From: Candidatus Omnitrophota bacterium
Lineage (GTDB): Bacteria; Omnitrophota; Gorgyraeia; Zapsychrales; Zapsychraceae
Direction: 5' to 3'
Assembly (NCBI GenBank): GCA_023247445.1
Contig: JAHFGL010000003.1
Location: 14,128 to 78,127, forward strand
Length of the DNA: 64,000 bases
The first letter of the stretch is position 1. Each line of letters starts with the position of its first letter. This document shows positions 1 to 64,000 of the stretch, piece after piece. The notes below the pieces were generated by a model that was not told where the DNA came from, ran no database searches, and saw only the letters and a program-made list of their open reading frames with translations. The position numbers were made by a program, and so were the translations under genes.

Positions 1-13
1 TGAAACTGGTGAA

Positions 14-766
14 GTGATGCTGGATCTCTCTCGGGGAAAAATGTTTCGAGACAACGAAATTGCCAAATTTAATAGTATTGGATTAGATGAGAAAAGAGTT
101 TCGGGGATTTTAGCAGGAACAGAGGCATTTGATTTGGACTCGGTTCAAGGGGATGTCTTCGGTTCTTTTGGATTTATCACTGATAATCAAGTTTTTCAGA
201 TGGAAGCGCCAAAAGAAGACGGCGATGATATTGTTGTCCGCGGTTTAGTCATGAGTTTGGAGAATGGAAGAATTAAAGTTGAGATGGTTGAGGGGCGAGG
301 GAATAGAAACAAACTATTGCAGGAAGATGATGAAGATGTTTTGGTCTATTCAGTTGTTGGCGATGGTTTTTACGCCGACGAAGCGCTTGTGACAACGAAA
401 CCAAGTGAAACAATGCAAGAATTTGAAGCTGCTTCTGCACCAGATAAGAAGACGAATTTAGGAGAGAAGAAGTACGGTGGTATCAATCTTAATCCGGCGC
501 TACTTGATCTTCAGATCAAACGCGATGGGCAGGGGATTCCACTACCGATGAATCAACAGCCGATTGAAAATATGCATATTGAAGGATTTTTACCGGTCTT
601 TATTAAACTCACGACGATTACCGATTTGCCGCTGATGCTAGGAATTAATATTCCGGCAGACAAGAAAGATGACGAGAAGACTGATATTAGTTTCAATGTA
701 AGTAGCTTGCCGGTTGAGTATCGTGAAGAGTTTTTGGCGAAAGAGTTGGAGTTGGTGGAAGTGTAG
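14..766 (+). CDS. hypothetical protein; may extend upstream of the window (no in-frame stop before nt 14)
   Basis: 750-nt ORF with no motif I recognise; GTG/ATG start at 14/17, reading frame open to the window edge. Confidence 0.35.
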   Translation: MMLDLSRGKMFRDNEIAKFNSIGLDEKRVSGILAGTEAFDLDSVQGDVFGSFGFITDNQVFQMEAPKEDGDDIVVRGLVMSLENGRIKVEMVEGRGNRNKLLQEDDEDVLVYSVVGDGFYADEALVTTKPSETMQEFEAASAPDKKTNLGEKKYGGINLNPALLDLQIKRDGQGIPLPMNQQPIENMHIEGFLPVFIKLTTITDLPLMLGINIPADKKDDEKTDISFNVSSLPVEYREEFLAKELELVEV

Positions 767-860
767 TTAGGGTATTAGGTGATTTGGTGATTAGGGACAG
801 GGGATTAGGTTAGTAGGATATTAGGGACTGAGAGTTAGCGGATTAGGGAATTAGGGACTG
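767..860. repeat. left arm of an inverted repeat flanking the four-helix-bundle gene (degenerate TTAGGGA/ATTAGGG-type units)
   Basis: repeated ttagggtattagg / gattagggaattagggactg units; their reverse complement recurs at 1271-1352 (cagtccctattcacccaataacc). Confidence 0.5.
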
Positions 861-865
861 AAAGG

Positions 866-1270
866 TTGCAAGAAAGGAGGATAGTGATGCCTACGTTTAA
901 AGATTTATGGATTTGGAAAGAATCTCATCAATTAATGCTTGAGATCCACGAGTTAGCTAAGAAGTTACCTGCCGAAGAAAAATTCAGAAAACGAGATCAA
1001 ATAGAAAGATCATCTTCTTCCATCGCTGATAATATTGCCGAAGGTTACGCGGCGTATTATTACAATGATAAGATAAAAACTTTCTACATTGCGCGTAAAG
1101 AAGTAGCAGAGACTCAAAATCACATTGAGGCTTTGGTAGGAAAGAATTATTTGGATAGAAAACAAGCTGATCTTTGGATTAATCAATATAATCGAATAAT
1201 TGCTGGTATTAATGGGTTAGTTGCTTATATTCGCGATAAAAGTCGAAGTGAAGCGCAAAAGAAAAGGTAA
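866..1270 (+). CDS. four-helix-bundle protein of the 23S rRNA intervening-sequence protein family
   Basis: 134 aa; KESHQL..EIHELAKKLP...SSSIADNIAEGY pattern typical of the TIGR02436-type IVS proteins; RBS aaggagg upstream. Confidence 0.75.
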   Translation: MQERRIVMPTFKDLWIWKESHQLMLEIHELAKKLPAEEKFRKRDQIERSSSSIADNIAEGYAAYYYNDKIKTFYIARKEVAETQNHIEALVGKNYLDRKQADLWINQYNRIIAGINGLVAYIRDKSRSEAQKKR

Positions 1271-1352
1271 TTTGGTTATTGGGTCCATCGACGTCCCTAT
1301 TCCCCTAATAATCTAATCACCAGTCCCTATTCACCCAATAACCTAATATCCT
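1271..1352. repeat. right arm of the inverted repeat flanking the four-helix-bundle gene
   Basis: tccctattcccctaataatctaatcaccagtccctattcacccaataacctaat is the reverse complement of the left-arm units. Confidence 0.5.
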
Positions 1353-1445
1353 TTTTCCATTCTTTCTCCTAAAAAAATCCTTCCCTATCCCGTTCCTTAA
1401 TGCTATCTTATTTTTTGAAAACTCCCTGCAATTTTATTTATTCTT

Positions 1446-1586
1446 CGTCATTCTGAGCGATAGCGCACTGACTTTTCCATATTTATATTTAGATGAAGTC
1501 AGTACGTACCAACTTCATCTAAAACTATTAAGGAAAGTTGGTGCGAAGAATCTCCTGAGATCCTTCGGCTTTGCCTCAGGATGACG
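1446..1586 (+). mobile_element. MITE-like palindromic element, copy 1 (TIR + X hairpin + Y palindrome + TIR)
   Basis: cgtcattctgagcg ... cctcaggatgacg terminal inverted repeats; internal hairpin gtactgactt...aagtcagtac; palindrome ctcctgagatccttcg; near-identical copies at 25718, 39752 and 45686. Confidence 0.7.
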
Positions 1587-1613
1587 AAAAATAAGAATTA
1601 ATATATTAAGGCA

Positions 1614-3788
1614 TTGATGTTGTTTGCGCAAAACTCCAAAGATTCTTCATCCCCGTTTTCCCTTCCTGTTTTATTCTTCATCACGTTTCTCTTATGGATC
1701 TTTGCTTTTAAGGATTTTGTTTTTGACAAGATCACGCTAAGCTCGGATGCCTTGGCCTATTATGAACATTTTAAGGTTTTTACTGATGGTCTAAGGCGCG
1801 GGGTTTTCCCAATGTGGGATCCAACCTGGATCACAGGCATTCCAGAAGAATTCTTTTTGCGTCGGATGGGATCATTTAATCCCTTTATTTGGATTATTAT
1901 TATATTTAATAAAATTGGAATTCCTTACAACATTGCCTATCTTCTTTTCTTAAGTTGTTATTATTTTTTTGGCATGGTCGGATTCTATTTATTAGCCAAA
2001 CGCATAATAAAAGATTCTGCCATCGCTTTCTTGGCATATCTACTTCTGATGTTTTCTTCGCTGGGGACAAGAATGTTTGATTCCTATATTCTCCTTACCT
2101 TTGTCCCGATGGTCTGGTTTTTTTTCTTCTGCGTTGCCTTTTGTCAAAATCCGCAGCGGTTTTATTTCTTGGGCCTTATTTTTAGTCTGATGATTTTGTT
2201 TACAACCTACATCCCATTTTATTTTATAACTATCTTTTTAACATTCTTGATTTCTTTGGTGATCTTGTATTTTGCGCAATTAAAAGAGATCGCCGCAAAA
2301 GCGTTGTTTTTTATAAAGGGGAACAAAGGTTTTGTTATTTTGTGCTGTTTGTTCTTTTTCATATCTCTTTGGCCGGGCTGTTTATTTTATAAAGAAGCGC
2401 AGAAGGGGGAGATGGTATTTTTTGAGCGGCATTCGACCTCGAGCGTTTCAAACCAGGTCAGCGTTGGCATTGAAACTGTCACAAGCTGGGGAATCGAGGA
2501 AGATATTGCTTACGCGAGCGCCTTCACCGATTTGAAACGATTTAAGTTTGCCATTCTTTATATATCCTTTTTTGCCTATTTGATTTTTCTTTTGGGCATT
2601 ATTACTGATGTTAACAGAAAAATTCTGTTTCTTTTTGTCTGGGCGGGCCTGCTTATTCTAATAACGACGCCGCGTCTTAGTGGGATTTATGATTATCTTT
2701 ATCAACATGTTTTCTATTTTAAATATTTCCGGAATCTTCATTTCTTCCTGTGGCTAGTTTTACTTCCCATATTTATTCTTTTTTTATCTGGGCAATTAAA
2801 AAATTTATTATCTTTTCAACCTAAGACCAAAACCGGTCGAATTGGTTTTTTAACATTTATTACGTTAGTCCATGCTGGTTTTCTCTACTTTATCTATTCT
2901 CAGGGAAGCAATATCGCCAGCTCTTATGCAGTTGTCATTTTAAGTTGGTTGTTTCTAACGTTATATTTCTTGGGGCGGATTAAAACGTGTTATTTGCCCA
3001 TTATATTTTTGGTCATTGTGATTATCCAGCCGCTGGAGGTTTATCATTATTTATCGCGCAACTCTATCCCCAAGGTTAAAAGTTTTAAACATGTGTATGA
3101 ATCTGATTATTTGTTTCCCAGGATGATACAAACTGAAAATAAATTGATAGAAATGAAGCAAAGTTTTGCCCAGGAGATAAAGGGATTATCTCACTATGCT
3201 GAAAATAAAACGTCCAATTCTTACATTGGACTTAAGTGGATGAATCTTTTTAAGAATAATTTGAATTTAAAGATATTTGATGAATACTCGGCCTATAAGA
3301 TTGTTCTTTATGATCATGTCGAATGGATGAAAGATGACCAAGTTGATTTTGAGCGTCTGGGTAAGGCTATTGCCAACAGCGAAAACGTTGCGTTTATTTC
3401 TGAGTCGCCTCAGAAAGAGGGAGTGGGTGCTTTAGGATCATCAGCGCAAATTATTACAGCTGAATCTAAGGAGGTAAAGATTTTGAAATATGATTTTAAT
3501 GACGTGATATTAAAAACTAATCTCAATAAAGAGAAATTTTTAGTTTATAACGATAGCTATCATAGTGGTTGGCATGTGTTTATCGATGGGAAAGAGGCGC
3601 CCTTATTTCGAACGAATGTTGCCTTTAAAGGTGTTTGGGTGCCCGCGGGAGAACATCAGGTATGGTTTCGCTTTGGCACAGCGCTTGATTATTTTCGAAA
3701 TTATTTTCTTCTTATGATGTTTTATGCCGTTTTTATTTATTTATTATTTCTGGGAAAGAATTTGTATTCTCAAAAAGTGATTAATTAA
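1614..3788 (+). CDS. polytopic membrane protein, YfhO-like GT-C glycosyltransferase family (assignment tentative); paralog of 4713-6950
   Basis: 724 aa, many TM segments; C-terminal LVYNDSYHSGWHVFIDGKEAPLFRTNVAFKGVWVPAGEHQVWFRF resembles the YfhO C-terminal signature; about 60% identical by eye to the downstream copy. Confidence 0.45.
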   Translation: MMLFAQNSKDSSSPFSLPVLFFITFLLWIFAFKDFVFDKITLSSDALAYYEHFKVFTDGLRRGVFPMWDPTWITGIPEEFFLRRMGSFNPFIWIIIIFNKIGIPYNIAYLLFLSCYYFFGMVGFYLLAKRIIKDSAIAFLAYLLLMFSSLGTRMFDSYILLTFVPMVWFFFFCVAFCQNPQRFYFLGLIFSLMILFTTYIPFYFITIFLTFLISLVILYFAQLKEIAAKALFFIKGNKGFVILCCLFFFISLWPGCLFYKEAQKGEMVFFERHSTSSVSNQVSVGIETVTSWGIEEDIAYASAFTDLKRFKFAILYISFFAYLIFLLGIITDVNRKILFLFVWAGLLILITTPRLSGIYDYLYQHVFYFKYFRNLHFFLWLVLLPIFILFLSGQLKNLLSFQPKTKTGRIGFLTFITLVHAGFLYFIYSQGSNIASSYAVVILSWLFLTLYFLGRIKTCYLPIIFLVIVIIQPLEVYHYLSRNSIPKVKSFKHVYESDYLFPRMIQTENKLIEMKQSFAQEIKGLSHYAENKTSNSYIGLKWMNLFKNNLNLKIFDEYSAYKIVLYDHVEWMKDDQVDFERLGKAIANSENVAFISESPQKEGVGALGSSAQIITAESKEVKILKYDFNDVILKTNLNKEKFLVYNDSYHSGWHVFIDGKEAPLFRTNVAFKGVWVPAGEHQVWFRFGTALDYFRNYFLLMMFYAVFIYLLFLGKNLYSQKVIN

Positions 3789-4708
3789 TGATCAAATTTT
3801 TCTCGTTTATAACTCGAAAAGTATTTTTTCTCTACATTGTAATCTTTTTTATCGCTTATCGTTTTTTGGATTATCAAAGCGTATTTGAGATTAGTCGGTT
3901 GAAAACCTTGAACCGGCTTGTGCCGCCGTCTTTTAGTGGTCTTGTCCAATATAGTCAGGGCACAGAACAGTTAAAGAAAGAGGACTTAGAAAGTTATTTG
4001 TATTATTTTAATAAAGTCATAGAATATGTTCCCTATGAGTCAGACCTGGCGGATGCGTATGGCATGTTGGGATTTTGTTACTATGCCAAGGGAGAGCCGC
4101 ACAAGGCGATTGATTTTTACAAAAAAGCCATCGGTCTTAATCCGCATTTCTTTTGGTTTCACTATAACCTTGGTCTTATTTATTACAAACAAGGCCGTTA
4201 TAAGGAAGCGATGGATAGTTTGGATCATGCTATTTCTTCAAATCCGGGAGTTATTGTTGAAGTACTGAAAACATCCAGGATTTACCGCCAGGTTATGGAG
4301 TTATCAAAGTATTCTACGCAAAACATGGACATTGGATTAAAGACAGTTTATCGCAATGCTTATTTGCTTTTGATTACGATGCATGATGCTCGTAAAGATT
4401 ATCCAAAGATGTTTGATTATGCCGGTGTTGCTATTGAGGTGAAGCTAGATGATGACGGTTTATTTTATTTTTATCAGGGATTGGCAGCCTATCGTTTGAA
4501 ATCATATAATAATGCGATTTTTGCTCTACAGGAAAGTCTTCGCCGAAACCAAAACAATGCCGACACTTTTTATTATTTTGGTTTATCATTAGATGCTGTT
4601 GGGAAAAAAGATTATGCGCAGGCCTTTTTGAAGCAAGCCGAGGTGAGAAGAAGAGTTACCCAGGGGTATTCGTTTGACCCACAGAAGGTTAATTTAAAAA
4701 TATTTTGA
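3788..4708 (+). CDS. TPR-repeat protein with N-terminal TM anchor; paralog of 6940-7863
   Basis: AYGMLGFCYYAKGEPHKAIDFYKKAIGLNPHFFWFHYNLGLIYYKQGRYKEA is a classic TPR pair; start overlaps the upstream stop (ATGA). Confidence 0.6.
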   Translation: MIKFFSFITRKVFFLYIVIFFIAYRFLDYQSVFEISRLKTLNRLVPPSFSGLVQYSQGTEQLKKEDLESYLYYFNKVIEYVPYESDLADAYGMLGFCYYAKGEPHKAIDFYKKAIGLNPHFFWFHYNLGLIYYKQGRYKEAMDSLDHAISSNPGVIVEVLKTSRIYRQVMELSKYSTQNMDIGLKTVYRNAYLLLITMHDARKDYPKMFDYAGVAIEVKLDDDGLFYFYQGLAAYRLKSYNNAIFALQESLRRNQNNADTFYYFGLSLDAVGKKDYAQAFLKQAEVRRRVTQGYSFDPQKVNLKIF

Positions 4709-4712
4709 TTGT

Positions 4713-6950
4713 ATGACTAAATATCTAAGAAAAGTTAAACAGTTTTTTCGTTTGGACAACATTGCTTTCTTGCTGTGTCTGGCGTTTTTGATTTGGTTTT
4801 ATGCTTTCCGAGGATTTTTGTTAGATAAATTGACACTCACCTCGGATGCCATGGCCTATTATGATCATTTTAAATTTTTTGCCGATGCTTTAAAGCGTGG
4901 GGTGTATCCTTTATGGGATCCAACCTTTGAGCATGGGATCCCGGTCGAGTTTTTCTTGCGTCGGATAGGTTCTTTTAATCCACTCATTCTTTTCCCATTT
5001 CTTCTTAATAAGCTTGGGATACCTCATGTTTTATCGTATTTATTTTTCTTAGGATTTTATTATTTCTTAGGGATGATTGGGTTTTATTTAATTGCCAAGA
5101 AAATCTTTAAGAATCCCGCGGTCGCCTTTGTTGCTTGTTTACTTCTTATGTTTTCTTCACTGGGGACTCGCCTATTTGATTCGTATATCTTGTTAACGTT
5201 TATTCCCATGGTATGGTTTTTTTATTTTTGCGTGTCATTTTTTGATAGGCCGCAACGATTTTATTTTATCGGCATGATTTTTACGCTAATGATTTTGTTT
5301 GTAACGTATATTCCGTTTTATTTTATTACCATTTTGGGGGCTTTTCTTATTTTGTTTGGTATCTTTTATTTTTCTCATCTTGCCAGCGTTATTAATCGTG
5401 TGAAAGAATTCTTTAAAGGTAACCGCATCTTTGGTGCCTTGTGTCTTTTAGCTTTTTTAATATCGTTATGGCCAGGATATGCGTTTTATAAAGAAACGAA
5501 AGCAGGCGGGCCCGATGCAACCTTGGGAGATAACACAGCGGAGTTTATTTTGCCGGAACGACATGCGACATCCACCTCAGATAGTCAGATCGGGGTCGGG
5601 ATCTCAACAAGTACGTCCTGGGGTATAGAAGAAGATTTGGCCTATAGTCAACACTTTCGAGATTATAAAGAAATTGGATTTGCGGTTGTGTATATCCCCA
5701 TATATGCCTTTATTTTGTTTTGGATTGGGGCTTTTGCAACAACCCAGAGAAATTTTTTCCTTCTCTTTGGGTGGGGGTGTCTTTTGTTATTTATGACGAC
5801 CCCGCGGATTACGGGTCTTTATGAATTCTTGTATGACCATGTTTTTTATTTTAAATATTTTAGAAACTTACATTTCTTCCTTTGGCTGATTTTGCTACCG
5901 CTTTTTATTCTTGTCTTGGCCCAACAATTAAAGAGTTTCTTAAATTTTAAACCACAACGACAAGCCCAGCGGCATGGATTGTTGGCTTTTCTTGCCGTGA
6001 TCCATATCGGTTTTGCAATCTTGGCCTATCTTCAAGGGCAAAATATTGTGTCAACGTATGCCGTTATCGGATTAAGCTTCGGGGTTTTGGTGGCGCATGT
6101 CTACGGATGGCTTAATCCCCGTTATTTACCTGCGTTATTTTTGCTTCTGGTGGTTACTCAACCCCTCGAGGTTTATCATTATTTGAGTAAGAACGCGGTT
6201 ATTAAAGAATATAAATATCGATACGATGAGCCAAATTATTATTTGTCTTTAGGAGCTCAATACAACGATAAAGATCTGTTTAAAGTTCAAGCTGAGAATA
6301 AGGATTTAGTAGGGAATATTGATCAGGTTGTTGATAAGAAGTCAACGCGATCTTATATCAATGTTAAATGGAAAAGTTTCCTTGAGGAAAATTTAAATTC
6401 CACCGTTTATGGGAATTATATGCTTTGTAAAGCACTTCTCTATGATCATGTTGAGTGGATTGATGATGATCATATGGATTTAGAACGTATCGGTAAGGCT
6501 TTTCAGAAATTAGAGAATACAGTCTTTGTGTCTGTTGGCAAGGGAGAGCACCCTCAGGAAGAAGGGGCTATAAAATCTGGATCCAAACCAGAGATTCTTA
6601 CGAAGGATTCAAAGAATCTCCAGATTTTAGAATCTGATTTTAATCATTTTAAAATTAAAGTTCGTTCAGATCGGCCCAAATTTCTTGTTTATAACGACAG
6701 TTATCATAGCGAATGGCAGGTTTTTGTTAATGGCCAGAAAATGCCGTTATATCGAGCGAATATAGCCTTTAAAGGTGTTTGGGTCCCCGCTGGTGAGAGT
6801 GTTGTTTATTTTCGTTATGGCTCGCCGACACGTTATTTTAGAAATTATTTGCTACTAGCGGTATTTTATAGCATGTTTATTTATTTGCTGCTGTTATGGT
6901 ATCAATTTTATAGAAAAAAATCCGGAGTAATCCATCCTCATGAAGTTTAA
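4713..6950 (+). CDS. polytopic membrane protein, YfhO-like (tentative); tandem paralog of 1614-3788
   Basis: 745 aa; conserved blocks LTSDAMAYYDHFKFFADALKRGVYPLWDP, PRITGLYEFLYDHVFYFKYFRNLHFFLW and C-terminal LVYNDSYHSEWQVFVNGQKMPLYRANIAFKGVWVPAGE. Confidence 0.45.
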   Translation: MTKYLRKVKQFFRLDNIAFLLCLAFLIWFYAFRGFLLDKLTLTSDAMAYYDHFKFFADALKRGVYPLWDPTFEHGIPVEFFLRRIGSFNPLILFPFLLNKLGIPHVLSYLFFLGFYYFLGMIGFYLIAKKIFKNPAVAFVACLLLMFSSLGTRLFDSYILLTFIPMVWFFYFCVSFFDRPQRFYFIGMIFTLMILFVTYIPFYFITILGAFLILFGIFYFSHLASVINRVKEFFKGNRIFGALCLLAFLISLWPGYAFYKETKAGGPDATLGDNTAEFILPERHATSTSDSQIGVGISTSTSWGIEEDLAYSQHFRDYKEIGFAVVYIPIYAFILFWIGAFATTQRNFFLLFGWGCLLLFMTTPRITGLYEFLYDHVFYFKYFRNLHFFLWLILLPLFILVLAQQLKSFLNFKPQRQAQRHGLLAFLAVIHIGFAILAYLQGQNIVSTYAVIGLSFGVLVAHVYGWLNPRYLPALFLLLVVTQPLEVYHYLSKNAVIKEYKYRYDEPNYYLSLGAQYNDKDLFKVQAENKDLVGNIDQVVDKKSTRSYINVKWKSFLEENLNSTVYGNYMLCKALLYDHVEWIDDDHMDLERIGKAFQKLENTVFVSVGKGEHPQEEGAIKSGSKPEILTKDSKNLQILESDFNHFKIKVRSDRPKFLVYNDSYHSEWQVFVNGQKMPLYRANIAFKGVWVPAGESVVYFRYGSPTRYFRNYLLLAVFYSMFIYLLLLWYQFYRKKSGVIHPHEV

Positions 6951-7863
6951 ACCACAAATCAAATGGTTATTATTTCTTAATAGGGCGATTATTTTTTATC
7001 TTCTTTTATTTGTTGTCCTGGCGGTTTCTCTAAATCAAACCAGAACAAAATTAAAAGTTAATCTCTTGGCCCTTAATCGTTTAATGCCGTCTTTTGATTA
7101 TTTGGTTAGCTTTGAGGCAGGCGCGGCGCCTTTTAAGGCCAGTGAATTTGATAAATATGTCGACTACTATGAAAATTTTGTTAAATTCGTCCAGGATAGG
7201 CCAGAGGCGTATACGATGCTTGGGTTTTGTTATTATCATATGGGAAAAACAAAGAAGGCGATTTCATTTTATGAAAAGGCGATTAAGTTAGATCCTGATT
7301 ATTTTTGGCCTTATTACAATTTAGGATTAATTTATTTTAAAGAAGGGGATTTTGCGGGGGCAGTTAATTATCTTGGTAAGGCGGTTGATATCAGCCCAGA
7401 TTATTCTTTCAAACTTGTCCGCAATTCAAAACTTTATCGTCCCATTCAAGCGGTCAGTAGTGTTAATTCAGATTTTAAAGCTTTAAAAAAGATGAAGGTT
7501 TACTACACCTATTCTTATAATCTTTTGATTCTAAGTTATATTCAGATGGGAAATTTTCAGAAGGCTTTTGAGGCGGCCAATTTTGGGATTAATTCTAATT
7601 TTGGTCATCAAGATTTTCTTCATTATTATGCAGGGTTAGCCAATTTAAAAATGGGAAACCCTAAATTAGCCATTGTTTATTTTAGAGAATGTATAAACAA
7701 GAATAAGAATTATGTTGATGCTTACAAAGGGTTAGCCCAGGCGCTTATCGCGATGGGAGAAAAAGAGCGGGCGAAAGAGGTGACCAATGCGACCCCATTT
7801 CTATCCAAAGAAAATCCACAAGATATGTTTGACCCAAAGTTAATAAGGTTACAACTTTTTTAA
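6940..7863 (+). CDS. TPR-repeat protein with TM anchor; paralog of 3788-4708
   Basis: AYTMLGFCYYHMGKTKKAISFYEKAIKLDPDYFWPYYNLGLIYFKEGDFAGA. Confidence 0.6.
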   Translation: MKFKPQIKWLLFLNRAIIFYLLLFVVLAVSLNQTRTKLKVNLLALNRLMPSFDYLVSFEAGAAPFKASEFDKYVDYYENFVKFVQDRPEAYTMLGFCYYHMGKTKKAISFYEKAIKLDPDYFWPYYNLGLIYFKEGDFAGAVNYLGKAVDISPDYSFKLVRNSKLYRPIQAVSSVNSDFKALKKMKVYYTYSYNLLILSYIQMGNFQKAFEAANFGINSNFGHQDFLHYYAGLANLKMGNPKLAIVYFRECINKNKNYVDAYKGLAQALIAMGEKERAKEVTNATPFLSKENPQDMFDPKLIRLQLF

Positions 7864-7872
7864 AATCGCTGC

Positions 7873-9039
7873 ATGAATCTAAAAGAAAAAGTTTTCTCCA
7901 AATTCCCCGTATGGTGTTTTATCGTTTTTGCTGCGATGTGCCTTCTTCATTATTTTTCCCTGCGGCCGTTATGGCTTGATGAACAATTCATTTTAAATAA
8001 CATTCAAGATTATAATTATGTCCAAGTTTTTGGTCCTTTAAAGAATCTGCAGGCTTTTCCCCGGGTTTATTTGGTTGTAGTCAAAGCTTTTTCACAGGCA
8101 TTTGATTATCATTTGCTTTCACTGCGGTTTTTTTCTTTGGTTTTTATGCTGGGCGCTTTTGTAATCTGGATAAAGCTGTATCAACGCCAGTGGCAAGACA
8201 AGGTGGGGATATTTTTATCGATATTATCTTTTACCGTTAGTTATCAATTGGTCTATTATTCTGCTGAACTCAAACCTTATTCGATGGATGTTTTAGCGGT
8301 TGGATTATTTTGTTTGTTTTTTTACTATCAACAACAATTTGTTAGTAAGAGTCCAACAGCTTGGCTGTATTGTACGAGCATTCTTTTACCTTTCTTGATT
8401 TTCTTTTCCTATGCGGGTTGTTTCGTGTTTTGGATGGTCGGTTATAATTTTATAATTCTTATCCGAGATAACAAAAAGTTGATTCCCGTTTTTCTGGTCA
8501 ATGCCGCTGTGTCTTTATTGTGCCTGGCCCTTCTTTATTTTATCGATTTAAGGCATGGCATGTATATGAACGGGTTTTATCAGTATTGGAAAAATTATTT
8601 TTTAGGCATAAATTCTTTTACGGCCTTTATAACTCCGTTTGGCGAGGCCTTAAAAGAAATTGGAACATGGTGGTATGGCAATACTAAGTTATTAATCCGC
8701 ATGGCAACCCCGTTTTTGCCTTTATTGGTATTTTCTTTGGCGAAATATGGCTTTGGCGGATGGAAGAAAAATGGCTGGGGAATTTTTACGATCCCGCGGA
8801 TGTTTGGTGTTCTTTTTGTGGAATTGATCATTTTAAGCATTTGCCACAAATATCCTTTTACCGGTGATCGCATCACATTATTTCTGGCGCCATTTGTTTT
8901 TTATATGATTGTTAAAGGGATTGATAGCTTACGGAAGATTAAGATTCTTCATGCCATTTGCTTTGGGTATTATTTATTTTTTCTGGGCGTTTGTTTGGTT
9001 AGCAGCTTTCTCCATTATCTGAGTCTTTACAAACAGTAG
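7873..9039 (+). CDS. polytopic membrane protein, GT-C fold (PMT/ArnT GT39/GT83-like) glycosyltransferase candidate
   Basis: 388 aa; first-loop LRPLWLDEQF acidic motif after TM1, then many TM segments. Confidence 0.4.
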   Translation: MNLKEKVFSKFPVWCFIVFAAMCLLHYFSLRPLWLDEQFILNNIQDYNYVQVFGPLKNLQAFPRVYLVVVKAFSQAFDYHLLSLRFFSLVFMLGAFVIWIKLYQRQWQDKVGIFLSILSFTVSYQLVYYSAELKPYSMDVLAVGLFCLFFYYQQQFVSKSPTAWLYCTSILLPFLIFFSYAGCFVFWMVGYNFIILIRDNKKLIPVFLVNAAVSLLCLALLYFIDLRHGMYMNGFYQYWKNYFLGINSFTAFITPFGEALKEIGTWWYGNTKLLIRMATPFLPLLVFSLAKYGFGGWKKNGWGIFTIPRMFGVLFVELIILSICHKYPFTGDRITLFLAPFVFYMIVKGIDSLRKIKILHAICFGYYLFFLGVCLVSSFLHYLSLYKQ

Positions 9040-9046
9040 TCTAACC

Positions 9047-10528
9047 ATGTCTGCACGATTATTTTTTCGATTTATTTTAATCATTATCCTTCCTGGAGTA
9101 TTAGCTTTTATTCTAACAACGCTGATTTGTTCCTCACAAAACACATTGGCCCATAATGGTCGATGGATTTCTACTAAAACAACTTTGCAAAAACCAGTTT
9201 CAGGTGCATTTACTTTTTTGACGACGCGTCAGGCTTTAGCCAAGAACCGATTGAATCTTGGCGCCTGGCATGGATATCAAGAAGTCATTTACAAAGATCC
9301 ACTTTCTATTAAGGATATTTCTTTTGATGTCTATTATCCAATGCCGAGTTATTTGACATTTATTTTTAATAAGGATTCTTCGGGGTTTGACGGCATTCGT
9401 TTAAGTGCGCATCCTATTTTTAAGAATATTTATTTAAAGTCGGATGAAACTGGCCAATTTTTGAAGAAGATGAATCTTCCGATGGATTCCTTGGCGCTTC
9501 ATCGTTGGCATCATGTAGCAATGGTTTGTGAAGAAGGTGGTTTGTCTTTATATGTCGATCGTTTATTGTGGGGGAAGATTTATTCCACGTGTTTGTCTGA
9601 TCGATATCTTGGATTTCGGAGTGGTAAGAAAGATATTTTGGTTGATAACGTCGTAATCCACCTAAAAGATTCTGCGACTACGATTCATGAAGACTTCTCT
9701 AATCGAGGAAGATTTATCACCATTTTGGGTGTTATATGGATCGTTGGTTGTCTTATTTCGTTTATATATAAAGGAAGAGAACTTCTTGGTTTACAAAGCC
9801 TTCTGATTCTTTTGTGCAGCTTAATTTATTTTTTTGATAATCAATTTCAAGCGCTTAGATATCCGATAGCTTCATCCTTTAAGAAACAAGAAGAGGTTTA
9901 TTGGAAAATGGCCCAAAGAGATAGGGTCTGTGATCTTTTAAGGAAACAGTATAATTTTTCAGCCCAAAATGATATTGATCGCATTTTGTTTATTGGCAGT
10001 TCACAAACTTGGGGGGCGGGAGTGCTTAAGGAAGAAGATAATTTTGTTTCGCATCTTGAGAAACACTTCAATAAAAGGAAATTTGGGAATCGAGCTGTAT
10101 CTTGTATTAATGCCGGCATCTCTGGGCTAGATGCACCAGCCCTTTTTGATTTATACGAAAAAGAATGGATCAATCTTGCGCCCGAGTGGGTTGTTATCAA
10201 TCTATCTTTTAATGATCGTCTTGATCCAAAGAAATTTGCTTTAAGTTTAAAGAAATTTATTCATTTGAATTTGGTTAAAGGAATTAAGACCATATTTGTT
10301 TTAGAAGCCACTTCACTGGAAGATGAAGAGTTGACATTTCCAGCTTATGCCGCGATGAAAGAGGTGGCCCTCAACAATAATATTCCCATTATTGATATGC
10401 ATCAATTCTTAAAAGGTCACTATGATGACGGTTTTTTGTGGTGGGACACGGTGCATTTAACCACCTTTGGACACAAATTATTGGCGGACACCTTGGCTAA
10501 AGAGTTAAGTAAAATTATTAATAAATAA
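9047..10528 (+). CDS. membrane-anchored protein with a LamG/ConA-like domain and a C-terminal SGNH/GDSL hydrolase domain
   Basis: N-terminal TM; WHHVAMVCEEGGLSLYVDRLLWG (LamG-like); ILFIGSSQTWGAGV (GDSL block I) and WWDTVHLTTFGHKLLA (DxxH block V). Confidence 0.55.
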   Translation: MSARLFFRFILIIILPGVLAFILTTLICSSQNTLAHNGRWISTKTTLQKPVSGAFTFLTTRQALAKNRLNLGAWHGYQEVIYKDPLSIKDISFDVYYPMPSYLTFIFNKDSSGFDGIRLSAHPIFKNIYLKSDETGQFLKKMNLPMDSLALHRWHHVAMVCEEGGLSLYVDRLLWGKIYSTCLSDRYLGFRSGKKDILVDNVVIHLKDSATTIHEDFSNRGRFITILGVIWIVGCLISFIYKGRELLGLQSLLILLCSLIYFFDNQFQALRYPIASSFKKQEEVYWKMAQRDRVCDLLRKQYNFSAQNDIDRILFIGSSQTWGAGVLKEEDNFVSHLEKHFNKRKFGNRAVSCINAGISGLDAPALFDLYEKEWINLAPEWVVINLSFNDRLDPKKFALSLKKFIHLNLVKGIKTIFVLEATSLEDEELTFPAYAAMKEVALNNNIPIIDMHQFLKGHYDDGFLWWDTVHLTTFGHKLLADTLAKELSKIINK

Positions 10529-10634
10529 CAAAATAGTGGCCAAAATAATCTTGCTATAAATATTCGATACATATATAATAGCGCTCCAAGTGTAGAGAAA
10601 CTATACAGTTATGTGAGGAGCAGCGTTTTAAATA

Positions 10635-10786
10635 AAATTCCAATAAACAAGTACCAAATACCAAGCAATGCACAAATCCCAATGACCAAAATTTAGTTTT
10701 GTACCTTGTTAATTGGATTTTTTTTGGTATTTGTGATTTTGGATTTGTATATTGTCTGTGATTTGGTGTTTGGGATTTGGAATTTT
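10635..10786 (+). promoter_or_regulatory. long imperfect hairpin (A/C-rich arm then G/T-rich arm) immediately upstream of the trxA RBS; copy A of a three-member family
   Basis: aaattccaataaacaagtaccaaataccaa...ttggtatttgtgattttggatttg...tgggatttggaatttt; arms are complementary (ccaaataccaa/ttggtatttgg, caaatcccaa/ttgggatttg); followed by aaaagaggagg and ATG. Confidence 0.4.
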
Positions 10787-10802
10787 AAAAGAGGAGGATT
10801 GA

Positions 10803-11123
10803 ATGTCTGTTGCACAAATTACAGGGAAGAATTTTGAGAACGAAGTTGCTAAATCCAACTTGCCGGTTTTAGTTGATTTTTGGGCCGAGTGGTGTGGCCC
10901 TTGCCGGATGATTACCCCCATTGTTGATGAAATTGCTAAAGACTTAACTGGAAAGTTAAAGGTCGGGAAGGTTAACGTTGATGATGAACAAGAATTAGCC
11001 GCCCGATTTAATATTATGTCCATTCCGACGCTTCTCATTTTTAAAAAAGGCGAGGCCGTTGATCAAATTGTTGGTGCGATGTCGAAAGATCAGCTTTTAG
11101 CTAGGATAAATCCGAATTTATAA
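10803..11123 (+). CDS. trxA: thioredoxin
   Basis: 106 aa; WAEWCGPCR active site; strong RBS gaggagg. Confidence 0.9.
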   Translation: MSVAQITGKNFENEVAKSNLPVLVDFWAEWCGPCRMITPIVDEIAKDLTGKLKVGKVNVDDEQELAARFNIMSIPTLLIFKKGEAVDQIVGAMSKDQLLARINPNL

Positions 11124-11130
11124 GGGGCAA

Positions 11131-11188
11131 GTAGCAAGGGGCATGGGTCAAGGACATATTCCTTGCTACATGACCCTTGACCCTTTTA
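11131..11188 (+). terminator. rho-independent terminator after trxA
   Basis: GGGTCAAGG...CCTTGACCC 9-bp stem (with a nested alternative TAGCAAGG/CCTTGCTA) followed by TTTT. Confidence 0.5.
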
Positions 11189-11197
11189 GGAGAATTT

Positions 11198-11548
11198 ATG
11201 TTCATTCATTTCTGCAAATCCAAACTAGCTCACGCAACCATTAACGAAGCCGAACTTCATTATGAGGGAAGCATCACCATTGATGCCAATTTGCTTAAAG
11301 CCGTCGATATTATTCCTGGTGAAAAAGTCGAGGTTCTTAACATTAATAATGGAAATCGGTTCGAAACATATGCCATTGCTGGAGAGCCTGGTTCTGGTCA
11401 TATTTGCCTTAACGGTCCTGCCGCTCGCTTAGGGCTTGTGGGAGATAAGATCATCATATTAAGTTATGTTCTTTTGGATCCCAACGAAGCCAAAACGTTT
11501 AAGACAAAAGTTGTTCACTTAGATGCTCACAACAAAATTAAAAATTAG
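11198..11548 (+). CDS. panD: aspartate 1-decarboxylase
   Basis: KLHRATV-like [21 protein letters not shown], then ...[26 protein letters not shown]; ATG at 11198 follows aggag (the ORF track starts earlier at 11177). Confidence 0.8.
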
Positions 11549-12029
11549 ACTTTACGGCGACCCATGCCTTCGTAAAAAGTCTACTCTTTTAAAAGAAGTA
11601 GGTCCTTCCGAGCGTATTTTAATTGATTCCATGATTGCCACGATGCATGACTATAAGGGGATTGGTCTGGCGGCGCCGCAGGTGGGTGTTAACCAGCGCA
11701 TTATTGTTGCTGATATCGGAGAAGGCCCCATGGCCTTAATTAATCCTAAAATTATAAGAAAGTCAGGAACAGATATTTTGGAAGAAGGCTGTTTAAGTAT
11801 TCCCGGCATTACGGTCAAGATTAAGCGTGCGCAAAAAGTTTTGGTTCAATACACCGATCATAATAATAAATCTGTCGAGAAGGTTTTTGAAGATTTACTG
11901 GCGCGGGTGATTTTGCACGAAACGGATCATTTAGATGGGAAGTTGATCATTGATTATGCGACGATTGTAGCTAAACGGAAATTTAAAAACCAACTCAAAG
12001 AAATTGAAGCTAGCCAAAAGAAGTCATAA
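11523..12029 (+). CDS. def: peptide deformylase
   Basis: [18 protein letters not shown] and HETDHLDG motifs; overlaps the panD 3' end by 26 nt. Confidence 0.85.
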
Positions 12030-12949
12030 TGCCCCAATTATTAGAAGATAATCCAACCGCCGATAATAATCGTTTACCGCTGTGGTTTAATCAGCCAATT
12101 CCGAATATGGATAAAATTCGGGAAATGAAGGGGCTGTTTCGCTCTTCGGGACTGCATACGGTTTGCGAAAGCGCGCATTGCCCTAATATTGGTAAATGCT
12201 GGGGAGAAGGAGTTGCCACATTTATGATTTTAGGCGAGATCTGCACGCGTGCGTGTCGCTTTTGTGCGGTTAAAGCGGGCAAGGCGATGGATGTTGATTT
12301 AGAAGAACCCAAGAATGTGGCGCTCGCGGTCCAAAAATTAAAATTACGTTATGTGGTCATTACATCTGTTGCTCGTGATGATTTAGATGATGAAGGGGCG
12401 GATCATTTTGCGCAAACTATATCTGAAATTAGGCGGATAATGCCGCAAACAAAGATTGAGGTTTTGATTCCAGACTTTTCCAACAAAATGGATAGTCTTA
12501 AGAAACTTGTTGCCGCCAAACCCGAAGTTGTCAGCCATAATATCGAAACGGTTCGTCGGCTGTCGCCAAAAATTAGACCACAGGCCCAGTATGATCGATC
12601 GCTGGAGGTTCTGCGTAATTTTAAGAAATTGGATGTAAGTATTTTTACCAAATCAAGTTTTATGGTTGGACTAGGAGAAACAGACGAAGAAATCGACGTC
12701 GTCATGCAAGATTTATTAAAAGCAGAGTGTGATATTTTAACGATCGGTCAATATTTAGCGCCAACTAAATTAAAACGGCATCTGAAAGTTTCACGATTTG
12801 CGACACCCAAAGAATTTGACAATTATAAACAGCGGGGCCTGGCGATGGGATTTAAACATGTGATGAGTGGCCCTCTCGTGCGAAGTTCTTTTATCGCTGA
12901 AGAAGGATATAAAGAATGTTTTGGAAAGGGCGTTGCTAAAAATGTCTGA
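12029..12949 (+). CDS. lipA: lipoyl synthase
   Basis: CPNIGKCWG auxiliary-cluster motif and CTRACRFCAV radical-SAM CxxxCxxC motif. Confidence 0.9.
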   Translation: MPQLLEDNPTADNNRLPLWFNQPIPNMDKIREMKGLFRSSGLHTVCESAHCPNIGKCWGEGVATFMILGEICTRACRFCAVKAGKAMDVDLEEPKNVALAVQKLKLRYVVITSVARDDLDDEGADHFAQTISEIRRIMPQTKIEVLIPDFSNKMDSLKKLVAAKPEVVSHNIETVRRLSPKIRPQAQYDRSLEVLRNFKKLDVSIFTKSSFMVGLGETDEEIDVVMQDLLKAECDILTIGQYLAPTKLKRHLKVSRFATPKEFDNYKQRGLAMGFKHVMSGPLVRSSFIAEEGYKECFGKGVAKNV

Positions 12950-13940
12950 ACCTAAGAAAAAAAATAATCTTCTTTCATGGCTAATGCGGGTTGGGTTTAG
13001 CGCAGCTTTATTAGGTTATATATTTTCTAAAATTGATATAACACAAACATGGACCGTGTTTAAGTCCGCCGATTTTAGCTATATTTTTTATGCCTGGTGG
13101 GTGTTTTGTTTTATTAATGCCATTATTCTTTGGCGATGGTTTACTCTTATTCGAGCTGTTGATTTAACGACACCTTTTTTTACCGTCGCACGGTATTTTC
13201 TTGTTGGTTTGTTTGGAAATTTATTTCTTCCGAGTGCGGTTGGTGGAGATATTATCAAAATTGTTGGTTTGTGTAAGGATAGTCATCAAAAACCTAAGGT
13301 TGTTGCCTCGGTCCTACTTGATCGCCTTAGTGGTTTTTCAGGAATCGTGGTCGTTGCCATTGGCGCATTTCTGTTTGGATACCGTATTATCAATAACCCC
13401 TCACTTTTAATTTTTGTTATGATTTTGGCGGCGGTATCATTGACCGTCACATTTATATTGTTTAATGAAAGAATTTATTCTTTTTCTTGTCAGATTTTTA
13501 ATGCCTTTCCCCGTGTTAAAAACAGTCTGATGAGCCTACATTACGATGTGTCGTTATTAAAAACGAAGAAAATTGAAGGATTTAAAGCTATTGGTTTTTC
13601 CTGTATGGCTCAAATTTTATTAGCGTTTGTTTTTTATTTGGTGGCCAAAGCTCTGCACCAAGATATTCCAATAATCTATTTTCTAATTTTTGTTCCCATG
13701 ATTTGCGTCGTTTCATCAGTTCCCTCCATTGGTGGATTAGGTGTTCGAGAAGCAGGGGCGGTTTATTTGTTTACCAAAATTGGAGTGCCTTCCAACATCG
13801 CTCTTAGCATTTCGTTAATTAATTTTTCTTTTATGGTGCTTATTGGTCTTTTAGGCGGAATTGTCTATGTCATTACACTATCTTCTAGACGGGTACAACA
13901 TTATCCATCAGATACCAAAGCTAAGCCTCGAGAAGCTTGA
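12942..13940 (+). CDS. flippase-like membrane protein (UPF0104 / lysylphosphatidylglycerol-synthase TM-region family)
   Basis: GLFGNLFLPSAVGGDIIKI signature; about 8 TM segments; ATG at 12942 overlaps the lipA stop (the track start at 12867 is probably too early). Confidence 0.55.
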   Translation: MSEPKKKNNLLSWLMRVGFSAALLGYIFSKIDITQTWTVFKSADFSYIFYAWWVFCFINAIILWRWFTLIRAVDLTTPFFTVARYFLVGLFGNLFLPSAVGGDIIKIVGLCKDSHQKPKVVASVLLDRLSGFSGIVVVAIGAFLFGYRIINNPSLLIFVMILAAVSLTVTFILFNERIYSFSCQIFNAFPRVKNSLMSLHYDVSLLKTKKIEGFKAIGFSCMAQILLAFVFYLVAKALHQDIPIIYFLIFVPMICVVSSVPSIGGLGVREAGAVYLFTKIGVPSNIALSISLINFSFMVLIGLLGGIVYVITLSSRRVQHYPSDTKAKPREA

Positions 13941-14367
13941 AGTTCAGCGTAAAGAATTGGTACGCTTTATTGAGATGCATGGGCTTAAAGGGAGCATTAA
14001 TAATCAGTTAACCATTGTTTTTGACGGGAAGGCGACGGTTTTTGGTTCTTTTGAAAGTGGGCCAGTTAAGGTCATTTTTTCTCATGGCGAATCGGCTGAT
14101 GAAAAAATAAAGAGAATTGTTAGTGATGCTGGGGATAAGAAAAATATTGTTGTCGTGACTGATGATCGCGATATTCAATATGCGATAAGAGCCTTAGGGG
14201 CGAAATCGATGGCGGTTAAAGAATTTTTGTCAAAGGCCAAACCTTCTTTAATGGCCAGCAATGTGAAGAAAAAGCAATTGAAAGAAAATAAACAAATTTC
14301 AAATGTCCTGGAATCTAAGATTACGTCGGAATTCGAACGCATTTGGCTCAAATCAAAAGAAAAATAA
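13861..14367 (+). CDS. NYN-domain (YacP/Rae1-like) predicted RNase
   Basis: LLDGYNIIHQ N-terminal motif and VVVTDDRDIQ acidic block typical of YacP-like NYN domains. Confidence 0.5.
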   Translation: MSMSLHYLLDGYNIIHQIPKLSLEKLEVQRKELVRFIEMHGLKGSINNQLTIVFDGKATVFGSFESGPVKVIFSHGESADEKIKRIVSDAGDKKNIVVVTDDRDIQYAIRALGAKSMAVKEFLSKAKPSLMASNVKKKQLKENKQISNVLESKITSEFERIWLKSKEK

Positions 14368-14373
14368 TTAACC

Positions 14374-15141
14374 ATGACATTGATGGCTGTATACCAACAA
14401 GTAGTAAGAAGCTTAGGTAATGCTCTTTGGTTTTTAGGAGAGATTTTCGGGAATATCCTCCGCGGGAAAATTCGTTTTGGGGAAGTCCTTAAGCAGGTTT
14501 ATGAACAAGGATTGCAATCGGTTGTTATTGTTGTTTTAACTTCGCTCGCGTCAGGACTTGTTTTGGCCTTGCAAGGATATGTGGCGATGTCACGCTTTGG
14601 GGCTAAAGAGTTTGTGGCGGATCTGGTGGCGCTGTCACTCGTGCGGGAGCTAGGTCCTGTCTTTACCGCTCTTGTTTTTTCTGGAAAGGCAGGCGCGCGT
14701 ATTACAGCTGAACTGGGAACGATGAATGTTAACGACCAAATTTTAGCGACGCGGACTTTGGGTGTTGATCCTATGGAGTTTCTTGTTGTTCCACGAATGG
14801 TTGCCTGTTTTTTGGTTTTACCAATTTTAACGATCATTTCGGAATTTTGTGGCATCATGGGCGGATATTTTGTGGGGGTAACGCAGGCTCACATTGCTGG
14901 TGTTTATTATATTAACGAGACAATTCGCGCGATCCATTATGTCGATTTCTTTAGCGGCTTTATCAAAGTTTTTTTCTTTGCGATTTTAATCGGATGGATT
15001 TGCTGTTATGAAGGATTTTCGACGAAGGGCGGATCTTTAGGGGTTGGAAAATATACGACAAAGGCTGTTGCCTATTCGTATATTTTTGTTATTTTATTAA
15101 ATACATTATTAACGAAAGTCATTTTAACTTTCTGGGGGTAA
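14374..15141 (+). CDS. mlaE: ABC transporter permease, MlaE family
   Basis: LVRELGPVFTALVFSGKAGARITAELGTM matches the MlaE/Ttg2B signature. Confidence 0.8.
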   Translation: MTLMAVYQQVVRSLGNALWFLGEIFGNILRGKIRFGEVLKQVYEQGLQSVVIVVLTSLASGLVLALQGYVAMSRFGAKEFVADLVALSLVRELGPVFTALVFSGKAGARITAELGTMNVNDQILATRTLGVDPMEFLVVPRMVACFLVLPILTIISEFCGIMGGYFVGVTQAHIAGVYYINETIRAIHYVDFFSGFIKVFFFAILIGWICCYEGFSTKGGSLGVGKYTTKAVAYSYIFVILLNTLLTKVILTFWG

Positions 15142-15143
15142 GG

Positions 15144-15497
15144 ATGAAAAGGTTGTTTAATAAGAACAATTTGTTTCTTTGTTGTTATGTATTTTTGACT
15201 TGTTGCTTTATTGGTTGTGTGAGTACGGTTGGCAATGATGGACAATTGCAAAGTTATTCGTTTGCCACTGTTGAGCCCCAATGGATTCGCGATGGAGAGC
15301 CCATTGAGTTTGATCAGGAATTATGGTATCCGGCTGATGATACAGAGAATTTGACGGATAACGAAGTAACGCTTTTAACGGAACATCGTGGTGTTCAAGT
15401 TTTTATTGATGAGAAGGATGTTAAACCATATCACAGGCTTTACACTAAATTTGGTAAAAATAAATTTAGATATTTTGAAAAGCAAACCGCCGAATGA
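15144..15497 (+). CDS. small lipoprotein of unknown function, inserted between mlaE and mlaF
   Basis: signal peptide with lipobox FIGC; 117 aa. Confidence 0.45.
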   Translation: MKRLFNKNNLFLCCYVFLTCCFIGCVSTVGNDGQLQSYSFATVEPQWIRDGEPIEFDQELWYPADDTENLTDNEVTLLTEHRGVQVFIDEKDVKPYHRLYTKFGKNKFRYFEKQTAE

Positions 15498-16210
15498 TTC
15501 GTGTCCGAAATGTTTCAAAAAGTTTTAACGATCAATTAGTCCTTAATGATGTTAGTCTCGACATTAAGAGCGAAGAAATTTTTGTTGTCTTAGGTGAGAG
15601 CGGCGCTGGTAAAAGTGTTCTTTTAAAACATTTGATTGGGCTTCTTCAGCCTGACTCCGGGACGATTCAAATTGACAATGAGGACATCACGCATTTGCCG
15701 GAGAGCAAATTGCTTAAAATGAGAAAAAAGATGGGATACCTTTTTCAAGAAGGGGCTTTGTACGATTTTATGACGGTTTTTGAGAACATTGCTTTTCCTC
15801 TACGGGAGCATGCCCACCTGGATGAAAAAACTATTCGGCAGAAGGTTAAAGATATTTTGAAGATGATTGATTTGGACGAGGTTGAAGAAAAAATGCCAGC
15901 ACAGTTAAGCGGTGGGATGAAGAAAAGAGTGGCGCTCGCCAGGGCCATGATTTTGGATTCTAAAATATTGTTTTGTGATGAGCCGACTTCGGGTTTAGAC
16001 CCAATCCGTAGCCGAGATGTATCGGATTTGATCCGTAATGTCTCGAGGAAATTTGGGTGCACCACGGTGATTACTTCTCATGATATTCGAAATTCTTTTC
16101 GTGTGGCTGATCGATTGGCACTAATTCATGATGGAAAGATTATTGCCATGGGAACACAAGATGAACTTAAAGCATCAAAAGATGCATTCGTTAAAGAATT
16201 TATTAGTTAA
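15494..16210 (+). CDS. mlaF: ABC transporter ATP-binding protein, MlaF family
   Basis: Walker A GESGAGKS, ABC signature LSGGMKKRVALARA, Walker B ILFCDEPTSGLD. Confidence 0.85.
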   Translation: MIRVRNVSKSFNDQLVLNDVSLDIKSEEIFVVLGESGAGKSVLLKHLIGLLQPDSGTIQIDNEDITHLPESKLLKMRKKMGYLFQEGALYDFMTVFENIAFPLREHAHLDEKTIRQKVKDILKMIDLDEVEEKMPAQLSGGMKKRVALARAMILDSKILFCDEPTSGLDPIRSRDVSDLIRNVSRKFGCTTVITSHDIRNSFRVADRLALIHDGKIIAMGTQDELKASKDAFVKEFIS

Positions 16211-16237
16211 TGTTCACACCAGATAAACTTTAGCTTT

Positions 16238-16927
16238 TTGGGTTTGAAAGGACATATGGACAAAAAAGAAAAGAGAACTCAATATTTAGCTGCACTTTTT
16301 TTTATTGGTGGGATTGTGCTTATTATGGTTTTTATCTTTACCATTGGTAAAGATAAAGGATTCTCGCGGCCAAAATTTCAAGTTTCTGTTTTGTTTAAGA
16401 ATGTGGGAGGTTTAAGTGAAGGCGCTCCAACCCGTCTGGCGGGTGTTAATGTTGGTAATGTTGCTAGCATCGATTTTTTGGATAAAGAAATTGAAGGCCG
16501 ACGGGTCAAAGTTACACTGAATATTTATAACAAATATCGACAACAGTTAAATAAGAATGTTAGCTTTGCTATTAAAACCGAAGGGGTTTTGGGGGAGAAA
16601 CTTGTTGAGATTTATGTTATTGATAATTTAAGTAAAATTGATCTTAGCCAGCAGATTTTTGGGGAAGATCCTTTGGATGTTCAGGATCTAGCTCAAGTTT
16701 TCTCTGGCGCGGCGGAATCTTTTACGAAGACTTCCGATGAATTAAGTAAGATTGATATGGTTAAGCTTTCGGATGTTTTGCTTGAGGCATCACAATCGCT
16801 TATTAAAACTTCCAACAACATTAATGTGATGGTAGGTGAGTTGCAAGAAACAACACGAAAAACAAAGCGTCTGATTGACCGTGTTGAACAAAAAGTGATT
16901 GAAGGAAATTTATTTAAAGTTTTCTAA
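16238..16927 (+). CDS. mlaD: MCE-domain protein, MlaD family
   Basis: N-terminal TM plus MCE fold (VGGLSEGAPTRLAGVNVGNVASI); follows mlaF. Confidence 0.7.
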   Translation: MGLKGHMDKKEKRTQYLAALFFIGGIVLIMVFIFTIGKDKGFSRPKFQVSVLFKNVGGLSEGAPTRLAGVNVGNVASIDFLDKEIEGRRVKVTLNIYNKYRQQLNKNVSFAIKTEGVLGEKLVEIYVIDNLSKIDLSQQIFGEDPLDVQDLAQVFSGAAESFTKTSDELSKIDMVKLSDVLLEASQSLIKTSNNINVMVGELQETTRKTKRLIDRVEQKVIEGNLFKVF

Positions 16928-16944
16928 AGGCAAAAGGATTCTCA

Positions 16945-17241
16945 ATGTTTGTTCTAAGTAATTTTATTATCGCATTGGCAAAAATGGTGGATGCTGTTTT
17001 ATGGCTAGCCCCTTGGCTAATCTTTGTCAGAGTTGCGCTTAGTTGGGTTAACGCTGATCCTTATAATCCTATTGTTCAATTTCTTTGTCGGATAACAGAG
17101 CCAGTCTTAGCGTTTTTTAGAAGGTTTTTACCGCCGATCAGCGGATTTGATGTTTCGCCGATTATTGCGTGTGTCGTTATTATGTTTTTGCGATCATTTT
17201 TAGTCACGACACTTTTTGATTTGGCTTTTCGTTTGCGGTAA
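16945..17241 (+). CDS. YggT family membrane protein
   Basis: 98 aa, two TM segments; PIVQFLCRITEPVLAFFRRFLPPISGFDVSPIIA. Confidence 0.6.
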   Translation: MFVLSNFIIALAKMVDAVLWLAPWLIFVRVALSWVNADPYNPIVQFLCRITEPVLAFFRRFLPPISGFDVSPIIACVVIMFLRSFLVTTLFDLAFRLR

Positions 17242-17322
17242 CTTAATTTAGGTCTTGCAAATTTTTTGGAGATAGAGTATAAGATTGCTATTCATATTTT
17301 GTAATTTCGAAAAGAGGTTATT

Positions 17323-17613
17323 ATGTTTGATAAAATGAAACAATTGATGGAAATGAAAAAACAGGCCGATCAGATCAAACGCGAGTTGGATGCATCAAGC
17401 GTTGAGGTGACAGAAGTCCGTGGTATTAAAATTGTTATTAATGGATCTCAAGATATTCAATCGTTGGAACTTGATGAGAGTTTGTTGGGCGCCTCCAATA
17501 AGAGTAGATTAGAAGGGGATTTGAAAAAAAGCTTAAATGCCGCCATCAAAAAGTCGCAGATGTTAGCCGCTCAAAAAATGAAGAACCTTATGCCAGGTTT
17601 TCCTGGGCTTTAA
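17323..17613 (+). CDS. ybaB: nucleoid-associated protein YbaB/EbfC
   Basis: 96 aa; MKQLMEMKKQADQIKRELDASSVEVTEVRGIKIVINGSQDI pattern. Confidence 0.75.
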   Translation: MFDKMKQLMEMKKQADQIKRELDASSVEVTEVRGIKIVINGSQDIQSLELDESLLGASNKSRLEGDLKKSLNAAIKKSQMLAAQKMKNLMPGFPGL

Positions 17614-17646
17614 ATAAGGGTTAACGTAATTTAAAAAGGAGTTATC

Positions 17647-17880
17647 ATGCCGTATGATGCATCATTAGATGTGGTATCTTTTAAAGAAGCAAAAGAGTTT
17701 GATGATACGCGTATTACTGTTGGTATTTTTTCTTATAATAACGGGGAAAAGAAATTGCAGATTTCTCGTGAGAATTTGAATCAAGAAAATGAATGGCGTT
17801 TTGCGAAGTTAGGACGTTTAAACAAGAACGAAGCCAAAGAAATTATTCCGATTTTGATTAAAGCTGCAGAAAATATGTAA
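17647..17880 (+). CDS. small protein, possibly YdbC-like (PC4-fold) ssDNA-binding
   Basis: 77 aa; SYNNGEKKLQISRE...FAKLGRLNKNEAKEI resembles the YdbC ISWNGR.PKYDLRDW...GKGITLSNEE pattern; weak. Confidence 0.3.
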   Translation: MPYDASLDVVSFKEAKEFDDTRITVGIFSYNNGEKKLQISRENLNQENEWRFAKLGRLNKNEAKEIIPILIKAAENM

Positions 17881-17968
17881 AATTATCCCGGGATTATTTA
17901 ATCTTAAATAATTCTGGGATGATTTATTTCTAGTACATTATCTCCAAAATTTGAAAGGGTATTTGATC

Positions 17969-18445
17969 ATGACAGATTCTGTATATTTGACAAGGGCGGG
18001 TTATAAAAAGCTGATGAAAGAGCTGGAACAGCAAAAATCAGAGAGACTGAAGATTGCCAAGGCTATCGAAGAGGCACGGTTACAAGGTGATATCTCTGAG
18101 AATGCTGAATATGATGCGGCTAAAGATGCTCAGGCGCATAATGCTGTCAGAATAGCTGAGCTAGAAACTAAATTGACCAAGGTTAGAATTATTGAAGATG
18201 AGAATATTCCCTCCGATAAGATTTTTATTGGGGCGATCGTTAAGTTAAAAGATCAGGACACAGGTGAGCAACTTACCTATATGCTCGTTTCTCCGGAAGA
18301 GGCAGATTACGAAGAAAATAAACTCTCCATTTATTCACCCATCGGTAAGGCTTTGATGGGGCACGCCCAAGGTGAGATTCTTTCCATTAAAGTTCCCGCC
18401 GGAATTCTTAAGTACAAAGTTGTAAAAATCGAACGCCCTAAGTAG
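17969..18445 (+). CDS. greA: transcription elongation factor GreA
   Basis: MTDSVYLTRAGYKKLMKELE N-terminal coiled coil, C-terminal FKBP-like domain; ATG at 17969 (the track uses an upstream TTG at 17951). Confidence 0.85.
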   Translation: MTDSVYLTRAGYKKLMKELEQQKSERLKIAKAIEEARLQGDISENAEYDAAKDAQAHNAVRIAELETKLTKVRIIEDENIPSDKIFIGAIVKLKDQDTGEQLTYMLVSPEEADYEENKLSIYSPIGKALMGHAQGEILSIKVPAGILKYKVVKIERPK

Positions 18446-18484
18446 GGAATAGGGTTTAGGGATCAGGGGTTAACTATTTAATCG

Positions 18485-19990
18485 TTATCCGCTGGTTTTA
18501 TCCATCCACAAAGCATAAATTACCCAGAAAACGACTGTCGGTAAGGCCGCGTATAAAATGCGGTGTAAGGTGACTTGTAGCCACCAATCGATGGGGAAGT
18601 ACGTATTGATGAAGTAGTAAAAAGTAATGACCGCCGTATAAGCGATAAAAAATAGAGGGAAAATAATTATACGGGGATTTAATAAATGCTTATTGGTGCC
18701 GATTAGAATGGCGATCAAAAGAAGCAAAATAACATTGTACCCGTGCGGTAAGCTCATCCATAAACCATTGAGCCCAGGTAAAATAATTGGCCCAAAACTA
18801 AAAAGAATGATACATAGCTTTAATATTATCCAGCGTTGATCGCTTAAGAGTAACCCCGCCACTAAAACCAACCATAAGCCATTCCAATTTGGACTGACAA
18901 TTTCTGCTAAATAAAACGATAAAATATATTCTAATCTAAATAAGCTGACAGGTTTTATTGTTGAAACAAGACCATTAATCATGGTGATGTTTTTTGGTGC
19001 ATAAAATCCATAGAAAATAATGGATGGAATAGAAGCGATGGCGCCGGCAATAAAAAATGTCTTTAAGATTTTCCATTTATCCTTTGCTGAATCTTTCCAG
19101 AAAATATAAGGCACGGCTAAGCATAGAATGATGAGAGCGGCAATCAAGGCTTCACCTTTTGTAAAGCTTAAGAAAGCTAAGAAAGTTCCGGCGAGTAAAG
19201 CGTAAATGGGATGGTGGGTTTCTTTTAATTCGATTAGGCAAAAGAAGCTGGCCAAAAGATAAAAGCTCACAACGATGTCGCAGTATTGACTCAAAGATAA
19301 TTTAATATAAAAAGGCATGCTTAAAATGACGAGCGCGGTAAGAAAAGAAAATATACTTTTTGTTTTGTGCCTGAGGGCGAAAGAAAGTAGTCCGATGGTT
19401 AAAAAGGTAAATAAGAAAGAAGTGAAAATGGATGCTTCGACATCAGGTTGGTTGATGAATGTCCAACCCCAGAGAATGGTGCAGGGCAGAAATAAGGGAT
19501 AGTGTGGGCTTGATCGCCATAAAATAGAAGTAAACATTCGCTTCCAATCATCACCGCTTAAAAATAGAAATTTTGCTTTGAGATTCCATACCGACCACGC
19601 ATCCCATCCTCCGTAGGCATAAAAATGGGCATGGATCCATAATGGTAAAGAGATGATAATTAAAAATAGAAATGGGTAGAGAGCTTTTTGGCTAAAAGTG
19701 TTTGGTGGGAAAATTGGTGATTTATCTTTGTTCCACTTTAGAATTTGGATAATGGTTAGCAAACAAAGAACGATTAAATTTCCACTAATGATAAACAGGC
19801 GATTAAATTGATTAAATAAAATAAAACTAGAGAAAACAATGCTTGAACTTATACCAATGCCTAATCCAGCGGCCAAGAAAAGATGAATTGAAGGTGGTAT
19901 CTTGTGTTCTTTAGACGAAAAAAGGTTGATCGCTAAATATCCAATCGTAAAGGAGATAAAAAATGGTAAGTAGACTAATAAGAGATTCAT
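18485..19990 (-). CDS. polytopic membrane protein; paralog of the N-terminal half of the 998-aa protein
   Basis: 501 aa; shared blocks LAAGLGIGISSSIVF/LALGLGLGFSSFITF and YGGWDAWSVWNLKAKFLF/YGEWDAWAMWNLKTKFLL. Confidence 0.5.
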   Translation of the reverse strand: MNLLLVYLPFFISFTIGYLAINLFSSKEHKIPPSIHLFLAAGLGIGISSSIVFSSFILFNQFNRLFIISGNLIVLCLLTIIQILKWNKDKSPIFPPNTFSQKALYPFLFLIIISLPLWIHAHFYAYGGWDAWSVWNLKAKFLFLSGDDWKRMFTSILWRSSPHYPLFLPCTILWGWTFINQPDVEASIFTSFLFTFLTIGLLSFALRHKTKSIFSFLTALVILSMPFYIKLSLSQYCDIVVSFYLLASFFCLIELKETHHPIYALLAGTFLAFLSFTKGEALIAALIILCLAVPYIFWKDSAKDKWKILKTFFIAGAIASIPSIIFYGFYAPKNITMINGLVSTIKPVSLFRLEYILSFYLAEIVSPNWNGLWLVLVAGLLLSDQRWIILKLCIILFSFGPIILPGLNGLWMSLPHGYNVILLLLIAILIGTNKHLLNPRIIIFPLFFIAYTAVITFYYFINTYFPIDWWLQVTLHRILYAALPTVVFWVIYALWMDKTSG

Positions 19991-20418
19991 GGCTTTCTTC
20001 GGATTAATATCATTCCAAATTTATTTACAAACAAAGGTTCAGCATTTAATTCTTTAATTTTTTCAAGGGCCTGAAGATCGTTTTTACAGACTAAAAGAAT
20101 GAATTCATGATTTGTATTGTTGTAGTCAAGCACCGTGGGCGCCAAAATAAATTGAGCCTGAGAAAATAGTTTGTTTGATTCATCATCATTGGTGTCGCTA
20201 TAATAGCCCAAGAGGTTAATCTTTTTGGTAATGTTTTCTAATCCTAGGAATTTGCCCCCGATGACTTGATGCTTTAGATATTTTTTAAATGTTTTAATGC
20301 GGTTGACCTCGGGGATAAAGACAATAACATTAAAAATAATAATGGCCAGGAAGGAGACGATAAGAATTCTCTGGGGCAAAGATTTTGGCCAATTTATTTT
20401 AAATGAGGGCAACGTCAT
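19987..20418 (-). CDS. small single-TM protein; paralog of 23408-23869
   Basis: 143 aa; shares SQAQFILAPTVLDY / LQAQYFLAPTILEL with the 153-aa protein; 4-nt overlap with the downstream gene. Confidence 0.45.
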   Translation of the reverse strand: MTLPSFKINWPKSLPQRILIVSFLAIIIFNVIVFIPEVNRIKTFKKYLKHQVIGGKFLGLENITKKINLLGYYSDTNDDESNKLFSQAQFILAPTVLDYNNTNHEFILLVCKNDLQALEKIKELNAEPLFVNKFGMILIRRKP

Positions 20419-23411
20419 GGATTTATTTGCGGATTTGGTTTGGTGGCTAGTAGGGTGTTCGCCACATCAAAATTCTTTAAAACTTTTAGATTATATTTTG
20501 CCAAAACAAAGAAATCTTGGAGCCAGTCTTTACTTTCAGGTAAATGGCTCTTCGGGGTTGTTAGATAATAATAATCAAATATTCCATTGGGTCCTTGGCG
20601 GTTAACCTGTTTTAGCCATGTCAGATGATATTTTTCGCGGTAGAAATTAATACTTGGTTCAAAAAGCCAGTTGATCCCAAGGCTCACAGAATTTTCATTT
20701 AAGTTCTTCGTTTTGGGCGCATCTTGCATAATAAATTTTACGGCGTCTTTGGTTGACGCATCGAACTGCCATTCATAAAAGTATTTGATGTTAGCACACC
20801 CAAGAAAGTGGACGAAATAAATTGTTGTTAAAGCATAGAAAAAAGTTTGGGCGGATAATCTAAGGGCTTTCTGAGGAATCGATTGGGCTACTCCTATCAA
20901 GATGACCACAACCATCATAAAAAGAAAAACAAAATAAAGGGCTGTTCTTCCCATAACAAACTTTGTCCCTAAAATTTTCCATTGAAGGAAGATTAAGGAT
21001 GCGCAAAGAAATAGGATTGTTAGGATTCCCATTAAGAATTTATCAGTTGATGAGAACGGTTTTTTCATTATCAGTAGTTGCGCTAGATGGGCTACGCTAA
21101 GAGTTAAAATAGATATGATCAGAAATTTAATGATTAAAATAATATTTAGTCCATCGATAGCTTTTGCGTAAAGGGTGCTATCAATTAAACTTGTTACAGT
21201 GTCCGTCCAGAATCCTTTGTCCCCGCCATAATAAAGTTCATGATAAGTTAATAATTTTTGTAGCGGGACAATGTAAAGAGCCCCCACCACAATTGAACTT
21301 AAGATAATAGAAGGAAAGAGGTTTTTTAGTAGACGTTTAAATATTTCTTTTTCGCGAAATGATTGCAAAAGTTCAAAGCCAAATAGAAACATGATGATAG
21401 CTAGATGAATATGGAGAAAGGCGAGGTTAGATAAAGTAGCCAGAACTAATAACCAAGAGCAAAGGATTAAATTTTTTCTGTAAAGAAGAATGTCATTTGT
21501 CATCAGGATTTTAAAAAAATAATATAAACCCAAAGCCAGAAATCCTAGGCCCAACGCATACCCTCGGGCGCAGGAAAATAAATCTAGCATATAAGGATTG
21601 CACGTCAGCAAAAGAAGTCCTGCGATAAGACTTGGTCCACGTAGAACGATCGAACAAATTTTATAAGCAGCAAACAGAAAAAGCGCATGACCGATCAAAG
21701 CCGGAATTCTTATCGCAAATTCTGACAATCCAAAACAATTGACTGAAATTTTAATAAGTAAACTATTGAGCAGATGGTTGTTTGATGGGTGCGGCTGACT
21801 AAAGGTTAATATTTGAAGAAATGAGGCCGAGGCATGACGCAGATATGTTAACGCTTCATCATGGGTGATCGATATGTTGTAAGCACGGATGAGCGTATAA
21901 ATAAATAATCCCGCCATGATGAGAAAGCAGATCCAGTGAGTAATTCTATTTCTGTCATCCTGAGCGTAGCGAAGGATCTCAGGATTCTTACGTGGCTTGA
22001 GATTTTTTGCCTCGCTCTTGGCAGGCTCAGAATGTTGGGGTGATAACTTTGTTGTTTGGTCTGACCAATAACAAAAAAATGATAGAAAGAGAATGGAGGG
22101 CAAAAGCTGCAGGTAAAGGCGCTCCAGTGACATTGACAGCCACCAATGGATATCGATATTGGTGTTGACCAGATAGATAAAGATTAGGATCGCGATGTAA
22201 GTAATGATGGAGAAGCTAATAATTTTATTTTCTTTATAAAATAATTTTGGAAATTTTAGGATGCCCAACAAAATAACCAATAACCAAATAAAGCTCCATC
22301 GTTTATCAATGATCTCGTTGAATACTGTTTTTTGAATGAGCAGAAATTTTTGGGCCTGTGTAATGTTTAGCTGAACTGCTTTTAAGCTGGGAAGAATATC
22401 TTCGTTGGGCGGCGCCAGGAATACTTTGAAGATGATCGTTGGCAATGCGGCAACGATTAATCCTATCAACATAAAGCGAATCAGGCTCCAACTTGTTTTC
22501 TTGCTTATCGTTTTATCAAATATTAGATAAAGTGTCGTGACGCTTGCCAAGATCCCCGTCATTACCATGCCTTCATTCTTGATGAAGGACAAAAATCCCA
22601 GGAATAGTCCATAAAGAATAGCCACGCGGTGATCTTTTAAATGCATCATGATGATCATTGTGACAAATGCGGCCAAAAGATAATACGCTAAGACAATATC
22701 GGCATATTGGGCCGTCGACCAAAAAATGAAATAAGGATGAGATAAAAGTAATAAGGAGGCAAAAATTCCAGCGGGCTTTAAATTAAGATGCTTTAAGGCC
22801 GCATAGACTAAAAGACAGGCGCTGACCGTAAATAAAAAAGACGTTATAAGCGGAATTGGAAAAAGATTGTTGGCGAAAAAGGAATAAATCCAAACATTAA
22901 CAAATGGTAAGAAAAGTGGGTAGTCGGGATGAGTATGCCAGTTTAGGCCTGATAAAATATCTTGCCAGGGCGTTTGGCTAAAGAGGAGAAACTTGGTTTT
23001 TAAATTCCACATCGCCCAGGCGTCCCATTCGCCGTAGGGATGTTTTTGGATAAGGAATAAGATTATTCCAGACAAGATAAGCCAGCAACAAGCAATTAGA
23101 ATATCTAATGGTTTAAGATTTTTTATCGATTTTTTAAATTGGTCAACGAGTGATGAGGAGCGCAACGACGAGAAATTAAGATAGATTAATAGAATTAAGA
23201 AAAGAAGATTGGCCGTAACAATGGCCAACGCATTAAATTGACGCAGGAATAAGAAAGAAAAGAATGTAATAAATGAGGAGAATCCTAATCCAAGGCCAAG
23301 GGCGAGTAAGAGATGAAGGCTTAATGAAATTGGTTTTGTATTTTTTAATAAAAAAGAAATGGCGAGGAATCCAAGGCAAAAAGAAATAAGGTAGGGGAAA
23401 AAATGGATCAT
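20415..23411 (-). CDS. large polytopic membrane protein: N-terminal module like 18485-19990, an RPE/MITE-encoded linker, and a C-terminal GT-C (PMT/ArnT-like) glycosyltransferase module
   Basis: 998 aa; C-half has ISITHDEALTYLRHA and NNHLLNSLL first-loop motifs typical of GT39/GT83; linker ...HSEPAKSEAKNLKPRKNPEILRYAQDD is encoded by the repeat at 21954-22035. Confidence 0.55.
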   Translation of the reverse strand: MIHFFPYLISFCLGFLAISFLLKNTKPISLSLHLLLALGLGLGFSSFITFFSFLFLRQFNALAIVTANLLFLILLIYLNFSSLRSSSLVDQFKKSIKNLKPLDILIACCWLILSGIILFLIQKHPYGEWDAWAMWNLKTKFLLFSQTPWQDILSGLNWHTHPDYPLFLPFVNVWIYSFFANNLFPIPLITSFLFTVSACLLVYAALKHLNLKPAGIFASLLLLSHPYFIFWSTAQYADIVLAYYLLAAFVTMIIMMHLKDHRVAILYGLFLGFLSFIKNEGMVMTGILASVTTLYLIFDKTISKKTSWSLIRFMLIGLIVAALPTIIFKVFLAPPNEDILPSLKAVQLNITQAQKFLLIQKTVFNEIIDKRWSFIWLLVILLGILKFPKLFYKENKIISFSIITYIAILIFIYLVNTNIDIHWWLSMSLERLYLQLLPSILFLSFFCYWSDQTTKLSPQHSEPAKSEAKNLKPRKNPEILRYAQDDRNRITHWICFLIMAGLFIYTLIRAYNISITHDEALTYLRHASASFLQILTFSQPHPSNNHLLNSLLIKISVNCFGLSEFAIRIPALIGHALFLFAAYKICSIVLRGPSLIAGLLLLTCNPYMLDLFSCARGYALGLGFLALGLYYFFKILMTNDILLYRKNLILCSWLLVLATLSNLAFLHIHLAIIMFLFGFELLQSFREKEIFKRLLKNLFPSIILSSIVVGALYIVPLQKLLTYHELYYGGDKGFWTDTVTSLIDSTLYAKAIDGLNIILIIKFLIISILTLSVAHLAQLLIMKKPFSSTDKFLMGILTILFLCASLIFLQWKILGTKFVMGRTALYFVFLFMMVVVILIGVAQSIPQKALRLSAQTFFYALTTIYFVHFLGCANIKYFYEWQFDASTKDAVKFIMQDAPKTKNLNENSVSLGINWLFEPSINFYREKYHLTWLKQVNRQGPNGIFDYYYLTTPKSHLPESKDWLQDFFVLAKYNLKVLKNFDVANTLLATKPNPQINP
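21954..22035 (-). mobile_element. MITE-like element, copy 2 (short, degenerate), translated in-frame within the 998-aa ORF
   Basis: gtcatcctgagcgtagcgaaggatctcagg...gcaggctcagaatg; minus-strand translation RYAQDD from the TIR. Confidence 0.55.
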
Positions 23412-23869
23412 CGTTTTCTTTGCGTCAAGGCCTGTCCGTAGTCATTGTGGGCCACTGGACGGGCATTAATTTTTCTTAACACCATTGGAAGAATTGTATA
23501 ATCAGGAAAGTCGACAATGTTAAATACTGGATTGGGTCGATTGAGTTCTAAGATCGTTGGCGCCAAGAAATACTGTGCTTGTAAGAAAATCCCATCGTTT
23601 TTTTCTCGCGACATATCTTTGCTGGTTAAATAGCCAACACGTTCTATCCCAGCGAGTTTAGGTTTGAAGGTGAGAAATTGATACCCTGGCTCGTAATAAG
23701 TGCTATAACCACTGGCAACATGGGCCATGACACTAATATAAAGAGAAATAATATTATGGATAAGAAGTCCGCAGGTTAATGCCAAAATGAGGGTGTTTAC
23801 GTGAAACCATTTTTTGGGGAACATAGGCGAAGCTATTTTATTACTGGACCTTTGAGAAAACAAGCTCAA
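23408..23869 (-). CDS. small single-TM protein; paralog of 19987-20418
   Basis: 153 aa; overlaps the start of the 998-aa gene by 4 nt. Confidence 0.45.
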   Translation of the reverse strand: MSLFSQRSSNKIASPMFPKKWFHVNTLILALTCGLLIHNIISLYISVMAHVASGYSTYYEPGYQFLTFKPKLAGIERVGYLTSKDMSREKNDGIFLQAQYFLAPTILELNRPNPVFNIVDFPDYTILPMVLRKINARPVAHNDYGQALTQRKR

Positions 23870-23997
23870 AATTACCCGCCGCGCATCTAATTTGAAGAGA
23901 AGTAAAACTAAAAATTAGGGCTTTCTTAAATTTATCTTAGTCAGTATAATATAGCCCGTTTAGAGACATTATTTTGTTTAGACAACAGCATTAAAAT

Positions 23998-24122
23998 AAA
24001 TTCCAATAAACAAGTACCAAATACCAAACAATCCACAAATACCAATGACCAAAAGTCATATTTAGCTTTGTAGTTTGTTAATTGGAATTTGTTTGGTATT
24101 TGAGATTTGGGATTTTGAATTT
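23998..24122 (+). promoter_or_regulatory. long imperfect hairpin element, copy B, immediately upstream of the RBS of the Gfo/Idh/MocA gene
   Basis: aaattccaataaacaagtaccaaataccaaacaatccacaaataccaa ... ttggaatttgtttggtatttgagatttgggattttgaattt, then aaaaagaggag. Confidence 0.4.
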
Positions 24123-24139
24123 AAAAAGAGGAGAAGAAG

Positions 24140-25156
24140 TTGGTTCATGTCGGGATTATCGGTTGTGGTCATTGGGGGCCCAACCACGTTCGTATTTTTT
24201 CACAGCTCTTAAATTCTAAGGCCTTGATGTGCGCTGATTTTGATGAAGGCCGGCTTAAAACGATAAAAAGTTTATTTCCTCAGATTGAGACAACCACAGA
24301 TTATAAGAAGATTTTAGCGAATAAAGAGATCCATGCGGTCTGCATCGCGACTCCAACCAATACACATTATTCGATAGCCAAAGAAGCCTTGGAACATGAC
24401 AAACATGTCTTGTGTGAAAAGCCTCTTGCGTTAACTTCCTCCGAATGTGAAGAGCTCAAAAATCTGGCCCGTGACAAAAATCGGCTGCTTATGGTTGGAC
24501 ATGTTTTTCTTTTTAATAAAGGAATTTTGTGGCTTAAGGAATATATTCAGTCAGGGGAGTTGGGGCATATTCATTATGCGTATGCTACAAGAACTAATCT
24601 GGGGCCGTTTCGTTATGATGTTAATGCGCTTTGGGATTTGGCGCCGCATGATATTTCAATCTTTAATTTTTTGTTTAATAGTGCGCCGGTAAATGTCTCG
24701 GCCCGCGGACAAAAATGTTTGGGGAATTCGCAGGAAGATTTGGCCTTTGCCACGTTAGAGTATCCGGGGAATTGTATGGCGAACGTCCATGTCAGCTGGC
24801 TTGATCCTAAAAAGGTTCGACAGATTACAATCGTTGGTGATAAGAAAATGGTGGTTTGGGATGATTTGGATAATCTCGGGCCCATTCAGCTTTATGATAA
24901 ACATGTCGAGAAAACGTCAACCTTCTATGCCACGTATGGTGAATTTCAGTTATTGTCTAAAGAAGGAAATATTACGATTCCCAAAATAGGATTTAATGAG
25001 CCCCTTAAAGCGCAGGCTGAATATTTTATTAATTGTATTGAGCAAAATAAAAATCCTGATGTCTGTGACGCGCAAAAAGGATTGGACGTCACAAAAACTT
25101 TGTGTGCGATTCAGCAATCTATGGATCGTAAAGGTGAATGCGTGGTGGTTAAGTGA
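24140..25156 (+). CDS. Gfo/Idh/MocA family NAD-dependent oxidoreductase (WbpB-like UDP-sugar 3-dehydrogenase candidate)
   Basis: VGIIGCGHWGPNHVR Rossmann motif and EKPLALTSSECEEL block; TTG start after aggag. Confidence 0.75.
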   Translation: MVHVGIIGCGHWGPNHVRIFSQLLNSKALMCADFDEGRLKTIKSLFPQIETTTDYKKILANKEIHAVCIATPTNTHYSIAKEALEHDKHVLCEKPLALTSSECEELKNLARDKNRLLMVGHVFLFNKGILWLKEYIQSGELGHIHYAYATRTNLGPFRYDVNALWDLAPHDISIFNFLFNSAPVNVSARGQKCLGNSQEDLAFATLEYPGNCMANVHVSWLDPKKVRQITIVGDKKMVVWDDLDNLGPIQLYDKHVEKTSTFYATYGEFQLLSKEGNITIPKIGFNEPLKAQAEYFINCIEQNKNPDVCDAQKGLDVTKTLCAIQQSMDRKGECVVVK

Positions 25157-25710
25157 GTTATTTTAAACATGAAAAAGCGATGGTCCATCCTGACGCCAAA
25201 ATTGGGGAAGGAACGCGTTGTTGGGCCAACACCAATGTTCAAGCAGGCGCTGTCATTGGTCAAGGATGTAATATCTGCGATGGCAGCTTTGTTGAAAAGG
25301 GGGCGGTCGTTGGCCATCATGTGACGATCAAACACCATGTCTCTATTTTTGATGGGGTGACTATTGAAGATGATGTTTTTATTGGATCCAATATTGCTTT
25401 TATCAATGATCGTTATCCGCGCAGCAATCGTAAAGATGCATGGACGCTTGAGAAGACGTTGGTTAAAAAGGGAGCAACCATTGGAACAAATGCCGTTATC
25501 TTATGTGGCTTAACGATTGGTCAATATGCGCTTGTGGCCGCAGGAGCGGTTGTTGTTAAGAATGTTTTAGATCACGAGGTTGTGGCTGGAAATCCTGCAC
25601 GAGCGAAAGGTTATGCCTGCCACTGCGGACGTCCGCTTGATGCCAAATATAAATGTGCGAAATGTAAACGGCAATATCGTAAGAAAAAATTTGGATTGGA
25701 AGAAAAATAA
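25153..25710 (+). CDS. hexapeptide-repeat (left-handed beta-helix) acetyltransferase, WbpD/PglD-like, with a C-terminal Cys-rich tail
   Basis: repeated [LIV]G.....G hexads (IGSNIAFINDRY, IGTNAVILCGLTIGQYALVAAGAVV); tail CHCGRPLDAKYKCAKCKRQY; 4-nt overlap with the upstream gene. Confidence 0.7.
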   Translation: MSYFKHEKAMVHPDAKIGEGTRCWANTNVQAGAVIGQGCNICDGSFVEKGAVVGHHVTIKHHVSIFDGVTIEDDVFIGSNIAFINDRYPRSNRKDAWTLEKTLVKKGATIGTNAVILCGLTIGQYALVAAGAVVVKNVLDHEVVAGNPARAKGYACHCGRPLDAKYKCAKCKRQYRKKKFGLEEK

Positions 25711-25717
25711 ATTTATT

Positions 25718-25890
25718 GTCATTCTTCGTTCCGCAAAGCGGAACGAAGAATCTCAGGACACTTAAAACTTATGGGATCCTTCGCATCAACTTTCCTTTAA
25801 TATTTTAGAGGAAGTTGGTACGTACTGACTTCATCTAAATATAAATTATGGAAAAGTCAGTACGCTACGCTCCATTAGACGAGAGCGTCG
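25718..25890 (-). mobile_element. MITE-like element, copy 3 (opposite orientation to copy 1)
   Basis: gtcattcttcgttccgcaaagcggaacgaagaatctcagg...gggatccttcgc...ggtacgtactgacttcatctaaatataaattatggaaaagtcagtacgctacgctc. Confidence 0.7.
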
Positions 25891-25903
25891 AATAAAATAT
25901 AAA

Positions 25904-26635
25904 ATGTCGAAAATTCTGGTCTGTCCGGTTGCCTTTAATGAACATGTGAAGTTAAAGAATGCGATTGAACGCTTTTTGAAATCTGCTGCTTATGGCAAAG
26001 TCGATTATTTAATCGTTGATGACGGTTCAACTGACGGCACAACCGAAATGATTGTAAGTTACGCCTCTTCGGGAGTTAAGACGATTAAGCATGGGCAGCG
26101 AAGCGGCGTTGGCGTTGCGATTCGCACGGCAATCAACCATGCTAAAGTTCGTGGTTATGAAATTTTAGTGATCATGGCGGGCAATGATAAAGATAATCCC
26201 GAAGAGATTCCACGGTTGATTGATCCGATTGTTAAAGAAGGTTATGATTTTGTGCAAGGTTCACGTTATAAGGGCGCCAATGGCATCGGCGGTGATATGC
26301 CGTTTTATCGAAAGGTAGCAACGAAGCTTCATCCACTTCTTATGTCGATTATTACGGGCCAGAAGATAACAGACTCGACTAATGGTTTTCGAGCTTTTCG
26401 ACTTTCGATTTTTGATAATAAAGATATTAATATTGATCAACCGTGGCTGGACAAATATGAACTTGAGCCGTATTTGCTTTTTAAAGCAATTAAGTTGGGA
26501 TATAAATTTCAAGAAGCGGCTGTTACAAAGATTTATCCATCTAAGAAGCTTGGTTACACCAAGATGCAACCGTTTATCGGCTGGTGGAGCATTTTAAGAC
26601 CAGTAATTTTTTTAGGTTTAGGAATCAAAAAATAA
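25904..26635 (+). CDS. GT2 family glycosyltransferase, polyprenyl-phosphate sugar synthase-like (DPM1/CsbB/ArnC-like)
   Basis: DYLIVDDGSTDGT nucleotide-sugar-binding motif; 243 aa with a C-terminal hydrophobic tail. Confidence 0.75.
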   Translation: MSKILVCPVAFNEHVKLKNAIERFLKSAAYGKVDYLIVDDGSTDGTTEMIVSYASSGVKTIKHGQRSGVGVAIRTAINHAKVRGYEILVIMAGNDKDNPEEIPRLIDPIVKEGYDFVQGSRYKGANGIGGDMPFYRKVATKLHPLLMSIITGQKITDSTNGFRAFRLSIFDNKDINIDQPWLDKYELEPYLLFKAIKLGYKFQEAAVTKIYPSKKLGYTKMQPFIGWWSILRPVIFLGLGIKK

Positions 26636-26666
26636 TTTACATCAACATATAACAAAGGATACCCAC

Positions 26667-26942
26667 ATGAAACAAAAACATCTTCTAATAGTATTAACGG
26701 TGTTGTTGGTTGGTTGTGCTTATAAAGGACAGCAGGCGCTTGAAACCTATATTGATGAACCCGAAACAATTTTGCGTGATCCTCATTTTACTAATTATCA
26801 AGAAGCCAGTGATCATTTAGAAAGCGAATATTTAAAGAAGACGATCACCTATGCCGAGTATGTAGAAAAGAAAAAAGAGCTGGATGATAAGTACGCGAAA
26901 GAAGTCCATGAGCGTGATTCAATCGTCGCTCCGGGGCAATAA
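26667..26942 (+). CDS. small lipoprotein, unknown function
   Basis: signal peptide plus lipobox LLVGCAYKG. Confidence 0.4.
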   Translation: MKQKHLLIVLTVLLVGCAYKGQQALETYIDEPETILRDPHFTNYQEASDHLESEYLKKTITYAEYVEKKKELDDKYAKEVHERDSIVAPGQ

Positions 26943-26943
26943 T

Positions 26944-27678
26944 ATGCGCCTTTATGGTAAAAATCCTGTTATTGAACGCTTACGTTCGAATCCCACCACG
27001 ATAAAGAAAATATTTATTGAAGATAATTTCTCAGAGGCTTCGTATATCCATCAGAAGGCGAAGAAATGGGGGATCTCTGTTTTTATTATCACGCGAGCTA
27101 GAATGATTAAGATCGCGCGCAATATTAATACTCAGGGGATTTTAGTTGAGGTCGATGATTTTGTTTACACGCCTTACGATGAACTTCTTGAAGATGCGCG
27201 AGATAAACATAAGTGTATTTTGTTTTTAGATGAATTAAATGATCCGCAGAATTTGGGCGGCATTATCCGTAGTGTTGCTTGTTTGGGAAAGTTTTCGATT
27301 GTCCTGCCCACCCATGATTCGGTCAGCGTCACTGATGCTGTTTTACGTGTTGCCTCCGGTGGTGATAATTATGTCAAGATTGCCAGGGTTTCTAATTTAA
27401 CGAATGCGATTAAATCCGCCAAAGATTCAGATTTTGAGATTGCCGGTGCTGTCGTTGAGGGTGGAGAATCGTTAATTGATGTTACGTTTCCATATCCATT
27501 AGGACTGGTGGTTGGCTCGGAACAAAAGGGAATTCGTGAGGTGATTCGTAAACATTTAGATTTACAGGTAACCATCCCAATGGCGGCTGCTTCTGGGCTG
27601 TCTTATAACGTGACCCACGCCACAACCATGTTTTGCTATGAAATCACACGACAAAAAAAGCTCAGAGAAAAAAAGTAA
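26944..27678 (+). CDS. TrmH/SpoU family RNA 2'-O-methyltransferase (RlmB-like)
   Basis: MRLYGKNPVIERL N-terminus; LGGIIRS and VVGSEQKGI SPOUT motifs; ATG at 26944 directly after the upstream stop. Confidence 0.7.
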   Translation: MRLYGKNPVIERLRSNPTTIKKIFIEDNFSEASYIHQKAKKWGISVFIITRARMIKIARNINTQGILVEVDDFVYTPYDELLEDARDKHKCILFLDELNDPQNLGGIIRSVACLGKFSIVLPTHDSVSVTDAVLRVASGGDNYVKIARVSNLTNAIKSAKDSDFEIAGAVVEGGESLIDVTFPYPLGLVVGSEQKGIREVIRKHLDLQVTIPMAAASGLSYNVTHATTMFCYEITRQKKLREKK

Positions 27679-28258
27679 AGTATCGGCGGAAACGCATCTC
27701 ATCAATTTATTTGCTGAAGCGGGCCTTTTAAAAAAGGTCAAGCGCAGCGGTTGGTGGGTGGTTGGTATCCGCAATCCTGAAAGTGTGGCTGATCATTCTT
27801 TTCGCTGCGCCATTATCGGGTATCACATTGCCCAATTAGAAAAGGTTGACCCTTATAAAGTTTTGGTGATGACTTTATTTAATGACATCCATGAAGCGCG
27901 GATTAATGATTTGCATAAAATGGGTCATTATTACATTGATTTTAAAGATGCGGAAAAGAAAGTTTTCAAAGATCAGGTAAAATATTTGGGAAGTAAGGTT
28001 AAGCTCGAGATGGAGGATTGCCGCCGAGGATATGATGAGCAGAAGACTAAAGAAAGCATCGTCGCCCGCGATGCGGATATTTTAGAGTGTTTGCTGCAGG
28101 CAAAAGAATATTATGAGGAAGGCTATACGAAGGCCAAGAAATTTTTCCAAAAAGCCCCGGGTTATTTGAAAACAAAAACCGCAAAGCGTCTTTGGCAACA
28201 GATTAAACGTTGGGATAGCTCAAAGTGGTGGGAAGATGTGGTTAAATTTGAAAGATAG
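27638..28258 (+). CDS. HD-domain phosphohydrolase (YfbR-like 5'-deoxynucleotidase family)
   Basis: RSGWWVVGIRNPESVADHSFRCAIIGYHIA HD motif region. Confidence 0.6.
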   Translation: MKSHDKKSSEKKSKVSAETHLINLFAEAGLLKKVKRSGWWVVGIRNPESVADHSFRCAIIGYHIAQLEKVDPYKVLVMTLFNDIHEARINDLHKMGHYYIDFKDAEKKVFKDQVKYLGSKVKLEMEDCRRGYDEQKTKESIVARDADILECLLQAKEYYEEGYTKAKKFFQKAPGYLKTKTAKRLWQQIKRWDSSKWWEDVVKFER

Positions 28259-29120
28259 AGAAGTTAAATTCCAAATTACAAATCCAAAACCACAAACAAA
28301 TTCTAAATTCCAAACTCCAAATCATAAACGTTTTGGGCTTGGTGTTTGTTTATTGTCTGTGATTTGGAATTTGTGGTTTGTGCTTTTTCTTTCAGGTTGT
28401 GGAACTTTCGGAAATTATAATGCCGCCACGGGCCATCGAGAATTCATCGCCATCCCGACCAATCAAGAAGTTTCCATGGGGCAGGGAATTCATCAAGATA
28501 TTCTTAAGAAATATAGACTTTGTACAGATCAATCCAAGGTTCAACGAGTCGAGCGAATTGGTCTGCGGGTTGCCCAAATCTCGGACCGTCAGGATTATCA
28601 ATACCATTTTTATGTTTTAGAGAGTGATGATCTTAATGCTTTTACTACGCCGGGTGGAAGTGTTTATCTTTATACAGGGTTACTAGATAAGTTAACGACC
28701 GATGATCAAGTGGCGGCTGTTATCGCCCATGAGATCGGTCATTGCGCGGCTCGTCACACGATTAAAAAATATCAAGCGGCGCTTGGTTATCAATTGGTCG
28801 GCAACATTCTTTTAAGCCAAATTCAAGGATCCCAAGCTAAACAAGTTACTTCCTTGGGATCAAATTTAGCGATGAATCTTGTTTTTTCTGCTTATGGCCG
28901 TGGCGATGAATATGAAGCTGATCGTTTGGGTATTAAATATTTGTATTTAGCTGGATATGATTTGGAAGGGATGGTTGAAACGTTGGGGGTATTAAAGCAG
29001 GCCTCCAAAGGCTCTAAACCACCGCTTATTTTAAGCAGTCATCCCTACGTGGAAGATCGTATTGAAGAAGTGAAAAAAGAAATTGTCAAAGTCCGACAAC
29101 AATTTAAAGATGATTCGTAA
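28236..29120 (+). CDS. M48 family zinc metallopeptidase (BepA/LoiP-like) with lipoprotein-type signal; true start uncertain
   Basis: AHEIGHCAARH (HExxH), signal/lipobox LFLSGCGT; the first ~40 codons of the tracked ORF translate the hairpin repeat, so the real start is probably an in-frame TTG/GTG near 28340-28350. Confidence 0.7.
   Translation: MWLNLKDREVKFQITNPKPQTNSKFQTPNHKRFGLGVCLLSVIWNLWFVLFLSGCGTFGNYNAATGHREFIAIPTNQEVSMGQGIHQDILKKYRLCTDQSKVQRVERIGLRVAQISDRQDYQYHFYVLESDDLNAFTTPGGSVYLYTGLLDKLTTDDQVAAVIAHEIGHCAARHTIKKYQAALGYQLVGNILLSQIQGSQAKQVTSLGSNLAMNLVFSAYGRGDEYEADRLGIKYLYLAGYDLEGMVETLGVLKQASKGSKPPLILSSHPYVEDRIEEVKKEIVKVRQQFKDDS
28266..28382 (+). promoter_or_regulatory. hairpin element, copy C, overlapping the 5' end of the M48 peptidase ORF
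   Basis: aaattccaaattacaaatccaaaaccacaaacaaattc...ttggtgtttgtttattgtctgtgatttggaatttgtggtttgtg; shares tattgtctgtgatttgg exactly with copy A. Confidence 0.35.
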
Positions 29121-29198
29121 AATTCTTTTTTAAACATTTTTTAGCAAAAAAATAATGTTAAGATAAAAACGTTATCCGCGATACAAAGGAAGATTGGA

Positions 29199-29501
29199 AT
29201 GGAACGCATAGGGATCGCCGCCAGCAAAATTTCCAAAGGAAATCTTTTTCTTTATAATCTCAATGTTGTTTTGATCTCATTTTTGTTTTCGTTGTTTATT
29301 TTTGTGATCGCAGGATCAACGGTTCTTTTTGCTCTGATGATCATTGGCTATGTGGCCGGTGAGATTAAGGGGGCTGATTTTGATAAGAAATGGTTTTCGA
29401 TTTTTAGTATTTGTATGGTGACATTAACTATTTTGATTGGCTTATTTAACCTCTTTGCCATTTCAAGGAATTTAAAATTTAAAAAAGGAAAAGGCCTTTA
29501 A
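29199..29501 (+). CDS. small membrane protein, unknown
   Basis: 100 aa, 2-3 TM segments. Confidence 0.3.
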   Translation: MERIGIAASKISKGNLFLYNLNVVLISFLFSLFIFVIAGSTVLFALMIIGYVAGEIKGADFDKKWFSIFSICMVTLTILIGLFNLFAISRNLKFKKGKGL

Positions 29502-29513
29502 AATCTAAAAACT

Positions 29514-31832
29514 ATGCTCAATAAACACATTGTCTTCAAAGATTTTGTTCAACAGTTATCGATTGGCGCGCTACGTGCATCAGCGACAAAAAAGGCAAAG
29601 GTTTTGTATGCCAATAGCACATTTTGTCAAATGTTTGGCCACAAGGAGCGGGATGTTTGGGATTTATATGTTGAGGAATTGTTTGCAGAACGTCGGCGCT
29701 ATTTGATGTTTAATAAAGATCTGTTAGAGAACAATGTTGTCAAGAACTTTGAGATTCGTTTAAAAGGCCCTGCGAAGAAAACATTTTGGGGTTCGATCTC
29801 TGCTTTAACTGTCTTTGATGATCGAGGAAAGCCAAAATATTTTGATCTAGTCATTGAAGATATTTCGATTCAAAAAAAATATGAGAAGAGTCTTATTGAA
29901 TCAAAAGAATTATTTCAGACGGTCTTTAATAATACCGCGGCCGCCATTACGGTTACTGATAAAGACGAACGAATTATCGCCTGGAATCCTTTTGCTGAAA
30001 AAATGCTTGGATTAACTAAAGAAGAGCTTTTTAATAAACCGGTCAAAGATCTGTATCCTCCCAAAGAATGGCGTCGAATTCGAGCCTTTCGTATCCGTCA
30101 ACGAGGGATGCTTGCTGATATTGAAATCAAAATTTATAAAAAAAGCAATGGCACGCTTGATGCCAGCTTGTCAATTTCTGTTCTTAAAGATTCTGAAGGT
30201 AATGTGATTGGATCGATCGGAATTATTCGTGACATCACCGCGCAAAAAGCAGCGGAACGCAGAATTAAAGATTCAGAAAACAAGATTCGTGTCATTCTTG
30301 ATAACTCAGCGGCCGCCATCACCTTAATTGATGAGAAAGAACGGATTATTTCTTGGAATAGGTTCACCGAACATTTGTTGGGGATGAAAAGAAGCGATCT
30401 TTATTTAAGGCCGGTCAGCACTCTTTATCCAGAAGAAGAGTGGAAGAAGATTCGCGCTGAAAATATTCGTACAATTGGATCCAAACATCATTTAGCGACT
30501 AAGGTGATTAATAAAAGGGGTAATATTATTGATATTGACCTTTCTATTAACGTTTTGCGTGACTCCCAGGATAAGATTGTTGGGTCTGTTGGGATTATGC
30601 AAGATATTACTGAGCAAAAGCGTTTCCAGGAAATATTGATTCAAGCAAAGTTAGCTGCGGAGGAGGCCAATAGCGCCAAATCACTTTTCTTAGCCAATAT
30701 GTCGCATGAAGTTCGTACCCCGATGAATACAATTCTCGGCATGATTGATTTAACGCTAGATACGACCTTGGATGAGGAGCAGCGCGATAATCTCGTCGTG
30801 GCTAAAGAGGCCGCTGGTAATTTGCTGAGCCTTATCAACGACATTTTAGATCTTTCCCGTGTTGAGTCAGGAAAACTTACGTTAGAAAATATTGAATTTC
30901 ATTTACCTAATATTTTAAAGAATGTTTGTAAGGGGCTATCCGTTTTAGCGCGTGGCAAAAATTTAGAATTAATTCTAAAAATTCATCCCGATGTCCCTGA
31001 ACTTCTAGAAAGTGATCCTGTGCGACTGCGGCAGATTTTGATTAACTTAATTAATAACGCGATCAAATTTACACCCAAAGGAAAAATTGTTATTGAGGTT
31101 AAGGCTTCGGCAAAAACGGATCAAGAGATTACGCTCACATTTGCCGTCATTGATCAAGGAATTGGAATCGCCAAGGACAAACAAGATTTTATCTTTGAGG
31201 CTTTTACTCAAGCGGATACCTCGACAACCCGGCGTTTTGGCGGCACGGGTCTTGGGCTTGCCATTTCTAAGCGGTTAGTGGAAATGATGGGTGGGCGCAT
31301 TTGGGTTGAGAGTGAAGAAGAAAAAGGAAGCACATTTTATTTTACTGGAGTTTTCAAATATAAAGATAAAGCGTCTTCAGCTGTTTTAACGGAGGAAGAA
31401 TCTCCCGCAGGCATTGAAGATCCGGTGTTAGCCCAACGTATTAAAAGTTTACGGATTCTTTTAGCAGAAGACAATATTGTTAATCAGAAAATTTCGATGC
31501 GTTTATTAGAGAAGCAAGGTTGGCATGTAGTGACGGTTGATAATGGCAAGGAAGTTGTTGATCGCATGAGTAAGGATCATTTTGATATTGTCCTTATGGA
31601 TGCCCAAATGCCTATTTTGGATGGTTTTGAGGCGACAAAAATTATCCGTGATAATGAAAAGCATACGGGTAAACATATCCCCATCATTGCCTTAACAGCC
31701 CGTGCCATGCAGGAAGACCGTAAGCGTTGTTTAGATGCGGGAATGGATGGATATGTGGCGAAACCCATCGATCGCAAAAAACTTTTTGAAGAAATCATCA
31801 ATGTTTTTAAAAAAGGAATTGTTCATGAATGA
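29514..31832 (+). CDS. hybrid sensor histidine kinase (PAS domains, HisKA, HATPase_c, C-terminal receiver)
   Basis: [11 protein letters not shown]-box, [12 protein letters not shown]2 box, receiver [13 protein letters not shown]...[19 protein letters not shown]. Confidence 0.85.
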
Positions 31833-32178
31833 TGAGATATTAGATTTGAATGAGTTTTTAGAAAGAGTTCAAGACGATAAAGAATTATTGCTTGAACTTT
31901 TTGATATTTTTATCGCTGACTACAAAGAAAAAAGTCAATTGCTGCAAACAGCCATCGACACCAATAATTATGAGCAAATTAAAAATATTGCCCATTCGCT
32001 GAAAGGATCATCAGGAAATATTTCAGCAAAACTCTTGCGGGCAAGCTGTTTAAAGTTAGAAGAGATAGGGAAAAATGGTGACTTGGCGCAAGCCAAGGAA
32101 TATTTGATTCAGATGGATAAACACTTTCAAGATCTTTTAGTTCGTATTGAGGCCACTAAGCAACAGTTAAAGAGTTGA
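31825..32178 (+). CDS. Hpt (histidine phosphotransfer) domain protein
   Basis: HSLKGSSGNISA conserved His motif; ATG at 31825 overlaps the kinase stop. Confidence 0.6.
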   Translation: MNDEILDLNEFLERVQDDKELLLELFDIFIADYKEKSQLLQTAIDTNNYEQIKNIAHSLKGSSGNISAKLLRASCLKLEEIGKNGDLAQAKEYLIQMDKHFQDLLVRIEATKQQLKS

Positions 32179-34046
32179 AAAATCCTTTTCTATCAGAACT
32201 TCAGTTGCGTCTTAAAGCCTTAACTCAAAGGCGAATAACCATTATTTTATGCGTGGTGGGATTCTTGGCGTATGCCAATGCTATTCCACATCCTTTTGTC
32301 CACGATGATGTTGTTTTTATCCAGCAGAATCCTCACATCGCTGATTTAAATTTAAAAAATATTTTTTGGCAAACAATCCCTCAGCATGGGCAACTCGGCT
32401 TCATTAATAATTATTATCGTCCGCTTTTAGAGTTTTTTAACCGTCTTCAATATCAAATCTTTCATCTTAATCCATACGGATATCATTTAACCAATGTTGT
32501 GATTCACTTGATCAACGGACTTTTGGTTTATCAACTTGTTTATCTTTTAAGAAAAAGAAGGGCGTTGTTGTTTAAAGATGCGGCTTGGATTTCTGAGGAT
32601 GGGTGGGACAAAGGGTTTGCGTTAACAGCGGCTTTACTATTTTTAGTTCATCCTGCTCAATCGGAGGCGGTGGCTTGTATTTCCGGGATCTCCAATCTTT
32701 TAAATACGCTATTATCTTTTGGAGTGCTTTATTTGTATTTAACTTCTTTTGGTGATGATAAAAAGCGTAATTTGACTAGATATGCTTGGTCGCTGGTTTT
32801 GTACTTTTTGTCTTTGTTATCCAAAGAACAGTCGGCAATATTGCCACTGATTATTGTTTTGTGTGAATGGGCATTACCAGCCCGCGGGCAGAATCAATCA
32901 AGTAAGGCTTTAAAGTTAAGTGGTTATTTTCTCATCGTAGGATTTTATTTCTTAATGCGGCAGGCCATTTTGGGGCATTTTTTAACACCGCCGTTGGATT
33001 CTCCCGCTGAGATGCAACTACGTTTGTTAGCTTTACCGAGAATATTTTTTACATACCTTGGTATTCTTTTTGTCCCACATGATTTGCACTATTACCGCTG
33101 TCTCGATTTTCTTAAGCCATATATATTTTCTCTCGTTTTTTTCTCTTTGTTTATCATCGTCATTGGACTACTCATCAAATTGATAGCCCCAGCCCGGCGT
33201 AGATTATTGTTTTTTGGATTGGGATGGTTTTTGATCGCCCTTTTGCCTGTGCTTAATATTTTTCCGTTGGTTAATGAATATTCTCTTTTATTAACGGCCG
33301 AACATTTCCTCTATTTTGCCATTGTTGGAATGATTATTTTTATCTTAAGCCTAGGTGAATCCTGGATTGAAAGTGTTAGGAAGATGGAGGCGGTCTATAT
33401 TGTTTCCATGATACTCGTCAGCGTCCTTGTCACGTTTTTTTTAATGACGATTAAACAAAATACTTATTGGCGAGGAGAAATTCCGCTTTTTAAAAGAACG
33501 ATTAAGTATGAACGCAATTTTGGTCGAGCCCGTATTCTTTTGGCCAAGGCCTATGCGCGCAGTGGCCAATATGAGGAAGCCATAAGGCAATACGGCTGGG
33601 CGTATGACATCATGAAAAAATATGCCGATAAAGTAAAAGATGAAAAGATAAAGGCCTTTTATTTAGACTATATTAAGGAAATATATTTGGATTTAGCCCA
33701 TTGTCATGAAGCGATGGGAGATTTTGAAGCGACCGCCAAGTATTATCTTAAAGTCATTCAAATCGATCCTCAGAATAGTTTTCTTTACAGTAATTTGGGT
33801 CTTAATTATTTAAAGATTAATAATATCAATAAGGCTCTTGGCGCTTTTGAAAAAGCGGTTGCGTTAAATGATAATGATTTAATGGCCAAGAATAGTTTGG
33901 CTATTTGCTATAAAGAGGTCGGACGATTAGAAGAGGCCCAAGAGCTTTTGCGCGAGATTGTTGAACGTGATCCACAGTCTGCCTCAGCTAAACAAAATTT
34001 AGAAAATCTTATTTCTCCCAGTAATTTATCAAATGAGACACCATAA
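32175..34046 (+). CDS. TMTC-like GT-C glycosyltransferase (DUF1736-type TM domain) fused to C-terminal TPR repeats
   Basis: first-loop PHPFVHDDVVFIQQNP (F-x-DD...N motif of TMTC/PMT-like), about 10 TM segments, then TPRs (AKAYARSGQYEEAIRQY, ...GLNYLKINNINKALGAFEKAVALN); TTG start. Confidence 0.5.
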   Translation: MKNPFLSELQLRLKALTQRRITIILCVVGFLAYANAIPHPFVHDDVVFIQQNPHIADLNLKNIFWQTIPQHGQLGFINNYYRPLLEFFNRLQYQIFHLNPYGYHLTNVVIHLINGLLVYQLVYLLRKRRALLFKDAAWISEDGWDKGFALTAALLFLVHPAQSEAVACISGISNLLNTLLSFGVLYLYLTSFGDDKKRNLTRYAWSLVLYFLSLLSKEQSAILPLIIVLCEWALPARGQNQSSKALKLSGYFLIVGFYFLMRQAILGHFLTPPLDSPAEMQLRLLALPRIFFTYLGILFVPHDLHYYRCLDFLKPYIFSLVFFSLFIIVIGLLIKLIAPARRRLLFFGLGWFLIALLPVLNIFPLVNEYSLLLTAEHFLYFAIVGMIIFILSLGESWIESVRKMEAVYIVSMILVSVLVTFFLMTIKQNTYWRGEIPLFKRTIKYERNFGRARILLAKAYARSGQYEEAIRQYGWAYDIMKKYADKVKDEKIKAFYLDYIKEIYLDLAHCHEAMGDFEATAKYYLKVIQIDPQNSFLYSNLGLNYLKINNINKALGAFEKAVALNDNDLMAKNSLAICYKEVGRLEEAQELLREIVERDPQSASAKQNLENLISPSNLSNETP

Positions 34047-34048
34047 TT

Positions 34049-34729
34049 ATGACAACTATTAATATTGTTATCGGCATTGGAATTCTTTTTATATTGGTTT
34101 TGTTGGTGGGTCTTTTTTTTATGCCGACTGAAAAGAAAGTTGAGAAGAAAAAGAAAAAAGAGAAGACTGAACCCGAAGCTGACACGAAAGATTGGCAGCA
34201 AACGGTTACGAAGCTTCAGCACCATGTTCAATCGCTCCATAAACAAATTGAGGATCTTGACCGCAGCGTCAAATCAAAAGATAAGCAACTTATCATCGAG
34301 ATAGCTAAGGCCAAGAAGTTACAAGAAAAAATAACGCAAGAGCGCAGTTGGCATGAAAAAGAAAAGTCTGAGGTGGATCGTAAAGGAGGCGAGTTTAAGA
34401 AATTGCAGGACGAACTTGCTAAGTCACAAGATCATTTTTCAAAAGAACATGCTTTAACACTGCGTTTGGAACAGGAACTTAAAGAGCTTAGATTGGTGAT
34501 GGATTCTACGAATAGTCAACGGCGTGCCGCTGAAGCCGAGAGTGCGCAACTAAAAGCTCAAGTTGAAAGTTATCGTAAAGACACAGCGCAGTTACGTAGA
34601 GAAAATACGGAATTATCCAAGAAAAAAGAAGATGCCTCGTGGATTGCGAAATCTGAATATGAGCGCGTTGAGAAATTGTTGAGGGAAAAGGAAAAAGAAT
34701 TTGAGCGCATCAAGCGAGAGGCCAGTTAG
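34049..34729 (+). CDS. membrane-anchored coiled-coil protein
   Basis: N-terminal TM, then a K/E-rich heptad-like region. Confidence 0.4.
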   Translation: MTTINIVIGIGILFILVLLVGLFFMPTEKKVEKKKKKEKTEPEADTKDWQQTVTKLQHHVQSLHKQIEDLDRSVKSKDKQLIIEIAKAKKLQEKITQERSWHEKEKSEVDRKGGEFKKLQDELAKSQDHFSKEHALTLRLEQELKELRLVMDSTNSQRRAAEAESAQLKAQVESYRKDTAQLRRENTELSKKKEDASWIAKSEYERVEKLLREKEKEFERIKREAS

Positions 34730-35885
34730 ATTTGCCAAGCGAACGAATTGGATTCTGTCGTCGAATGAGCTCATGACGGCTTTGCAAAAGCTGCGTGATG
34801 AGAAGGTCACGATTTTTGATCTGACGGAATCTAATCCTACCCGATGTCAGTTTAAATATCCCCAAGATAAAATCTTAAGCGCGTTAGCGTCAGTAAAAAA
34901 TTTAGCGTATGAACCAAATCCACGCGGTTCGCTTGCGGCTCGTGAAGCGATTGCGAAATATTATCAAGCGAAGAAGTTTGACGTTTCCCCCGAAGAAATA
35001 TTTCTAACGTCCAGCACATCAGAAGGTTATTCGTATCTGTTTCGATTATTGGCCGATGTTGATGATGAGGTTCTTTTTCCCCAGCCAAGTTATCCGCTTT
35101 TTCAATATTTGGTTGATTTAAATGACCTTAAAATAAATTTTTATCCGCTGACATATGCCGATAGTTGGCACATGAATTTGGAACAGTTGGATGGACAGAT
35201 TAACAGCAAAACCAAAGCGATCGTTGTGGTTAATCCGAATAATCCAACGGGTTCTTTTATAAAAAAGAGTGAACTAAAACAACTTAGTGCCATTTGCAAA
35301 CAAAGAAATATTCCAATTATCGCGGATGAGGTCTTTTATGATTTTGGTTTTGATGATTCACCAGAGGAGAGTTTGGTCAATAACCACGAGGTGTTGACAT
35401 TTGTTTTAGGCGGCGTTTCTAAAACGTTAGCTCTTCCTCAAATGAAATTGTCATGGATTATTGTTAAAGGCCCCAAAGAATTAGTTAAAGCAGCTAACGA
35501 ACGATTGGAAATTATTGCCGACACGTATTTATCTGTTAATGCGCCAACACAAAATGCTTTTAGTGAATGGTTATTATTAAAAGATGAGATTCAGAATGAA
35601 GTTAGAGAACGTTTAAAAAGAAATTATGATTTTATTAAGAAAGAAGTGGCTCAATCGAAAAGTTGTCAGCTTCTTAAGACAGAAGGTGGTTGGTATGCGG
35701 TTTTACGATTACCAGATGATATTGATGAAGAAGATTTTGTGTTGCAATTATTAAGAGAAGATCATGTTTTTGTTCATCCTGGATATTTCTTTGATTTTGA
35801 AGAAGGGGCACATTTGGTTTTAAGCCTTCTTGCGCCTTTTGATATTTTTTGCGATGGTGTCAAAAGGCTGGTAAATAGAATCTAG
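34701..35885 (+). CDS. pyridoxal-phosphate-dependent aminotransferase, class I/II
   Basis: VVNPNNPTG, IADEVFYDF and GGVSKTLALPQMKLSW (Lys-PLP region); alternative ATG at 34773. Confidence 0.7.
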   Translation: MSASSERPVRFAKRTNWILSSNELMTALQKLRDEKVTIFDLTESNPTRCQFKYPQDKILSALASVKNLAYEPNPRGSLAAREAIAKYYQAKKFDVSPEEIFLTSSTSEGYSYLFRLLADVDDEVLFPQPSYPLFQYLVDLNDLKINFYPLTYADSWHMNLEQLDGQINSKTKAIVVVNPNNPTGSFIKKSELKQLSAICKQRNIPIIADEVFYDFGFDDSPEESLVNNHEVLTFVLGGVSKTLALPQMKLSWIIVKGPKELVKAANERLEIIADTYLSVNAPTQNAFSEWLLLKDEIQNEVRERLKRNYDFIKKEVAQSKSCQLLKTEGGWYAVLRLPDDIDEEDFVLQLLREDHVFVHPGYFFDFEEGAHLVLSLLAPFDIFCDGVKRLVNRI

Positions 35886-35953
35886 CGGCCGTATTTTAAG
35901 GCTTGAAAAGTTCTTTCAATTTGGTAAGATGAGTCAAATTTGAGGAGAGAAAA

Positions 35954-36430
35954 TTGATGACTAAACGCCCTGATTGGGATGAATATTTTTTGAAGTTAGC
36001 GATGCTGGCCTCTGAACGCGCCACATGCCCGCGGATGCATTGCGGCTGTGTCTTGGTTAAAAATAAAAATGTTATTGCCACAGGTTATAATGGTTCGATT
36101 CCCGGCGATGATCATTGTGAAGATGCTGGATGTATGGTGGTCGACAATCATTGTGTACGTACAGTTCATGCGGAGATGAATGCGCTTATCCAAGCCGCTC
36201 GGCGTGGTCATGCGGTTGATGGCGCAACGGCCTACATCACGAATATGTCATGCACAACCTGTGCGAAGGCGCTTATTATCGGTGGAGTCACACGTGTTGT
36301 TGTCTTTTCTGATTATCATGATACGCTTGCCACTGAATTTTTTGCCAAAGCGGGTGTCAAAATTGATAAGCATGCGATTCCCTCGAAAGAGATTAGTTAT
36401 AACCTGAAAGATTATTCTTCAGCTCGCTAA
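35954..36430 (+). CDS. dCMP deaminase (ComEB-like)
   Basis: HAEMNAL and MSCTTCAKALI zinc-binding motifs of cytidine/dCMP deaminases. Confidence 0.8.
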   Translation: MMTKRPDWDEYFLKLAMLASERATCPRMHCGCVLVKNKNVIATGYNGSIPGDDHCEDAGCMVVDNHCVRTVHAEMNALIQAARRGHAVDGATAYITNMSCTTCAKALIIGGVTRVVVFSDYHDTLATEFFAKAGVKIDKHAIPSKEISYNLKDYSSAR

Positions 36431-36461
36431 GCGAGACAGGCATTGAATGGAATCTAATTTT

Positions 36462-36490
36462 ATAGGCAACCGATTAAGGGTTGCCTATTT
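36462..36490 (+). terminator. possible terminator hairpin after the dCMP deaminase gene
   Basis: ataggcaacc-gattaag-ggttgcctat 10-bp stem followed by tttggtct. Confidence 0.35.
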
Positions 36491-36521
36491 GGTCTGTATC
36501 AAGTAGGAGCTATGAACCAAT

Positions 36522-36917
36522 ATGCCAGATATCAAAATATTAATGGCGGATGATGAACCGGATGTTTTAGCCATTCTGGCCAAGAAAGTGGCTAAGGAAG
36601 GTTACTTCGTCTTGACGGCCAAAGATGGAGAAGAGGCTTGGCAAAAGATTCAAATGGAATCTCCCGATATTATTATTTTGGATTTGACGATGCCAAAGAA
36701 GGATGGCTTGGAAATTCTAAGAGATCTGCGGGCCAATCCTCCGTCAAGCAAATGGCAGGCGGTTATCATTGTTTCTGCACGTGATGAACTGGAAGATATG
36801 CAAAAAGGATATTCTTTGGAAGCAGATCACTACATCTCCAAGCCCTGCACCGTAGAAGATATTCTAAAAGCCATTCGGCTGATGATCGCGTTAATTCCTC
36901 AGCGTAAATCCAAATGA
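36522..36917 (+). CDS. single-domain response regulator (CheY-like receiver)
   Basis: ILMADDEPDVL...DIIILDLTMPKKDGLEILRDLR...KPC. Confidence 0.8.
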   Translation: MPDIKILMADDEPDVLAILAKKVAKEGYFVLTAKDGEEAWQKIQMESPDIIILDLTMPKKDGLEILRDLRANPPSSKWQAVIIVSARDELEDMQKGYSLEADHYISKPCTVEDILKAIRLMIALIPQRKSK

Positions 36918-36944
36918 GAAGGTTCATTTAAGAAATAACAGAGG

Positions 36945-37754
36945 ATGAAAATTTTTATCTACATTATTATTGGCGCAGGACTAATCATTGCGTACGTGCG
37001 CTTTTTAGAAAAGAAAATGGTTTTTGTACCATCGCGTGTTTTAGCGCATCGTCCTTTAGATATTGGGTTAGCTTATGACGATGTTTCTTTGACGACAGAA
37101 GATGGGGTTAAGCTCAATGGTTGGTTTATTAAGTCTTCTGACACGAACATAAATAGCACGCTTGTTTATTTTCATGGCAACGCAGGAAATATTGGTGATC
37201 GATTAGACAAGATTGGGATTTTTGCAAGGCTTGGGCTTAATGTTTTTATTATCGATTATCGGGGTTACGGCAAAAGTCAAGGCCGGCCAAGCGAAGAGGG
37301 AGCCTACAAGGATGCCTTGGCGGCGTATGATTATTTATTACGGCGCGATGATATCGATCCCAAGAAAATAATTGGATATGGGGGTTCCTTGGGTGGCGCC
37401 ATTGCCATTGACCTGGCAACGAAGCGTCCGGTTGCGGCGCTTATTGTTGATTCGTCCTTTAGCTCTGCTGCGGATATGTCGAAACGTATTTTTCCGTTTC
37501 TTCCGACGGCCATCTTAAGCACAAAGATGGATTCACTATCAAAGGTAAAAAACATAACGGCGCCTAAATTATTTATTCATAGCCGTGAAGATACGGTTGT
37601 GCCGTTTGTATTTGGAGAAAAATTGTATCAAGCGGCGGCCGCGCCAAAAGAATTCCTAGAAATTAAGGGCGGACATAATGATTCACATTTATTTGATCAG
37701 GACAATTTTGAAGGTGGCATTCGGAGTTTCTTGAAGAGTTTAAATTTAATTTAA
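36945..37754 (+). CDS. alpha/beta hydrolase
   Basis: N-terminal TM; HGNAGN oxyanion region; GGSLGG nucleophile elbow. Confidence 0.65.
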   Translation: MKIFIYIIIGAGLIIAYVRFLEKKMVFVPSRVLAHRPLDIGLAYDDVSLTTEDGVKLNGWFIKSSDTNINSTLVYFHGNAGNIGDRLDKIGIFARLGLNVFIIDYRGYGKSQGRPSEEGAYKDALAAYDYLLRRDDIDPKKIIGYGGSLGGAIAIDLATKRPVAALIVDSSFSSAADMSKRIFPFLPTAILSTKMDSLSKVKNITAPKLFIHSREDTVVPFVFGEKLYQAAAAPKEFLEIKGGHNDSHLFDQDNFEGGIRSFLKSLNLI

Positions 37755-37757
37755 AGT

Positions 37758-38972
37758 TTGATTAAGATCATGAATCAATTTTTAAAAACGAAGAAAACGC
37801 AAATCATTGGTCCTGATAATAAACCGATTACGCTTCGAGGTGTCAATTTCGGCGGGTGGCTGATGATGGAGGCCTATATTCTTTATGCGCCCAATAATCC
37901 GGAACGAGGGTTCAAGGAAGATTTTGCCAAAAAGTTAGGGCCCGCCGCGCTTAAATCATTTGAGAAAAATTTTCGCGCCAATTTTGTTTGTGAAGATGAT
38001 TTTAAGAATATTGCCCAGCTTGGATTTAATTGTGTCCGCGTGCCGTTTAACCATCGCCTTGTTGAATCGACACCGTATCATTATTCTAAGGAAGGCCTAA
38101 AAGTTTTGGATGATGTGCTCGCGTGGGCCAAGAAATATAAAGTTTATGTTATCTTGGATCTTCACGGCGCAGCTGGGTGTCAAAATCACGATTGGCACTC
38201 TGATAGTTTTGGCAAAGCCGAGCTTTGGACGAACAAAGTTTATCAAAAACGAACCTTAGCCCTTTGGAAATTTATTGCTGACCGTTATAAAAATGAACCA
38301 TATTTGGCTGGATATGATTTACTCAACGAATCGATACTTACTGACACAAAGCTTTTGAATAGATTTTATAAGGAGATTATTGGCGGCATTCGCCACGTTG
38401 ATAAAAATCATATTTTATTTATCGAGGGAAACCGTTGGGCGCAAGATATTGAGTGCTTGGAAGAATTTGATGATGATAATTATGCCTTGAGTATTCATAA
38501 TTATGAGCCGATTGATTTTACATTTAACTTTGTGCCGCAGTTGTCGTATCCACTCAAATCGAAACAGGGGAGTTGGGATAAAAAGACAACGTATCAACAT
38601 TTATTAAAGCATAAAAAGTTATCAGATGCGCGCGGCGTGCCGATTTTCGTTGGAGAATTTGGCATTAATGCCCGTAATAGTTTTTATGGTGAAGATAAAT
38701 GGCTCGATGACACACTTCGTTGTTATAAAGAACTTGGTTTTCATTGGACTTATTGGACTTATAAAGCGATTAAGAATTTTGTTTTTCCCGATGGGGTTTA
38801 CAGTTATCTTAGCAATCCGCCGTGGGTCAATCGTGTTGGCCCCAAGATGGGTTGGGATACGTTCGCCAGCCACTGGCCTACACGACAAAAAGAGATGATT
38901 GAATCATGGCAGACCAAGAATTTTGAACCAAATACAGCCGTACTTAAAACATTACAAAAATATGCTCGATAA
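37758..38972 (+). CDS. glycoside hydrolase family 5
   Basis: GYDLLNES (NEP-like acid/base region), HNYEP, and FVGEFG nucleophile motif. Confidence 0.55.
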   Translation: MIKIMNQFLKTKKTQIIGPDNKPITLRGVNFGGWLMMEAYILYAPNNPERGFKEDFAKKLGPAALKSFEKNFRANFVCEDDFKNIAQLGFNCVRVPFNHRLVESTPYHYSKEGLKVLDDVLAWAKKYKVYVILDLHGAAGCQNHDWHSDSFGKAELWTNKVYQKRTLALWKFIADRYKNEPYLAGYDLLNESILTDTKLLNRFYKEIIGGIRHVDKNHILFIEGNRWAQDIECLEEFDDDNYALSIHNYEPIDFTFNFVPQLSYPLKSKQGSWDKKTTYQHLLKHKKLSDARGVPIFVGEFGINARNSFYGEDKWLDDTLRCYKELGFHWTYWTYKAIKNFVFPDGVYSYLSNPPWVNRVGPKMGWDTFASHWPTRQKEMIESWQTKNFEPNTAVLKTLQKYAR

Positions 38973-39762
38973 AATTACCAGCCTCACTAATCCAAAAGTT
39001 AAAGAACTCGTTAAACTGCGCGAAGCGGCTCAGCGAAAGAAGTCGGGGGTCATTGTCGTTGAAGGATATCGTGAAATTGAGCGTGCTATTGAAGCGAAGG
39101 TGAACTTTAAGGAATTTTATATCTGTAAATATTTTGTTAAAACGTTAGCGCAAAAAGAAACGCTTAAGAAAATCATGGCGCTTAATGTCCCGATTTATGA
39201 GACAAGCAGCGAAGTGTATGAAAAAATTTCATATGGTGACCGCAATGAAGGATTGATGGCGATTGCTCAGCCAAAGTATTCATCATTCTTCGATTTGCCA
39301 TCGAAAGACGATTTGTTTATTCTGGTTATTGAGCAGGTTGAGAAGCCTGGAAATTTGGGCGCGATCCTGCGTACTGCTGATGGCGTGGGCGTTGATGGCA
39401 TCATCGTCTGTGATGCCAAAACGGATATTTATAATCCAAATGTGATTCGTTCAAGTTTGGGAACAATTTTTTCAACTAAAGTGGTTGTTAGTTCTGTTGC
39501 CCCAACTTTTGATTTCTTAAAGTCGAAGGGAGTCAAGATTTGTGCGACGAGTCCTGATGCCGATTTTATTTATTCCAAGGCTGATTTAAAAGCGCCGGTT
39601 GCCATTGTCGTTGGCAGTGAACAGGAGGGCTTAAGTCGATTTTGGTTAAGTAAAGCGGATTTAAAGGTAAGAATTCCAATGCGTGGGAAAGCTGATTCGC
39701 TTAATGTCTCGACATCAACGGCAATTTTGCTTTATGAAGCGCTGAGACAATCGTCATCCTGA
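38962..39762 (+). CDS. TrmH/SpoU family RNA methyltransferase; its stop codon lies in the MITE TIR
   Basis: LGAILRTADGVGVDGII and VVGSEQEGLS SPOUT motifs; last codons caa tcg tca tcc tga are the MITE TIR cgtcatcctga. Confidence 0.7.
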   Translation: MLDKITSLTNPKVKELVKLREAAQRKKSGVIVVEGYREIERAIEAKVNFKEFYICKYFVKTLAQKETLKKIMALNVPIYETSSEVYEKISYGDRNEGLMAIAQPKYSSFFDLPSKDDLFILVIEQVEKPGNLGAILRTADGVGVDGIIVCDAKTDIYNPNVIRSSLGTIFSTKVVVSSVAPTFDFLKSKGVKICATSPDADFIYSKADLKAPVAIVVGSEQEGLSRFWLSKADLKVRIPMRGKADSLNVSTSTAILLYEALRQSSS

Positions 39763-39900
39763 AGGAGCAAAGCGTACTGACTTTTCCATAATTTATATTT
39801 AGATGAAGTCAGTACGTACCAACTTCCTCTAAAATATTAAAGGACAGTTGGTGCGACTGAAGGATCTCTTAAGAGATCCTTCGCTTACGCTCAGGATGAC
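39752..39900 (+). mobile_element. MITE-like element, copy 4 (full length, same orientation as copy 1)
   Basis: cgtcatcctgaaggagcaaagcgtactgacttttccataatttatatttagatgaagtcagtacgtacc...gaaggatctcttaagagatccttcgcttacgctcaggatgacg. Confidence 0.75.
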
Positions 39901-39929
39901 GAGAAATCATGCTATTTCTCGAAATTAAA

Positions 39930-40646
39930 ATGAAAACAAAAATTCGTCTACAAGTATTCTTGTCGCATAATGGTGTTTGTTCACGGCGAAAGGCCTTTGA
40001 TTTAATTCAAAGTGGCCAAGTCGCGGTTAATGGACGGATTGTTAAAGAACCATCAACGGCCATTGATGCTGATCGTGATGAAATTTACGTTGATGGCAGC
40101 GAAATAAAGTCTAAGGCCTTTGATTATATTTTATTAAATAAGCCTAAAGGCGTTACCACAACTAAGGCTGATCAGTTTGCCGAGAAGACAGTTCTGGAAT
40201 TATTGCCCAAAGAATTTCAGCATTTAGTCCCGGTTGGACGTTTGGATAAAGATACAGAAGGATTGCTCTTATTAACTAATGATGGTGATGTGGCGTATAA
40301 ACTAACGCATCCAAAATTTAATGTCGGCAAAACATATTTCGTTAGAGTACGATGGGAGTTAACAGAGGCTAAACGAAAAAAATTAGAGCAAGGTATTATC
40401 TTAGAAGGAACGAAAACATCGCCGGCAAAAGTTGAAGAGGTCAAATATACTAATGATCAGACGGAGTTTAACATCACGATTCATGAAGGCCGTAAGCGTC
40501 AGGTAAGACTTATGTGCGCCAAGGTTGGCCTGCCAGTTATTTATTTAAGACGTTTAACTCAAGGGCCGCTTGAGTTGGGAGATTTACAACTAGGGAAATA
40601 TCGAGCATTAACCAAGGATGAAATTGAAAGGCTTCGCAGTTTGTAA
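39930..40646 (+). CDS. pseudouridine synthase, RsuA/RluB family (S4 domain plus catalytic domain)
   Basis: S4 region RLQVFLSHNGVCSRRKAFDLIQSGQVAVNG; catalytic GRLDKDTEGLLLLTNDG. Confidence 0.8.
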   Translation: MKTKIRLQVFLSHNGVCSRRKAFDLIQSGQVAVNGRIVKEPSTAIDADRDEIYVDGSEIKSKAFDYILLNKPKGVTTTKADQFAEKTVLELLPKEFQHLVPVGRLDKDTEGLLLLTNDGDVAYKLTHPKFNVGKTYFVRVRWELTEAKRKKLEQGIILEGTKTSPAKVEEVKYTNDQTEFNITIHEGRKRQVRLMCAKVGLPVIYLRRLTQGPLELGDLQLGKYRALTKDEIERLRSL

Positions 40647-40655
40647 GATATAAAT

Positions 40656-42602
40656 ATGATTACGATAAATAATTTAACGATGGGATTTACCAACCGTACG
40701 CTCTTTAAGGATGTTACTTTTAGCATTTTTCCCAATGAAAAAATTGGTTTAACTGGACCCAACGGCGCGGGAAAGACAACACTCTTCTCTATTATATTAG
40801 GCGATATGCAGCCGATTTCGGGAAGTGTCGTTGTACAAAAGAATATCAGCATTGGATATTTACCGCAGGAGTCACGATTTGATTCGACGAAAACGGTGCT
40901 AGAAGAAATTACCGAGGGCGACGCGCGCATTCGAACGCTCATGGATGAGAAACGTAAACTCGAGGATGATAATAAAGCAGATTCGAATCGCTACGGCGAC
41001 GTTTTGCATGAGCTGGAACAACTGGGGATTTATGATATTGAACATAAGGCCGAAAAGATTTTGATGGGACTTGGATTTAAGACGACCGATTTTAATCGGC
41101 CGATTTCAAATTTAAGCGGCGGCTGGCAGATGCGCGCGCTTTTGGCGAAGCTTTTAACATATTCTTATGATTTACTTTTGCTCGATGAGCCTACAAACTA
41201 TTTGGATTTAAACGCGACGCTTTGGCTAAAAGGTTTTTTAGCCAACTATCCCGGCGCGTTTGTTCTTATCTCTCATGACCGCGTCTTTTTAAATGATGTC
41301 ACCAACTATACGATTATCTTAGAGCGCAATGGAATGACGAAGGTCAAAGGAAACTATGAAGAATATGAAATCCAAAAAGGTTTGACTGTTAAACATTTGG
41401 AACGTCAGCAAAAGGTTGTTGAGAAAAAGCGTGAACAACTGGAAAGGTTTGCTGAACGTTTTCATGCGCAGCCTAACAAAGCCTCAGCGGTGCGCAACAA
41501 ACGTAAACAATTGGAAAAGTTGGAAGAGATTGATCTGCCGCAACAGCAAAGAAGTATGGAGGCCTTTGAGTTTTCTAATATCCAACAAAGTGGATATGTG
41601 GTTGTCCATATGGAGAAGGTCAGTAAGAGTTATGTAGAGAAGAAAGTTTATCAGGATTTAGATTTTGAGATTATCCGTGGACAAAAGGTCTGTTTGGTTG
41701 GACCAAACGGCGCAGGAAAGTCTACTCTTCTTAAAATGCTCGCTGGTGCCATTGCCGCCGATAGCGGGACAATTAAATATGGCCACAAAGTTGATTTGGG
41801 ATATTTTTCACAATCACGAATGGATGTTTTAAGTCCGGAGAAAAATCCGCTGGAAGAAGTTTATTCGGCTGCCGAAGGCAAGGGCGTTCAAACGACACAA
41901 ATCCGTAGTCTCTTGGGACTTTTTAATTTTCATGGTGATGATGTATTTAAGCCGGTTAAGGTTCTTTCGGGAGGAGAAAAAAGCCGTTTGATCTTGGCCA
42001 AACTTTTGATTAATCCACCGAACTTTATGCTTTTAGACGAACCTACAACTCATCTTGATCTTGACGGCGTTCGCGCGCTAACGAGTGCTTTTCAATCTTT
42101 TGAAGGAACGATTTGTTTTATCAGTCACGATCTTTACTTTATTCGAGAGTTGGCGGACACAATTGTTGAAGTCGATAGTGGTCATATTAAAGTTTATTCA
42201 GGTGGACTGGAATATTATTTAGAGAAGCGAGAAGAAAAGGACGCCGAGCTTAAAGAACAAAAACGTCAGGAAAAGTTGGGGCAGCAAGAACAAAAGAAAC
42301 AAGAGCAGAAAAAACAAGAGAAAGACAATTCTCACCTGAGTCAATTACATAAACAGCATAACGAGGCGCTCAAACGCATCGGGCAGATTAAAAACGAAAT
42401 TAAAAGTTTGGAAGATGAGCAAAAAGAAATCGAGACGGAAAGTTATGTTAAGGCCCGCGCTTTGGCCAAGATGTATGAATCCAAAGACGGTGAGAAGATT
42501 AAGGAATATGGCAAGCGGCTCAAAGATATTCAAGCCCGCCAGCGCGAAATTGAGACGACGATAAAGAATTTAAGAGAAGAGCGCGACAGAATTAGTAAGT
42601 GA
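40656..42602 (+). CDS. ABC-F family ATPase (two ABC domains plus C-terminal coiled coil; Uup/YheS-like)
   Basis: two Walker A sites (GPNGAGKTT, GPNGAGKST), two signatures (LSGGWQMR, LSGGEKSR), K/E-rich coiled-coil tail. Confidence 0.85.
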   Translation: MITINNLTMGFTNRTLFKDVTFSIFPNEKIGLTGPNGAGKTTLFSIILGDMQPISGSVVVQKNISIGYLPQESRFDSTKTVLEEITEGDARIRTLMDEKRKLEDDNKADSNRYGDVLHELEQLGIYDIEHKAEKILMGLGFKTTDFNRPISNLSGGWQMRALLAKLLTYSYDLLLLDEPTNYLDLNATLWLKGFLANYPGAFVLISHDRVFLNDVTNYTIILERNGMTKVKGNYEEYEIQKGLTVKHLERQQKVVEKKREQLERFAERFHAQPNKASAVRNKRKQLEKLEEIDLPQQQRSMEAFEFSNIQQSGYVVVHMEKVSKSYVEKKVYQDLDFEIIRGQKVCLVGPNGAGKSTLLKMLAGAIAADSGTIKYGHKVDLGYFSQSRMDVLSPEKNPLEEVYSAAEGKGVQTTQIRSLLGLFNFHGDDVFKPVKVLSGGEKSRLILAKLLINPPNFMLLDEPTTHLDLDGVRALTSAFQSFEGTICFISHDLYFIRELADTIVEVDSGHIKVYSGGLEYYLEKREEKDAELKEQKRQEKLGQQEQKKQEQKKQEKDNSHLSQLHKQHNEALKRIGQIKNEIKSLEDEQKEIETESYVKARALAKMYESKDGEKIKEYGKRLKDIQARQREIETTIKNLREERDRISK

Positions 42603-42612
42603 CCACGAAGTG

Positions 42613-42678
42613 GTCATCCTGAGGAACGCAGTGACGAAGGATCTCTTAAGAGATCCTTCGCTGGCGCTCAGGATTACG
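42613..42678 (+). mobile_element. MITE-like element, copy 5 (short form: TIR + Y palindrome + TIR)
   Basis: gtcatcctgaggaacgcagtgacgaaggatctcttaagagatccttcgctggcgctcaggattacg. Confidence 0.65.
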
Positions 42679-42679
42679 G

Positions 42680-42955
42680 ATGGTTTACAAATTAAGGAAT
42701 ATGCGACTAAAAATAGATTTACACGACATTTATTCCAGCAGCCGTGAGCTTGAGCGATCCTTAACGGATATCATGCAAGAGGCGCAAGATAAAAAAGCAG
42801 ATTTAATTGAGATCATTCCTGGTAAAGGTTCTGGTCAGCTCAAAAAATATGTCCTGCGATTTCTAGAAAAAGGGTACAAGAATGTTTATCATCGCATCGA
42901 GAAGGATGATAAAAATTGGGGCCGCATCTTTGTTCACTTTCGGTGGTCAAAGTAA
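42680..42955 (+). CDS. Smr-domain protein
   Basis: LKIDLHD...AQDKKADLIEIIPGKGSGQLKKYVLRFL matches the Smr DLHG...IIHGKG.G pattern. Confidence 0.55.
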   Translation: MVYKLRNMRLKIDLHDIYSSSRELERSLTDIMQEAQDKKADLIEIIPGKGSGQLKKYVLRFLEKGYKNVYHRIEKDDKNWGRIFVHFRWSK

Positions 42956-43018
42956 AACAAATTCTTGAAATATGATCAGTAATTCTTATGGTATACTATC
43001 CGCGAAAGGATAAAAATT

Positions 43019-43240
43019 ATGATCAAACAAGCCAAATATTCAGTTATTCAATCCACCAAAGATATTTTAGGTGGTGTACCTGTCTTTAAAGGCACGCGGG
43101 TTCCAATTAAAACACTTATTGATTACTTGGAACAGGGCGAGACCATTGAGGATTTTTTAGAGGGTTTTCCAACAGTTTCCAGAAAACAGGTGATTCATTT
43201 ATTAGAGGAAGCTAAGGAGAAAGTTCTTGCCGGGATTTAA
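43019..43240 (+). CDS. DUF433-domain protein (antitoxin-like)
   Basis: GGVPVFKGTRVPIKTLIDYLEQGETIEDFLEGFPTVSRKQV. Confidence 0.6.
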   Translation: MIKQAKYSVIQSTKDILGGVPVFKGTRVPIKTLIDYLEQGETIEDFLEGFPTVSRKQVIHLLEEAKEKVLAGI

Positions 43241-43553
43241 GATACTTCTTGATGAATGTGTCGACCATCGGTTAGCTAAAACCATCTCCCACCATTCCGT
43301 TAAAACAGTTTTCGATATGGGTTGGTCTGGATTAAAAAATGGCGAATTGCTTACGAAGGCCCAAGAGCGATTTGATATTTTTCTTACAACGGATCGAAAT
43401 TTATCAACTCAGCAAAATCTTGTTCGCTATGATATTGCGATTTTAGTCCTTTGCGTACCTAGTAATACACTTGATGATCTCAAAGAAGTTTTGTCTAAAG
43501 GGCTTAAACAATTACATTTTCTGCAGAAAGGCAAAGCCACTTTCATCAAATGA
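43227..43553 (+). CDS. DUF5615 (PIN-like) protein, putative toxin partner of the DUF433 gene
   Basis: MPGFKILLDECVDHRLAKTI...; 14-nt overlap with the upstream gene. Confidence 0.5.
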   Translation: MPGFKILLDECVDHRLAKTISHHSVKTVFDMGWSGLKNGELLTKAQERFDIFLTTDRNLSTQQNLVRYDIAILVLCVPSNTLDDLKEVLSKGLKQLHFLQKGKATFIK

Positions 43554-43957
43554 AAAGATTAGTTAATTTGTTAATTGTAACGATTTTCTTCAGTGGCTGC
43601 TCGATTCTTGGCCACATGGATGAGCTGTTGACGTTAAAGGCTGTGGGCGATGAGCAGGCAGCAATGGATCGTGAAGTTGGACAGCAAAAGAAGAAGTTTG
43701 CGTTATTAGTTGAAGCCACGAAAAAAGATTCCTTCCTCAAAGATTATTCCACTAAAGACAAGATTAGACGACGATTCGGTGACCCAGTATTTACTCGGCC
43801 AGAAACTAAAGATGGTCAGGAGCTTGAGCTTTGGTTGTATCGTCACGGCACAAAGTTTTCTGAGGGAGATAAGGTTTATTTGTATTTTAACCCAACAGCA
43901 AATCTGATGAGTTGGGAATATGTCGAAGCTCCCAAAAAAGAAGCAGAGAGTAAATAG
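43550..43957 (+). CDS. lipoprotein, unknown function
   Basis: signal plus lipobox FFSGCS. Confidence 0.4.
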   Translation: MKRLVNLLIVTIFFSGCSILGHMDELLTLKAVGDEQAAMDREVGQQKKKFALLVEATKKDSFLKDYSTKDKIRRRFGDPVFTRPETKDGQELELWLYRHGTKFSEGDKVYLYFNPTANLMSWEYVEAPKKEAESK

Positions 43958-44666
43958 TTTCCTCCAAAGTGCTTACCAGAAATTATTTAAACATTTTGGT
44001 CCGCAACACTGGTGGCCTGGCGAAACCCCATTTGAAATAATTGTTGGCGCGATCCTTACCCAAAATACAAATTGGGGCAACGTTGAGAAAGCCATCCGCA
44101 ATTTAAAGCATGAAAAAGTTTTAACCCCGCAGGCGCTCCACCAAATTTCGCAATCCAAATTAGCTGCACTCATTAAACCCGCCGGATATTTCAACGTCAA
44201 AGCCAAACGCCTAAAGAATTTTATCGATTATTTATTTGCCGAATACGATGGAAGTTTAGCGAAGATGAAGAGGGAGAAACTTTCAACCTTACGCCTTAAA
44301 CTTTTAACCATTAACGGCATCGGTCCCGAAACAGCGGACTCGATTTTGTTGTACGCCTTTGCCAAACCGACATTCGTTGTCGATGCGTATACAAAACGTC
44401 TTTTATATCGGCACAATATTATTGAACACGATGCCACGTATCATGACGTTAAAGATTTATTTGAAACTTTTTTTAAGCACGATAGCAAATTTTTTAATGA
44501 ATACCATGCGTTGATTGTTCGTCTGGGAAAAGATTATTGTAAGACAAAAGCTCTCTGCCAGCTCTGTCCGCTGAATGATTTGGAATATTCCCTAATCCGC
44601 AAATGCCCCGACTGCCACCGCGCACTTACTCATAGTTCTCTTTCCCATTCTTGTGCTAAAAAATAG
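43920..44666 (+). CDS. endonuclease III-like HhH-GPD DNA glycosylase with a C-terminal [4Fe-4S] Cys cluster
   Basis: IIVGAILTQNTNWGNVEKA; HhH region LLTINGIGPETADSILLYAF; CKTKALCQLCPL...C. Confidence 0.6.
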   Translation: MSKLPKKKQRVNSFLQSAYQKLFKHFGPQHWWPGETPFEIIVGAILTQNTNWGNVEKAIRNLKHEKVLTPQALHQISQSKLAALIKPAGYFNVKAKRLKNFIDYLFAEYDGSLAKMKREKLSTLRLKLLTINGIGPETADSILLYAFAKPTFVVDAYTKRLLYRHNIIEHDATYHDVKDLFETFFKHDSKFFNEYHALIVRLGKDYCKTKALCQLCPLNDLEYSLIRKCPDCHRALTHSSLSHSCAKK

Positions 44667-44690
44667 TGTGAGTTAGTTATAACTATGTTG

Positions 44691-44888
44691 TCTGTGGTTT
44701 AGGCATATTATTACAGAGCGAGTTCCGCAGCTGATCGACTACAAAAATTTGGTTTAGCCATATGATCAGTCGCTCAAACATGCTCCCTTTGGTCGCAAAC
44801 TCGCTTTGTGATCATATGGCTAAACCATTGCGAAAAGTCGATCTCGCGAGGACTGTTTGAGCGAATAATAATATGCCTAAACCACAGG
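44691..44888. repeat. unique ~200 bp nested palindromic element (MITE-like or structured RNA)
   Basis: outer IR ctgtggtttaggcatattattac / gaataataatatgcctaaaccacag; inner IR tggtttagccatatgatca / tgatcatatggctaaacca; further dyads cgctcaaaca / tgtttgagcg and gatcgac / gtcgatc. Confidence 0.6.
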
Positions 44889-44997
44889 TCATTCTCCGTT
44901 TTTGCCCCTAAGTCACAACAGTAATTTTTTGGCATTTTCCCCAATCACATGGCATACTTTTGCCTATAAATCCTGTCTTTAGTAGTTAATTAATATT

Positions 44998-47900
44998 ATG
45001 TATATTTACAAGAAAAACCAAAACTCATGTGGTAGCCGCCGGCTTATTTCAACCGTCTTACTGATAGCCTTTGGATTGACCTCATTTTTGCCTCCCAATC
45101 TTAGCTGGGCGCAGGTTGTGCCCTTAACAGGACTCAATCTTCCTATTCCGGGAACGGTCATCAATTTAAGTCCCGCCTTTATTCCCGCGCATGTCACCGG
45201 CATTGCCATTCATCCCGACGATCCATTTAAATTCGATTTTATTATTGATACCGGTGATGATCATTTAGAAGGTGAGGCGTTTAAACAGGAATCGATGAAG
45301 CTGATTAAATATTTTATGGCCTCCCTAACGGTGCCGGAGAATCAGATGTGGGTTAATCTTTCGCCATATGAAAAGAATCGTATCATTGCGGATGGACTGG
45401 GGCAGACGGAGATGGGCCGCGACATGCTTGGCCAAGATTATATTTTGAAACAATTAACGGCATCTTTAATGTCACCTGAGAATGAATGGGGACAAAAGTT
45501 TTGGGATCGTGTTCATAAAGAAGTTAAAGAAAAATATGGCAACATTGATATTCCAACGGATACGTTTAACAAAATTTGGATTCTGCCGGATAAGGCGTCG
45601 GTTTATGTTCATGACAATCGCGCGTTTGTTGTTGAGAATCATTTAAAGGTGATGTTGGAGGAAGATTACGTGGCGCTTTCTAATAGTCATCCTGAAGGAG
45701 CGAATGCGACTGAAGGATCTCCGAAGAGATCCTTCGCATCAACTTTCCTTAATGGTTTTGAGAAGAAGTTGGTACGTACTGACTTCCTCCAAATTGAATT
45801 AAGGAAAAGTCAGTACGCTGCGCTCAGGATGACGGAGCCAATCAAAGAAATTTTAAAAGAAATTCTCCTTCCCGAAATCGAGAAGGAAGTTAACAACGGC
45901 AAGAATTTTGCCCAGCTGCGACAGATTTTTTATTCAATGATTTTAGCCACGTGGTATAAACAGAATTTGAAAAAGAGCTTGTTCACCAAAAATTACGCCA
46001 ATCAAAACAAGATTGAAGGAATCGACCTTCAAGATAAAAAAATCAGTGAGAAGATTTACAACCAATATTTAGAAGCCTTCCAAAAAGGTGTCTCCAATTT
46101 AATTAAAGAAGAGTATGATCCGCAAACTCAGGAAGTTATCCCGCGCAAATATTTCTCGGGAGGAGTTCAGGGAGTCGAAGACGCGGCGATCTTGACAAGT
46201 CTGCCTTCGAGTTGGATGGAAGCTCAAATAAATCGCGATCATGCGATGGTCACCGCCGGCATCGATCCTCTCGGCCCTCAAGCTTCCGATGAGGCGATGG
46301 TGACTTATGCCGAAGGAACAGATCAACAATACCTCAAGAGGCTGGATAAGATGTTTCGGGCAATTGCTGGTTCCGCCGATGTGGATGGTTCGGCTTATAA
46401 AGATTTTCAAAGAGGAGTTTCTCAATTAATAACAGATGGCGTGATCACGGGTTTAGTTGCAAGAAGGCAAGTTTGGGATTTTATGAAATCTGTGGCCCAA
46501 GGTGTTGCGTCAGGCGATCGGACAGAATTGCAACAACTGAGATTCCTCTTGAATTCTCCCGAGGAGATTACGTTATCTCATTTTATGAGAATAAGGATTC
46601 GAAAAGAAAAAACAAGTAAACGAATGATTAGAGTTGTTCAAAGAGTCCCTGGAATGCTTGCTCATTCCCAAGCGTTGTTGCAGGACATTGTGGGTAAAAT
46701 AAAACGTAATGAGCCGGTTAAAATATGTTTTGTCTGTAATATGAATGTTCACCGCAGTGCCGTCGCCCATGTCTTAGTAATGGATCAAGCTCAAAAATTA
46801 GGAAGGACCAATGTTGAGATTGTCTCTGGCGGGACATTTGATTCAAATGAACATTTAAATTCTAAATTAAGATCTGGATTCAAGAAAATTTTAGAGGCCA
46901 GGGGTGTTGACAGCGACATCATTAATCGATTTCGTACCAGAGATGTAACTAAAGAAGATTTAGAAGATTCTCAGTTAATTGTGATTGCAGAACCAATGAA
47001 CCTAGAGAGGTTGTCAGAGTTTGAAAATGAGGTTCCAGGGTTGTATGAGAAGATGATATTTTTTACATCGATTAATCCCGTCGTAGATGCCCAGCATCCG
47101 GATCATGTGATGCCAGATCCTTATGATTCAAGTAAGATATCAGCAGAAGGGTTGGTTGATTTAATAGAACAAGAAATAATTCCGCGGTTGTTTCCAACCG
47201 ACCCCGCCCTCCAGCCTTTGGCTGGAGAGGCCTCGGCATCCCGTAAGCGGGATGACCGGGCGATGTTGACTAAAACGGAACAAACTCCTCAAGCTCTGGT
47301 TGAAGATTTAAAACGCGCTGCTGCCGAGGATCCTGGCAATATTGTGGATGTTTTGTATGACCGTGGTTTTAGAAAACCGGATGAACCATTCAACGTGTAT
47401 CTTATGATAAAGAATCATAAAGGTCCGATCTTGGATATTAGAACTGGTGAGGAGTTGCAAAATTGGCCAGCCGAGCAGTTAGTCGGCCGTCAGTGGAGAA
47501 GGGCCGACGTTTATATTAGAAAAGATGACCCAAGAGGTTTGGGAGTTTTGGTGATCGATTCTGATAATATTTTGACCGCGCGCGAAAGTCATCAATTTAG
47601 AGAAAGAAATTGGCGGGATTTGGCTCAAAAAAGAGGACTGATTGTTTATACCGGAGTCAATGCCATCAATCGTGAGTTGATAACCGCGCATCGAATTTTA
47701 AAAGAAGACGGCACGATTGTTGAAAAGGAATATGGTGATTCACCGCCATTCGACTTAAAGGTCACAAAAGAGTCAATCCTGATACGTATTGGCGATGGTG
47801 TTTTTTTTATCGAGTTGGATGAGTCGATGCTGACATACTCTGAAGACCAATGGGATAAAGTCAATCAAACGTACGAGAGCCTTCGCAAATTAGCCCAGAG

Positions 47901-49578
47901 TATTAAAGATGATCTTGATGCAAAGTTAGGGCCTGGATTTGTTGAGGAGTTAACGGGGTTAGTTGATCGATTACCCGAAAATGAAACTCAGGCCAGAGAA
48001 AGGTTAGGCGAAGATGACGCAATGAAATTGTTGGAGGACACCAACCGATTAGCCAATCTTGCTTTTGTGACAATCGATCAAATTTTAACATCATCTCATG
48101 AAAAGATTACATCATTAGGTCTTGATAATATTCTTCAGTCTGATTTAGAAAGTCCAAGGTATCCGATAAAAGAAGGATTTCGCAGCTACGACATAATTCG
48201 TGATTTTACTGAAAAATTGGGCAAGGTTAAAGGGGCTATGGATGGAATGAGTTCTCGGAATCTTAGTCGAGATACAGTTTATGGAGAATTTAATAGTTGT
48301 AAGCTTTTCTCGTCAATGGCTTTAAAAAGAATTGTAGCATTTGTCAACTTATTGGATCATGTTGTTGATCTACAAAGCGAGTCCTTTGAGAAATTTAAAG
48401 AGGAGATAAAATCAAGTACCGTATCTTTTAGAGAATCAAAAAGTTTACCCGAGTATATTTATCGATATTTTTTAATCCCGTATCAAGAAGCTTTGGCAGA
48501 GCGAGAAGCCATTGCTGAACCTATTCCCGATGAGGCGCTGTTGGCTCACCCGGAAGATTTGGTTGGGGGAGAAATAAATTTAAGATATTTGCGACGGATT
48601 CAAAAAATTGTTAATTCCAGCAAGGCTGATACAAAAAAGATCGCCATGTATGTGGGGGCTGGGGCGGATATCAGTGCTGCGCTTCTAGCGATTGATGCGA
48701 CGGACTATATTTTTATCGATCAAATTCCATTTGATACGGATAAACGAAAGGTCAGCGCCAAGACATTGGCTCGCGACATGGAAATTTATTTCCATGACAA
48801 GATGGGCAAAGGATATGGCAATTATTTGGCGATGAAGTCGGTTGGTCGGATTCGGCCATTTTTTATAAAAGAATTAGAATTGTTAGGAATTGATCCTAAG
48901 GATGTTTCAATTAAAAAAGATAAAAATAATCCAAATGTTTTTAGAATTAGTTTTGAGTATAAAGGCCAGAGGAGAACGGTTACCTATGTTGGTAATGCGG
49001 ATGCGACAAGGCCAGCCAAATTCGCCTCGCTTATTAAACGTTTGGGCCGAGCTGATTTTCTAATGATTAGAGCCGGCAATTACAGTGAGCGCAATCCAAA
49101 ACCATTATTAACGCGGACTTTTGTTATGAAACATTTAAAACCATCAGGACATCTTATTGTAGATTCCCTCGATGGGTTGACGGCCAAGGATGGACTACGT
49201 GATTTAGTTGAGCAGAAGCATTTGCGTGATGCCGTTTTAACTAGACTGGAACGCGATGGGGCGGGGTTAGGGTATGGTGATCGTTACGCCCCGCAATCAT
49301 ATATTTATATAAACAATCTCGATGAGGCGCTAGTGACGGATAAAGCAGTGACTAGTGAAGTTCCTGGTGGGATTGATTTTAATCCTGCGAATATGAATTT
49401 CAATTCAAACGGCGATAAGATTCAAATCAACTTACCGATGGCAGATCCCGCGATGCTGGGAGTAGAATCACCCGTCCGTGGTTATCAACCGGTCATTATT
49501 GAAATCACTCCGATAACAAATTTTCCGCTATTGCTCGGACTTAAAGATGAGCACGTGACGCAGATTTCTTATAACTAA
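44998..49578 (+). CDS. giant secreted multidomain protein (1526 aa) with an embedded LMW protein-tyrosine-phosphatase-like domain and an in-frame MITE
   Basis: signal peptide ...FLPPNLSWA-QV; CX5R(S) P-loop VKICFVCNMNVHRSAVAH plus PDPYDS Asp loop at about aa 570-730; possible Rossmann-like MYVGAGADISAALLAIDATDYIFIDQ near the C-terminus. Confidence 0.65.
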   Translation: MYIYKKNQNSCGSRRLISTVLLIAFGLTSFLPPNLSWAQVVPLTGLNLPIPGTVINLSPAFIPAHVTGIAIHPDDPFKFDFIIDTGDDHLEGEAFKQESMKLIKYFMASLTVPENQMWVNLSPYEKNRIIADGLGQTEMGRDMLGQDYILKQLTASLMSPENEWGQKFWDRVHKEVKEKYGNIDIPTDTFNKIWILPDKASVYVHDNRAFVVENHLKVMLEEDYVALSNSHPEGANATEGSPKRSFASTFLNGFEKKLVRTDFLQIELRKSQYAALRMTEPIKEILKEILLPEIEKEVNNGKNFAQLRQIFYSMILATWYKQNLKKSLFTKNYANQNKIEGIDLQDKKISEKIYNQYLEAFQKGVSNLIKEEYDPQTQEVIPRKYFSGGVQGVEDAAILTSLPSSWMEAQINRDHAMVTAGIDPLGPQASDEAMVTYAEGTDQQYLKRLDKMFRAIAGSADVDGSAYKDFQRGVSQLITDGVITGLVARRQVWDFMKSVAQGVASGDRTELQQLRFLLNSPEEITLSHFMRIRIRKEKTSKRMIRVVQRVPGMLAHSQALLQDIVGKIKRNEPVKICFVCNMNVHRSAVAHVLVMDQAQKLGRTNVEIVSGGTFDSNEHLNSKLRSGFKKILEARGVDSDIINRFRTRDVTKEDLEDSQLIVIAEPMNLERLSEFENEVPGLYEKMIFFTSINPVVDAQHPDHVMPDPYDSSKISAEGLVDLIEQEIIPRLFPTDPALQPLAGEASASRKRDDRAMLTKTEQTPQALVEDLKRAAAEDPGNIVDVLYDRGFRKPDEPFNVYLMIKNHKGPILDIRTGEELQNWPAEQLVGRQWRRADVYIRKDDPRGLGVLVIDSDNILTARESHQFRERNWRDLAQKRGLIVYTGVNAINRELITAHRILKEDGTIVEKEYGDSPPFDLKVTKESILIRIGDGVFFIELDESMLTYSEDQWDKVNQTYESLRKLAQSIKDDLDAKLGPGFVEELTGLVDRLPENETQARERLGEDDAMKLLEDTNRLANLAFVTIDQILTSSHEKITSLGLDNILQSDLESPRYPIKEGFRSYDIIRDFTEKLGKVKGAMDGMSSRNLSRDTVYGEFNSCKLFSSMALKRIVAFVNLLDHVVDLQSESFEKFKEEIKSSTVSFRESKSLPEYIYRYFLIPYQEALAEREAIAEPIPDEALLAHPEDLVGGEINLRYLRRIQKIVNSSKADTKKIAMYVGAGADISAALLAIDATDYIFIDQIPFDTDKRKVSAKTLARDMEIYFHDKMGKGYGNYLAMKSVGRIRPFFIKELELLGIDPKDVSIKKDKNNPNVFRISFEYKGQRRTVTYVGNADATRPAKFASLIKRLGRADFLMIRAGNYSERNPKPLLTRTFVMKHLKPSGHLIVDSLDGLTAKDGLRDLVEQKHLRDAVLTRLERDGAGLGYGDRYAPQSYIYINNLDEALVTDKAVTSEVPGGIDFNPANMNFNSNGDKIQINLPMADPAMLGVESPVRGYQPVIIEITPITNFPLLLGLKDEHVTQISYN
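45686..45834 (-). mobile_element. MITE-like element, copy 6, full length and translated in-frame inside the giant ORF
   Basis: gtcatcctgaaggagcgaatgcgactgaaggatctccgaagagatccttcgc...ggtacgtactgacttcctccaaattgaattaaggaaaagtcagtacgctgcgctcaggatgacg encodes SHPEGANATEGSPKRSFASTFLNGFEKKLVRTDFLQIELRKSQYAALRMTE. Confidence 0.7.
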
Positions 49579-49601
49579 CGTGAGTTCGGTATTTATATTT
49601 T

Positions 49602-49681
49602 GTCATCCTGAGGAACGAAGTGACGAAGGATCTCCGATTATTTTAAGTACTTTGAGATTCTTCGCTTCGCTCAGAATGACG
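49602..49681 (+). mobile_element. MITE-like element, copy 7 (short form)
   Basis: gtcatcctgaggaacgaagtgacgaaggatctccgatta...gagattcttcgcttcgctcagaatgacg. Confidence 0.65.
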
Positions 49682-49694
49682 TAAACGTTTTAAA

Positions 49695-50213
49695 CTAGAT
49701 CATTAAAAGTGCAGCGTTGGCGCGAAGATAGTTACGCACATCTTCCGTAAAAGGCAAAAAGACCTTATAAAACAATTTGCCTTTTTGTTGCGCAACCTTT
49801 TTAATCTTTGTTTGGAATTGGATTTTGGATTCTTTAGGCGAGTGGCCTTCGTTTTGAAAGCTGATGGTAACCTCTGCGATTGTTCCTTCAGCAATAAAGG
49901 AAGGAATGTCGCAGGAAAGGCCGATGAGATTAATATCATGAGTGCGGCTGATAATAAAATGATCGTTGACCTTTAAATGGATCGGCCATTCATAGTGAAA
50001 ACGGCGATAATGACGTTTCTCAGAGAAAACATTTTGATTGTTTTGCACTCCTAAACGATAGCGTGTCCAATCTTGACCATATTTTTTGATCCAGTCTGTT
50101 GCCGCTGTGGCAAAACCAACTTCGCGACCTAATTTTTCACTTTCAAGCCATTTATGTTTACGAATTTCAGCTAACGCTAATTCATCCTGAAGAAATGAGT
50201 AAGTGGTATTCAT
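49695..50213 (-). CDS. PilZ-like domain protein with an unrecognised N-terminal domain
   Basis: RHYRRF (RxxxR) then DINLIGLSCDIP...GTIAEVTISF resembles a degenerate PilZ c-di-GMP-binding fold. Confidence 0.4.
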   Translation of the reverse strand: MNTTYSFLQDELALAEIRKHKWLESEKLGREVGFATAATDWIKKYGQDWTRYRLGVQNNQNVFSEKRHYRRFHYEWPIHLKVNDHFIISRTHDINLIGLSCDIPSFIAEGTIAEVTISFQNEGHSPKESKIQFQTKIKKVAQQKGKLFYKVFLPFTEDVRNYLRANAALLMI

Positions 50214-50430
50214 CGAGGCACCCCATTTTTAAAAAATATTTTAATAGAAGATTTGCATTATAGCAAAGCGAAACATCAAATCAAGATTTTAATAAATTAT
50301 TTTGTCGACGAGGAATGGCATTATTGGTAAGCATAGAATAAAATAGCGACGCGATAAATATTTCATGACTTGCCCATAAACAATTTGCTTTAAAGAGTAT
50401 TCTTTTATATGATATGGCCAACAAATTTAA

Positions 50431-51585
50431 TTGGAGAAAATAGCGATGAACAATGTTGGTCTTATCCTTTTGATTGTAGTCCTGGCCATTGGCTTTTTAG
50501 CGGCATTTTTGGTTGTGGTTATCAATTTGCTGAAGAAACAAATTAGAGAAGAGATAAAATTTAATCAAGATCAGTTTCTGCAATTAGCCCAGCAACAATT
50601 CGAGACCCAGCAAAGCAAATCAACCGCAGAATTAGATCAGCGAAAGCAATCAGTTGAGTCTTCTGTTAGCGGATTAAAGGAAGAATTGGAGCGATATCAG
50701 CGATTGATGCGCGAATTTGAACAGGATCGAGCGAAAAAATATGGAAGCTTAGAAAATGAACTAAAGAATGCATCGACCGCCACTGTCAAATTGCAGGAAA
50801 CGACGAATCATTTAAATAATATTTTGGGCAATGTTAAATTACGTGGTCAGTGGGGCGAGCGCATGGCCGAAGATATTATCCAGTATGCAGGACTTCTGGA
50901 AGGCGTTAATTACCGTAAGCAAACCAAACTCGATTTAACCAACACCATTCCCGACTATACTTTTCTTCTGCCCGATAATCATAAGGTCAACATGGACGTC
51001 AAATTTCCTTATGACAATTACATCAAGATGATGAACGCGCCGGAATCTTTAGAGAAAGAGCATTATCAAAAAGAATTTTCTGGCAACGTCACAAGCCGTA
51101 TTCGGGAACTGCGCAATCGTGGTTATATCAATCCGCAGGAAAATACGCTCGACTTTGTTTTATTATTTATCCCTAGTGAACAGGTGTATGCCTTTATTCA
51201 AGAACAGATGCCGGGGATTATGGATGAAGCGTTAAAGCAAAAGGTCGTGTTGTGTTCGCCGTTTACGCTCTATGCGATGCTGACAGTTATCCGTCAGGCC
51301 TATGAAAATTTCCGTTATGAAAAAGATATGAAGAAGATCATCGATCTTATCGACCAATTTGCTAAGCTTTATGAAAATTTTAAGGTGCGGTTTGAGGATA
51401 TTGGAAAATCGCTCGAGAAGATGGAAGCCACATACAATAATATTAAATTAAATAATTTTAAACAACTTGATACAAAGATAAGACAGATTGATGAACACAA
51501 AAAAGGAAATACAATCCCCCTTAATTCATCCGGCGCCATCATCGACGTATCCAAAGAGTCCTTGGACGATCAAGCCGTTGTTTAA
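50431..51585 (+). CDS. rmuC: DNA recombination protein RmuC
   Basis: N-terminal TM plus coiled coil; C-terminal VVLCSPFTLYAMLTVIRQAYENF conserved block. Confidence 0.8.
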   Translation: MEKIAMNNVGLILLIVVLAIGFLAAFLVVVINLLKKQIREEIKFNQDQFLQLAQQQFETQQSKSTAELDQRKQSVESSVSGLKEELERYQRLMREFEQDRAKKYGSLENELKNASTATVKLQETTNHLNNILGNVKLRGQWGERMAEDIIQYAGLLEGVNYRKQTKLDLTNTIPDYTFLLPDNHKVNMDVKFPYDNYIKMMNAPESLEKEHYQKEFSGNVTSRIRELRNRGYINPQENTLDFVLLFIPSEQVYAFIQEQMPGIMDEALKQKVVLCSPFTLYAMLTVIRQAYENFRYEKDMKKIIDLIDQFAKLYENFKVRFEDIGKSLEKMEATYNNIKLNNFKQLDTKIRQIDEHKKGNTIPLNSSGAIIDVSKESLDDQAVV

Positions 51586-52279
51586 TCATTTCTTCCCGTC
51601 ATCGGTAGTAACCTACGTTAGCGATCAGACGAAAGATTTTAAGCTAAGAGAGAAACAGCTTAGCTTAGAGGATGATCAAAGGAAGTTTCTATCTTCTCAA
51701 TTAGGTTTTGATGTTGGGCATGCGGTTAATATTCAGCAGGTGCATGGTAAAAGGGTTGTGAAAGTTGACGCTCTTTATAATCAATCTCGGTCGATTTTAG
51801 AAGAGGCGGATGGGATTATAACCAATACGATCAATGTCCCGATTGTGATTCGCACTGCCGATTGTTTGCCAATTTTTATTTGTGATGTGAAACAAAAATG
51901 CATTGGCTTGGTTCATGCGGGATGGAAAGGGACCCAGCAAAATATTGTTGGACAGACGCTTATGCTGATGTATAAATACTGGCACTGTGAATTGTCTGAT
52001 ATCAAGGTTGCCATTGGCCCAGCGATTCGATCTTGTTGTTATCAGGTTGGGAAAGAAGTGTCGGATTATTTCCCGTGGGCGATTGTCAAAAAGGACAGCT
52101 CGTTGTATTTAGATTTGCCACAAGTTAATAAGAATCAAATGATTAATTTGGGGCTCCCGCAAGAGAATATTTTTGATTGTGGGATTTGTACTTGTTGTGA
52201 TCATAATTATTTTTCATTTCGTCGGCAAAAAGAGTCCGCTGGTCGAATGATTTCTCTAATGATGTTGCAAGGAGATTAA
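51488..52279 (+). CDS. pgeF: YfiH/PgeF (DUF152) family protein; start uncertain
   Basis: CLPIFICD and GLVHAGWKGT conserved His/Cys motifs; tracked ATG at 51488 lies inside rmuC, an in-frame TTG at 51578 is an alternative. Confidence 0.65.
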   Translation: MMNTKKEIQSPLIHPAPSSTYPKSPWTIKPLFNHFFPSSVVTYVSDQTKDFKLREKQLSLEDDQRKFLSSQLGFDVGHAVNIQQVHGKRVVKVDALYNQSRSILEEADGIITNTINVPIVIRTADCLPIFICDVKQKCIGLVHAGWKGTQQNIVGQTLMLMYKYWHCELSDIKVAIGPAIRSCCYQVGKEVSDYFPWAIVKKDSSLYLDLPQVNKNQMINLGLPQENIFDCGICTCCDHNYFSFRRQKESAGRMISLMMLQGD

Positions 52280-52280
52280 T

Positions 52281-52592
52281 ATGCACGTTGTCATTTTGGT
52301 TACAGCCAAAGATAAAAAAGAAGCTCATAAAATTGCGAACAAGTTAGTGGCAGGGAAGTTGATCGCCTGTGCAAATATTATTAACGGCATTGAATCAGTT
52401 TTTTGGTGGGATGGAAAAATAGATAATGCCAAAGAAGTGCTATTGGTTTTGAAATCTCGAAAGAGTTTGGTTTCAAAGATTATTAAAACGGTTAAATTAG
52501 TTCATAGTTATTCTGTGCCAGAGATTATTGCCTTGCCGATTATTGCCGGGAACAAGGATTATTTAAAATGGATTGATGGATCAACTGGCTAA
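52281..52592 (+). CDS. cutA: divalent-cation tolerance protein CutA
   Basis: 103 aa; VVILVTAKDKKEAHKIANKLVAGKLIACANII...SVFWWDGKI...YSVPEIIALPI. Confidence 0.75.
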   Translation: MHVVILVTAKDKKEAHKIANKLVAGKLIACANIINGIESVFWWDGKIDNAKEVLLVLKSRKSLVSKIIKTVKLVHSYSVPEIIALPIIAGNKDYLKWIDGSTG

Positions 52593-52636
52593 GTATATAG
52601 TAAAAGAAATTTTTTAATCAGCGGAGGTTCTAGATA

Positions 52637-53140
52637 ATGAAATATTTGGGAAGAATAGTTTTTTTGGTAGCGGTTATCATGGTGGCATCTTATGTACCTA
52701 ATTCATCGGCACAATTCTTTATGACGGGAAATCCATTGGTCGGTGAAAAATCTCCAGATTTTACGTTGGACACAACCAGTGGCGAAAAAGTCAACATGAC
52801 GAAGTTTCGTGATAAGCACAGTGCGATAATTTTTTTCTGGGCCACGTGGTGTCCGCATTGCCGTGAACAGCTGAAGGTATTAAACAATGAAAGTGCGAAT
52901 ATGTTAAAGAAGAATATTAAGATTATTTTGGTGGATATCGGTGAGGGGGCCAAACAAGTTCAAGCGCATCTTAAGCGAGAAAAAATTAGCCTCAACGTTT
53001 TTCTGGACCAGGATCAGGCCATCGCTGAGACCTATGCCATCATTGGCGTTCCAACCTTTTTCTTCATTAACAAAAGCGGCGTGATTACTGCCGTTGAGCA
53101 CACTATTCCAGATAATTACGAAGAGATCTTGTCCAAGTAA
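52637..53140 (+). CDS. TlpA-like thiol-disulfide oxidoreductase (secreted thioredoxin fold)
   Basis: signal peptide; FWATWCPHCREQ. Confidence 0.75.
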   Translation: MKYLGRIVFLVAVIMVASYVPNSSAQFFMTGNPLVGEKSPDFTLDTTSGEKVNMTKFRDKHSAIIFFWATWCPHCREQLKVLNNESANMLKKNIKIILVDIGEGAKQVQAHLKREKISLNVFLDQDQAIAETYAIIGVPTFFFINKSGVITAVEHTIPDNYEEILSK

Positions 53141-53174
53141 TAAAACACTAAATCCAAAACTCTAAATAAATTTA

Positions 53175-53210
53175 AAAGCCAAATGCACAAGTTAAGCATT
53201 TGGCTTTTAA
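53175..53210. terminator. bidirectional rho-independent terminator between convergent genes
   Basis: aaagccaaatgc-acaagttaa-gcatttggcttt, a perfect 12-bp stem, A-run upstream and T-run downstream. Confidence 0.55.
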
Positions 53211-53226
53211 GGTTTTATAAGGCCGT

Positions 53227-54699
53227 TTAATTCTTGTTTTTAGGAAGATTATCAACGAGATTAGCTTTAAGTCTTAGGCCCGATAAGAAGTTGCTAAAAA
53301 TTTCATTTCTTTTTTCCATAAAAAGATTTTGAGCAAACTTTTCTTTTTCTTTGGCAAAAACTTCTTTATCTACAGGGATATAAGAATTTAAATGAAGGAT
53401 ACAATAACCATTTTCGGTTTCAACCACATCACTGATTGTGTTATTCTCCGTGAGTGAAAAGGCTGCTTCTTGAAATTCCTTGGCGATACCAACCTTAGGT
53501 AAATAATCCCCGCGATTAAAGCCCGGTGTTTGATAAATTTCTAATCCCAATTGTTTAGCTGCGGCTTGAAAATCTTCGATTTTCGATTTATTTAATTCTT
53601 CTTTTAGACTTTTTAAATATTCTTGAGCCTTGAGCTTCGCAATATCTTTGGCCTTTATTTTTAAAAAGGCTTCTTTAACTTTATCTTTGACTTGAGCATA
53701 ATCTGGGATTTGGCTATCTTTCTTTTCTTTGACCTTGACGATGAAAATACCTTTAGATGTTTCAAAAGGTTCATTGATTCTATTTGTTTCTAGCTGGGAT
53801 ACATATGTCTGTAGTTCAAAAGGCCATCCTAGCGAAAGATTGGGCTGGTCAACGCTAAAAAATCCACTGGTTTGTAAGTTTAAATTATCCTTTTTAGCAA
53901 TTTCTTGTATGTCAGGATTAATAAGGAGTGCTTGATAGACCGATGTCGCTTTTTGCTTCAGCTCAGCCTTCTCAGTTTCTTCAATATTGTCCTTATAATC
54001 AAAACGGATAAAATCGACATTAATGCTAGGGGGAATGCGGAATTCATCTTTATGCTCGGCATAATATTGTTGAGCTTGAGATTCATCGTAGTTAACGTCA
54101 TTTTTGAATGAATCCGTTGAAATTAAACAATAGCTAACTTGTACTTTTTCATTTTGTTTCTTATAAGCGGCAAATACTTCATCTTCGGTTAGTGTCGTCG
54201 CTGAAGCCTCTTGGTCTAGCAATTTACCAAACATCAAGGTATCGCGGACGCTTTCTTCAAAATCTCTGGCTTCCGTTCGAAAACTATAGCGCAGGATATC
54301 GTTGTAAAGCAATGTGTCGAATTGCCCATCTCGTTGAAAGAAAGAGTATTGTTTAATTGTTTCAATAACCTCTTTATCGCTAACTTTAATGTGTCTTCGA
54401 TTGGCTTCCTCTAAAAGAATGAGTCGGTCCCATGTTTCTGCTTCCAAATTTAAGAATGGGCGAGCTTCTCTAAATTTGTCACCATAACGAATCATGGCCT
54501 GAAGTTGGGTGTGTTGATACATGCGTTCAAACTTATCAAGGGAAATTTTGTGGTTAAAGATTTTGCCAGCATAGGTTGGTTGGCCGTTGCCTTGTATCAT
54601 GTAGGCTGTTCCAAAAAATCCAAAAGAGATAATGATAATAATGGCTACAAACCACAAGATTTTCTTAGCAACACCTTTTTTGCGTAACGTTTTTAACAT
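53227..54699 (-). CDS. membrane-anchored periplasmic chaperone / peptidyl-prolyl isomerase, PpiD/SurA family
   Basis: N-terminal TM (ILWFVAIIIIISFGFF), SurA-N-like region, C-terminal parvulin-like segment (EPFETSKGIFIVKVKEKK). Confidence 0.6.
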   Translation of the reverse strand: MLKTLRKKGVAKKILWFVAIIIIISFGFFGTAYMIQGNGQPTYAGKIFNHKISLDKFERMYQHTQLQAMIRYGDKFREARPFLNLEAETWDRLILLEEANRRHIKVSDKEVIETIKQYSFFQRDGQFDTLLYNDILRYSFRTEARDFEESVRDTLMFGKLLDQEASATTLTEDEVFAAYKKQNEKVQVSYCLISTDSFKNDVNYDESQAQQYYAEHKDEFRIPPSINVDFIRFDYKDNIEETEKAELKQKATSVYQALLINPDIQEIAKKDNLNLQTSGFFSVDQPNLSLGWPFELQTYVSQLETNRINEPFETSKGIFIVKVKEKKDSQIPDYAQVKDKVKEAFLKIKAKDIAKLKAQEYLKSLKEELNKSKIEDFQAAAKQLGLEIYQTPGFNRGDYLPKVGIAKEFQEAAFSLTENNTISDVVETENGYCILHLNSYIPVDKEVFAKEKEKFAQNLFMEKRNEIFSNFLSGLRLKANLVDNLPKNKN

Positions 54700-54980
54700 G
54701 AATATTCCTTAATGAATTGATTTTTGGTTAATTGGATTAAAATAAATATGCCGATTATATATTTGAATTACACCTTTTACAAGCGTTTTTCCAAACCTTA
54801 TTTGATTAGTGGCCTAGGAATTAAGACGGTATGCACCTGATTTGCTAAAAGCCCTTTTAGATAATATACTTATGTTGGCCCTTAACAATTGTCTTTACAA
54901 CAAGATAGGCCAAAGATATAATACCGCTTCATTAAAATATGATACGCATATATATAAGAGAAGAAGGGTTATTTTAAAAG

Positions 54981-55856
54981 ATGAAAAAGTTGAGATTAGG
55001 TCTTCCAAAAGGAAGTTTACAAGAGGCAACCCTCAAGGTTTTTGAACGCGCAGGATTTAAAATCTACGTTTCCTCACGATCCTATTTCCCCACAATTGAT
55101 GATGTTGAAATTCAACCCGTTCTTTTGCGTGCGCAAGAAATGTCGCGTTATGTCGAGGAAAAGGCGCTAGACTGTGGAATTACAGGGGCTGATTGGACGC
55201 TTGAAAATGGGTCTGATGTTGTTTCGATGGCCGATTTAATTTACGCCAAACAGACGGCTGTTAAAGTGCGTTGGGTTTTGGCCGTGCCGGAAGCTTCTGA
55301 TATAAAAACGGTTAAAGATTTAAGCGGGAAAAGGATTGCGACTGAACTTGTTAACGTGACAAAAAATTATCTAAAGAAAAATAATGTTAAAGCTGATGTT
55401 GAGTTTAGCTGGGGCGCCACCGAGGCGAAAGTTGCTGATGGACTCGTGGATGCGGTCGTTGAGTTGACCGAAACAGGAAGTAGTTTGCGCGCGCACAAAC
55501 TTCGCATTATCGACACCATTGTCGAATCAGTGACACAATTTGTTGCCAATAAAGAGGCCGTTAAAGATCCATGGAAGAAAGATAAGATGGAGCAGATCGT
55601 GATGCTTCTTAAGGGCGCTATTGCAGCCAACAATATGGTTGGCCTTAAAATGAATGTTGAAAAGAAAAAGTTAGATGCTGTTTTAAAGATTTTACCGTCC
55701 TTGCAGAATCCGACGGTGTCACATCTGAGCAAAGACAATTGGCTGGCGGTTGAAACGGTTATTGATGAAAGTACAGTGCGAACATTAATTCCAAAACTTA
55801 AGAATGCCGGGGCTCATGGAATTATCGAGTATTCGTTAAATAAATTAATTTATTAA
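54981..55856 (+). CDS. hisG: ATP phosphoribosyltransferase (long form)
   Basis: [26 protein letters not shown]...; 291 aa with the C-terminal regulatory domain. Confidence 0.85.
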
Positions 55857-55878
55857 CCAATAACGGGGAGTAGATAGT

Positions 55879-55980
55879 ATGCCTTGCGGAAGAAAACGAA
55901 AGTTACGCAAGATCCGAACGCATAAGCGAAAGAAGCGACGAAAGGCTTTGCGTCATCTTAAAAAACGAGCCACGCAATAA
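55879..55980 (+). CDS. 33-aa highly basic small protein, bS22-like (ribosomal protein S22 / AURKAIP1-type) candidate; not in the ORF track
   Basis: MPCGRKRKLRKIRTHKRKKRRKALRHLKKRATQ; RBS ggggag 8 nt upstream. Confidence 0.45.
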   Translation: MPCGRKRKLRKIRTHKRKKRRKALRHLKKRATQ

Positions 55981-56003
55981 ACCTTTTTTAAATAGAGGGT
56001 TTT

Positions 56004-57005
56004 ATGAAAACTTTAAAGATCGTTAAAATTTTGAATCTCTTCATTTTTTTGACGGTGACTTTCTGTTTTTTTTCTCCTAATGCGCAGGCTTTTGTAAATC
56101 CGGATAAGATTTCTACAACCAAAAGTCTGGCGCATTATACGATGGGGCAGATCTATGATTTGCTGGGGGCGACAGAGCGAGCGACTTTAGAATACCAAGC
56201 AGCAGCTGCGTTTGATGAAACAAGTTATCTCATTCATTTGCGGCTAGGTATTAACTATGCTCGTTTAAAGATGACGCCTGAAGCAACAAAAGAGATGCAT
56301 CTGGTTCAAAAGTTTAATCCAGAAGATCTGCAATCTCATTATTTATTAGCCTTGATTTATTCGAATGAAAAAGAATATGAAAAGGCGGCCGATGAATATG
56401 AATTCATTCTAAAGAAGTTCTCCAGCGCCGAACCAAAAAATCCTGAAATCTACGGTTATTTAGCTCAGCTGTACTATTCCCAACGTAAATACGATCAAGC
56501 CATCGAACAGTTTCAGAAAATGTTAATCTTAGATCCCCAAAATGCGGATGTGATGTATTTGTTGGGGGCTTTATATGTTGAGGTTAATCAGCAAGATAAA
56601 GCCATTGAATTATTGGCTCAGTCTGTTGCCATTGATCCTGAGCATGATGGGAGTTTAAATACATTGGCGTATCTTTATGCTGAGAAGAATGAAAAGTTAG
56701 ATGAGGCGTTGGATCTTATTAGCCGGGCATTAAAAATTAGTCCTGATAATGGGGCTTATCTTGATAGTTTAGGTTGGGTTTACTACAAAAAAGGGATGTA
56801 TGAAGATGCTTTGAAAGTGCTCAACAAGGCGGATACCGTTTTACAAGACCCGGTCATTAACGATCATTTGGGCGATGTTTATTATAAAATGAACCGCGTT
56901 GATCAAGCGATTAAATATTGGCAAGGGTCGCTGGATCTTTTACCTAATCAAGAAACGATTATTAAAAAAATTAATAGTGTGAAAAATACACAGGCCAGCC
57001 GTTAG
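56004..57005 (+). CDS. secreted TPR-repeat protein
   Basis: signal peptide ...SPNAQA; multiple TPRs (AADEYEFILKKF, YGYLAQLYYSQRKYDQAIEQFQKMLILDPQN...). Confidence 0.6.
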   Translation: MKTLKIVKILNLFIFLTVTFCFFSPNAQAFVNPDKISTTKSLAHYTMGQIYDLLGATERATLEYQAAAAFDETSYLIHLRLGINYARLKMTPEATKEMHLVQKFNPEDLQSHYLLALIYSNEKEYEKAADEYEFILKKFSSAEPKNPEIYGYLAQLYYSQRKYDQAIEQFQKMLILDPQNADVMYLLGALYVEVNQQDKAIELLAQSVAIDPEHDGSLNTLAYLYAEKNEKLDEALDLISRALKISPDNGAYLDSLGWVYYKKGMYEDALKVLNKADTVLQDPVINDHLGDVYYKMNRVDQAIKYWQGSLDLLPNQETIIKKINSVKNTQASR

Positions 57006-57011
57006 CCCGTC

Positions 57012-57869
57012 ATGAAATCTCTGCATCTTAAGTCTCCTGCCAAAGTTAACCTTTATTTAAAAGTCATTAATAAAAGACCAGATGGATTTCATAATATTGA
57101 AACCCTTTTTGAACGGATTAATCTTTTTGATGATATTTATTTTAAATTGACCAATGATTCAAAGATTCGTATTCGTTGTAATCATCCACACGTTCCTTGT
57201 GGGCCGAAAAATCTTGTTTATAAAGTAGCAAAACTTTTACAGCAAGATTTAGGGATTTCACAAGGGGTTGAAATTCGGATTAACAAGCGAATCCCGGTAG
57301 CTGCAGGGTTGGCTGGCGGATCAAGCAACGCGGCCACCGCTTTGATCGGTCTAAATAAGCTATGGAATTTGGGGCTTAGCCAGAAACAGCTTGTTGGTTA
57401 TGGCCAAACAATAGGTAGTGACGTGGCATTCTTTTTATATGACTATTCTTGGGCTCTGGGAACGCAAAGAGGGGATAAAATTAAGCAGGTTAAAATTCCT
57501 AAAGTTTTGTGGCATGTCCTTGTTATACCTAAGATTAAGTTATATGCCAAAGACGTCTATGGGCACCTGAATTTGAAGTTGACAAAGAGAAATGATGATG
57601 TTACTATTCTAATTCATCATTTGAGAAAAAATAATATTTTTGGTATTTGTTCTTTATTATTAAACGATTTAGAGCCTTCGATAATTGGACTTTGTCCGCG
57701 GTTATTGATATTACAAAAGCGACTAAAGTCGTTGAATACACAAGGAGTTATGATTTCTGGGAGTGGCCCATGTGTTTTTTGCCTTACGGAAAACCAACGG
57801 CAAGCTAAAAAAATTCAAACAATTTTGAAGCGACAATTTGCCCAAGTTTTTGTTGTAAGAACGTTTTAA
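57012..57869 (+). CDS. ispE: 4-diphosphocytidyl-2-C-methyl-D-erythritol kinase
   Basis: PAKVNLYLKV and IPVAAGLAGGSSNAA GHMP-kinase motifs. Confidence 0.8.
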   Translation: MKSLHLKSPAKVNLYLKVINKRPDGFHNIETLFERINLFDDIYFKLTNDSKIRIRCNHPHVPCGPKNLVYKVAKLLQQDLGISQGVEIRINKRIPVAAGLAGGSSNAATALIGLNKLWNLGLSQKQLVGYGQTIGSDVAFFLYDYSWALGTQRGDKIKQVKIPKVLWHVLVIPKIKLYAKDVYGHLNLKLTKRNDDVTILIHHLRKNNIFGICSLLLNDLEPSIIGLCPRLLILQKRLKSLNTQGVMISGSGPCVFCLTENQRQAKKIQTILKRQFAQVFVVRTF

Positions 57870-57885
57870 ATAAGAGATAAACGCC

Positions 57886-58266
57886 ATGGAGATTACAGAA
57901 ATACGTGTATTTCTCAAGGAAGGCCAAGATAAGAAATTAAAAGCGTATACAACAGTTACTTTTGACAACGCTTTTGTGGTTCGAAATATAAAAGTCATTC
58001 AGGGATCAAGCGGTCTTTTTATAGCTATGCCGTCGAGAAAGATGAAGCATGCTTGTTCCAAATGTAATTTTAAGAATGAAGTAGGCAGTAAATTTTGTAA
58101 TCAGTGCGGGGCACAATTACCAGTAATAACTGAGCATGAAGTTGAGGGGGATAATAAGTTAGAGCATCGTGATATTGCTCACCCTATAACGCAGCAATTT
58201 CGTGAATACCTACAGAATAAGATTTTAGAGGCCTTCGCAAAGGAAACTTCGGCAACAGGTCATTGA
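57886..58266 (+). CDS. spoVG: SpoVG family protein with a ~36-aa Cys4 zinc-ribbon insertion
   Basis: MEITEIRVFL...FDNAFVVRNIKVIQGSSGLFIAMPSRK...RDIAHPI is canonical SpoVG; inserted ACSKCNFKNEVGSKFCNQCGAQL between the conserved blocks. Confidence 0.8.
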   Translation: MEITEIRVFLKEGQDKKLKAYTTVTFDNAFVVRNIKVIQGSSGLFIAMPSRKMKHACSKCNFKNEVGSKFCNQCGAQLPVITEHEVEGDNKLEHRDIAHPITQQFREYLQNKILEAFAKETSATGH

Positions 58267-58474
58267 AGCAAAATCTTCCTAAAGGTAAACTCAAATAAAT
58301 AGAAATTTTGATAGTTCTTTTTAATGATTCGATTGTGATTTGTTGTGATGGTTTTGCCCGCCGCTTGCTTTTTAGAAGATTGTGAAAATATTGCCCGGCC
58401 CTGATTTATTTGAATGTTTTGTGGAAATCAGGACTGGTCAAAATTTTTTCTGGATGATTTAATGTGGTAATTTT

Positions 58475-58545
58475 TGCCCGGTGGTGTAATGGTAACACAG
58501 CAGAATTTGGATCTGCTTTTCCAGGTTCGAATCCTGGCTGGGCAG
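58475..58545 (+). tRNA. tRNA-Gln (anticodon UUG), CCA not encoded
   Basis: cloverleaf by hand: acceptor TGCCCGG/CTGGGCA (U1-A72, as in bacterial tRNA-Gln), D-stem GTGT/ACAC, anticodon stem GCAGA/TCTGC with loop ATTTGGA, T-arm CCAGG-TTCGAAT-CCTGG, discriminator G. Confidence 0.8.
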
Positions 58546-58598
58546 TGGTTCGACGCGCTCCAACATAGTTGGAGCTTGCTCACCATTGTTGCGTTGAA

Positions 58599-58640
58599 CC
58601 ATCCTGAGCAAGTGAGTGCAACGAACGCGTCGAAGGAAAA
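58599..58640 (+). repeat. degenerate MITE remnant (TIR-like accatcctgagc...gtcgaagg)
   Basis: accatcctgagcaagtgagtgcaacgaacgcgtcgaagg resembles the short-form left half gtcatcctgaggaacgcagtgacgaagg. Confidence 0.3.
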
Positions 58641-58669
58641 TAGTTACCTCTATTTAGAAATTAAATTAT

Positions 58670-59917
58670 ATGAAAGATTTACGCGCGATCATTCTGGCAG
58701 CTGGCAAAGGTACACGGATGAAATCGGATATCCCGAAGGTTCTCCATAAAGTTTGTGGACAACCAATCATCCAATATGTTTTAGACGTTGTAAAAGCCGT
58801 TGGTTCTTTGACAACATATGTTGTATTGGGACATCAAATTGATAAGGTTAAAGAATATCTACCAAGTGATTTGGTGGCCGTTGAGCAAAAGAAATTATTA
58901 GGCACAGCGGACGCAGTACGCTCGGCTGAAAAATATTTTAAGAATTATCGCGGCGATGTTTTGATTTTATGTGGCGATACACCGCTACTGAGCAAGTCAA
59001 CCGTTCGAAATATTATTCGCAAACATAAAAGTTCAAAGGCCGCGTGTACAGTTTTAACAGCTGTTGTTCATGATCCGAACGGATATGGCCGTATCATTCG
59101 TAGTGACAGCGGTGTGGCGATGGCCATTCGGGAAGATAAGGATGCGGTCGGTTTAGAACGTAACATTGCGGAAATCAACGTCGGGGTTTATTGCTTTCAA
59201 GCTAAGGAACTGTTTGCTGGGTTAAAAGAGATAAAGCTTAACCACAAGAAAAAAGAATTTTATTTAACGGATATCATTGAGTTATTTGCGCGGAAGAATT
59301 TAAAAGTTGTGACGGTTGAGACAGAAGATTCTCAGGAAGGATTGGGTGTTAACACGCGTGAAGATTTAGCGACGGCTGAAACGATTATTCGTCAAAAAGT
59401 TTTAAAAGATTTTATGTTGAGTGGAGTAACAATTGTAGATCCACAAACAACTTATATCGATCGTCATTGCCAGATTGGTCAAGATACAACGATTCGTCCT
59501 TTTACAGTTATTGAAAATAACGTTCGCGTCGGCAAACGTTGTATCATTGGACCTTTTGCAAGGTTAAGGCCAGGGGCGAGAATTGGTAATGATGTTGAGG
59601 TTGGAAATTTTACTGAAGTTAATCGAAGTAAACTTGGCGATCAAACGTTGATGAAACATTTTAGTTATTTGGGTGATGCGATTGTTGGGTCGGGAGTTAA
59701 TATTGGTGCCGGCGTTGTTACGGCCAACTTCGATGGAAAAGAAAAGAATACAACACATATCGGCAATAAAGCTTTTATTGGTTCAGATTCTGTTTTAGTG
59801 GCGCCAGTAAAGATTGGAAAAAAAGCTGTTATAGGCGCGGGCAGCGTTGTGACACGAGGTAAAGTAATTCCTGATAATAAAAAAGCATTTGGCGTTCCAG
59901 CTAGAATCATAGAATAG
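58670..59917 (+). CDS. glmU: bifunctional UDP-N-acetylglucosamine pyrophosphorylase / glucosamine-1-phosphate N-acetyltransferase
   Basis: AIILAAGKGTRMKS N-terminal nucleotidyltransferase motif; C-terminal hexapeptide repeats. Confidence 0.8.
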   Translation: MKDLRAIILAAGKGTRMKSDIPKVLHKVCGQPIIQYVLDVVKAVGSLTTYVVLGHQIDKVKEYLPSDLVAVEQKKLLGTADAVRSAEKYFKNYRGDVLILCGDTPLLSKSTVRNIIRKHKSSKAACTVLTAVVHDPNGYGRIIRSDSGVAMAIREDKDAVGLERNIAEINVGVYCFQAKELFAGLKEIKLNHKKKEFYLTDIIELFARKNLKVVTVETEDSQEGLGVNTREDLATAETIIRQKVLKDFMLSGVTIVDPQTTYIDRHCQIGQDTTIRPFTVIENNVRVGKRCIIGPFARLRPGARIGNDVEVGNFTEVNRSKLGDQTLMKHFSYLGDAIVGSGVNIGAGVVTANFDGKEKNTTHIGNKAFIGSDSVLVAPVKIGKKAVIGAGSVVTRGKVIPDNKKAFGVPARIIE

Positions 59918-59927
59918 GAAAAATAAT

Positions 59928-60878
59928 ATGAATGGTTTAGCGATTTTTACAGGCAATGCAAACCCAGAGTTAGCCAAAAAAATTTGTGCTCTTTTAAAAG
60001 TTAAGTTGACAGATGTTTTGGTTGGGCGTTTTAGCGAAGGCGAAATTCGCGTTAAGATTCAAGAAAATATTCGCGGAAAAGATGTTTTTATTATTCAGCC
60101 GACTTGTCCGCCGACAAATGAGAGCTTGATGGAACTTTTAATTATGATCGATGCGGCCAAGCGTGCTTCTGCTGATCGGATCACGCCAGTTTTGCCTTAT
60201 TATGGTTATGCACGGCAAGATCGTAAAGATCAACCACGCGTTCCTATTACGGCGAAGTTGGTAGCTAATATTATTGTTGCCGCTGGCGCTGATCGTGTTT
60301 TAACGATGGATCTACATGCGAATCAAATTCAAGGATTCTTTGATATACCCGTCGATCATTTGTATGCAATTAATGCCTTATGCGATTATTTTAACCAAAA
60401 AGAAATTAAGAATTTAGTCGTTGTTTCTCCTGATGTCGGTGGTATTAAAATGGCTCGAGCCTATGCGAAACGTTTAGGTGCGCCACTAGCGATCGTTGAT
60501 AAACGTCGTGAGAGTCCAGAAAAAACAGAGGTCATGCACATTTTAGGTGATGTTAAAGGGATGAATGCAGTTTTAGTTGATGATATTGTTGCCACGGGAG
60601 GGTCATTGGTCGAGGCAGCTTCTGCTTTATCTAAAGAAGGTGTTAAAGAAGTTTATGCTGCTGTCAGCCATGGTATTCTTTCTGGGAGCGCCATTGAGAA
60701 ATTAAATAATTGTAAAGTATTAAAGGAACTTGTAATAACGGATAGTATTCCGCTTAGTAAAGAAAAACAAATTGATAAAATTAAAGTCGTGAGTGTCGCA
60801 TCATTATTGGCTGAGGCGATTCAGCGGATTCATGATGAAGAATCGATCAGCTGTTTGTTTGATGAGACACGACAATAA
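59928..60878 (+). CDS. prs: ribose-phosphate pyrophosphokinase
   Basis: LAIFTGNANPELAKKI, PYYGYARQDRK, VLVDDIVATGGS PRPP-binding loop. Confidence 0.9.
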   Translation: MNGLAIFTGNANPELAKKICALLKVKLTDVLVGRFSEGEIRVKIQENIRGKDVFIIQPTCPPTNESLMELLIMIDAAKRASADRITPVLPYYGYARQDRKDQPRVPITAKLVANIIVAAGADRVLTMDLHANQIQGFFDIPVDHLYAINALCDYFNQKEIKNLVVVSPDVGGIKMARAYAKRLGAPLAIVDKRRESPEKTEVMHILGDVKGMNAVLVDDIVATGGSLVEAASALSKEGVKEVYAAVSHGILSGSAIEKLNNCKVLKELVITDSIPLSKEKQIDKIKVVSVASLLAEAIQRIHDEESISCLFDETRQ

Positions 60879-60958
60879 TCCTTGGATTATAGTCCCGAAT
60901 TACATTAATTAATTTGGGGAAATTCGGGGCAGTAACTAAAAAGTGAGGCTAGGAAAAA

Positions 60959-61669
60959 ATGGAAGAAATTAAGTTAGATGTTCAAGTTAGAAATCGAATT
61001 GGAAGCCGTAAGATTCGATCGGTTCGTTCACAGAATTTTGTGCCGGCCGTTGTCTACGGAGGCAAAAAGCAGCAACCTACGACCATCCAGGTTGATCGCA
61101 AAGCCTATGAACGCATCATGCGTAATCATCGAGGAGAAAGCGTGCTCTTTCATCTTAACGTGTTAGATGGAGAGAAGAAACTCAAAGATTATTCCGCTAT
61201 TGTTAAGGAAGAACAACTTGATCCTGTACGTGATGGGGTTTTGCATATCGATTTCTATCGTATTTCTTTAACGGAAGAAATTGAAGTTAAGGTTAAGATT
61301 GTTGCACGCGGCGAGGCCATTGGTGTCAAGCAAGGTGGCGGATCGCTCGAGCATGGTTTATGGGAACTCGATGTTATCTGTTTGCCGACGAAAATTCCAG
61401 CAAAGATTGAGGTTGAGGTCGCTAACTTAAATATTGGTGATGCGATTCATGTTAAAGAACTTGTTTTGCCCGAAGGTGTCAGAACAAAGCATGATCCTGA
61501 CTCAATTGTCGTTTCTGTTGTTCCACCGATGAAAGAAGAAGTTGCTCCTGTTGATGGTGAAACAATCACTGAGCCAGAAGTAACAAAAGAGAAGAAGAAG
61601 GTAGAAGGCGCTGCTGACGCTAAGGCTGAGGGTAAAGCAGAAGAGAAACCGAAAGAAAAAACTAAATAA
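60959..61669 (+). CDS. rplY: 50S ribosomal protein L25 / general stress protein Ctc (long form)
   Basis: GSRKIRSVRSQNFVPAVVYG ... LHIDFYRI; K/E-rich C-terminal tail. Confidence 0.85.
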   Translation: MEEIKLDVQVRNRIGSRKIRSVRSQNFVPAVVYGGKKQQPTTIQVDRKAYERIMRNHRGESVLFHLNVLDGEKKLKDYSAIVKEEQLDPVRDGVLHIDFYRISLTEEIEVKVKIVARGEAIGVKQGGGSLEHGLWELDVICLPTKIPAKIEVEVANLNIGDAIHVKELVLPEGVRTKHDPDSIVVSVVPPMKEEVAPVDGETITEPEVTKEKKKVEGAADAKAEGKAEEKPKEKTK

Positions 61670-61690
61670 TTGGTTGATTAGGTTTTAACC

Positions 61691-62284
61691 TTGTCTGAAT
61701 TGCAACTTATAGTAGGTTTGGGAAATCCTGGCAAAGATTATGAATATACACGACATAATTTGGGATTTCTAGTTGTTGAGCAGTTAGCTAAAGAATTAAG
61801 TTTTCGTTTTAAAAAGAGTTCTTTTACAAAAGGATTTGTAGCCGAAGGCCAGTTTGAGGGAAAAGATGTTGCGCTTCTTTTACCACAAACATTTATGAAT
61901 CATTCTGGCCTCGCTGTAAAACCGATGGTCCAACATAAGAATATTGAGTTATCAAATATTCTAGTTGTTTGTGACGATCTAAATTTGGATTTTGGGCAGA
62001 TGCGGTTGCGGCCCAATGGTTCAGATGGTGGCCATAATGGATTAACTTCTATTAACGAACTTTTGGAGTCCAAAGAATACGCGCGGCTACGGATGGGGAT
62101 TGGTCACCCTGGGCACAAAGATCAAGTGGTTGATTATGTGCTTACAGAATTTAGTAAAGAAGAAAAGAAGGATCTCGATAACTTTATTGAACAGGCGACA
62201 ACGTGTTGTCTGGTGTGGTTGCGAGATGGGATGAATCAAGCTATGGATCAATTTAACAGAAGGAATAAAAATGGTAAAGAATGA
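61691..62284 (+). CDS. pth: peptidyl-tRNA hydrolase
   Basis: LIVGLGNPGKDYEYTRHNLGF, TFMNHSG, NGHNGL motifs; TTG start. Confidence 0.85.
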   Translation: MSELQLIVGLGNPGKDYEYTRHNLGFLVVEQLAKELSFRFKKSSFTKGFVAEGQFEGKDVALLLPQTFMNHSGLAVKPMVQHKNIELSNILVVCDDLNLDFGQMRLRPNGSDGGHNGLTSINELLESKEYARLRMGIGHPGHKDQVVDYVLTEFSKEEKKDLDNFIEQATTCCLVWLRDGMNQAMDQFNRRNKNGKE

Positions 62285-62576
62285 ATTGGTAAGAAAATAC
62301 GAATTGATGGTTATTATCGACGGCAAGTTGCCGAACGAAGAAAAAGAGGCGATTGGCAAAAGTGTTTCTGAGGCGGTTGTTAAAGGTGGCGGCCGTATTG
62401 TCAATAGCCAGGTATGGTTGGATAAACACAAATTAACATTTAAGATAAAAAAATGCGGTGAAGGATTGTATTATCTCGTCAATTTTGAAGCGGACAGCTC
62501 ATCGATTGGTAAGATAGAACCGATACTTCGGCTTAATGAGAAAATTCTTCGTTATCTAGTTAGTGTGATGGAATAA
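62271..62576 (+). CDS. rpsF: 30S ribosomal protein S6
   Basis: RKYELMVIIDGKLPNEEKEA is S6-like; conserved rpsF-ssb-rpsR-rplI order. Confidence 0.75.
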   Translation: MVKNELVRKYELMVIIDGKLPNEEKEAIGKSVSEAVVKGGGRIVNSQVWLDKHKLTFKIKKCGEGLYYLVNFEADSSSIGKIEPILRLNEKILRYLVSVME

Positions 62577-62613
62577 TTATTATTTAAGCGTTTGAGGCAG
62601 AAGGAGGAGTGAA

Positions 62614-63051
62614 ATGGCGAATTTAAACAAAGTTTTTTTAATCGGAAATTTAACTCGGGATCCAGAACTGCGTTACACCCCCGGTGGAACAGCGGTGGCT
62701 AATTTGGGAATAGCCGTTAACAGAAAGTTTAAAGACAGCTCCGGAGAACTTAAAGAAGAAGTTTGCTTTTTGACAGTAACGGTTTGGGATAAACAAGCTG
62801 AGGCTTGCTGTCAGTATTTACAAAAAGGGCGTCCTGTATTTGTTGAAGGCGTTTTGCAATCTCGATTTTGGGAGACATCAGATGGACAAAAAAGAAGTGC
62901 GATTGATGTGCGCGCAGAACGAGTTCAGTTCTTAGGGACGTATGGTACACCAAAAGAAAAGGCAACGGCGGAAACGACCGAAATGGTTGACGCATCGGCA
63001 CAACAGCAAGGCGATGCCATCAAGCCAGAAGATATTGCCTGGGATGAATAA
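62614..63051 (+). CDS. ssb: single-stranded DNA-binding protein
   Basis: MANLNKVFLIGNLTRDPELRYTPGGTAVANLGIAVNR OB-fold; acidic C-terminal tail ...DIAWDE. Confidence 0.85.
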   Translation: MANLNKVFLIGNLTRDPELRYTPGGTAVANLGIAVNRKFKDSSGELKEEVCFLTVTVWDKQAEACCQYLQKGRPVFVEGVLQSRFWETSDGQKRSAIDVRAERVQFLGTYGTPKEKATAETTEMVDASAQQQGDAIKPEDIAWDE

Positions 63052-63080
63052 AATTGTGGTTTAAATGAAAGGGGTTTGCC

Positions 63081-63365
63081 TTGTTTACAAGAAGAGAAAC
63101 TAGAAGAGAAACTAAAAGAGAAAAGAAAACGCCAAGACAAAAGATGGAGAGATTTAAGAAACCGGCAGCGAAGTTTCAATTCTCCAAGGAAAATAAAATC
63201 GATTACAAAAATTTGTCTTTGTTGCAAAAGTTTATAAGCGACCGAAGCAAAATTTATGCTAGACGTACCTCAGGGGTTACAGCCAAAGAGCAGCGTTTAC
63301 TCGTGTCCGCTATTAAAAAAGCCCGCTTTCTTGCCCTGCTTTCAACAGGCGGGATTAAAAAATAA
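63081..63365 (+). CDS. rpsR: 30S ribosomal protein S18 with a basic N-terminal extension
   Basis: [48 protein letters not shown]; TTG start after aaagggg (internal ATG at 63144 is an alternative). Confidence 0.8.
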
Positions 63366-63392
63366 ATTAGCTTTTGTCGTGGAGGATATTCT

Positions 63393-63836
63393 ATGGAAGT
63401 TATATTGATTCAAGATGTTGATCATTTGGGCCGTATAGGAGAGGTTGTTAAGGTTAAAGAGGGATATGCGAGAAATTTACTTCTCCCGAAGAAATTAGCC
63501 TTCTTGGCCACCCCAGCTAACCTAAAACGTATTGACCAAGAAAAAAAGAAAAGACAGGCAGAATATAATAAACATAAAGCGGAAGCTGAAGTATTAGCGG
63601 AGAAGTTAAGTAAAGTTTCTTGTTCGCTTAATGTGGAAGTTAATGATTTAGATAAGTTGTACGGAGCCATTACATCAGCCGAAATTGCCAAGGCTTTGGA
63701 AGTTGAAGGATTCGATATTGACAAAAAGAATGTCGTGTTTGAAAAACCAATTGAAGAGTTGGGCATTTTTGAAGTTGGTATTAAATTACATTCCGAAGTG
63801 ACGGCGAAAGTACGTGTATGGGTTACCAAGAAATAG
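63393..63836 (+). CDS. rplI: 50S ribosomal protein L9
   Basis: MEVILIQDVDHLGRIGEVVKVKEGYARNLLLPKKLA. Confidence 0.85.
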   Translation: MEVILIQDVDHLGRIGEVVKVKEGYARNLLLPKKLAFLATPANLKRIDQEKKKRQAEYNKHKAEAEVLAEKLSKVSCSLNVEVNDLDKLYGAITSAEIAKALEVEGFDIDKKNVVFEKPIEELGIFEVGIKLHSEVTAKVRVWVTKK

Positions 63837-64000
63837 CAAAGATCCCACCGCAGAATTTAGAAGCAGAGAAATCTGTTTTGGGATCTATGTTAATTGATGA
63901 TGAGGCCGTTGGTCTAGCCATTGAAATCTTGGATGATTCCTGGTTCTACGATGAAGCCCACCGCAAGATCTACAAAACCGTTCTTGACCTCTACAGCGAT
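63818..64000 (+). CDS. dnaB: replicative DNA helicase DnaB, N-terminal fragment (continues past the window end)
   Basis: MGYQEIAKIPPQNLEAEKSVLGSMLIDDEAVG... is a canonical DnaB N-terminus; ATG at 63818 overlaps the rplI 3' end; not in the ORF track. Confidence 0.6.
   Translation, partial: MGYQEIAKIPPQNLEAEKSVLGSMLIDDEAVGLAIEILDDSWFYDEAHRKIYKTVLDLYSD

Follow-up and report, generated by a model that had tools for sequence, protein, structure and literature searches.

The spoVG gene of a Candidatus Omnitrophota genome, which lies in a 64-kb stretch of DNA analysed here as a whole (the window), encodes a protein whose two ends are those of SpoVG and whose middle carries four cysteines. The question it raises is whether this middle segment is a genuine part of the protein, whether it has been seen before, and what it might do at a place where SpoVG proteins bind nucleic acids. 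We propose that the gene is the ordinary spoVG of its lineage and that the segment, which is conserved across a large group of bacteria, is a predicted zinc-ribbon module that probably enlarges the nucleic-acid-binding surface of the protein.

The assignment to SpoVG, made from the two ends of the protein in an earlier sequence-only reading, is borne out by family and structure comparisons, and the 126 residues that the frame encodes are those given in that reading. The Pfam family SpoVG (PF04026) matches the window protein with 99.4 bits (cutoff 29.6) in a single stretch in which residues 1–118 fall on model positions 1–81, so that about 37 residues lie beyond the family model. Residues 1–52 and 93–117 align with the solved SpoVGs of S. 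epidermidis (2i9x, 2i9z) and B. subtilis (2ia9), and R51-K52 and H94-RDIAHPI of the window protein align with K-R and F-RDIAHPI of the S. epidermidis protein; H99 and P100 are invariant in an alignment of 141 sequences. The solved SpoVG structures are all of the insert-free form, and Foldseek against the PDB retrieved all of their chains with the AlphaFold2 model of the window protein at probability 1.0 and a target-normalised TM of 0.67–0.80. With canonical SpoVG (PF04026), to which the DNA/RNA-binding regulators of S. aureus, B. burgdorferi and L. monocytogenes also belong, the window protein thus has in common the fold, the basic pair ahead of the turn, the RDIAHPI motif, the C-terminal helix and an ancient gene neighbourhood, whereas it differs in carrying a 40-residue ribbon plus linker where canonical SpoVG has the four-residue turn TPDG. 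The closest named relatives are "septation protein SpoVG family protein" entries of Candidatus Omnitrophica/Omnitrophota. The NCBIfam equivalog for the septation regulator SpoVG (NF009749) matches the window protein in two stretches with 92 bits, under its 108-bit cutoff, because the ribbon insert splits the alignment; that this cutoff is missed is probably why NCBI gives the relatives the name "SpoVG family protein", and PGAP can be expected to give this name, and not SpoVG, to the whole insert-bearing clade.

The setting of the gene (Table 1) points in the same direction. The gene order in the window is hisG, a TPR-protein gene, ispE, spoVG, tRNA-Gln, glmU, prs and then the genes for L25, pth, S6, ssb, S18 and L9; among related loci, ispE lies directly upstream of spoVG in 86 of 116. 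The order ispE...spoVG-glmU-prs-ctc-pth is what we take to be the classical neighbourhood of Bacillus subtilis. Conservation of the ispE-spoVG-(tRNA-Gln)-glmU-prs-L25-pth neighbourhood identifies the gene as the organism's ordinary spoVG and rules out that it is a paralogue instead of the orthologue. We conclude that the window gene is the chromosomal spoVG orthologue and the standard SpoVG form of its lineage.

Table 1 Features of the spoVG gene, in positions of the window.
Feature	Position	Strand	Description and basis
Complete spoVG CDS	57886..58266	+	126 codons plus stop, ATG start; ORF list and sequence, Pfam SpoVG match
SpoVG core, N-terminal part (residues 1–52, strands b1–b4), ending with R51-K52	57886..58041	+	Aligns with residues 4–54 of 2i9x, 2i9z and 2ia9; pLDDT 82–94
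Zinc-ribbon module, predicted (residues 53–79)	58042..58122	+	Pfam DZR and Zn_Ribbon_1 matches; invariant Cys; model; Foldseek
Cys codons of the zinc-ribbon module	58054–56, 58063–65, 58096–98, 58105–07	+	Sequence
Variable acidic linker (residues 80–93), chain back to the SpoVG core	58123..58164	+	Entropy, length spread, pLDDT, charge
SpoVG core, C-terminal part (residues 94–118), HRDIAHPI motif and recognition helix	58165..58239	+	Aligns with residues 59–83 of solved SpoVGs
Non-conserved short C-terminal tail (residues 119–126) and stop codon	58240..58266	+	Entropy 2.81 bits

The segment that sets this protein apart occupies residues 53–92, which stand in for the TPDG of the solved SpoVGs (chain residues 55–58), a net insertion of 36 residues. 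The alignment to these structures and the Pfam match confirm the earlier claim that a Cys4 segment is inserted in the TPDG loop, while the spacing then given for it, C-x2-C-x12-C-x2-C, has to be corrected: direct reading of C57, C60, C71 and C74 yields C-x2-C-x10-C-x2-C. In the insert, a conserved 27-residue Cys4 ribbon (C-x2-C-x3-N-x6-C-x2-C) comes first, and the linker behind it is variable, acidic and disordered. The pattern MP-x7-C-x2-C-x10-C-x2-C is present in 355 of 356 retrieved homologues, with the four cysteines at the same place, and within the ribbon of these homologues N64 is conserved at 97%, K63 at 86%, G75 at 95% and a Phe or Tyr before the third cysteine at 95%. Mean column entropy in the 141-sequence alignment is 0.79 and 1.03 bits in the two core parts, 1.31 bits in the ribbon (residues 53–79) and 2.96 bits in the linker (residues 80–93), which ranges from 12 to 28 residues across homologues; in the window protein the net charge is +3 for the ribbon and −4 for the linker. 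Judged by these alignments, the ribbon is under purifying selection and the linker can change freely in both sequence and length.

Larger searches returned the same architecture. A search of 5.8 billion proteins gave 7,843 matches, and in the best 120 of them (74–100% identity, 121–153 aa) the positions of the four cysteines are always the same. From 1.84 billion representatives at 50% identity, an exhaustive HMMER search yielded 4,260 SpoVG-like clusters, and 149 of the best 150 cluster representatives contain the insert. The sole exception among these 150, P0126, is a protein of 388 residues with four tandem SpoVG domains (Pfam 331 bits in four stretches) that has no Cys4 ribbon and slightly longer loops at the ribbon position.

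Evidence that the insert resembles a zinc ribbon comes from family models and from structure prediction. Searched alone, it exceeds the gathering thresholds of two Pfam zinc-ribbon families, DZR PF12773 (28.1, gathering 27.3) and Zn_Ribbon_1 PF13240 (26.8, gathering 25), while within the whole protein the ribbon scores 25.6 and 23.9, respectively, slightly under both. In the AlphaFold2 model built on the 141-sequence alignment (mean pLDDT 79.5) the SpoVG core is confident and the ribbon, with pLDDT of about 80, is predicted to form two short hairpins with strands 54–56 and 63–65 that run on directly from the R51-K52 strand; residues 82–90 have pLDDT below 50 and are predicted to be disordered, confidence is low at residues 97–99 too, and the modelled helix comprises residues 103–124. 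After the SpoVG chains, the Foldseek matches in the PDB (0.7–1.8 Å over 25–29 residues) are NZF/RanBP2 zinc fingers (Trabid NZF1, TAB2 NZF and fingers of Nup153 and Nup358) and archaeal ribosome chains, and the ribbon superimposes on the NZF and RanBP2 fingers with an rmsd of 0.7–0.9 Å over 25–27 residues.

RanBP2-type fingers follow the consensus W-x-C-x(2,4)-C-x3-N-x6-C-x2-C with a G-D-W-x-C signature and mediate protein or single-stranded RNA interactions (PMC7154859). The window ribbon has the spacing C-x2-C-x3-N-x6-C-x2-C, including the conserved Asn, in common with RanBP2/NZF fingers (PF00641), and its likeness to them in fold is a property of the model; it differs from RanBP2 fingers in that G-D and the Trp are absent, the sequence there being H55-A56-C57. 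Membership in the RanBP2/NZF family is ruled out by the absent Trp signature and by PF00641 scores of 15.8–18.6 against a cutoff of 27. Against the PF13240/PF12773 zinc ribbons the insert, with its two CxxC knuckles, passes both thresholds when searched alone and narrowly misses both within the whole protein. In contrast to these families, the window ribbon is an internal loop insertion in another domain and not a terminal or tandem module. The Pfam matches, the model and the Foldseek results lend support to the proposal of the sequence-only reading that a zinc ribbon is built into SpoVG, and we therefore regard the insert as a Cys4 zinc-ribbon-like module with a predicted metal site.

The distribution of the insert was traced in a scan in which each GTDB species was represented by a single genome and the query was a degenerate DNA pattern encoding MP-x7-C-x2-C-x3-N-x6-C-x2-C-G; it gave at least 120 matches, and after translation, 115 of the 120 matches listed are true SpoVG-ribbon genes. 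Among the matches listed, at least about 96 true loci bear Planctomycetota labels (Brocadiia, Phycisphaerae, Gemmatales and Pirellulales among them), at least nine are labelled Omnitrophota, and one each is assigned to Auribacterota (L019), UBP3 (L066) and a "PVC group bacterium ex Bugula neritina" (L010). Two loci labelled "uncultured bacterium" only (L007, L011) resemble Planctomycetota/Phycisphaerae loci. The loci with Planctomycetota labels also include those of the cultured isolates Roseiconus nitratireducens and Stieleria magnilauensis. Five matches (L026, L059, L064, L070 and L071) turned out on translation to be unrelated zinc-ribbon proteins that fit the pattern by chance and were discarded; L059, at about position 3941 on the minus strand, is a Chloroflexia protein in which three or more zinc ribbons with C-x2-C-x10-C-x2-C spacing follow one another in tandem (CAVCGAPNTATVRFCTNCGRPMA is an example).

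Some labels conflict with the phylogeny of SpoVG itself. Five loci (L032, L040, L049, L089 and L115) have non-PVC labels, namely Alcaligenaceae, Bacteroidales, Actinomycetes and Peribacteria, at odds with this phylogeny, and 49–81% identity to Planctomycetota sequences; because they are Planctomycetota-like they are probably mis-binned and give no evidence for the insert in other phyla. Four loci labelled Planctomycetales/Planctomycetia (L030, L053, L085 and L094) nest among Omnitrophota in the tree, and the protein of L030 is 80% identical to the window protein. It is likely that mis-binning or automated mislabelling lies behind these conflicts.

The farther relatives of the window protein (40–55% identity, 200–520 aa) are labelled Planctomycetes, Planctomycetota or Phycisphaerae. 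The Planctomycetota homologues have the C-x2-C-x10-C-x2-C motif in common with the window protein at this overall identity, and they differ from it in their long tails, which are low-complexity stretches of 100–400 residues rich in Pro, Glu, Arg, Ala, Gly and Asp (for example, residues 122–344 of P0146), whereas the tail of the window protein has 8 residues. In a neighbour-joining tree of about 125 positions, computed without support values, the Omnitrophota, Auribacterota and UBP3 sequences and that of L010 group together in a single clade, separate from most of Planctomycetota; in the NCBI taxonomy, Omnitrophota and Auribacterota both belong to the PVC group. Such a tree is what vertical descent would give and may be taken as an indication of it. 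Across the sequences compared, SpoVG with the insert is the usual form in a large clade of bacteria that includes Planctomycetota, Omnitrophota, Auribacterota and UBP3.

An insert at this position of SpoVG has been reported previously. Gupta, Bhandari & Naushad (2012) described "a 36 aa insert in a conserved region" of SpoVG (32–36 aa in the figure legend) that was found in all sequenced Planctomycetes and absent outside the phylum, and they proposed it as a conserved signature indel; their text nowhere mentions zinc or cysteine and uses the insert solely to mark a lineage, and at the time there was no genome of candidate phylum OP3 (now Omnitrophota) to compare (PMC3444138). The Planctomycetes insert occupies the same conserved b4/RDIAHP position as that of the window protein, and its range of 32–36 aa takes in the net 36 residues found here. 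Where Gupta et al. found the insert to be exclusive to Planctomycetes, however, we find insert-bearing relatives labelled Omnitrophota, Auribacterota, UBP3 and PVC group as well. In addition, precomputed Pfam annotations already place PF13240 and/or PF12773 together with PF04026 on many insert-bearing proteins. The sequence-only reading had taken the architecture to be undescribed unless the segment proved to be common; in view of the 2012 report, the existing Pfam tags and the frequency of the insert in both the cluster search and the genome scan, this claim of novelty has to be given up. The titles and abstracts listed for SpoVG with zinc, zinc ribbon or Omnitrophica included none on a metal site in SpoVG. 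The insert-bearing architecture is thus known and common. What is new here is the occurrence of the insert beyond Planctomycetes, as far as the sequence labels indicate, and its recognition as a Cys4 ribbon at the predicted SpoVG binding site. The former corrects a marker published as phylum-specific.

As to function, the position of the ribbon is suggestive. SpoVG cannot bind DNA without K50/R51 in S. aureus or without R53/R54 in B. burgdorferi, and its sequence specificity is determined by six consecutive residues in the neighbouring helix (Jutras et al. 2013; PMC3688583). These pairs have R51-K52 as their counterpart in the alignment with the window protein, whose ribbon begins one residue further on. 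Because it adjoins nucleic-acid-binding residues, a role of the ribbon in nucleic-acid binding or metal sensing is reasonable, and we favor, as the probable explanation, that it is a structural Zn(Cys)4 knuckle extending the nucleic-acid-binding surface of SpoVG. In our model of this arrangement, the four cysteines would bind one structural Zn(II) and the segment would fold into a two-hairpin knuckle. R51-K52 would correspond to the pair through which characterised SpoVGs touch the backbone of the nucleic acid, with the knuckle following one residue later and ahead of the specificity helix, and this placement between the two would hold the knuckle at the rim of the binding pocket. The conserved basic and aromatic residues K59, K63, K/R69 and F/Y70 might then add contacts to RNA or single-stranded DNA and shift affinity or specificity, and the acidic linker could provide a flexible tether or compete from within the protein for the binding surface. 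Most of the conserved ribbon residues (K-F before the third cysteine and G after the fourth) are presumably generic to the PF13240 consensus and are no proof of a SpoVG-specific contact with nucleic acid.

Also speaking against a nucleic-acid role is that the structurally similar NZF and RanBP2 fingers bind proteins more often. The ribbon might accordingly be a module for protein–protein interaction or oligomerisation that makes no contact with nucleic acid, and that either recruits a ribonuclease, RNA polymerase, a ribosomal component or a division protein or else stabilises SpoVG oligomers. The best structural matches of the ribbon are NZF/RanBP2 fingers that bind ubiquitin or Ran, RanBP2-type fingers mediate protein as well as RNA interactions (PMC7154859), and canonical SpoVG binds nucleic acids without any ribbon. 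We nevertheless consider this explanation unlikely, given that these bacteria have no ubiquitin or Ran system, that no conserved partner gene other than housekeeping genes lies beside spoVG in related loci, and that the insertion point directly adjoins the basic pair that contacts nucleic acid.

A further explanation is that the Cys4 site acts as a switch for redox state or metal availability, in which oxidation or loss of zinc would unfold the knuckle, turn SpoVG binding on or off and so tie the regulon to oxidative stress or zinc status. The site would be suited to this, with four invariant thiolates in a small, solvent-exposed domain that adjoins the binding residues. Zn(Cys)4 sites serve as redox switches in Hsp33, RsrA and ChrR-type anti-sigma factors, which gives the idea precedent. 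However, none of the 355 homologues is a Cys-free paralogue or variant of the kind that zinc-sparing systems typically have, and this retention of the four cysteines counts against a switch for zinc availability; moreover, neither the window nor the related loci have Zur or oxidative-stress genes in the neighbourhood of spoVG. A switch therefore strikes us as improbable, more so than a protein-binding module.

Least of all do we believe that the additional residues are an artefact, be it a frameshift, an error of assembly or a recent mobile insertion, or that they are a functionless neutral expansion of the loop. This notion has in its favor only the prior expectation that an unusual insert in a metagenome assembly may be an error, and we give it practically no credence given that four contigs from three independent samples encode an identical protein with the same neighbours, that the insert recurs in nearly all of the best cluster representatives and at no fewer than 115 verified genome loci, cultured isolates included, that the four cysteines are invariant and the entropy of the ribbon is near that of the core, that base composition is uniform, and that the insert was published independently in 2012. 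Frameshift or assembly error is specifically ruled out by the intact open reading frame, by this identity across contigs and samples and by an architecture common to the homologues. A recent mobile or foreign insertion is ruled out by GC content and skew, which are uniform across spoVG with no compositional anomaly, and by the lack of a second intact copy of the motif: within the 64-kb window no other copy was found in an intact open reading frame, the one other match to the pattern being interrupted by stop codons.

Returning to the structural knuckle at the binding surface, which remains our preferred explanation, we can tentatively extend it to the history of the group. The ribbon could be a single ancient insertion, and hence a shared derived character uniting Planctomycetota, Omnitrophota, Auribacterota and UBP3 to the exclusion of Verrucomicrobiota, Chlamydiota and Lentisphaerota, and SpoVG in these lineages could be an RNA binder in two parts that depends on zinc, is possibly gated by redox state and occurs in this branch of the PVC group alone. 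We offer this as a speculation, less probable than not by some distance. As a rare genomic change, an insert of this kind offers a character by which the deep branches of the PVC group can be ordered. SpoVG is widespread and its mechanism is poorly understood, and a natural variant that bears a predicted metal-binding knuckle beside the binding residues could aid the mapping of the binding surface by comparison.

Finally, we note several features of the DNA around spoVG. For regulatory RNA in this region, Rfam gave the tRNA-Gln only, and a promoter and terminator scan around the gene gave matches no more numerous than in shuffled sequence. The tRNA-Gln(UUG) gene lies at 58474–58546 between spoVG and glmU (window 58267–58669), and no intrinsic terminator is predicted in the 207-nt spacer 3' of spoVG. 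A 33-codon open reading frame that separates hisG from the TPR-protein gene (window about 55879–55980, plus strand) matches no Pfam family and is a called gene in two sister assemblies. The start of pth is ambiguous, TTG at 61691 giving a protein of 197 residues as against the 194-residue gene called in a sister assembly, and pth shares its last 14 nt with the beginning of rpsF (window 62271–62284). Ribosomal protein L25/Ctc (window 60959–61669) carries a C-terminal extension of about 40 residues that is rich in Lys, Glu and Ala.
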